A stretch of 35,419 nt of DNA, from positions 1-35,419 of the forward strand of contig CACYBG010000281.1 in NCBI GenBank assembly GCA_902772605.1, given 5' to 3'. This document shows, piece after piece, positions 1-35,419 of this stretch. Both the position numbers and the translations under genes were made by a program. The notes beneath the pieces are model-generated. The model ran no database searches. It was not told the DNA's origin and saw only the letters and a list, made by a program, of their open reading frames with translations. This DNA is from an uncultured Spirochaetaceae bacterium. Lineage in GTDB: Bacteria; Spirochaetota; Spirochaetia; Treponematales; Treponemataceae. Positions within the stretch are counted from its first letter, which is position 1. Each line of letters starts with the position of its first letter.

Positions 1-1149
1 CTTGGTCTTGGTGTTGCCCTTGATTATGACGTTCTCGACGTGGCTCCTTTCATTTTCCTGGATGCGGAAGATGTAGGAAATCACCTTCGTGTTGGAATCC
101 TTTATCGGGGATGCCGCAAACTGATTTGAAGTGTAGCCGTTCTCCCAGTACTTGAACTGGACGGCCATTGCGGTTTCCTGGAATTTCGTTTCGTTGTAGA
201 CGTCGCCAACCTTCTGCTTGACAAGGGACTGGAGCGTTTCCGTCGTGAAAACCTTGTTTCCCTCGAATACGACTCCTCCGAACGTATATTTCGAGCCTTC
301 CTGTATGTTGAACCTGATGGTCAGTTCGGTGCGCCTCTTCTCTTCATTGTACACCGATTCTTCTATCGTATAGTTCAGTACCTTTGCATCAACGTATCCG
401 CGGTCGTTGTAGTATGAAGTAATCGTCTTTGCATCCTGCTCGAGCTGGCTTTCCTTGAACGATCCCTTCTCAAAGAATCCGACCTCCTTGAGCGAAATCT
501 TTCCCTTGAGGGTGCCTGCGTTTACGGATGTGTTTCCGGTGAACTGTATCGATTTTACGACGGTCTGATGGCCCTCATCGACCGTATAGGTGACGGTATA
601 TCCGCCGTTGTCTTCTTCTGCAGTCGATGAAACCTTGACGTCCGTGAATCCCTTTTCTATGTAGAGGTCGCGTATCGCCCTTTCGTCCATGTAGCGCTTG
701 CTTTCATTGTATACGGACTTTTCCGTGCTGGAAATGGCATCGTTGAGCTCAGACCTTCTGACCTGATGGTAGCCCGCAAACTTGATCTTGGTGATTACGG
801 GATATTCCTTTACCTTAAGCACGATTCCTATGGAGCGGCAGCTTGAATACGTTCCGTCCATCGGATTTACGCGAATGTCCTCGATGTCCTCGAAGAAATT
901 CAACGCATAGGTCCTGTTGAGGATATCCTCAAAGACGTCGTCGGTGAATCTTTTGCCGATGAATCCGCTTGTAATGCCCTCAAGGTCATCCTTGGTGACG
1001 TTGTTCAGTCCTTCAAACGAAACGGAACGTATCGCCTTGTCGTAATACCATCCATCAGGAGCATCCGACTGAGAAAATGCAGGCAGGGTGAACAATGCGG
1101 CAAAAATCAGTGTGACCAGAAGGCCACGGGCTCCACGTTTAGTAAGCAT
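1..1149 (-). CDS. bamA: Outer membrane protein assembly factor BamA, N-terminal POTRA region; runs off the left window edge
   Basis: Not in the ORF track (no stop in window). Manual translation from ATG at 1149 gives MLTKRGARGLLVTLIFAALFTLPAFSQSDAPDGWYYDKAIRSVSFEGLNNV (signal peptide plus POTRA-like I..I.F.G motif). Later POTRA signatures include LYIEKGF, YYNDRGY and IQEGSKYTFGGVVFEGN. RBS AGAGGA. Directly downstream of tamB, as is usual in spirochetes. Confidence 0.93.
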   Translation of the reverse strand, partial: MLTKRGARGLLVTLIFAALFTLPAFSQSDAPDGWYYDKAIRSVSFEGLNNVTKDDLEGITSGFIGKRFTDDVFEDILNRTYALNFFEDIEDIRVNPMDGTYSSCRSIGIVLKVKEYPVITKIKFAGYHQVRRSELNDAISSTEKSVYNESKRYMDERAIRDLYIEKGFTDVKVSSTAEEDNGGYTVTYTVDEGHQTVVKSIQFTGNTSVNAGTLKGKISLKEVGFFEKGSFKESQLEQDAKTITSYYNDRGYVDAKVLNYTIEESVYNEEKRRTELTIRFNIQEGSKYTFGGVVFEGNKVFTTETLQSLVKQKVGDVYNETKFQETAMAVQFKYWENGYTSNQFAASPIKDSNTKVISYIFRIQENERSHVENVIIKGNTKTK

Positions 1150-1170
1150 AAAAATCCTCTTTTTAATTCC

Positions 1171-4100
1171 TTAAAGTTGCAACCGCCATGACAGAGTAAG
1201 AGATGTTGATGAAACCACAGAATTCTGCAGAGAACCAAAATCTGGTGCAAACTGCCAGCGGATATTTCCGAACGGAGAAAGCATTTCGAATCCCACTTCG
1301 GGACGGAACACCAATCCTCCACCGGAATTAAAGTTGTCGGCCCCGGAAGAATCATCGAAGGACCACTGCATGAGAGCGTCTACATAGATGTCCCTTCCAA
1401 GGTATTTGCCTATATAAACAGTCGTGTTGTCGAAAAAGTTACCGATTCCAGAAAATTCTTTGTCGTTAGAATTCGCAATGGTCTGGTTTATCACGTTCTG
1501 CAAGACTGTCGTACGAAGGGACAATATATCAAAATTGAGCAAATCACGCAATGCATTCTCAAGTTTTCTTGTAAGCACCGTCTGGGCCACGAAATCACCA
1601 GCGGCAACGGCAACGTCAGCCACGGATGAAGAATCTCCGGTAGCTATCTGTCCAAGGAGCTCCATGATTTCGTTTTCCGACTTCACGGGATTTGCAGTGA
1701 GCGTAGGATTGAATTCGGATGCCTTCTGGTTTACGGCTTCCAGAGTTATGGTGATGTTTCGTCCGTCGGAATCCCTTTCCCTGGTCTGTGCCCTAAGCGT
1801 CAGTTCTGGGTCGAAGCTGCTCTGGTTTTCATTCAGGAAGACCTTTCCCTCCGTCAGGTAGAAGTTCCGGCTCAGATAGAACACTTCACCGCCCCTCAGC
1901 GCAACGTCGCCGCTGACGCTCCACAGGGAATTCAGGGAATCCATCGTGAAATGGAGGGACGAATCCGGTGCAAGCATTCCGCGGAGGATCGGGTTTACGA
2001 CGAAATTCACCTTCTGCCCTATAAGCAGGTTCAGGTCGACCGATACGGGAAGAGGAGCGCCTTCAGATTTCTGCTGGGCGTTCTGCTTGGACTTGGAGTC
2101 GTTTCCGCCGTTTTTGTTCTTTCCCGCACCCGTCAGGTCCGAAAGGCTGTCGATTACGGTAGCCTCCGTATTGTGGATGGAAATGTCTCCCCTAAGGTCA
2201 ACCCCGTCCGTATTATATAGAAGATGAAGGTCAGCGCCTGCCTCACCCTTCACGTGCACGAAAGGAATGTCTATGTCGAACGGAATCCTGCCGTTCTGAC
2301 CGGTGGACATGTTTATCACGATGTCGTTGGGAGACCACCTGTCAAGCTTTATGGCGGCGTCCACGGCGACGTTGTTCGTCTTGATTATGAAATTCGTCGT
2401 CGGTATGGAAATCTCGCTTCCGGAAAGGTTCAGGTTCACGCGCTTTGCCGTTATGTGCTCCGGTATGTAGTTCGGAAGGTTTACGTCCAGACCTTCGAGC
2501 ATCAGTGCACCATCGAACACGGGATCCGAGAACAGCCCCGAAACGTCTGCATTTCCGCTCAGTATTCCGCCGTAAAGGCTGAACATGTCGGAGTTTATCA
2601 TGAAGGCGAATTTCGACATGTCGAAGAAAAGGTTCCTGACATGGAAATCCATGTTTGCACCGTCGATTGCACCGCTGAAATCAAAGTGCAGGGGCTTGGC
2701 CTCGTCTATCGAGAATTCCATTTCGCCCGTATCGTAAACGTATCCGCTCAATCCCAGGAAATCGTCGGAGGTTATTATGGTAAGGCCAGGAGAACGCTGG
2801 AGTATGAAATGGAGCGGTATGTCCATCTTGAGTATGTCGCCCTTGACAGGATCTGCATCCAGATAGAACGTCAGGTCCTCGGGTATCTTGAACAGGTCAG
2901 CATAGTAAGTGTCAGAGCCCTTTTCCACCGGGTCCTTTTCGCCTTCGAACGACAGGTCGAGCGGTATGCTTACGGTCGAATCCCCCACGTCCACCGTTAT
3001 GTCCGACTTGAGCTCTCCGTTGAAAGTCTCCAGATCCAGAAAGCCCTTTATGTCCGCAAAATGCATGGGGAGCCACTCTGCCTGGAATTCGGGGATTTCT
3101 ATCCTGCCGCCGCTGTACGATGCGTTTCCATGGACGTTCAGGGGATTGTCGCCCAGCTTCAGGGACAGGGAATCCAGATTGAAGTTCACGAGCGGTTCTG
3201 CAAGGGTTCCCTCTGCATGTACGCTTCCGGTGAAGAAGTTGTCATCCCCCTGCTTTTCCATGAACCTGGCCATCGGGAATTTCTGGATTTCAACGTCGGC
3301 ACTAAGGGTCCAGTCCTTCAGTATCGTATCGAATCCGTGTCCCTCCGGATTGGCAAGGCCTGCCTCTATGGACACAAGTTCTCCGGTTATGTCGTTGTTC
3401 ATGAGGACTTCAAGCGATGCTGACGAAAGGATGCCCTCTTCGCTCATGTCCCATTCCGCACTTCCGCCTCCCGTAAGCGATGAGACGGAATCCGAGTAGC
3501 CGATGTCGTCGATTTCAACCCTGTTTCCGTCTACGGATCCGCTCAGCGTAAGCTTTGAACCGAGGCTTGAGCTTCCCATGTCCTCGACAGTAAGGTTTTC
3601 AAGGTTGAACTTGAAGCCCTCCATTGACGAATACGTGAAGCTGGACCTTGCGGAAAGGTTGATGAGGAATCCGTATATCGAAAGCGGGAAGTCGGAAAGC
3701 CTGAACACTCCCTGCAGCGGATTGTTGAAGTTTACGTCGAGTTCCAGCCCGTAGTCGCCCGTAACGGACAGCCACTGACCGAAGCTGTAAAGTCCGTTCA
3801 GCTTGTACGGGATGTTGTTCAGGCTGAAATCGGTCGAGAATACAAGCTGCTGCTGCTGAGGCATTATGTCCATGCTGGCCGAAGCAGATACGGAGAACCT
3901 GTCGTAGAGGAGGTCCAGGGTCGTAAGGTTTACGGTTTCATTGGAACCGTTCATGGACAGGAAGAGCATCTGCCTTTCCTTCTCGGTGTTGGCGACGACC
4001 ACGTACGGACAGTTGAATGTAAGGGATTTCATGTCGGTTGAAAGGAACACCTCTCCCGACATGATGTACGGGGCAAAATTCGGGGCCATCTTTTCAAAGC

Positions 4101-5652
4101 TTTCCTTCGTTTCGCCGGACATGAAGAATGCCAGCGCAGAAACCACGCTGTCAAGGTAAAGCCTGTCCACTTCCACGCCCGTATGGACGGACATGTTCGA
4201 CCCGAGCGTGACGGTTCCGTCCAATGCAACGGTTCCGGGCTGGTCGGATTCCTGATGAGAATAGTCGTTCACGGAGAACCTGAAGTTTACGGCATTTCCG
4301 ACGGGATTGAGCTCAAGCTGAAGGGCCGTGAAGTCCTGTTCCCCGAGGTAGAGCTGCGGTATAAAGCACGTTATGCCGTTTCCAACGGGGTCAAGGTATG
4401 CATCACCCCTGATGACGGCTCCGTTCGGCATCTTGAAATGGTCAAGGTGAAGTTCTCCGGACGGCATGAAGTTTCCCAGGTTCATGGATCCCGTAAAGGT
4501 CGCCCCTATCATGTCCCCGTATACGCCAAGAGATGATGCGCGTATGATGGAATTGTTTCCGGAAAGGTTGAACACCGCCTTCTCGTAGGACGAAAGTATT
4601 CCGGCGGGAAGACCTACGGATCCCCTTGCAGTCCACCTGTAGCGTCCGGTCGGAAGGTTGAACACTATGTTTCCGTCGGCAGATACCTTAAGCCCCTTCA
4701 GCTTTGCAAGGGTTCCCGTCAGGGCGGGCATCTTTATGAGCGAGAACGGATCCAGGTCGTCGGTGGAAAGGGCCGCGCTTACATCCCCGGACTCTATGTC
4801 GTATTCGGCACCTATGGAATACGGCCTGCTGTGCTTGGTGGTCTGAACGGCAAAAACACCGTCGCTGTACCTGAGAAGGAATTCCGTGTCCCTGACGGAA
4901 TAGTCTGCCTTTCCGTGTACGCCAAGGTTTATGGTTGCGGAGCTTCCCGATATCTCCGGAACGAGTTTTCCGTCAAGCCTGATTTTCTCACCGACGGTCA
5001 TTCCTCCTATCGCACCTATCCCTGCAAGCACCTCGCCGTCAAGCTTCAGGCCCATCGCCCTTCCGTCCTGCTGCCTGTTCACGTCCATCATGCGGATCTT
5101 GGCGGAAACCTCGTTGTCCCCATCCCTGTATCGGGCGTTTATGTTCTTTACCTGCACGGAAAAGGGAATCTTGAACACCCCGTCCCAAACCTTGCGGAGT
5201 GTCTCCATCGTGAAGGGATCCTTCTCCTTGTCCTCCTCGCCTGCAAAATTCCTTACTATCCGCTCTATGATGCCGGAATACTTTTCCATGTCGAAGTCTA
5301 TGTCAACGTCGTTCAGAACGAGCCTTGAGAACGCACCGTCGATGTCAAGGGAAATCAGTTTCTTGATGTCGAACGAAAACGCAATGTCCCTGACGCGCAG
5401 GATTTCATCGCCTGTCGACCTGTCGAATACGACGACTCCGTTCAGGTGCACGCCGGAGAAAATTGAGGGGGAAAGCCTGTCGTATGAAACGCCAAGCCCG
5501 GTCTTCTCCTCAACAAGGTTAAGGATGCCCGACTCCACGTACCGTATGGCCCTGTTCATTGCACGGTAAAGCGGCCTCAGTGCAAAAAATGCAAGAAGCA
5601 TCAGTATGAGGAAGATGATTATGCTGACTATATTCCTTATCCGGCGTTTCAT
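1171..5652 (-). CDS. tamB: Translocation/assembly module TamB-like protein (C-terminal DUF490)
   Basis: About 1490 aa with one N-terminal TM anchor and a long beta-rich body. The C-terminus has DUF490-like features (GEVFYLSRNFYLTEGKVFL, FDPELTLRA, YIGKYLGRDIYV). Adjacent to bamA. ATG 5652 preferred over TTG 5667. Confidence 0.85.
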   Translation of the reverse strand: MKRRIRNIVSIIIFLILMLLAFFALRPLYRAMNRAIRYVESGILNLVEEKTGLGVSYDRLSPSIFSGVHLNGVVVFDRSTGDEILRVRDIAFSFDIKKLISLDIDGAFSRLVLNDVDIDFDMEKYSGIIERIVRNFAGEEDKEKDPFTMETLRKVWDGVFKIPFSVQVKNINARYRDGDNEVSAKIRMMDVNRQQDGRAMGLKLDGEVLAGIGAIGGMTVGEKIRLDGKLVPEISGSSATINLGVHGKADYSVRDTEFLLRYSDGVFAVQTTKHSRPYSIGAEYDIESGDVSAALSTDDLDPFSLIKMPALTGTLAKLKGLKVSADGNIVFNLPTGRYRWTARGSVGLPAGILSSYEKAVFNLSGNNSIIRASSLGVYGDMIGATFTGSMNLGNFMPSGELHLDHFKMPNGAVIRGDAYLDPVGNGITCFIPQLYLGEQDFTALQLELNPVGNAVNFRFSVNDYSHQESDQPGTVALDGTVTLGSNMSVHTGVEVDRLYLDSVVSALAFFMSGETKESFEKMAPNFAPYIMSGEVFLSTDMKSLTFNCPYVVVANTEKERQMLFLSMNGSNETVNLTTLDLLYDRFSVSASASMDIMPQQQQLVFSTDFSLNNIPYKLNGLYSFGQWLSVTGDYGLELDVNFNNPLQGVFRLSDFPLSIYGFLINLSARSSFTYSSMEGFKFNLENLTVEDMGSSSLGSKLTLSGSVDGNRVEIDDIGYSDSVSSLTGGGSAEWDMSEEGILSSASLEVLMNNDITGELVSIEAGLANPEGHGFDTILKDWTLSADVEIQKFPMARFMEKQGDDNFFTGSVHAEGTLAEPLVNFNLDSLSLKLGDNPLNVHGNASYSGGRIEIPEFQAEWLPMHFADIKGFLDLETFNGELKSDITVDVGDSTVSIPLDLSFEGEKDPVEKGSDTYYADLFKIPEDLTFYLDADPVKGDILKMDIPLHFILQRSPGLTIITSDDFLGLSGYVYDTGEMEFSIDEAKPLHFDFSGAIDGANMDFHVRNLFFDMSKFAFMINSDMFSLYGGILSGNADVSGLFSDPVFDGALMLEGLDVNLPNYIPEHITAKRVNLNLSGSEISIPTTNFIIKTNNVAVDAAIKLDRWSPNDIVINMSTGQNGRIPFDIDIPFVHVKGEAGADLHLLYNTDGVDLRGDISIHNTEATVIDSLSDLTGAGKNKNGGNDSKSKQNAQQKSEGAPLPVSVDLNLLIGQKVNFVVNPILRGMLAPDSSLHFTMDSLNSLWSVSGDVALRGGEVFYLSRNFYLTEGKVFLNENQSSFDPELTLRAQTRERDSDGRNITITLEAVNQKASEFNPTLTANPVKSENEIMELLGQIATGDSSSVADVAVAAGDFVAQTVLTRKLENALRDLLNFDILSLRTTVLQNVINQTIANSNDKEFSGIGNFFDNTTVYIGKYLGRDIYVDALMQWSFDDSSGADNFNSGGGLVFRPEVGFEMLSPFGNIRWQFAPDFGSLQNSVVSSTSLTLSWRLQL

Positions 5653-6039
5653 ATCACCAAATGACAAAGGCTCCCGTTTTTTTCAGGACATGCCGACATG
5701 CCCATGCGGACAGATCGAAAGTCCAATGCTTTGTGCCGGTCCCGGGAAAATCGGAAAAAGATGATCCGACCACGTTCGCAGAAGCGGCATTGAAAACGTC
5801 ACGTAAACATGCATGCGGTCCCGGACGTTTTCTTGAATTTTAGGACACGTTGTGCAATAATGGCCCGTGGATCCGTGACTTGCTGACGGTCAGCGACCAA
5901 TGATCCTAATCGGGATTATCAGGCGCTTCCTTAAAGTCGTCGGATTTCACAAACCGATGGCATCATGCAGGCCCGGTAAAAAACAGGCGAGATGAAGGTC
6001 CCATGCCATCCATGATTCCATGCAGTCCACGGATGACTT

Positions 6040-6068
6040 ATGGTATCAAATTTCTCACAGAATTTGAA
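6040..6068 (-). promoter_or_regulatory. Putative sigma70 promoter for tamB-bamA
   Basis: Minus strand TTCAAA-N17-TACCAT with extended TGn. Implies a 5' leader of about 380 nt. Confidence 0.45.
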
Positions 6069-6078
6069 GGTTTTTTCC

Positions 6079-6729
6079 ATGATACTACAAAATTTTATTG
6101 TCCTTGAAGGCATAGACGGAGCCGGAACATCCACCCAGCTGGACATAATCAGAAACACTCCGGGAACGCAAAGGTTTCTCTTTACTGCGGAACCGACCCC
6201 ATCCCCAGTCGGCAGGTTCCTAAGGCAGATGCTGAAGGGAGACGCCCCCGTTTCAAACGAGACGGCAGCATACGTATTTGCCGCAGACAGGAACGAGCAC
6301 GTCAACGGCCGGCTTTCGATCGACGGAGACAGGCACCTTTCCACCGGAATAATGGAAGCATGCTCGGGCGGATATACCGTAGTCAGCGACAGGTACCTGT
6401 TTTCAAGCCTGGCATACCAGAGCATAAGCTGCAGTCCCGAACTTCCAAGGCTCCTGAACGGCGGTTTTCCTCTTCCCAGGCTACTGGTCTACTTCGACAT
6501 AGACCCGGTAAAATCCCTCGAACGAATAGGCGGAAGGGACACCAGGGAAATATACGAGAACGCAGGATTCCTCAGGCAGACCGTCGAACAGTACGAGAAG
6601 GTGCTGAACGAATACTCCGATCCGGAAAGGTGCGGCGGCATGGAGATACTCAGGGTCGATGCAGCGAAGCCGATACCGGAAGTGACTGAAGCCATAACGG
6701 ACAAGCTCAGGGAAATAGGCCTTCTGTAA
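6079..6729 (+). CDS. tmk: Thymidylate kinase (dTMP kinase)
   Basis: FIVLEGIDGAGTSTQ P-loop (Lys replaced by Thr), TAEPT, FAADR, VVSDRYLFSSLAYQ motifs. ATG 6079 chosen, preceded by GAAGG. Confidence 0.92.
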   Translation: MILQNFIVLEGIDGAGTSTQLDIIRNTPGTQRFLFTAEPTPSPVGRFLRQMLKGDAPVSNETAAYVFAADRNEHVNGRLSIDGDRHLSTGIMEACSGGYTVVSDRYLFSSLAYQSISCSPELPRLLNGGFPLPRLLVYFDIDPVKSLERIGGRDTREIYENAGFLRQTVEQYEKVLNEYSDPERCGGMEILRVDAAKPIPEVTEAITDKLREIGLL

Positions 6730-6735
6730 TTCCAA

Positions 6736-6763
6736 TCAATTTTCTCAGCCGAACTGCCGATAT
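6736..6763 (+). promoter_or_regulatory. Possible sigma28 (FliA/SigD-type) promoter
   Basis: TCAA-N16-GCCGATAT, 8 nt upstream of the ATG at 6772. Confidence 0.4.
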
Positions 6764-6771
6764 ACAGGGAT

Positions 6772-7398
6772 ATGAAAGAGTCCTTGAGAAAAATCGCGGC
6801 GCTATCTGTCGCTGCACTGTTGATCATAATCTCATCCGTCCCTGCATTCTCCTACGTTGCAAAATACAAGGAAGACTACTACAGGCTGTACCACATACAC
6901 CATCAGCAGCTTCCGGACGACTGCATAGAGAACATCTACTGGCTTGAACTTGCCGTAAAGGCGGATTTCGCAAATCCCTACTATGCCATGACGAAAATCG
7001 AGGACGAAAGCCAGTGGGAGAAGTACAGGTGCCTATTCATGATGCACGTAAACCTGAAGCTCATCGAGCAGCACCTGAGGCTGGGCAGGATTTACGACAA
7101 GCAGGTGGCATACTTCTACGACGCCCCATGGAAGGACGAATACCAAAGGAACCTCGAAAAGGCGAAGACATGCTACGAGGCGTGCTACACGTACTGGGAG
7201 GAGGCGAAACTCTGGGCGGAAAAGGCAAGCGTATCGAAATTCAACTTCATGTACCTTACGGGGCTTCAGAACTGGGAGGACGAACGCGAAAGGGTCTCGA
7301 CCGGAAAGCTCAACTACAAGAGGACTCTCGACAGGGAACTCGAAAGGGTTCAGAAAGTCCTTGACGACCTTATTGAAATGAATGGCAAAACCTATTAA
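6772..7398 (+). CDS. Exported alpha-helical hypothetical protein
   Basis: 208 aa, Sec signal peptide (..VPAFS/Y), Tyr/Trp-rich helical body, host-like codon usage. Confidence 0.8.
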   Translation: MKESLRKIAALSVAALLIIISSVPAFSYVAKYKEDYYRLYHIHHQQLPDDCIENIYWLELAVKADFANPYYAMTKIEDESQWEKYRCLFMMHVNLKLIEQHLRLGRIYDKQVAYFYDAPWKDEYQRNLEKAKTCYEACYTYWEEAKLWAEKASVSKFNFMYLTGLQNWEDERERVSTGKLNYKRTLDRELERVQKVLDDLIEMNGKTY

Positions 7399-7401
7399 AC
7401 T
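7373..7401 (+). promoter_or_regulatory. Putative sigma70 promoter giving leaderless aroB mRNA
   Basis: TTGAAA-N17-TAAACT, then 6 nt, then ATG 7408. Confidence 0.5.
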
Positions 7402-7407
7402 CAGGGT

Positions 7408-8538
7408 ATGAGCGTAGAAACATTTACATTTTCATACCCGAAGAATTCGGGATTCGAATCGACATCAATAAATTTTCATTCAGGCTCTCCAGACTTGGAG
7501 GGCTTGTTTTGTCATGGGACAGAAGGCCAGAGGCTTTTCGTCACCGACACGTCGATAGCGTCTCTTCCGTCAATGAAACCGTTCATATCCCGCTTCACCG
7601 ATGACGGAAGCAGACCTTCCAAAACCAGGGTCGGAAACGACATTCTGCTGACGGTCGGTGCAGGCGAAAGCTTCAAGACGCTGGAAACGGTCATCGAGAT
7701 GGTCGAGGCGGCACTGGAAGGAAATTTCAACAGGAACAGCACCTTCATAGCCATAGGCGGAGGCGTAATCTGCGACATGACCGCCTTCGCAGCATCAATG
7801 TTCAAGCGCGGGGTATCGGTCAGGTTCGTACCTACTACACTGCTTGCCATGGTCGATGCGGCCATAGGGGGAAAGTCGGGCTGCGACTTCAAGGGGTACA
7901 AGAACATGATAGGTTCGTTCTGGCCTGCATCCACCCTGGACGTATGGCCCAAATTCATACTTTCCCTTCCTGAAAAGGAATTCGTATCCGGGCTTGGAGA
8001 GGCCATAAAGACTGCCCTGCTCTTTTCGCCCGAAATGTGGAAGATGTTCACGGAAAACGCAGACAGGATACTCAGGCGCGACATGAACGTGCTCCACAGA
8101 ATCATAATCGAGTGCGTAAAGGCAAAGGCGGCCATAGTCGAGGAGGATTTCAGGGAACACGGAAGGAGGGCTTTCCTAAACCTTGGACACACATTCGGAC
8201 ACGCACTGGAGTCGGTTGCGGGACTCGGGACCATAACCCACGGCGAAGCGGTCGTCTGGGGCATAGGACGCGCATTGGACCTGAGCGTAAGGCTGGGACT
8301 TTGCAGCGAAGGATATGCGGAAAAAACAAAGGAAGTCCTTTCGGCATACGGATACGACATGAAGGTAAGGCCGTCCGTACTTGAAGGTTCTGCCGACGGA
8401 ACGAAAGAACGGCTGATAGGTGCCATGAAGAAGGACAAGAAGAACATTTCGTCCGAAATAAGGGTTACGATACAGAAGGGATTGTGCGACACGCTCGTAA
8501 CCGGCGTATCCGACGGCGACATAGAGGCGGTGCTCTGA
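7408..8538 (+). CDS. aroB: 3-dehydroquinate synthase
   Basis: GGGVICDMTAFAAS, VPTTLLAMVDAAIGGKSG, KNMIGSF, LNLGHTFGHALE and HGEAV motifs. Confidence 0.93.
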   Translation: MSVETFTFSYPKNSGFESTSINFHSGSPDLEGLFCHGTEGQRLFVTDTSIASLPSMKPFISRFTDDGSRPSKTRVGNDILLTVGAGESFKTLETVIEMVEAALEGNFNRNSTFIAIGGGVICDMTAFAASMFKRGVSVRFVPTTLLAMVDAAIGGKSGCDFKGYKNMIGSFWPASTLDVWPKFILSLPEKEFVSGLGEAIKTALLFSPEMWKMFTENADRILRRDMNVLHRIIIECVKAKAAIVEEDFREHGRRAFLNLGHTFGHALESVAGLGTITHGEAVVWGIGRALDLSVRLGLCSEGYAEKTKEVLSAYGYDMKVRPSVLEGSADGTKERLIGAMKKDKKNISSEIRVTIQKGLCDTLVTGVSDGDIEAVL

Positions 8539-9716
8539 TGGTTTCAAGGGATCACTATTTCGACTGGGCGGCGACATCGCCATGCGACGAGGAAATACTT
8601 CAGGCAGCAATGAAGGAAGCCATCGAGCACTGGGGGAATCCGTCAAGCATACATGCGGCAGGAACAGATGCAAGGAAGGCTCTGGAAGAATCCAGGAAAA
8701 GGGCGGCAGATGCACTTGGAGTAAAGCCTGAGACCGTATTCTTCACTTCGGGAGGAACGGAAAGCGACCACATTCCCCTGCTTTCACTGCTTTCAAAGCC
8801 CGGCAAAGGAAGCATCGTAGTCAGTGCGATAGAACATCCCGCACTCAGGGAGATGACCGGCATGATGCAGAACTGCGGATGGAAGGTAATAAGCGTAGGA
8901 CCCGACAGAAACGGATTCATAAGGAGCGAATCGGTCGCATCCGCCATCCAGGACGACACGGCATTCGTAACGGTCATGGCCGTAAACAACGAGACGGGAG
9001 CCATACAGCCGATAGCCGACATATCAAGGGCAGTATCGGAAAAATGCAAGGGAAAAAGGAAACCGTTCCTGCACGTCGACTGCGTACAGGCGGCCGGAAA
9101 AATTCCGTTGAGGCTTACGGACTGGGGAATCGATTCGGCGGCTTTCAGCGCACACAAGATAGGCGGTCCAAGGGGCATAGGAGTACTCTACCTTTCAAGG
9201 CAAATGGTACCGTTCCTCAGGGGCGGCGGTCAGGAAAAGGGAATCAGAAGCGGAACGGAAAACCTTTTCGGTGCCGCTGCTGCATCGATGTGCATGGAAA
9301 AATACCTGATCCGAAGCTCAAACCCAAGGTCCGAGGAAAGGCTTTCACTTCAGAAACAGTGGACGAAGAAATTCATCGCAGGACTTCTGGACATAAACGG
9401 CTGCGTACTGATTCCGCAGGACAGGAAGAACGAAGAGCTTTCGGAAGGATTCTCACCTTGGGTGGTCCAGGCAGCTTTTCCTGGAATCCCCGGGCAGGTC
9501 ATGGAGCGTGCTCTCAGTTCCGAAGGGTTCTACATATCGACAGGAAGCGCATGTTCGTCGGGAAGGCATTCAAGGCCGGTACTCGACAGCATGAACGTAG
9601 GCGGAAGGGAAAAGGAATCCGCAGTCCGATTCAGCTTCGGGTGGGACACGACCGAAAAGGCCATGGACGAGCTGCTGGACATGGTCAGGAAAACGGTAAG
9701 GCAATTCGAACACTGA
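8538..9716 (+). CDS. Cysteine desulfurase family protein (IscS/NifS-like, PLP-dependent class V aminotransferase)
   Basis: YFDWAATSP, GNPSSIH, FTSGGTES, SAHKIGGP (PLP Lys), RSGTEN and STGSACSS (catalytic Cys). TGATG overlap with aroB. Confidence 0.92.
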   Translation: MVSRDHYFDWAATSPCDEEILQAAMKEAIEHWGNPSSIHAAGTDARKALEESRKRAADALGVKPETVFFTSGGTESDHIPLLSLLSKPGKGSIVVSAIEHPALREMTGMMQNCGWKVISVGPDRNGFIRSESVASAIQDDTAFVTVMAVNNETGAIQPIADISRAVSEKCKGKRKPFLHVDCVQAAGKIPLRLTDWGIDSAAFSAHKIGGPRGIGVLYLSRQMVPFLRGGGQEKGIRSGTENLFGAAAASMCMEKYLIRSSNPRSEERLSLQKQWTKKFIAGLLDINGCVLIPQDRKNEELSEGFSPWVVQAAFPGIPGQVMERALSSEGFYISTGSACSSGRHSRPVLDSMNVGGREKESAVRFSFGWDTTEKAMDELLDMVRKTVRQFEH

Positions 9717-9753
9717 AAGCATGAACGCCAGTAAAATACTTTGGAGGTAAAAT

Positions 9754-10230
9754 ATGAGGTGTCCGTCATGTGGAAGTCTTGACGACAAGGTTATAGAATC
9801 CCGCTCTATGGTCAACGGGGAAAGCATAAGGAGACGGAGGGAGTGCAACCAGTGCCACTACCGGTTCACGAGTTATGAGAGGATAGAGGAAAAGCCCTTC
9901 ATGGTCGTCAAGAAGGACGGACGAAGGGAGCCTTTCGACCAGGAAAAGGTTGCACGGGGAATAGAACGCGCACTTGAAAAACGTCCCGTCTCCACTACCA
10001 TGACCGAGCAGATCGTCACCGAAATCGTTGACGAGGCATATACCCAGGGAAAGATTTCCAGGGAGATTCCGACTTCAGAGCTCGGTGAGATAGTCCTCAA
10101 GAGACTCAACGACGTGGACAAGGTTGCGTACATCAGGTTTGCATCCGTGTACAAGCATTTCAGCAACCTCGAGGAATTCATAACTGAAGTTCAGCAACTC
10201 GAAGAAACCGATTCGATGAAAAACTCCTGA
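9754..10230 (+). CDS. nrdR: Transcriptional repressor NrdR
   Basis: Zn ribbon CPSC...IRRRRECNQC..RFTSYE, ATP cone VVKKDGRRE, and VAYIRFASVY. RBS GGAGG. Confidence 0.97.
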   Translation: MRCPSCGSLDDKVIESRSMVNGESIRRRRECNQCHYRFTSYERIEEKPFMVVKKDGRREPFDQEKVARGIERALEKRPVSTTMTEQIVTEIVDEAYTQGKISREIPTSELGEIVLKRLNDVDKVAYIRFASVYKHFSNLEEFITEVQQLEETDSMKNS

Positions 10231-10579
10231 CGGGAACCGTTTCAAGGATACGAAAGAGGAAAGCCCCTGAATAAGAACGTACCCAAAAGCGCTGCAATGC
10301 AGAATTTATTCCGTCATACGCGCAAAATGCGGCTCATTGGGCACGAAACGCTTCCGGGGCGATACCACAGAAACGAGTTTTAGACAGCATCGCGGCGGAA
10401 CAGCTCATAAATCCCATGATGACGTAAGCAAAAGTCCACCGCACCCCCTCAATTCCACATCACCCCACCGTCCGACGGAAATCACCAACCCGACGCAGAA
10501 CAATACAAAAAAATGAGGAAATTACATATCAGAGTTCACCTGAATCCGGCATAAAAAACTATGGCGAAAAAAAGGGCAT

Positions 10580-10609
10580 AAAAAAATCCCCGCTCGTACG
10601 AACAGGGAT
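10580..10609 (-). terminator. Intrinsic terminator of tRNA-Met
   Basis: Minus-strand hairpin ATCCCTGTTCG/CGAGCGGGGAT followed by a U7 run. Confidence 0.8.
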
Positions 10610-10614
10610 CCGGT

Positions 10615-10687
10615 TAGTGGCAAGTGGGATCGAACCACCGACATACGGAATATGAGTCCGTTGTTCTACCGACTGAACTATGCCACC
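10615..10687 (-). tRNA. tRNA-Met(CAT), elongator type; CCA not encoded
   Basis: GGTGGCATAGTTCAGTCGGTAGAACAACGGACTCATATTCCGTATGTCGGTGGTTCGATCCCACTTGCCACTA forms a cloverleaf with anticodon CAT. G1-U72 pair and no triple G-C anticodon stem, so not an initiator. Ile2 cannot be fully excluded. Confidence 0.93.
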
Positions 10688-10703
10688 GAAACTTGATGTT
10701 TAG

Positions 10704-10732
10704 ATACTATATCTTTTGAGGATTTGTGTCAA
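10704..10732 (-). promoter_or_regulatory. sigma70 promoter of tRNA-Met
   Basis: TTGACA-N17-TAGTAT on the minus strand. Confidence 0.75.
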
Positions 10733-10829
10733 CACCATTTTTTGAATTTTGAAAAAAAAAGCCGATCCTGAGCCCATTCTTCAAACAGGATGCCTTAAGG
10801 CAAAATCCATTCACATCAGCCATTCAGAA

Positions 10830-10858
10830 TTGACCATTTTGCATTTTTGGTATAAAAT
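10830..10858 (+). promoter_or_regulatory. sigma70 promoter of argF
   Basis: TTGACC-N17-TAAAAT. Confidence 0.65.
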
Positions 10859-11001
10859 CCATTATTCGCTTTGCCACGTGCAAGGCTTTTTTTTGTTAGG
10901 TCGGATATCCCCTGTCCGACGAAGCTGCCTCGGTCGAAAGATTCCTCCAAACGTTTTTTTCGCCCGAACGAAAAATGTAAAAAAAATTAAGGAGAGGCAT
11001 T

Positions 11002-11955
11002 ATGGAAGCTGAAAAATTCGATACTCCATTCAAGGGTCGAAGCCTTCTGAACTGGATAGACTGGACGCCGGACGAAATACTTACGATCCTGGACTACGCT
11101 GCCCTCGTCAAGAAGCAGTCTCACGCCGGTGAAGTCCATCAGAGGTTCCTAGGCAAGACCATAGCCCTGATATTTGAAAAGCGTTCCACCAGGACCAGAT
11201 CTTCGTTTGAAACCGCATTCGGCGAGGAAGGAGGACATCCGGTGTTCATGTCCACGGCGGACATACAGCTCGGCGGAAAGGAAAGCGTCGAGGATACTGC
11301 AAGGGTACTCGGAAGGATGTTCAGCGCAATCGAATTCCGCGGATTCAAGCAGGAACATGTCGAGCTCCTTGCAAAATACTCAGGGGTTCCGGTAATCAAC
11401 GGACTTACGGACGACTTCCACCCGACGCAGGTTCTGGCCGACATGCTAACACTCAAGGAGAAGTTCGGAAACCTCAAGGGCCTCAAGCTCTGTTTCTGCG
11501 GAGACGGACGCAACAACATGGCAAGGTCACTTATGCTCATATGCTCAAAGCTCGGACTTGATTTTGCAGTCTATGCACCGAAGGAACTGCAGCCGGACGA
11601 AGAAATCATAAAAATCTGCAGGCCTTTTGCAGAGTCATCTGGAGCCAAGATTTCGATATCAGACGAAAAGTCCGTCGTACAGGGATCCGACTGTCTTTAC
11701 ACGGACGTATGGGTATCGATGGGAGAGGAAGCACTTAAGGAAGAAAGGAGCAGGCTTCTGAAACCGTATCAGGTCAACAGGGAGCTGATGGAATACACGG
11801 GAAAGAAGGATGCCGTATTCCTCCACTGTCTGCCGGCCGTAAAGGAACAGGAAGTGACGACGGAAGTCTTTGAAAGCAGTGCAAGCCTGGTGTGGGATGA
11901 AGCCGAAAACAGGAAGCACACCATCAAGGCGATAATGCTTGCCCTCATCGAATAG
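11002..11955 (+). CDS. argF: Ornithine carbamoyltransferase
   Basis: FEKRSTRTR, HPTQ, GDGRNN, DVWVSMG (ornithine SMG loop), FLHCLP and EAENR. RBS AAGGAGAGG. Confidence 0.95.
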   Translation: MEAEKFDTPFKGRSLLNWIDWTPDEILTILDYAALVKKQSHAGEVHQRFLGKTIALIFEKRSTRTRSSFETAFGEEGGHPVFMSTADIQLGGKESVEDTARVLGRMFSAIEFRGFKQEHVELLAKYSGVPVINGLTDDFHPTQVLADMLTLKEKFGNLKGLKLCFCGDGRNNMARSLMLICSKLGLDFAVYAPKELQPDEEIIKICRPFAESSGAKISISDEKSVVQGSDCLYTDVWVSMGEEALKEERSRLLKPYQVNRELMEYTGKKDAVFLHCLPAVKEQEVTTEVFESSASLVWDEAENRKHTIKAIMLALIE

Positions 11956-12025
11956 CCGCAGATTGATTCCGGGGTCCCCTATCGGACATTCGCACCGAAA
12001 GTTTAGGTAAAGTTCAAAAATTCAG

Positions 12026-12054
12026 TTGCAAAACCTGAATTTTGAATTTATACT
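12026..12054 (+). promoter_or_regulatory. sigma70 promoter embedded in an inverted repeat
   Basis: TTGCAA-N17-TATACT, with TTCAAAAATTCAG...CTGAATTTTGAA flanking the -35. Confidence 0.6.
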
Positions 12055-12111
12055 GTAAGGGATTTCGGGAGCGAAAACACCCGGAAAATAAGAAACGTAA
12101 GGAAGGAACCT

Positions 12112-12549
12112 ATGAAAAAGATAATAATGGCAGCCGTACTCGCAGCATGCATGGTCATCCCTGCTCTGGCACAGTCAAATTCTGATTCCAGCAAGCCGAT
12201 TTGGGATCACGGAGACAACGTATCAAGCTACAACTACTACACCACTCCCGTCTACAGCATCATGCAGACTGCAGAGGCGTTCGTGGTATTCTATCAGAAG
12301 CAGGACCTCAGCGTAGACACGGTTGTAATCCCAAAGTCATGGCAGGTTGCAGGCGAAAACAAGAAGCTCTATTTCCGCAACAAGGCTCCGGGACTTGATT
12401 CATACATCACGGTGTTCTACAAGGAAGGCCAGTTCCATCACGTCGTCCTTACGGCAAATCCGGATGTACGCGACCCTGTATGGACAATCGCACCGTCCAC
12501 CGCAAAGGTTGATGTTAGCGGAATCGACACTCTGGACATAAAGTTCTAG
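12112..12549 (+). CDS. Exported hypothetical protein
   Basis: 145 aa, signal peptide MKKIIMAAVLAACMVIPALA/Q, beta-rich mature part. RBS AAGGAAGGA. Confidence 0.85.
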   Translation: MKKIIMAAVLAACMVIPALAQSNSDSSKPIWDHGDNVSSYNYYTTPVYSIMQTAEAFVVFYQKQDLSVDTVVIPKSWQVAGENKKLYFRNKAPGLDSYITVFYKEGQFHHVVLTANPDVRDPVWTIAPSTAKVDVSGIDTLDIKF

Positions 12550-12641
12550 GCATGACGGTCCCCGGCACACAGGATTCGGTTACTGTCGAATTCAACCGGA
12601 TCCTCAGTCCTCGGGGATGGTCTTTCGACCGAATGAAAATC

Positions 12642-12681
12642 AAGGCTGGCTGTGGTTATTCTACGTGCCAGCCTTTTTTTT
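12642..12681 (+). terminator. Intrinsic terminator
   Basis: AAGGCTGGC...GCCAGCCTT stem followed by a T run. Confidence 0.75.
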
Positions 12682-12917
12682 AAGGGAATCTCGAAAACGC
12701 GTTTTACGCCTTCCGTTTCAAGGGATAAGACGGGTCGGAACGTAAAAAAGTTCCGGATTTCGTTTTTCAGGGACGACCTTCTCAGAACAAGCACTTGGAA
12801 ATCACGGACCTACATCAAATGCGAAGGTCCGGGATAAATAAAAGTTCGGTGCCGGAAAAAGACGACGGGATTCCATGCACCGCCAAAACCCCCTATTCAT
12901 CTAACACGGAAACAGCA

Positions 12918-13901
12918 ATGGTTTTAATCACTAACGAACAGGTCGAATCCTTCAAGGAGTTCATATCAGCCCACCAGACATTCGTAATCGCAGGGCACAA
13001 GGAACCTGACGGCGACTGCATAGCCTGCAGCCTTGGCATTTCATTCATACTGAAACACATGCAGAAAAAATACACGCTTCTCAACATCGGTCCGTTCAAG
13101 AGGCCGGAAAGCAAGAGGTTTGAGGACCACTTCCGCTCTGACCTGTCCTGCATGACCAGGGCAGAAAAGGCATCCGCAGGGCTCATAATGGTAGACTGCT
13201 CGGAGCTTTCAAGGATAGGAGACATAGGAGAGGACCTTAAGGGGATGGATACGTTCATAGTCGATCACCACAAGACTGCAAGCGTCAAGGGAAGCCAGAA
13301 CATAATCGACCCGACGGCACCGGCGGCGGCATGCATAGTCCAGCAGCTCTTCGAGGCCATAGTCGGAAAACCTTCAAGGGAAGAGGCCCACGTACTGTTT
13401 TTCGGCATTGCGACGGATACGGGATTCTTCCATTATTTGAACGAAAAGGACGCAGAGACGTTCAGGGCCGCGGCACGGCTTACGGATGCAGGAGTGAATC
13501 CGCGCACGATATATCAGGAGATGACGGGAGGAAAACCCTGGGCGACCAGAAAACTCCTTGCAATACTCCTTGAACGCGTCGAAAGGCACTGCGGTGGGAA
13601 GCTGGCGGTCACCTACGAGGAACAGGCAGATACGAGGAAGTACGGTCAGGAAGGTCGGGATTCCGATGCGCTCTATTCGCTCATGCTGGCTACGGACGGC
13701 ATAGAGGCAGTACTGTTCATGAGGCAGGAGTCCGACCATACGTGCACGGCAGGATTCCGCTCGCTCAAGGACTGCGACGTAAGCGCAATTGCTGCCAAAT
13801 TCGGAGGCGGAGGACACAAGAACGCATCGGGGGCAAGCATGGAAGGACACATCGACATGCTCATGCCGGAAATAATAAGGGAATTTGAAAAGGTTCTCTG
13901 A
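12918..13901 (+). CDS. nrnA: DHH/DHHA1 phosphoesterase (NrnA-like oligoribonuclease/pAp phosphatase)
   Basis: GHKEPDGDC, MVDC, VDHH, GIATDTG and FGGGGHKNASG motifs. ATG 12918 chosen. Confidence 0.88.
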   Translation: MVLITNEQVESFKEFISAHQTFVIAGHKEPDGDCIACSLGISFILKHMQKKYTLLNIGPFKRPESKRFEDHFRSDLSCMTRAEKASAGLIMVDCSELSRIGDIGEDLKGMDTFIVDHHKTASVKGSQNIIDPTAPAAACIVQQLFEAIVGKPSREEAHVLFFGIATDTGFFHYLNEKDAETFRAAARLTDAGVNPRTIYQEMTGGKPWATRKLLAILLERVERHCGGKLAVTYEEQADTRKYGQEGRDSDALYSLMLATDGIEAVLFMRQESDHTCTAGFRSLKDCDVSAIAAKFGGGGHKNASGASMEGHIDMLMPEIIREFEKVL

Positions 13902-13932
13902 AACGTCCGGGACGATTTCCACATTCTCCTTA

Positions 13933-13961
13933 TTGCAAAATTTTGATTTTTTAACTAACCT
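13933..13961 (+). promoter_or_regulatory. Putative sigma70 promoter of the lolA-like/MMPL/DUF3261 operon
   Basis: TTGCAA-N17-TAACCT in an AT-rich gap. Confidence 0.5.
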
Positions 13962-14030
13962 AAGTAACGAATTTTTAGGATATATGTTTTTTCAAATGAC
14001 CGAACACAAATTATTTACGGAGGTTCCCTT

Positions 14031-14666
14031 ATGAACAGAAAACATTTAACCGCTCTTGCAGCAATGGTCATATTCTCAGTCGCAGCTGCCGTTGCACAGA
14101 ACGCAAGCGTCGAATCGGTATGCAGATCGCTTACATCCAACCCTGTAACCACGGGAAATTTCACACAGGAAAAGAAAATCGCAAATGCCAAGCGCACCCT
14201 GAAATCAAGCGGAACTTTCCTTTTCAGCGGAAAACTTGTAATCTGGGACACTGCAAAACCGGTGGCTTCATCACTGATTGTTACCGGAGACAAAATCATC
14301 CAGAAATCTCCGAACGGAAAGACGACTGTACTCAGCGGAAAGGACAACGAAGCGTTCAAGGGCGTTTCACAGAGCGTAACTGCACTCTTCAGCGGAGACA
14401 AGTCTGCACTCGAAAAGAATTTCACAATCAAATTCTCAAGCACTGCAAATTCATGGCAGATGGTTCTTACGCCAAAGGATAAGACGGTTGCCTCTGCAAT
14501 GAAGACAATCACCGTATCCGGGACAGGAAATTCAAAGGCATCCACGTTTACGGGACTCGTAGTGGAACAGCTGGACGGCGGAACCATAACATATACATTC
14601 ACAGACCATAAATACAGAGAGGAACTTTCTGATGCTGAAAAAGCACTTCTCAACACTGCGAAATAG
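14031..14666 (+). CDS. LolA-like lipid/lipoprotein carrier protein
   Basis: Signal peptide, then GNFTQEKKI...LKSSGTF...VIWDTAKP and WQMVLTPK, the LolA-fold pattern typical of aryl-polyene-cluster LolA homologues. Confidence 0.8.
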   Translation: MNRKHLTALAAMVIFSVAAAVAQNASVESVCRSLTSNPVTTGNFTQEKKIANAKRTLKSSGTFLFSGKLVIWDTAKPVASSLIVTGDKIIQKSPNGKTTVLSGKDNEAFKGVSQSVTALFSGDKSALEKNFTIKFSSTANSWQMVLTPKDKTVASAMKTITVSGTGNSKASTFTGLVVEQLDGGTITYTFTDHKYREELSDAEKALLNTAK

Positions 14667-17007
14667 GCATTATGCAATCATCTGTGCAATATTCCATGTA
14701 CTGATCATTGGAGCATTTGCAATCTCACTCTTGACGGGTCACGACCTAACGATAGACGGTGACCTGTTCAACATGCTGCCGTCATCCACGCTCGGAAAGG
14801 CGATGGGCGTGGCGGATGACAAGCTTACGGCAAGTACGTCGCAGGCCGTGTACATACTGGTTTCCCACAAGGACTTCGAGACGGCGAAATCAACCGCAGA
14901 GGAAGTCTACGGAAAGCTCAAGGACAACAAATTCTTCCTGTCCCTGTCCCTTTACAACGGAATGGATACGGTCAACGGCATAGAGGATTTCGTCCATGGG
15001 TACAGGTGGAACCTCCTTAGCGACGAGGCGATTGAACAGATTTCATCGCCGGAGGGTGCACAGGACTTTGCCGACGCTGCACTTGCAACGGCAGGAGGAT
15101 TCTACACGCTCTCTTCCATGCAGAACCTCGACACGGATCCGTTCATGCTGGACGAACAGGCAATCATGTCATACGTCAATTCCATACAGAACGCAGGTGC
15201 AAGCATGTCCATAAAGGACGGTGTCCTTGCCTCCGAAAAAGACGGTGTCTGGTACGTATTCATGAATGGAATACTCAGCAAGGAAGGCTCTGCAATCGCA
15301 AGTTCAGACAACGGAGTCACGACCATATACAGCGTCTGCAACCCGCTTGAAAAGGACGGGGTCAGGTTCGCATATTCAGGAGTACCGTTCAACAGCCACA
15401 AGAGTTCAAACAACGCAGTCAGCGAAATCGGCATAATATCGTCCATTTCGCTTGCATTCGTTGCAATACTCCTTTTGGCGGTATTCAGGTCCTCCATTCC
15501 GCTCATAGCTTCACTCGTTTCCATTGCGCTTTCCATGATAACCGCATTCGCTGCAACGCACCTGGTGTTTTCAAAGGTCCACATCCTCAGCGTACTTCTC
15601 GGAACGTCGCTCATCGGATCCTGCATTGACTACAGCCTCCACTTCTTCATGAACTGGAAGGGAAACCTGACGCTGAACTCGGGAGCTGAAATCAGGCGTC
15701 ACCTCAGGAAAGGTCTGGTCCTTTCACTTGCCTCGACCATAGTCTGCTACATAACGCTTCTTTTCGCACCGTTCAACCTCCTCAAGCAGATGGGCGTATT
15801 CTCATCCGTCGGAATCATGAGTTCATTCCTTACGGTTGCATGCCTCTATCCGCTCCTCAAGGTTCCTCAGGCAGAAAAGCGTAAGATTCCGATGCTGAAG
15901 CTCTACCACAGGTCACCCCTCAAGAAGAGCCACCTTACAAGGTCCATCGCAACGATTGCAGTATTCGCCGTGCTTCTGATAACGCTCATAATCAACCACG
16001 ACAAGCTGCGCATAAACAACGACATGTACCACCTCTACGAAATGGAGGGAAGGATACTCGAAGATACGAACACCCTGGAAGAATTGACGAGCTACTCGCC
16101 CAAGGGATGGTTCATAATCAGCGGGGAGACGGAAGAGGAAGTTCTTCAGAACGAGGAACTCATCTGCCGCAGACTGGACGAACTCGGTCAGGGAAGGCCT
16201 GGATTCGGTTACCTTGCAACATCAAGCTTCATTCCGTCAAGGGCAAGGCAGGAAAAATCCATAGATGCATGCCGCAATCTGCTTCCTCTGCTTGACGATC
16301 AGCTCGACATGCTGGGAATCGAGCCGGAATATGCAGATGAAATAAGGTCCGAACTTGATTCGGCAAAGTCCAACATCATGCTTCCGGGAATCGAAATGCC
16401 GGAAACCGTATCGACGCTGATTTCTCCGCTTTGGCTTGGAATCATAGACGGAAAATACTATTCCGTAGTACTTCCCGTCATGATGCAGCCGTCCATCCAT
16501 TACAAGGAAATCGCTGCGGAAAGCGACAACCTTTACTTCGAAGACAAGATGGCTGACCTTGGAAAGGGTCTGGACAAGCTTACCGCACTGATTTTCATAC
16601 TGTTCGGCATTGCATACCTGATTATCGTCGTGGTACTGAAATTCTTCTATTCATGGAGACAGACCATAAAGATTGCCCGCATTCCCCTGCTCTGCATACT
16701 GTCCATACTGAACGTATTCATAATCAGCGGAAATCCGATAGAATTCTTCTGCGTCACAGGAATGATTCTGGTTTTCGGACTTGGCTTGGACTACATGATC
16801 TACATGGTCGAAAACATGAAGAGGACGACTACGGAAAACAGTCACCTGGACCACACGAAGCTGGAACCGTTCAGCATAATCATATCATTCGTTACGACTG
16901 CGGTATCATTCGGTGCGCTTGCATTCAGTTCATTCGTTCCAGTCCACGCAATCGGACTTTCAATCTGTACCGGAATAATTGCAGCCTACATCGGAACGGT
17001 ATTCTAG
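14632..17007 (+). CDS. MMPL/RND-like membrane exporter
   Basis: 791 aa, two repeats of TM, periplasmic loop and TM bundle. Motifs GTSLIGSCIDYSLHF and LVFGLGLDYMIY (GxxxDY), LKQMGVFSSVG, and SFGALAFS. Confidence 0.88.
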   Translation: MLKKHFSTLRNRHYAIICAIFHVLIIGAFAISLLTGHDLTIDGDLFNMLPSSTLGKAMGVADDKLTASTSQAVYILVSHKDFETAKSTAEEVYGKLKDNKFFLSLSLYNGMDTVNGIEDFVHGYRWNLLSDEAIEQISSPEGAQDFADAALATAGGFYTLSSMQNLDTDPFMLDEQAIMSYVNSIQNAGASMSIKDGVLASEKDGVWYVFMNGILSKEGSAIASSDNGVTTIYSVCNPLEKDGVRFAYSGVPFNSHKSSNNAVSEIGIISSISLAFVAILLLAVFRSSIPLIASLVSIALSMITAFAATHLVFSKVHILSVLLGTSLIGSCIDYSLHFFMNWKGNLTLNSGAEIRRHLRKGLVLSLASTIVCYITLLFAPFNLLKQMGVFSSVGIMSSFLTVACLYPLLKVPQAEKRKIPMLKLYHRSPLKKSHLTRSIATIAVFAVLLITLIINHDKLRINNDMYHLYEMEGRILEDTNTLEELTSYSPKGWFIISGETEEEVLQNEELICRRLDELGQGRPGFGYLATSSFIPSRARQEKSIDACRNLLPLLDDQLDMLGIEPEYADEIRSELDSAKSNIMLPGIEMPETVSTLISPLWLGIIDGKYYSVVLPVMMQPSIHYKEIAAESDNLYFEDKMADLGKGLDKLTALIFILFGIAYLIIVVVLKFFYSWRQTIKIARIPLLCILSILNVFIISGNPIEFFCVTGMILVFGLGLDYMIYMVENMKRTTTENSHLDHTKLEPFSIIISFVTTAVSFGALAFSSFVPVHAIGLSICTGIIAAYIGTVF

Positions 17008-17098
17008 GAAACAACGGTCGGTCCCGGTCGGATCGGCCTCAATTCCCATTCCGCTTGAGTCCCCACCCCCGGAGCAGAGCATCATTAAGGAGCTTCAA

Positions 17099-17716
17099 AT
17101 GAAAAACAACATGATCAGGGCGGCTTCGGCTCTCCTTTTGACATTCGCAGCATCGTTGCTTTCCTCATGTGCAACGACAAAATCTACAGTTTCAACAGCA
17201 AGGAACCTGTCGTCCGTTTACGTCACAAACACGAACACCATAAAGGTTCTCAGCCCGGAATACATGGATGCGGAAATCGACTGCGTCTACGTTTTCTCGG
17301 CCGACTTCGGAGAGCAGAACCTTTCCACACTTGCCTACCTCTATTCCGACTCCGAGGGCATGGAAATGCTTCTTTTGAGCGATTTCGGAATTGAAATCGG
17401 ACACCTGAACTACGACGGAAAATCCGTGGACCTTGCTCTTCCGGTCAAGGCTCCAATCAAGGGCGAATACATAGTTGCAGACCTGCAGAACATTTTCTAT
17501 CCCGAACAGTGCCTTGCGGAAAACTATGCATCGGCCGGCCTCACGTTCAAAAGCACAACGCTCGAAGACGGAAGCGTAATCAGGACGGTCTCCAAAAAGG
17601 ACAGGACGGTGGAAAAAATCACCATGAAGCTGGATGAGGACGGAAATCCTGAGAGCGTCGTCCTGGAAAACTTGCTCAGGGGCTATACTTACAGGCTTAC
17701 ACTGGCCGACGAATGA
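17099..17716 (+). CDS. Lipoprotein, DUF3261-like
   Basis: RBS AAGGAG, lipobox LLSS/C. LLSDFGIEIGHLNYDG and YIVADLQNIFYP resemble DUF3261 proteins. Follows the MMPL gene as in aryl polyene clusters. Confidence 0.72.
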   Translation: MKNNMIRAASALLLTFAASLLSSCATTKSTVSTARNLSSVYVTNTNTIKVLSPEYMDAEIDCVYVFSADFGEQNLSTLAYLYSDSEGMEMLLLSDFGIEIGHLNYDGKSVDLALPVKAPIKGEYIVADLQNIFYPEQCLAENYASAGLTFKSTTLEDGSVIRTVSKKDRTVEKITMKLDEDGNPESVVLENLLRGYTYRLTLADE

Positions 17717-17772
17717 TTCAGGGTGATTTGCCGGTTTTTACGAAAAAAAAGCTCAAAAACTGAGTTTACCGC

Positions 17773-17801
17773 TTGACAAACACGGCCATATGTAATAATA
17801 T
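17773..17801 (+). promoter_or_regulatory. sigma70 promoter of tRNA-Lys
   Basis: TTGACA-N17-TAATAT. Confidence 0.7.
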
Positions 17802-17823
17802 GTAGATACTTCAACGAGAAGTT

Positions 17824-17896
17824 GGGCTATTAGCTCAGTAGGTAGAGCAACGCCCTTTTAAGGCGTGGGTCTGCAGTTCGAATCTGCAATAGCTCA
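17824..17896 (+). tRNA. tRNA-Lys(TTT); CCA not encoded
   Basis: Acceptor GGGCTAT/ATAGCTC-A, D arm GCTC/GAGC, anticodon arm ACGCC-CTTTTAA-GGCGT, T arm TGCAG-TTCGAAT-CTGCA. Confidence 0.96.
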
Positions 17897-17900
17897 GATA

Positions 17901-17932
17901 AAAGGAATCCGTTTTTCGGGTTCCTTTTTTTT
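17901..17932 (+). terminator. Intrinsic terminator of tRNA-Lys
   Basis: AAAGGAATCCG/CGGGTTCCTTT hairpin plus T run. Confidence 0.85.
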
Positions 17933-18055
17933 ATTCCTGGAAAAGCCAATCAAACAACTCGGAATCATCACATTATTTCGCCCCTATCTGCAATGCAGTT
18001 TCAAGCCAGGTGCGAGGTATGAAACATTCTGCACGAATCAAACTGAAAAAGGGAC

Positions 18056-18089
18056 AAAAAAAATCGGCCCCTTCGAACGAGGAAGCCGA
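18056..18089 (-). terminator. Putative terminator of the NUDIX/SH3 unit
   Basis: TCGGC..CCTCG/CGAAGGG..GCCGA imperfect hairpin followed by U8 on the minus strand. Confidence 0.55.
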
Positions 18090-18118
18090 CTTACCGCATG
18101 ACTTGAGCGGAAAAACTT

Positions 18119-18520
18119 TCATTCTGTATAGGAATCCGCAACGGCCTGGGCCTTGAACTTGTTGTCGTAGAGCGTTACGAGGCTTTCATCAAGCCAGCCC
18201 TGTTCAAAGGAGTACCAGACGGTAGTGTGTTCGTTCTTTCCGGTCCCCGTAGTGACGTATTTCTTTCCGAGCAGACGCATGATTTCGCCGCGACGGGCAT
18301 GCGATGCAACGGGACTTTCGAACGAGGGATCCTTTCTGAACGCAGCATAAGGTTCGCGTACAAGGGCCCAATCCACGGTCGGAGAAAGTTCAATCGAGTT
18401 GGAGTCTGAAATGTCTATGGTCCTGTTTCGGGAGCAGGAAGCCAGAGGAAGAGCAAGGACCAGAACCAAAAGCAACGAAGGAAGTGCAAGGCTCCCGTTT
18501 GAACGAATCTTAACCGCCAT
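18119..18520 (-). CDS. Lipoprotein with SH3-like domain
   Basis: Lipobox LAS/C. AAFRKDPSFESPVASHARRGE...WY...GWLDES is a bacterial SH3b-like pattern. Alternative start 18535. Confidence 0.72.
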   Translation of the reverse strand: MAVKIRSNGSLALPSLLLVLVLALPLASCSRNRTIDISDSNSIELSPTVDWALVREPYAAFRKDPSFESPVASHARRGEIMRLLGKKYVTTGTGKNEHTTVWYSFEQGWLDESLVTLYDNKFKAQAVADSYTE

Positions 18521-18521
18521 T

Positions 18522-18932
18522 CTATTTTCCACCATTTAAAACGTATTCCCTTACAGAGGGATAAATGCTCATGTCGCTGTCGACGAAATTCAAGCCGGCA
18601 ATCTCATCGATGTCCGCCCACCTGTATTCCGTATGTTCCGTCAGCCTGTACCTGAAAAACTTTCCCCTGTGAGGAACCTTCACCGTATAGGCATGCAGGA
18701 TGTTCTTACCGTTGTGCTCGAATTCGGCCTCTGCAATCTTAAGTCCGGGCTTCACCTTAATGCCGAATTCCTCCCTGAATTCACGGACGAGCGCCATAAG
18801 GTCGTCTTCGCCTTCATCAACCTTTCCGCCGGGAAATTCCCAGCGTCCACCCATCTGTCCAACGGGATTCCTGTGGGCTATAAGCACCATGCGCCCGTGG
18901 ACGGCAATTCCTGCTACAGAGTTCTTCGCCAT
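18522..18932 (-). CDS. NUDIX hydrolase (MutT-like)
   Basis: WEFPGGKVDEGEDDLMALVREFREEFG Nudix box. Confidence 0.92.
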   Translation of the reverse strand: MAKNSVAGIAVHGRMVLIAHRNPVGQMGGRWEFPGGKVDEGEDDLMALVREFREEFGIKVKPGLKIAEAEFEHNGKNILHAYTVKVPHRGKFFRYRLTEHTEYRWADIDEIAGLNFVDSDMSIYPSVREYVLNGGK

Positions 18933-19068
18933 AATAAAGTTCCTTTCGCCTCTCCAAAACGATCATGAAGGGCCTTGAAATGTACATCGGACCGGAACAG
19001 GCCGAATCCGACGGAGATATCTTCACCCTCCTTCAAGCTTCCCGAAAAAGCTAGAAGAAAGAGGAAAA

Positions 19069-19524
19069 TCAGATTATTATCACCTTGGGCAGAACGAAAT
19101 GAAGCAGTGCGGAGACGAAACATCCCACGCCGATGTATTTCCGTGAATCTATGAATATGGACTTAAGCCTTTCGTCAAGCTCAAAATCCTTTACCGAGGT
19201 GCTGACTGCATAGAATTCCAGAAGTATTGATGCACCACCCATAAGGCCGGCACATGCAGGCAACAGGTCGCCGATTATGACGATTCCCCCGTACGGAGAA
19301 AAGAGCTTTATGAACGCAACAACGATTGAAATGAGTCCGATCAGGAACCTTACGCTGCGCGCGTTCAATCCCTTGAAGCCCTTCTTTCCGACCGATGGAG
19401 AATCTGCATCCGGTACGGCAGGCATTCCGACTTCCTGACCTGCGGAAGTCAAATCAACTCCGTAAACGAGGATGAGCCCTACGAATATATTCATAACAAC
19501 AGAAAGACAATAAAACTGTACCAT
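19069..19524 (-). CDS. Small integral membrane hypothetical protein (about 4 TM)
   Basis: Four hydrophobic segments, IIGDLLPA motif, RBS AGGATAGGGA. Confidence 0.8.
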   Translation of the reverse strand: MVQFYCLSVVMNIFVGLILVYGVDLTSAGQEVGMPAVPDADSPSVGKKGFKGLNARSVRFLIGLISIVVAFIKLFSPYGGIVIIGDLLPACAGLMGGASILLEFYAVSTSVKDFELDERLKSIFIDSRKYIGVGCFVSALLHFVLPKVIII

Positions 19525-19710
19525 ATCCCTATCCTTGACCGTAAAAACCGGTTTTTCCCGGAATTACGCCGTCAGTGAGGAACGTCGAAACAACGTCCAC
19601 GGACAATGATTATACCACGAAAGAAGAAAATTTAATAGATGCGGAGGCAAAATTTAAGCTTTGACATTCAACGGACGTACGTAAAACTGCCGGAAACGGT
19701 TCAAGTCAAG

Positions 19711-20298
19711 CTACTTTGCAACAACCTTGCAGGAAAGCTCCACGCTCTCTCCGCCGCAATCGACTTTCGCCCTTATTTTCGTTATTTCGTAATTGGAGAA
19801 AGTAATGCGGCCAGTCTCCTTTTTTCCTGAATCCGTGAATTCGAATTTTTTCTCCTTCCTTTCGAAATCGTTTCCATCGGCATCCACCGCCCAGAATTCG
19901 ACGTTCACGTCCATACGCCCTATCCCGTCCCTGAACCGGCTTCCCGTGGATCTGGACATGTCCATTGATACGAAAACGCTGTCATCGAAAGAAAAAGCAG
20001 AAAGACTGCAGAATACGCCGCCTACGGTATCCTCATGGGACTTTTTTCCGAACAGGCTTATCAGAATGACAACGGCGAACATGACGACCATTGCGATGAA
20101 AATCATCCGGTTCATCTTCGTGCTTACAAGGACCCTGAAAAGCCCCCTCTTGGGTGCGGACTTTCCGGTTGCCAGGTCGCTGTAAACCTTGGGTTCGTAC
20201 TTACGGAATTCACCGTCCTTGTGGTGAAAGACTATGGGCTGCTCGCCTTCCGCATAGGAATCTGCAGGTCCGTCTGAAAAATTGATTTCGGAATCCAT
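19711..20298 (-). CDS. Single-TM hypothetical protein
   Basis: RBS GGGGAGGA before ATG 20298, one central TM (IFIAMVVMFAVVILISLF). Probably co-transcribed with the upstream lipoprotein. Confidence 0.78.
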   Translation of the reverse strand: MDSEINFSDGPADSYAEGEQPIVFHHKDGEFRKYEPKVYSDLATGKSAPKRGLFRVLVSTKMNRMIFIAMVVMFAVVILISLFGKKSHEDTVGGVFCSLSAFSFDDSVFVSMDMSRSTGSRFRDGIGRMDVNVEFWAVDADGNDFERKEKKFEFTDSGKKETGRITFSNYEITKIRAKVDCGGESVELSCKVVAK

Positions 20299-20309
20299 GA
20301 ATCCTCCCC

Positions 20310-21521
20310 CTAACGCTTTAGAATGGACTGAATCAGGGAATCGGTCTGCCACCAGAGTATGTGGACCTTATCCGATTTTGCGACAAGTTCCGAGAGGACT
20401 CCGGAATTGCTCAGGTTGAAGCTGTAGAAAAGCGTATTCCTGTGGTCGGCCTTGATTTTCCTGTTGAGGATTATCTGTCCGTTACCCTGCACCATCTGAA
20501 GTTCGAATCCGTCGTCTATCACGGCCATGAAGAAAAACCATCCGCTTGAACTTACGCCAAGGAAGTCGTACGGGATGTTGTAGTGCGCATCGGAAAACTC
20601 TCCTTCGGCATCCTCAACGTGAGGCATGATTTCCAAAGGCCTGTCGTAAAGTCCGCTTTCAACGTTCAGCGGATATATGAGGGACTTGTCGTACCTGATT
20701 CCGGACTGCATGCGGCTCGACTCGTCGATGTTCGGAACGGAACAGTCAACGCTTATGTAGAGCTTCCTTTCAGTATAGTCCGGGACAACGTTGCCGATTT
20801 CCATGTAGTATTCCTGACCGTCCGAATAAGGGACCGGAATGTACTTCCTGTCGATCCTGACGGTAAAGAGCATGTATCCGTTTTCCGCAAACCAGTAGAC
20901 CCTGGGTCCGTCACCGGTTATGCAGACGACCACGAGTTCCTGGCTGTCGGTTACGTAAATCTTCTTTACGAGTGGGAAAGGCGTTCCGCCCGGTCCCTGC
21001 TGTCCCAGATAGCCAAGGAAGTTACCGTCGGCATCGAAGCGGAGTACGACCTGATTGACGTATTCGCCTATCTCGTCGTCCATCTCCTGCCTTTCGACGG
21101 GAAGCCTGTCCACGACGTAGAGGTTCTTCTTGGAATCTATCGCCACATCGCTCGTACTGTTGAACGGATAGGAGATTGCGCGCCTGGTTGCGTTCAGTTC
21201 CTCTCCGTTTTCAGTCGCAAAGGATGGAGTCGGATTCATTTCCTCGCTGTAATAGAGGGTTAGGAGGTCTCCGTAAGAACTCAGTTCCATCACCTTGCCT
21301 GATTCGCTGTTCGCTATGTAGAAAAAGCCGTCCCTCATTGCGAAACTGGTGGAAATGTTCCCTACCTGAGAATAGTCGAAAAGGTTTATCTCATCCTCGA
21401 AATTTCCATATTCAAGGGTGAACACCTCCTGCTCCTCAAGTGCCGTCGATGAATTGGAGCAGGATGAAAAAAACAGAGTGGATAATCCTAATGTAAAAAA
21501 AATACGACGAGATTTTGTCAT
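20310..21521 (-). CDS. Spirochete lipoprotein, probable beta-propeller (LIC_12708-like), divergent from secA
   Basis: Lipobox FFSS/C. NHL-like segments (DVAIDSKKNLYVVD, VLRFDADGNFLGYLGQQGPGGTPF). Family name is from recall. Confidence 0.75.
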   Translation of the reverse strand: MTKSRRIFFTLGLSTLFFSSCSNSSTALEEQEVFTLEYGNFEDEINLFDYSQVGNISTSFAMRDGFFYIANSESGKVMELSSYGDLLTLYYSEEMNPTPSFATENGEELNATRRAISYPFNSTSDVAIDSKKNLYVVDRLPVERQEMDDEIGEYVNQVVLRFDADGNFLGYLGQQGPGGTPFPLVKKIYVTDSQELVVVCITGDGPRVYWFAENGYMLFTVRIDRKYIPVPYSDGQEYYMEIGNVVPDYTERKLYISVDCSVPNIDESSRMQSGIRYDKSLIYPLNVESGLYDRPLEIMPHVEDAEGEFSDAHYNIPYDFLGVSSSGWFFFMAVIDDGFELQMVQGNGQIILNRKIKADHRNTLFYSFNLSNSGVLSELVAKSDKVHILWWQTDSLIQSILKR

Positions 21522-21528
21522 AAATAAT

Positions 21529-21579
21529 AGAATAAAGAATAAAGTTTATATTGTCAATTGAGAGAAAATTCAATATTAT
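21529..21579. promoter_or_regulatory. Bidirectional sigma70 promoter pair sharing one -35 region
   Basis: Plus strand TTGTCA(21551)-N17-TATTAT for secA. Minus strand TTGACA(21557)-N17-TATTCT for the lipoprotein. Confidence 0.62.
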
Positions 21580-21813
21580 TAATGAGATATAGAAATGTGG
21601 ACATTAAAAAAAACTCTAAGGCGTTTTCAGATGTTCCCGCACCTCTTTTGATGAGACGGATTCCGGGATGAAGTTTCATCACCAGGGGGATGCACCCATT
21701 TTTATAGGCGGACAGGGACAGGCGTTTCCATGCTCCGCAAAATGCAGTTTCTCATATCTGCAATCAATTTCAGGAGGAACGGTCACAAGGAGAATGGCCG
21801 TCTCGATTCATTT

Positions 21814-24603
21814 ATGTTTGATAAAATATTAACATTCATTTTCGGCTCACAGAACGAACGCGACGTAAAGGCTTTGAAGCCCGTCATTGCAAAGGTTGAG
21901 GAAAAGGAAAGCTGGGCCCAGTCCTTCAAGGACGAAGATTTTCCGAAGCAGACCCAGATCCTCAAGGATCGCCTTGCCAAGGGTGAAACACTGGACGACA
22001 TACTCCCAGAGGCTTTCGCGCTTGCAAGGGAAGCTGCATACCGCGTACTCGGCGAACGTGCATATCCCGTACAGCTGATGGGATCCCTCGTGCTCCATAC
22101 CGGACGCATAACCGAAATGAAGACGGGTGAAGGAAAGACGCTCATGTGCGTTGCCGCTGCATACCTCAACTCACTTTCAGGAAAAGGCGTACACATCGTC
22201 ACCGTAAACGACTATCTTGCGGAACGCGACTCACAGTGGATGGGCCGCGTCTACAAATTCCTCGGTCAGACGGTCGGATGCATCCTGAGCAACATGGACA
22301 ACGAAGCAAGGAAGGCCGCATACGACTGCGACATCACCTACGGAACGAACAACGAGCTCGGATTCGACTACCTCCGCGACAACATGCAGATCGACATCAA
22401 GCGCAAGGTCCAGAGGGGCTTCAACTTCTGTATCGTTGACGAAATAGACTCCATCCTCATCGATGAGGCAAGGACTCCTTTGATCATTTCCGGTCAGGGA
22501 GAGGACGACACGTTCAAGTACCACGAGGTCGACAAGTACGTGGACATGTTCACCGAGGTCGCAAAGGATCCGAAGACCAACGACTATCCTGAAGAAGTAG
22601 ACATGACCCCGGAGGAGCGAGAGGCGCTTCCAGGCGAATACAAGGTCGATGAAAAGAGCAAGAGGATTTCGTTCACCAACAGGGGCATGAACAAAATCAA
22701 CGACATACTGCATCAGCACAACCTGATTTCCGCCGACTCCACGGTTTTCGACGAGCAGAACTTCGAATACGTACACTACTTCACCCAGGCAATCCGTGCA
22801 CACGTACTCTACCATGCAGACGTAGACTATGTCGTAAAGGACGGACAGGTCCAGATAGTCGATGAATTCACGGGACGCATACTTGAAGGACGTCGCTACG
22901 GTGACGGACTCCATCAGGCCATAGAAGCAAAGGAGCACCTGAAGATTGCACAGAGGAACAGGACGCTTGCGACAATCACGTTCCAGAACTTCTTCAGGAT
23001 GTATACGAAGCTTTCCGGAATGACCGGTACGGCAGCAACGGAAGCCGTTGAGTTCAGCAAAATCTACAAGCTTGACGTAGTCGCAATTCCGACGAACAAG
23101 CCTGTTGCAAGAAAGGATGAAAACGACGAGGTATACCTCAACGAAAGCGACAAGTGGGATGCCATCGTCAATGAGATAGACCAGGTCCACAAGAAGGGAC
23201 AGCCTGTGCTTGTCGGTACGGTATCAGTCGAAAAGTCTGAGCATCTTTCGGCTCTCCTCACCAGACGCGGAATCAGGCACGAGGTACTCAACGCAAAGAA
23301 CCATGCCCGAGAGGCAACGATCATAGCCGAAGCCGGTGCAAAGGGTGCCGTAACGGTCGCAACAAACATGGCTGGACGCGGTACGGACATCAAGCTCGGC
23401 GGAAGCCCGGAAATGAGGGCAAGGAAGAGGGCCGGAACGGAGGCAAGCCAGGAACAGTTCGATGCAACCCTGAAACTCGAAAAGGAAAAGTGGCTTAAGG
23501 ACTACGAAGAGGTCAAGAGTCTCGGAGGACTTTATGTCATCGGTTCCGAAAGGCATGAAAGCCGCCGAATCGACAATCAGCTCCGCGGACGCTCAGGACG
23601 ACAGGGAGACCCGGGACGCAGCAAATTCTACATATCGATGGACGACGATTTGATGAGGCTTTTCGGCGGTGAACGCATGAAGAAGATAATGTCATCAGTC
23701 GGAATGAAGCCGGGTGAGCCGATAGACCATCCGTGGCTCAACAAGTCCATCGAAAAGGCACAGAAGAAGGTCGAGGAAAGGAACTTTGAAATAAGAAAGA
23801 ACCTTCTCGACTACGATGACGTCCTGAATCAGCAGAGGAACTTCATCTACCAGCAGAGGGATGCAATACTTGAGGACGAGGATCTCAGCACCCGCGTAAT
23901 CAACAATGCAAAGGACACGGTTGCCGAGCTTTTCGATGAATACAGGCACACGAAGAAGTCAGGTTCCGCACAGAGCGCACTTGTAGACCGAATCCACGAG
24001 CTGTTCGGACAGACGCCTTCATTCGACCAGCTGTCAGAGGAAAGCATCAATGCACTCCTCCAGAACGACATAACCCAGAAGGAGCTTCTTGTCGGAAAGC
24101 CTAACTTCAACATGTTCATCCGCTACCAGTACATACAGATGATCGACAAGAAATGGCTCGACCAGCTGGAATACCTTGACGGACTCCGTGAAGCAGTGCA
24201 CCTCCGCTCATACGGAAGCAAGAACCCGCTCACAGAGTACAAGAACGACGGATTCGACCAGTTCGACGTAATGCTCGAATCAATCAGGAAGGCTGTCGAA
24301 AGCAGAATCTTCAAGGTCAAGATTCAGGTTCAGCCGTCATCAGAGGTACGCAGGCCACCGCAGCAGAGGATGCAGATGAACGCACAGCATGAAGAGGCCC
24401 GGTCTGCAATAGCGCCTCAGCAGGCACAGCAGGCATTCAACGCAAGGCAGGCACAGCAGGGAGCCGCGAACACAGGAATGAAATCCGGTCGGCAGGGACA
24501 GTCGGTTACGGTCATGAGGACTCTGCCGAAGGTCGGAAGAAACGATCCGTGTCCATGCGGAAGCGGCAAGAAATACAAGCAGTGCCACGGAAGGAACTCC
24601 TAA
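21814..24603 (+). CDS. secA: Preprotein translocase subunit SecA
   Basis: [57 protein letters not shown], and C-terminal [23 protein letters not shown]. Start set at [16 protein letters not shown]. Confidence 0.98.
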
Positions 24604-24648
24604 TCTGACTGATTGAAACGGTGTCGGACTCATCCGGCTCACATAAAG

Positions 24649-24714
24649 ACGGATCTTGGATAAAAGGCTTTCACCTGCAAGGGTTGGAACGCAAAATCCG
24701 GGGTCCGTTTTTTT
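24649..24714 (+). terminator. Extended terminator hairpin after secA
   Basis: ACGGATCTTGGAT/ATCCGGGGTCCGT 13-bp stem enclosing ACCT-GCAA-GGGT, followed by a T run. Confidence 0.6.
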
Positions 24715-24718
24715 ATGC

Positions 24719-24751
24719 AAAAAAAATGCCGCAGAATCTTCTTCCACGGCA
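24719..24751 (-). terminator. Intrinsic terminator of lepB
   Basis: TGCCGTGGAA-GAAGA-TTCTGCGGCA plus U8 on the minus strand. Confidence 0.8.
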
Positions 24752-24774
24752 CATGACATATGTTTTTAATCAGG

Positions 24775-26553
24775 TCAGTTCTTTTTTCCTGGACGTCCGA
24801 AACGGTTCAGCGGCCAAATCCTCAATCCGGCCTTTCCAAGTATCCGGTTGCGGTTTACGTACTGAGGGGAAAGGTTCGTAGCGTACGTTACCGAGTAGGC
24901 GTCTCCTGCATACAGGGGTTCGAACACCCTTTCGTAGGAATGCCTCATGTCGGATGAATTGTAGCGGTTGTCTCCCATCATGAAATAGCAGTTTTCGGGT
25001 ATGAACACGGGATTTCCCGATGCATCGTTTGCAGGGAACGGTCCCATGTTGCGCTGATCCATCTGGGTTACGTACATTATGAGCCTTTCAAGCACTTCCA
25101 TCTGCTCGTTCCTGTACGTATCGGAACTCCACTGCATGTCGTCGGCATTGTTCGAAAGGAGTTCACCGCTCCTCACCATGATTCTTCCCATCGTGAGCTT
25201 TATCATGAGGTTGAGCCTGAACCTGGAATCGGTGTAAAGGTCTCCGCCGACAAGCGATATTCCGGACACACCGTTCTTTTCGGTATATGCGTTGAGGTTT
25301 TCGAACCCTGAATGCCAGTCGTTCATGAAGTGCCTGAACCAGTCGGCGCCTCCATCCGCAGTAAGGAGCTTCAGGACGCTTTTCGACGTAGTGGAAGGCA
25401 GTCCGTAAACAATCAGGTCGTCCGTAGGAATGAGGTTCTTTCCGTCTACATCCTTGGCTCCCATTGCAAGCCTTGAAAAACGCTCCGTAAGTGACATGCA
25501 CTCAAGCTTTACGGATTCAAGGTCCAGGTTGCGCCTTTCCTCCTCCACCCTGAGGACGTCTTCATAGCTTGACTGGCTCATCGGGAAATCCCTCACCTTC
25601 TGCCTGATGGATGCTGGGAGTGCATTGAGGTTCCATACCGCCCAATCGGAATCTTCGGAGACCAGCCTGAAGTCCGAAGTCCTTGTCCTGGCATAGAGCT
25701 TTCCGTCCATGAGCATGAGCTGCTCGCCGGGAAGGCCTACTACTCGCTTGACAAGGGGATCAGCCTTAATGGCTCCGTTTTCATCGGTGTTGGACTTTAC
25801 GAAAGTCAGCGTCAGCATGTATACGAACTGGGACATGAAGGTCTTGACCTCGTTTTTCCTGTCGTTCGAATAATGCGGGTTCCTGAATACGACGACATCA
25901 CCCCTGTCGTACTTCTGGATGTACGGAAGGCCGACGTCGCTGAGCGGAAATTTCGGTCCGGCAAGGGTCTTTCCGACTGCAACCCTGTCGCCTATCAGGA
26001 ATGTCGAGACCATGGATTCGGAAGGTATCTCATACAGCTGGAAAATGAATATGTTGAGGAGGACGATTGTGAATACCGCCTGCACCAGTGCATCGACCCA
26101 TTCCGCGATTTCAATTCCGACGCGCTTTATTCCGTGGTAAACCTTCTTCGGATGCTCGTCAAGGTATTTCTTCCACTCGTCATTGACCTTTCCGATGCGC
26201 TTTTCCGAAAGGCGGTACTGAATCATGAACGAAAGCACTGTTATCAGCACCCAGATTATTGCAGCGGCCAGGTCAAGTCCGTATGGACATGCATTCTCCC
26301 CTGCACGCTGAATCACGAATGCGGAAATCAGCACGAAAGGCTCATACTGGAAGAACCTCCGGACCATTCCCAGATGATTCACTGCGTTTTTCTTCAGCAG
26401 AAGGTAAATGGTGACGTATGATATCGCCGCAGTAAACAGTATGGACAGCGGAAAAGCTAGGACCGAAATATCCCTGTGAAACGACAGACACAGGAAGGAA
26501 AAAACGGCTGACAGCACAAGATTTACATAAACGTAGGCTTTCAGTTTTCTCAT
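24775..26553 (-). CDS. lepB: Signal peptidase I (long form with N-terminal multi-TM domain and large insertion)
   Basis: IPSESMVSTFLIGD (catalytic Ser), RGDVVVF, LVKRVVGLPGE (catalytic Lys), YFMMGDNRYNSSDMR. Start MRKLKAY at 26553 with RBS GGGGGT. Confidence 0.9.
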   Translation of the reverse strand: MRKLKAYVYVNLVLSAVFSFLCLSFHRDISVLAFPLSILFTAAISYVTIYLLLKKNAVNHLGMVRRFFQYEPFVLISAFVIQRAGENACPYGLDLAAAIIWVLITVLSFMIQYRLSEKRIGKVNDEWKKYLDEHPKKVYHGIKRVGIEIAEWVDALVQAVFTIVLLNIFIFQLYEIPSESMVSTFLIGDRVAVGKTLAGPKFPLSDVGLPYIQKYDRGDVVVFRNPHYSNDRKNEVKTFMSQFVYMLTLTFVKSNTDENGAIKADPLVKRVVGLPGEQLMLMDGKLYARTRTSDFRLVSEDSDWAVWNLNALPASIRQKVRDFPMSQSSYEDVLRVEEERRNLDLESVKLECMSLTERFSRLAMGAKDVDGKNLIPTDDLIVYGLPSTTSKSVLKLLTADGGADWFRHFMNDWHSGFENLNAYTEKNGVSGISLVGGDLYTDSRFRLNLMIKLTMGRIMVRSGELLSNNADDMQWSSDTYRNEQMEVLERLIMYVTQMDQRNMGPFPANDASGNPVFIPENCYFMMGDNRYNSSDMRHSYERVFEPLYAGDAYSVTYATNLSPQYVNRNRILGKAGLRIWPLNRFGRPGKKN

Positions 26554-26748
26554 AAGACCCCCGGACAGTTTTTTAATCGTACTTTGCCCCTTTAATGTAG
26601 AATTTTTCGGAGGCACCTGTAGAATATAGCAAAAAAACACGGAATAGACTATAGTTTTTCATGGTAAGATTTAGGGAACAGCTGATTAATACACGAAGCA
26701 TCAATCGGAGATTCCTTAAGTCCACGGAGATTTTAGGAGACGAATAAT

Positions 26749-27102
26749 ATGGAACGGATATTGAATACCCAGGCGGCCAGGGAAATGGTCGACAACGACC
26801 TTTCGCTCTACAGGATACTCCTGGAGGCATACATAAACGACAAGATACTGGACGAATCCAGGCTTCTGTCGCTGGAAGCACAGGATGACACTACCGAAGC
26901 CGCAAAATACGTCCATTATTTCAAGGGTGCGGCAAGGCAGCTTGGAGCCGAGGTCCTGGCAAGGGAGGGACAGGCACTGGAAGACGTACTGAGGGGAAAG
27001 GCTCACGGAGACGTAAAAGCCCTGAACGAAGGATTCGTTTCGGCATATGAAGAGGCCGTCGAAGCAATGAAGGCTGAACTTGCATCGCTTCCTGAAGAAT
27101 AG
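26749..27102 (+). CDS. Stand-alone Hpt (histidine phosphotransfer) domain protein
   Basis: VHYFKGAARQLGA matches the HxxKGxAxxxGA Hpt motif. RBS AGGAGA. Confidence 0.88.
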   Translation: MERILNTQAAREMVDNDLSLYRILLEAYINDKILDESRLLSLEAQDDTTEAAKYVHYFKGAARQLGAEVLAREGQALEDVLRGKAHGDVKALNEGFVSAYEEAVEAMKAELASLPEE

Positions 27103-27110
27103 TCTCGAAA

Positions 27111-27857
27111 TCAGCATGCGGGACCTGAAGCAAAAAATGACGCGACGTTTTTCATGACCTTTTCGGCAAGGCGGTCCGTTTCAATTCCCTTCAGTCTGGA
27201 TGCTGCATCATATACGGAGGCTATGTCGGTCGGACTTGTGAAAGACTCACCGCCAAGCTTCTGGAACGGGGCGTCGGTCTCAAATAGGATCCTGTCGTCC
27301 GGAAGATTCCTTATGCACTCCGCATTCCTTACGCTGCCCCTTAAAAGCGTCTTTCCGAATGAAAAGAATCCGTTGATTCCTCGGTCCAGAATTCCCTTCG
27401 CCTCCCTGAATCCGAACGGGAACGAATGGAACATTACTGCGGGAACCCTTGAAAGCTCCCCGGAATACAGGTACATCATGTCCATGGCCTTCCTGTTGTG
27501 GATTATGACCGGATAGCCGTACGAACGGGCAAGATCCAGAGATGACGTCCAGACCTTTTCCTGAACGGCTTTGGAAGCCCTTCCTTCAGCATTGAAAAAA
27601 TCGAATCCGATTTCTCCGACCGCTGAAATCCTCCCGTCCCTTAAAAGCCCTTCCAGATAGGGTATCAGGCTTTCATCTGGAGTAAGCGGATGTATGCCGA
27701 ACGAAAGTCGGATTCCGGCCTTATCACGAAACATATCCTCCATGAACTCGAATTCGGACGGGGAAAGCGCACATGAACAGCCTGAAACCCCTTCAAGTGT
27801 GCATCCGGGACGGTCCAGGCATTGAACCGCATGGAAATGAGCATCAAAAAAATCCAT
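27111..27857 (-). CDS. TatD family metal-dependent hydrolase
   Basis: DAHFH, GIHP, AVGEIGFDF, IIHNR, FHSF and LFETDAP motifs. Confidence 0.92.
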   Translation of the reverse strand: MDFFDAHFHAVQCLDRPGCTLEGVSGCSCALSPSEFEFMEDMFRDKAGIRLSFGIHPLTPDESLIPYLEGLLRDGRISAVGEIGFDFFNAEGRASKAVQEKVWTSSLDLARSYGYPVIIHNRKAMDMMYLYSGELSRVPAVMFHSFPFGFREAKGILDRGINGFFSFGKTLLRGSVRNAECIRNLPDDRILFETDAPFQKLGGESFTSPTDIASVYDAASRLKGIETDRLAEKVMKNVASFFASGPAC

Positions 27858-28108
27858 CTAAACTCCTTGGCCGCCCCAAAACTCAAATTCAGATCCAGGT
27901 CCAGGCAGAAACGAAAAGTCTAAACTCCCCCGACGTTTTTCCGAAAATATAATCAGAGTTTGGGTGGCGGAAAGCTGTCCGCTCAGAAAAGGTTATAGGA
28001 AAACCTGATAAAATCCAAGGACCGGACCCTTAAAAGCAGGTCTGGTGGGGTTTTCGACGGTTTTTCAAACGCATTAAACGCAAGTGCATAATCTTAAAGG
28101 AGCTGACT

Positions 28109-28330
28109 ATGGGAACCTACACATTAAAAAGTTTTGGGGGACAAACTGACTACATGGCCGTAATAAAGGAGCTTGACGACGGATATGTAGTGCGAATCAT
28201 CAGAGACAAGGACGGATATACGGATGCAACCACAGATTACATTTCAAAGACACTTTTTGAAAGCTGCATCCGCACAGGCTATATCGTAAAGCTTGATGAC
28301 GCTGAGAAAAGAATGGTCGTCAATGCCTAA
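28109..28330 (+). CDS. Small hypothetical protein (73 aa)
   Basis: Strong RBS AAAGGAG, natural composition, fills the gap between TatD and the convergent miaA. Confidence 0.8.
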   Translation: MGTYTLKSFGGQTDYMAVIKELDDGYVVRIIRDKDGYTDATTDYISKTLFESCIRTGYIVKLDDAEKRMVVNA

Positions 28331-28341
28331 ACCGAAAAGTC

Positions 28342-29331
28342 CTATCGCAAATCAGAAAACCGACCGTCCAGCAGTTCAACCGCTGCACGGAATTTGGCTT
28401 CCCTGTCGTTCTGTCGGGGGAGCCAGTTTATTTTTACGCCCTTCCTCTCCATTCCGCGGAACCAGGTCTCCTGCCTCTTGGCAAACTGGCAGATTGCATG
28501 ATAGAGCTGTTCCTCCATCTCGTCCCGACCGCTGATCTTACCCTCAAGATAGAGGCTTACGAACCTGTATTCAAGCCCAAGCTTTTCAAGCCTCTCCCAT
28601 GAATAGCCGGAGTCGTGAAGCCCCTGAACCTCCTCGACCATGCCGCAGTCAAGCCTTTCCCTGAGTCTTTTGGCAATGTTCGACCGCATCTCATCCCTTT
28701 CAAGCGTCGTACCGATTACGATGGGCCTTACGTCCGGCCTGGGTTCAAGCCTGCTGCGAGCTTCCCTGCATTCGTCGCTTTTCATGAAAATGGCTATCTC
28801 TATGGCGCGTATGGTCCTGTCCCTGAGTTCAAGGTCGCTTCTATTGTGCAGATCGGGCTTAAGATCAAGGAGCATTTCGTCAAGCTCCTGAAGGGTCTTT
28901 TCCTCAAGTTCTGCCCTTAGAACGGGGTTTTCAGGCACAGGGACGAAATCATAGGAACGGAGGACAGAATCTATGTACATTCCTGTTCCACCGACCACGA
29001 AGGTAGTCTCGCCGCGTGCCACCTTGGAATTCATTATGCCGTAAAACTGCTGCTGGAAATTGAACACGTTGTATTCGACGTCAAGGGTCGCAACGTCTAT
29101 CAGGTGATGGGGAACCGTATATGTTGAAACGCTTCCGTCAGGTCCGGTCTCCTCGACGGTATAGTCGGCCAAATCCTTTCCGCTTCCGATGTCAAGTCCC
29201 CTGTAGACCTGCCGGCTGTCAGCAGAAACGATATCCCATCCATATCTCCTTGCAAGCCTTACGCCCAGAGCCGTCTTTCCGACCGCCGTGGGACCCAGGA
29301 GGACTACGCAGTTTATTCCGCCTTCCATCAT
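28342..29331 (-). CDS. miaA: tRNA dimethylallyltransferase
   Basis: GPTAVGKT, SADSRQVYRGLDIGSGK, HHLID, VGGTGMY and FAKRQETWF. Confidence 0.96.
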   Translation of the reverse strand: MMEGGINCVVLLGPTAVGKTALGVRLARRYGWDIVSADSRQVYRGLDIGSGKDLADYTVEETGPDGSVSTYTVPHHLIDVATLDVEYNVFNFQQQFYGIMNSKVARGETTFVVGGTGMYIDSVLRSYDFVPVPENPVLRAELEEKTLQELDEMLLDLKPDLHNRSDLELRDRTIRAIEIAIFMKSDECREARSRLEPRPDVRPIVIGTTLERDEMRSNIAKRLRERLDCGMVEEVQGLHDSGYSWERLEKLGLEYRFVSLYLEGKISGRDEMEEQLYHAICQFAKRQETWFRGMERKGVKINWLPRQNDREAKFRAAVELLDGRFSDLR

Positions 29332-29339
29332 GCCTCCGG

Positions 29340-30593
29340 CTACATCACCCTGCATACGGCACACTTGAGGTATTCGCTTTTCGGATATCCGAGGAGCACC
29401 GGATGATCGGGACCGGCACCGCGCTTTTCAAGGACCTGAACCTTCTTATGGCTGTCCATGGCCGCATGAGTGAGCATCGAGTAGAAGGTCGGCTCGTCGA
29501 AATATGCAGAACATGAGCACGTAACGAGTATTCCGCCTTCCTTGAGGAGCCTCATCGCCCTGAGGTTGATTTCCTTGTATCCGCCGTACGCCTTCTGAAT
29601 AAGCTTTGCACTCTTGGTGAATGCAGGCGGGTCCAGGATTATTACGTCGAATTTCTCACCGTCCGCCTCGTACTTTTTGAGAAGGTCGAACACATCCATG
29701 CACAGCGCGCTCATGCGGTCTTTGGCACCGTTAAGCTCTATGTTCCTGTTCACTATGTCCACGGCTTCCTGGGAGATGTCCACGCTCACGACCTCTTTTG
29801 CACCGCCCATGACTGCATTAAGTCCGAAGGCTCCTGTGTGGGTGAACGTGTCAAGGACCCTTTTTCCGTGGCAGTATTTCTTTATGGCCTCCCTGTTGAA
29901 TTTCTGATCCAGGAAGTATCCGGTCTTCTGTCCGCGTGCAATGTCCACGACTATCTTGACCCCGTTTTCCGTTATGACCAGAGAATCAGGGCCGGAACCG
30001 AATATCCATCCCGACTTGAGTTCAAGGCCTTCCTTTTCACGCACGGGAGCATCGCTTCTTTCGTATATCCCGTCGCATCTGACCGACGATTTTAGTGCAG
30101 AAACTATTTCCGCCCTGAATTTTTCACATGCAAGCGCCAGGAACTGTACGACAAGATAAACCTTTCCGTCCGAAACGTACTTTTCCACTACAAGTCCCGG
30201 AATGGAATCAGACTCGCCGTACACGAGCCTGCAGCTGTCGCCTTCGCCGAACGATATGCCCCTCACGCTGACAGCCCTTGAAACGGCCTTCCTCCAGTAT
30301 TCCGACGGATCGGCCATGATTGCATCCGCATGCTCCTTTCCGATGAACCTGATGATTATCCTGGACTTCCGGTTGAAGATTCCCGTACCAAGGAAATTGC
30401 CCTTGGAAGTATAGACCTCCACCGCCTCACCGTCGTCGATTTCAGCCTCCGACAGAGCCGTCGTCTTTACTCCGCTTCCGTCGTCCGCATTCCATTTGAC
30501 CGAAAAAATCTCGTTGTCGTAAACCCAAGGGAACCCCTGAAGGATTTCCTGCTCTTCCTTAGCCTTCAAAATTACATGTGCATACTGATTCAT
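29340..30593 (-). CDS. rlmI: RlmI-family SAM-dependent rRNA m5C methyltransferase (PUA plus MTase)
   Basis: GFPWVYDNE, GESDSIPGL, GQKTGYFLDQ, VLDTFTHTGAF, IILDPPAF and TCSCS. Confidence 0.88.
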   Translation of the reverse strand: MNQYAHVILKAKEEQEILQGFPWVYDNEIFSVKWNADDGSGVKTTALSEAEIDDGEAVEVYTSKGNFLGTGIFNRKSRIIIRFIGKEHADAIMADPSEYWRKAVSRAVSVRGISFGEGDSCRLVYGESDSIPGLVVEKYVSDGKVYLVVQFLALACEKFRAEIVSALKSSVRCDGIYERSDAPVREKEGLELKSGWIFGSGPDSLVITENGVKIVVDIARGQKTGYFLDQKFNREAIKKYCHGKRVLDTFTHTGAFGLNAVMGGAKEVVSVDISQEAVDIVNRNIELNGAKDRMSALCMDVFDLLKKYEADGEKFDVIILDPPAFTKSAKLIQKAYGGYKEINLRAMRLLKEGGILVTCSCSAYFDEPTFYSMLTHAAMDSHKKVQVLEKRGAGPDHPVLLGYPKSEYLKCAVCRVM

Positions 30594-30599
30594 TCCATG

Positions 30600-30628
30600 A
30601 ATATATTCCATAAACGAAACTTGCGCAA
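30600..30628 (-). promoter_or_regulatory. Putative sigma70 promoter giving leaderless rlmI mRNA
   Basis: TTGCGC-N17-TATATT, then 6 nt, then ATG 30593. Confidence 0.5.
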
Positions 30629-30704
30629 CACGCGACGGATCAGAAAGCGCGAAACATTACGCCCATTCTTGACACAAGGGCTTTTTTATAGAATATTTAT
30701 TGCC

Positions 30705-31376
30705 ATGGAAAAACACGACTTCTCCCGTCAGTATCTTGAATCAATTTCCACTGCCGACCTGATTTCACTGGCCGACGACTATGGAATAGACATACCCTCA
30801 AACCTTACCAGAAGGTTCATAATCGGTGAACTCCTGGAATTGGCAGAGGAGCTGGAAAACGATGCAAACTCCGACGGCGACGTACAGCTTACGGACGACA
30901 GCGTCAGCCTTCCAGACTCGCTTCCGAGAAGCTACAACGAGACCCAGATTTTTGCAGTGCAGAGGAACCCGGCATGGGTTTTCGTTTTCTGGGACATAAG
31001 CGATGCACAGATGGCCGCATTGCGCAACAACATGGATTTCGAGCACCTCCTGCTTCACGTTGCATTCTTCGACACGGCAACGGGCGACACTCCGGTCGAC
31101 AGCTTCGACATAAGGATATCCGAGCACGACAGGGAACAGTACATATTCATCCCTGCCGGAAGGAAATACCTGATAATAAACCTCAAATCCAGTTTTGACG
31201 ATGGAGAACAGAAGGTCCTGGCCTATACGAAAAGGCTCGAGATTCCCCAGGAGGGAAGCGCCGTTGCATCGCTGCAGCCGGGACAGAAAATCGAAATGAC
31301 GGAACTCGAGAGGCTTTCTGGGATGGAGAAGATAATCAGCGACCATTACAGGAACCACCGACAGTCCTTTTCATGA
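30705..31376 (+). CDS. DUF4912 domain protein with N-terminal Rho-N-like helical module
   Basis: LPRSYNETQIFAVQRNPAWVFVFWDIS is the DUF4912 signature. N-terminal LESISTADLISLADDYGI. Upstream of GH57, a known pairing. Confidence 0.85.
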   Translation: MEKHDFSRQYLESISTADLISLADDYGIDIPSNLTRRFIIGELLELAEELENDANSDGDVQLTDDSVSLPDSLPRSYNETQIFAVQRNPAWVFVFWDISDAQMAALRNNMDFEHLLLHVAFFDTATGDTPVDSFDIRISEHDREQYIFIPAGRKYLIINLKSSFDDGEQKVLAYTKRLEIPQEGSAVASLQPGQKIEMTELERLSGMEKIISDHYRNHRQSFS

Positions 31377-32980
31377 GGATGGAGCATATGCCAGAAAAAA
31401 GACTTATTCTTGTTATAGCGGCCGAACAGGCATACATAAGGCGGACGTCCCCTCATGACGTTTTTTCCGCACCGAACGACATACTTTTTTCAGCCGTCAC
31501 GGACACCTACATTCCGCTTGTGGACATGATGTACAGGCTTGAGGATGAAAACGTACCGTTCAAGCTGAACCTGGTCATGAGCCCTCTCCTGTGCGAACTG
31601 CTTGAAGACCCTTCGGTCCAGAACCAGTACATCGCAAACCTTGAAAAAAGGATTGAAATCGGAAAAAAGGAGCTTGAGCGAAACGAATCCGATCCGAAAG
31701 TGCTTGCACTGGTAAAGTCGACGCTCGAGACCCTCAAAAAAAAGAAGGATCTCTTCGAAAACAGGTTCCAGAAGAGGATCGTCAAGCAGATAAGGAAATT
31801 CGTTGCAAAGGGAGAGGTCGAGATAATCCCTACGGCAGCAAGCTATGCATACCTTCCGCACTACGCAGACATGCCGGAATCAATAAACGCGCAGATTGAA
31901 GCGGGACTCTATTCGGCAAAATACTTCTTCGGCGAAATAGGCGGCGGATTCTACCTTCCGTACATGGGATGGGCATCCGGATTCGACAGGATAATGCGCC
32001 CTTACGGAATCAACTATACGATACTCGATGCAAAGGCCCTGCTCTTCTCAGAAACGCCGAACGGCAGGGGCATATTCTGTCCGGTAAGGACGAACGGTTC
32101 CCTTGTGCTTTTCGGAACAGACCCCGACACCATAAGCGACATTGCCGGGGATGACGGATACATGAACGATGAAAGCTACCTCTCCGTGGAAAGCGACGTC
32201 GGATTCGAACTTCCGGGCGAAGAGCTAAAGGACATCATGGAAAACGACGGATCCAGGGTGCAGACAGGATTCAAGTACTGGAAAAGGCATGAGGAAACCG
32301 AGGAAAGGACGGCATACGACCCCAAAGAGGCACGCAGGAAGGCTTCGGACGATGCAAGGGATTTCTTTGAATCGAAGAAGGCCAAGCTGATTGCTGCTTC
32401 AAGGGAACTTCCGGAAGACGATGCAGTTCTCGTATGCAACATTCCGGCCGAATACATCGGACAGGAGTGGCACGAGGGACCTTTATGGCTTGAAGAAGTC
32501 ATAAGGCGCTGTGCATCTGACGGAGACATCGAACTTTCAGTATGCAAGGACAACCTGAAGAAGCAGTTTTCACTCCAGAAGCTTGAACCATACCCGTGCT
32601 CATGCGGAGGAAACGGATACAGCGAGGATCTTCTGGACAGCTGCAACAGCTGGATGATGAGGTACACCAGGAAGGCCACCGAAAGGATGATAGAGCTTGC
32701 AAACAGGTTCCCCGGAGAAACCAGCCTCAAGGCAAGGCTTCTGAACCTGGGCGCAAAGGAAGTGTTCCTGGTACAGTCAAGTGCACTTCCAAAGATGGTA
32801 CAGGAAGGTCTCTGCCCTGATTTTGCAAGGGAAGAATTCAAGGATGACATACTTTCGTTCTCACAGGTATTCGATGCGCTTGCAAGCAATTCCGTAAGCA
32901 CCGAGTGGCTTACAAGGCTTGAAAAGGAGCATCCCCTTTTCCCATGGATGAACTACAGGATATTCAGCAGAAAGAAATGA
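31373..32980 (+). CDS. GH57 family branching-enzyme-like (DUF1957) protein, catalytic residues apparently missing
   Basis: DTYIPL, MSPLLCELLED, EIIPTAASYAYLP, WHEGPLWLEEV and AKEVFLVQSS match GH57 branching-enzyme blocks. Start 31373 (ATGA overlap) or 31388. Confidence 0.85.
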   Translation: MRMEHMPEKRLILVIAAEQAYIRRTSPHDVFSAPNDILFSAVTDTYIPLVDMMYRLEDENVPFKLNLVMSPLLCELLEDPSVQNQYIANLEKRIEIGKKELERNESDPKVLALVKSTLETLKKKKDLFENRFQKRIVKQIRKFVAKGEVEIIPTAASYAYLPHYADMPESINAQIEAGLYSAKYFFGEIGGGFYLPYMGWASGFDRIMRPYGINYTILDAKALLFSETPNGRGIFCPVRTNGSLVLFGTDPDTISDIAGDDGYMNDESYLSVESDVGFELPGEELKDIMENDGSRVQTGFKYWKRHEETEERTAYDPKEARRKASDDARDFFESKKAKLIAASRELPEDDAVLVCNIPAEYIGQEWHEGPLWLEEVIRRCASDGDIELSVCKDNLKKQFSLQKLEPYPCSCGGNGYSEDLLDSCNSWMMRYTRKATERMIELANRFPGETSLKARLLNLGAKEVFLVQSSALPKMVQEGLCPDFAREEFKDDILSFSQVFDALASNSVSTEWLTRLEKEHPLFPWMNYRIFSRKK

Positions 32981-32990
32981 TTTCATGATC

Positions 32991-33092
32991 ATGACCGAAA
33001 GGCCGGATATTTAGGGTTATTGTTAACACTTCATAATCCGCTTTCGGAGTATGAAGCGTTTCCTTAAGTCCGGTCGTTTTTTTTCGGGTCAT
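32991..33092 (+). terminator. Large nested hairpin and terminator after GH57
   Basis: Outer ATGACC/GGTCAT, GGCCGGA/TCCGGTC followed by a T8 run, inner CTTCATA.TCCG/CGGA.TATGAAG. Confidence 0.55.
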
Positions 33093-33105
33093 CAGTATAA
33101 AAGGC

Positions 33106-33200
33106 AAAAAAAAACGCTCTGCCAGTGGGATTAGTGGGAAAAGCTGACAGAGCTGAGTGGGAATCGTTCAACATAAATAGTGGATTTACATTGAAACTAT
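33106..33200 (-). ncRNA. Candidate ~95-nt small RNA with four C-rich (U)CC(C)ACU motifs
   Basis: Own TTGACA-N17-TATACT promoter. Hairpin 1 is UUCAAUGUAAAU-CCACU-AUUUAUGUUGAA. The terminator hairpin is GCUCUGUCAG-loop-CUGGCAGAGC plus U9. No plausible ORF. Confidence 0.78.
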
Positions 33201-33205
33201 GTGTG

Positions 33206-33234
33206 AGTATACACTAGATATAGTGGCATGTCAA
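33206..33234 (-). promoter_or_regulatory. Near-consensus sigma70 promoter of the candidate sRNA
   Basis: TTGACA-TGCCACTATATCTAGTG-TATACT. Confidence 0.85.
33211..33226. promoter_or_regulatory. NrdR box-like operator
   Basis: ACACTAGATATAGTGG matches the NrdR consensus acaCwAtATaTwGtgt at 14 of 16 positions and lies in the promoter spacer. Confidence 0.7.
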
Positions 33235-33349
33235 ATTCTTTTTTAAAGAATTTTCAGAATTTCGACATTTTTTTTTGAATTTTCGGCTATAAATGCGGTA
33301 AAATCTGCGTTTATAGGTCTCCGTCCTTCCCGGTCTGTCATCATGACAT

Positions 33350-33388
33350 AAAAAAAGCCGCGTCTCCCATCAATCGCAGGAAACGCGG
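33350..33388 (-). terminator. Intrinsic terminator of the 33458-34192 gene
   Basis: CCGCGTTTCC/GGAGACGCGG stem plus U7 on the minus strand. Insulates the sRNA promoter from read-through. Confidence 0.8.
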
Positions 33389-33457
33389 ACCTGTAAAAAC
33401 ACGCCCCGGAATTTAATCCTGAACGCATCAAAACCAAGTCTGTTCTCGGACTCTGAC

Positions 33458-34192
33458 TTACTTTGCAAGCTTTCCGGACGGCTGGATTATGCGCCTCTCG
33501 ACTGCAGAACAGGCCTTCTGGGGCTGAACCTTACTGTTGGTCGTGACTGCAGTGACTTTCTTGGACTTGCTTGGAACCTCGGACTTCTTTGAAACGTTTT
33601 CGGTAACCTCGTATTTTCTTGGACGGCCACCCTTCTTTCCGTTCTCACGTGCGGCAGCCGATTTCTTTTCGCTTTTCGTTCGTCCCATCAACGAAGCGGC
33701 CATGCATGCATTGGAAATCTCCTCGTTCTTCCACTGGGAGAGCTTGTCTGCATCGCCCTTGAGGGTTGCGATTTCCTTCAGGAATTCAGAAGCCATCATG
33801 AATTTCTCGCAGATGTTCTTCATCAGCATCGGATTGCGACCAAGTCTCATTCCTGCAAGAATGTCATCAATCTGCCGAACCATGTCGTTTGCTAGGTCTG
33901 AAAGATTTTCTACGCATGAAGCGCTGCTGCCCGTACCGACCCTTTCCTGAACGCGCCTGGTATTGAACGAACCCAGAGCTTCGATTACGTCCCTATCGTC
34001 GGTTTCATTTAGCATGATTGCGGTCGACTCTTTTTCCAATGAGTGGCACAGGAAAATCATGGACAGCTTGAAATCCATGTTTCTCAACCGATTCAGCTCT
34101 TCAAAATTTGAGGCAGGATTCTGACTCAAACACATGATGGTGTCTTGGAGGTTCTCTTTCAACCCCCGGATGTCTTTGAGAGTAACTTTCAT
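33458..34192 (-). CDS. Hypothetical protein with basic KSAAARENGKKGGRPRK (AT-hook-like) motif
   Basis: 244 aa with a helical N-terminus and basic disordered tail. RBS AAGGGGA. Own promoter TTTACA-N17-TAAGCT and own terminator. Confidence 0.8.
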   Translation of the reverse strand: MKVTLKDIRGLKENLQDTIMCLSQNPASNFEELNRLRNMDFKLSMIFLCHSLEKESTAIMLNETDDRDVIEALGSFNTRRVQERVGTGSSASCVENLSDLANDMVRQIDDILAGMRLGRNPMLMKNICEKFMMASEFLKEIATLKGDADKLSQWKNEEISNACMAASLMGRTKSEKKSAAARENGKKGGRPRKYEVTENVSKKSEVPSKSKKVTAVTTNSKVQPQKACSAVERRIIQPSGKLAK

Positions 34193-34350
34193 TATTGATT
34201 CCCCTTTCCCTTTTTTGTATCCCTACCATTAGCTTATTTGATAAATCAGATTTTGTAAAGCGTAAAACCCCCGTTCAGCCAAAAATTACCGATAAAATCC
34301 TGAGTTCCATGGAAAAATCCGCACGACAAGCCGGATATGCCGCATATAAA

Positions 34351-34379
34351 TTGAAGTTTCCGACAGTTTATTGTAGAAT
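34351..34379 (+). promoter_or_regulatory. Putative sigma70 promoter
   Basis: TTGAAG-N17-TAGAAT. Confidence 0.55.
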
Positions 34380-34489
34380 GTTACGATAATAGATTATGGG
34401 AGCGTACGTGCATGCGGTCCCGGACGCCCGTTTAACGTCGGGTAAGATGAATCCAGGGATTTTCTGGGACTGTGGAAAGGGAAAGCGAG

Positions 34490-35419
34490 GTGAAAGGTAT
34501 CTTGAAAAGCTTTTATGAAGGAATCATTCGCAAGGGACTCACATGTTCGATGGGACTGGGACTGCTTTTTTCATCCGCATACGTACAGAAGGCGTTCGGA
34601 CAGGCCCAATCCGTCGTCGAAGAAGAAAAATCCGTCTTCATAAACGACTATCCCTACTACCCCAAATTCTTCAACACTACCATAAGCGGCATGTATTCAC
34701 GGGCCGAAAAGGGAGATTTTGCAGGAGCCGCAAAGGTACTCCTTGAAAGGGACTCGTCAAATTCCATGGCCATAGATTTCGGAAGCCAGACATTCTACGG
34801 AAGCCGGATAAATCCTGACACGGTTTCGTCAATCAGGGAGTTTTCGGAAAAGATGAAGGGCTGCATACAGGAATACGCATCGATGCAGCAAAAGCTCGAA
34901 CAGGCTAAAAACGGATTTACGAATTCCCTTAAGGGCGGATCGGTACGTACCGTGCAGTCGGAACTCAACTCCACCCTTGAAATCCTTGGCAAGCTGCTCA
35001 ACCTGAGGGACACCGTAATCAGCGAATCGGAAAAGGCGGGAAAGATCTTTTCATCCCTGAAGGAAACCAGGGAGGTCCAGGATGCAAGCTACCTTTCATA
35101 CATGATAAAATTCCTCACAGGTACGGGCAGAACGGAAAACACGGGACTTACCGGAGTCATGAACGTACAGTGGCTCAAGATCCAGAAGGACATTACGGAC
35201 AGCATTTTCGGAAAGGCATCCACGGTTTCCATGACCATATCCAAGGAACTCGACTCGATAGATCCGACATCATACGTAAAGACGTCTGCACAGCTGAAGG
35301 ACGCAATCGAATCACTCAAGGCCCTTCAACCGATGATTTCAAGGCTGAGCGATTTCGGCGATTCATTCATGTTTGCGGGAGGAAGCAAGTCGCACGCACA
35401 GAGCGAATCCACAAAGAAA
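34490..35419 (+). CDS. Large exported helical hypothetical protein, 5' part; runs off the right edge
   Basis: Not in the ORF track. The frame is open from GTG 34490 (or TTG 34502) to the window end: ..GLTCSMGLGLLFSSAYVQKAFG/QAQSVVEEEKSVFINDYPYYPK.. Signal-peptide-like start, host-like codon usage. Confidence 0.8.
   Translation, partial: MKGILKSFYEGIIRKGLTCSMGLGLLFSSAYVQKAFGQAQSVVEEEKSVFINDYPYYPKFFNTTISGMYSRAEKGDFAGAAKVLLERDSSNSMAIDFGSQTFYGSRINPDTVSSIREFSEKMKGCIQEYASMQQKLEQAKNGFTNSLKGGSVRTVQSELNSTLEILGKLLNLRDTVISESEKAGKIFSSLKETREVQDASYLSYMIKFLTGTGRTENTGLTGVMNVQWLKIQKDITDSIFGKASTVSMTISKELDSIDPTSYVKTSAQLKDAIESLKALQPMISRLSDFGDSFMFAGGSKSHAQSESTKK

Follow-up and report, generated by a model that had tools for sequence, protein, structure and literature searches.

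Two questions are raised by a short stretch between two coding sequences in the genome of an uncultured Spirochaetaceae bacterium: does it encode a regulatory RNA, and if so, what controls that RNA and what does it act on? The stretch lies within a window of 35,419 nucleotides. A preliminary description had claimed a minus-strand transcription unit with a promoter, two hairpins, C-rich motifs and a closing run of nine U, and all of these elements were found where it had placed them (Table 1). Its other structural claims held as well, as none of the three minus-strand frames is open across the unit, and the predicted RNA folds at −23.2 kcal/mol (z = −5.09), a value equalled by 0 of 200 shuffles, against a different and weaker fold of −18.9 kcal/mol on the plus strand. 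The flanking sequences are a GH57 branching-enzyme gene and a 244-aa open reading frame, whose protein has no match in Pfam or NCBIfam. The comparison with Rfam proposed in the preliminary description matched no already described family: the whole window yielded two tRNAs only, raising E up to 10 added four matches far below gathering, and seven homologous loci gave nothing except tRNAs, with no LhrC, RsaE, 6C, StsR or other sRNA family at gathering score. The unit is real and conserved, and it is predicted to yield a trans-acting small RNA. Directly downstream of the terminator there is a dispersed hairpin repeat with 25 more genomic matches (E up to 0.01) and no Rfam match. Its copies at other loci are deeper in RNA contigs, and it may be a REP-like or small mobile element.

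Table 1 Features of the window that bear on the predicted sRNA, with neighbouring features
Feature	Position	Strand	Basis or remark
-35 hexamer TTGACA, sigma70-type	33229-33234	-	Sequence; TTGAC kept at this position in 39/39 homologous loci
NrdR box 1 (predicted)	33211-33226	strandless	Fills the 17-nt promoter spacer; last base is the first of the -10 hexamer
-10 hexamer TATACT	33206-33211	-	Sequence; spacing kept among homologues
Predicted sRNA, ~94 nt	33106-33200	-	Start inferred, +/- 2 nt; fold and conservation as a unit
Hairpin 1, 12 bp, loop CCACU	33167-33195	-	Fold
NrdR box 2 (predicted, weak; proximal half-site intact)	33168-33183	strandless	27-bp spacer from box 1
Linker, 13 nt, single-stranded, with UCCCACU (third CCCAC motif)	33154-33166	-	Fold
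Terminator loop, 18 nt, two tandem CCCAC motifs (predicted seed)	33126-33143	-	Fold, target predictions
Intrinsic terminator	33106-33153	-	10-bp stem (33153-33144 with 33125-33116) and U9 (33114-33106)
nrdR, presumed repressor gene	9754-10230	+	TIGR00244, 184.8 bits, cut-off 124.65
Flanking 244-aa ORF	33458-34192	-	Basic tail with GGRP
Hairpin repeat, ~50-60 nt	33009-33067
tRNA gene	10615-10687	-
tRNA gene	17824-17896	+

Homologues of the unit were recovered from 39 of 338 genomes of the window's genus (rumen and gut Treponema), 31 as short forms and eight as long forms, a count that represents a lower bound. The exact terminator-loop pattern occurs in 24 of the 338 genomes, with one match each and none for the reversed control, and all 24 matches have the same promoter and spacer box upstream, neither of which is part of the pattern. 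A covariance model of the 3' domain, applied to 151 of the 338 genomes, added six further carriers, each with promoter and box. The reverse search, based on promoter and box without any RNA sequence, matched 29 of the 338 genomes (control, 2), and all 29 matches head the same RNA family, comprising 20 known carriers, one new short form and the eight long forms. A variant promoter-box pattern restricted to one spacer class gave seven matches, which likewise all head the family. The long forms (~136-160 nt) hold the short-form hairpin internally, followed by an extra conserved loop and the terminator. The sequence of hairpin 1 is replaced wholesale across lineages with its hairpin shape retained. 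The genes next to the unit form many unrelated groups, the most frequent upstream gene being shared by 16 loci, and homologues of the 244-aa flanking protein lie upstream of the sRNA at 16 loci.

These patterns bear on the simplest alternative, namely that the locus is a bidirectional terminator joined to a chance promoter and makes no functional RNA. The unit does sit between convergent or tandem genes, and the RNA contigs of eight runs carry no strand-specific signal, but promoter, box, spacing and loop travel together through many gene contexts and every promoter-box match heads the same RNA, which leaves this explanation scarcely credible. Part of the region is present in 15 RNA runs; those eight all consist of contigs without strand or ends, which touch the unit in three runs and give no cover in five, and the contigs of one run also cross the sRNA promoter (DNA or read-through). 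Of the features whose conservation was to be checked in Treponema, the box is kept in the 39 carriers, the terminator-loop motifs are lost in G179, the CCACU loop is missing in several, and in a MAFFT alignment two-sided covariation of the terminator stem was found at 0 of 10 pairs (93.4% paired), below the shuffle control. Direct comparison of the stem revealed one U-A to C-G change between subfamilies.

In a database of genome contigs, 22 of 32 matches were real and ten were chance matches without promoter; 21 of the 22 belong to Treponema, Treponemataceae or Spirochaetaceae assemblies, many of them from rumen or gut, and one is titled as another family. All named carriers seen are metagenome-assembled genomes. 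No homologue was found among 393 genomes of the order outside the genus, searched with a pattern blind to long forms, or in viral contigs, and the family is so far restricted to one genus. In a MraZ tree of 66 rows, the short forms occupy one 36-row clade that includes six apparent non-carriers, five of which hold no hidden homologue, and the long forms occupy a separate clade. Weak covariance-model matches were considered as hidden homologues and discarded, 15 of the 16 examined being ordinary terminators, and 20 NrdR-like box sites in non-carriers have no such RNA attached.

Identifying the regulator begins with the promoter spacer, which had been described as a 14/16 match to the NrdR box. 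Box 1 indeed differs from the NrdR consensus at two positions. The 2.2-Mb assembly of the window's genome (G000) contains only one other such site, upstream of nrdD, which is present in this genome. We scored sites with a palindromic matrix seeded by the consensus and trained only on the nrdD upstream regions of 31 genomes, 27 of which have the canonical 31/32-bp tandem box pair there. With this nrdD-trained version of the genome-derived matrix proposed in the preliminary description, box 1 scores 21.9 bits. This places it first among the 21 sites of G000 that exceed 10 bits, ahead of nrdD's own site (20.8 bits); as background, 10 of 1598 upstream regions of this genome reach 10 bits. Across the 39 sRNA loci, box 1 scores 10.7-22.2 bits (at least 15 bits in 36 of them) and overlaps the core promoter, 7-9 nt past the TTGAC start, in every case.

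The second box claimed to lie 43 bp away does start at that distance from box 1, but it is weak (4.0 bits), and some carriers have no second box above zero bits. NrdR is reported to bind box pairs with 14-17 or 24-27-bp spacers, a single box being insufficient and two required (PMC12051234). When 90 offsets were scanned across 38 distinct loci, 42 of 43 half-site matches facing box 1 fell at offsets 31-32 or 41-43, with a half-site at +43 in 22 of the 38, and these offsets match the two spacer classes accepted by NrdR (PMC12051234). As CCACU, the loop of hairpin 1, forms the conserved half of box 2 and is lost from several homologues, it probably acts as a DNA signal instead of a third RNA seed. 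Of the C-rich RNA loops originally described as repeated, those in the terminator loop and the linker stand, and the CCACU loop is better explained as part of NrdR box 2.

As had been claimed, nrdR itself lies in the window, 24 kb from the sRNA and behind tmk, aroB and iscS-like genes, with no NrdR box in its upstream 300 nt. In a relative, box-like palindromes lie upstream of nrdR (L006, G015:C137, near 45800), which suggests that this copy is autoregulated. We consider it very probable that the sRNA is under NrdR control, and the predicted free-standing, NrdR-controlled, trans-acting sRNA of the preliminary description is supported by conservation, by the varying neighbours and by the nrdD-trained matrix. 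LexA was rejected as the repressor: lexA is found in five of five carriers, but its upstream region scores at most 4.2 bits, and the motif in the sRNA promoter is that of nrdD. The idea that NrdR acts directly on mraZ in non-carriers was also rejected. Single sites above 10 bits were seen in six of the 28 non-carriers and in one of the 38 carriers, without forming a pair; the six sites in non-carriers overlap the start codon of the divergent gene. Two further sites in G000 were observed. About 500 nt upstream of nrdD (G000:C139:12300-12490), short tandem repeats accompany a third NrdR-like box of 13.6 bits, and a single site at G000:C54:3355-3370 (17.2 bits, third in the genome) occupies the promoter of a gene which we take, from its sequence, to be ribosomal-protein-L34-like, downstream of dnaN/recF-like genes.

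As a target, the preliminary description had named, speculatively, the class of GUGGG-repeat leaders such as mraZ/dcw. When G000 was scanned for tandem GTGGG, three places besides the sRNA unit emerged. One of them is the predicted 5' leader of mraZ-rsmH-ftsL, whose MraZ boxes 1-2 (contig C292, 948-969) are matched in antisense by the terminator loop. The leader measures ~35-45 nt here and is short in all carriers seen. It lies behind a TTGAC-17-TAAAAT-type promoter in carriers and non-carriers, and, judging from the position of this promoter, the transcript should include three or four MraZ boxes; in M. genitalium, transcription starts inside MraZ box 1 (PMC12957436). Searched against both strands of the assembly, the loop forms its best non-self duplex with the mraZ leader, at −27.1 kcal/mol, the next duplex reaching −26.5 (a margin of 0.6). 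By loop hybridisation the leader ranks first among 1885 gene starts, which are crude calls on an assembly 66% complete, so that better targets may be missing; on raw energy, 2 of 34 shuffled loops equal it. When the cost of opening the target is included, the leader reaches −26.6 kcal/mol and the second-placed gene start −16.6; none of 32 shuffled loops comes within 4 kcal/mol of the real one (best, −22.4). Whole-RNA cofolding also places it first, of 1865.

Among the relatives, the subfamily G091/G014/G351/G201/G299 has a loop that is near-perfect 19-20-nt antisense to MraZ boxes 1-2, and a 19-nt pattern with up to two mismatches occurs in all five of these genomes at two places only, once in the mraZ leader and once in the sRNA gene, on its antisense strand, with no match for the control. 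More broadly, in 24 of the 35 genomes compared, the native RNA pairs with the native leader better than any of 30 dinucleotide shuffles, the weakest being G009 and G317. GUGGG repeats are found in the leaders of non-carriers too, 19 of 28 having two or more, and are kept there because MraZ binds them. One sequence would here have two uses, as a protein operator in DNA and as a predicted sRNA site in RNA, which suggests that the sRNA loop arose by an inverted copy of the MraZ operator.

Loop and leader also vary together. With row and column effects removed, cognate loop-leader pairs beat non-cognate pairs (P ~ 9 × 10−5, 14 distinct loops), although kin are non-independent and this value is overstated; over five groups, the same comparison gave 2 of 120 permutations, overstated for the same reason. 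Three long-form genomes (G109, G317, G356) combine ATGGG in leader box 2 with CCCAT in the loop where their sisters have GTGGG and CCCAC, a paired change that is probably one event. The 20-genome group that includes the window shows almost no loop-leader covariation, the loop is unchanged in G009, G135, G116 and G240 with a pairing to boxes 1-2 of only −14.9 to −18.3, and G179 has lost the loop motifs.

The repeats could also act as DNA, as an operator or decoy for MraZ inside the sRNA gene, or the RNA could titrate a protein instead of pairing with mRNA. The opposite strand of the loop does resemble two MraZ boxes, with the correct 10-bp phase in one subfamily. However, MraZ boxes consist of GTG(G/T) with six spacer bases, usually number three or four, and are bound cooperatively (PMC12957436). 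The sRNA gene has two boxes only, some of them broken, at a period of 8-10 (8 or 9 in most carriers), and does not qualify as such an operator; the motifs also lie in unpaired loops of the predicted folds. In G091, G110 and G169, a GTG to GCG change (CCCAC to CCCGC in the loop) breaks the MraZ box and keeps a G-U pair. These CCCGC changes, together with the period of 8 or 9, favour RNA pairing over a DNA operator, and we regard an action as DNA or by titration as very improbable. The protein-sponge role that had been raised as an alternative found no support in the present analysis.

A different possibility accepts pairing with mRNA and widens its scope. The RNA could be a multi-target sRNA of the UCCC type, in the style of LhrC or RsaE, that blocks G-rich ribosome-binding sites, with mraZ as one target or as a by-product of shared G-rich words. 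The layout of LhrC is alike, with C-rich motifs in loop, linker and terminator loop (PMC4132741), the loop is unchanged in carriers whose mraZ match has decayed, and the long forms add a second conserved loop. Against this, the next gene start lies 10 kcal/mol behind the mraZ leader, the 19-nt match is unique in five genomes, loop spacer and box covary with the mraZ leader, and no second conserved target was found. The nrdD leader was rejected, its 8-nt linker match being confined to G000 (1 of 31 genomes) and ranking 24 of 1885; the rsmH start is third for the linker on raw energy and falls to rank 347 of 1865 after cofolding. We therefore judge the multi-target reading rather improbable. Of the UCCC anti-Shine-Dalgarno seed that had been described, the unpaired UCCC motifs are indeed there, but they appear to form part of a long antisense match to one operator-derived leader. 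Being top-ranked in the genome and covarying with the loop, the mraZ leader, once a speculative suggestion, is probably the main target of the sRNA. In the window's subclade, where the mraZ match is weaker, a G-rich tandem GTGGG stretch precedes rsmH (L035 about 1470-1545, G000:C292) and is, by folding, sequestered within its own hairpin.

What such pairing would do to cell division is less clear-cut. Our preferred model, which is tentative and falls somewhat short of an even chance, is that the NrdR-repressed sRNA silences the whole mraZ-rsmH-ftsL message, so that dNTP shortage slows division. NrdR acts as a repressor when it carries both dATP and ATP, and it loses this activity when ATP is its only ligand (10.1101/2025.03.28.645925), so the sRNA would appear at low dATP. 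As dATP falls, NrdR would leave boxes 1 and 2 and the near-consensus sRNA promoter would fire along with that of nrdD. The open 18-nt loop would then pair with MraZ boxes 1-2, which closely follow the predicted start site of mraZ, the stem would unzip, and the linker is predicted to lengthen the duplex toward the ribosome-binding site and start codon of mraZ. This would proceed without Hfq, which was not found in five of five carriers. In the least certain steps, the long duplex would block initiation and invite RNase III to cut close to the 5' end, the polycistron would decay, unstable FtsL would drop and septation would wait. RNase III is present in four of five carriers, the exception being the 66%-complete G000. 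In B. subtilis, FtsL depletion arrests division, and repression of the mra operon upon replication arrest has been proposed (10.1101/2022.02.09.479790).

The same NrdR control and the same pairing could also act with the opposite sign. If only mraZ translation were blocked, MraZ would fall, the operator would be freed and rsmH-ftsL-ftsI transcription would rise, so that a high demand for dNTPs, as at replication onset or in regrowth, would bring more division protein. Because the operon is repressed by MraZ itself, loss of MraZ would raise transcription, buffering or reversing a brake. Moreover, the loop duplex ends beside the likely mraZ ribosome-binding site, rsmH, which begins ~100 nt past mraZ, has an initiation region to itself and is, as noted, a poor target once accessibility is considered, and mraZ loss gives short, hyper-dividing B. 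subtilis cells (10.1101/2022.02.09.479790). On the other hand, a duplex of 19-20 bp or longer at the extreme 5' end is a plausible RNase III substrate, and StsR, the sole sRNA known to act on a mraZ leader, lowers the whole transcript according to PMC8266604. We consider this outcome unlikely and nonetheless a strong rival. Silencing of the whole operon is preferred given the long 5'-end duplex, the StsR precedent, the unstable and rate-limiting FtsL and the proposed repression of mra in B. subtilis; provided that the mraZ leader is the main target, we moderately favour a brake over a release.

Comparison with known systems places the treponeme sRNA near several of them: it shares its predicted target with StsR and its layout with LhrC, and is a member of neither. 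StsR of Rhodobacter sphaeroides, likewise a trans-acting sRNA, base-pairs with the 5' UTR of mraZ and reduces dcw mRNA, limiting division, as the pairing predicted here might; it is RpoHI/HII-induced and Hfq-bound and acts on a long leader (UpsM) via RNase E (PMC8266604). Here, in contrast, the predicted regulator is NrdR, the site is the MraZ operator read as RNA, Hfq was not found in the carriers searched and Rfam gives no sequence kinship; a long mraZ leader with internal terminator of the StsR type was encountered in none of the carriers seen. With LhrC1-5 of Listeria and the RsaE/RoxS type, the sRNA shares two stem-loops, a linker, unpaired UCCC motifs that include the terminator loop and, by prediction, Hfq-independent pairing (PMC4132741). 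It differs from them in being single-copy per genome, in a tandem UCCCAC whose spacer covaries with one target, in its regulator and phylum, and in having no Rfam match. The 6C RNA of Actinobacteria is also a cytosine-run small RNA under a DNA-stress repressor (LexA) and affects a division pause, but its regulator differs, the treponeme sRNA has no Rfam match to it, and the account consulted gives 6C neither a known target nor a proposed mraZ pairing (PMC5014011).

The promoter resembles those of the NrdR regulon in that a 16-bp palindrome lies across its core, a further site follows in helical phase and the motif equals the nrdD boxes (PMC12051234; 10.1101/2025.03.28.645925), except that the controlled gene is non-coding, not a reductase, and that the second box is weak. 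In the open-licence PubMed Central and bioRxiv literature, as distinct from subscription papers, regulon databases and supplementary motif tables, we found no NrdR-controlled sRNA or comparable Treponema sRNA. The family thus appears to be undescribed, with good comparative support for predicted NrdR control and for the mraZ leader as candidate target. We lean, by a modest margin of confidence, towards a first non-coding member of the NrdR regulon that would read the MraZ operator again as RNA, a dATP/ATP sensor wired to the division operon and co-evolving with its target in gut treponemes. The extension of the Fur regulon by RyhB offers an analogy for NrdR and this sRNA. The direct NrdR regulon has been argued to stop at ribonucleotide reductases, with the proposal that in E. 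coli and P. aeruginosa paired-box repression is confined to the operons of these enzymes (10.1101/2025.03.28.645925); a boxed sRNA would extend it. If true, the circuit would represent a nucleotide-pool checkpoint on division separate from LexA/SOS, and it bears on how bacteria link DNA-precursor supply to division outside SOS. The system is also compact, consisting of one RNA and one 45-nt leader with natural compensatory variants.

Finally, the long forms (L132, L139, L143, L144, L149, L156, L157, L160) have one more hairpin, in whose loop AUCUAACCAUC is conserved, as well as a terminator loop with CUCCCA; in a target search for the extra loop, matches were no commoner than in the control. 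A terminator region at the 3' end of L073 (G139:C63:55582-55635) has repeated AUCUAACCUC motifs in its linker and loop, like the extra loop of the long form, and is possibly a 3'UTR-derived sRNA.
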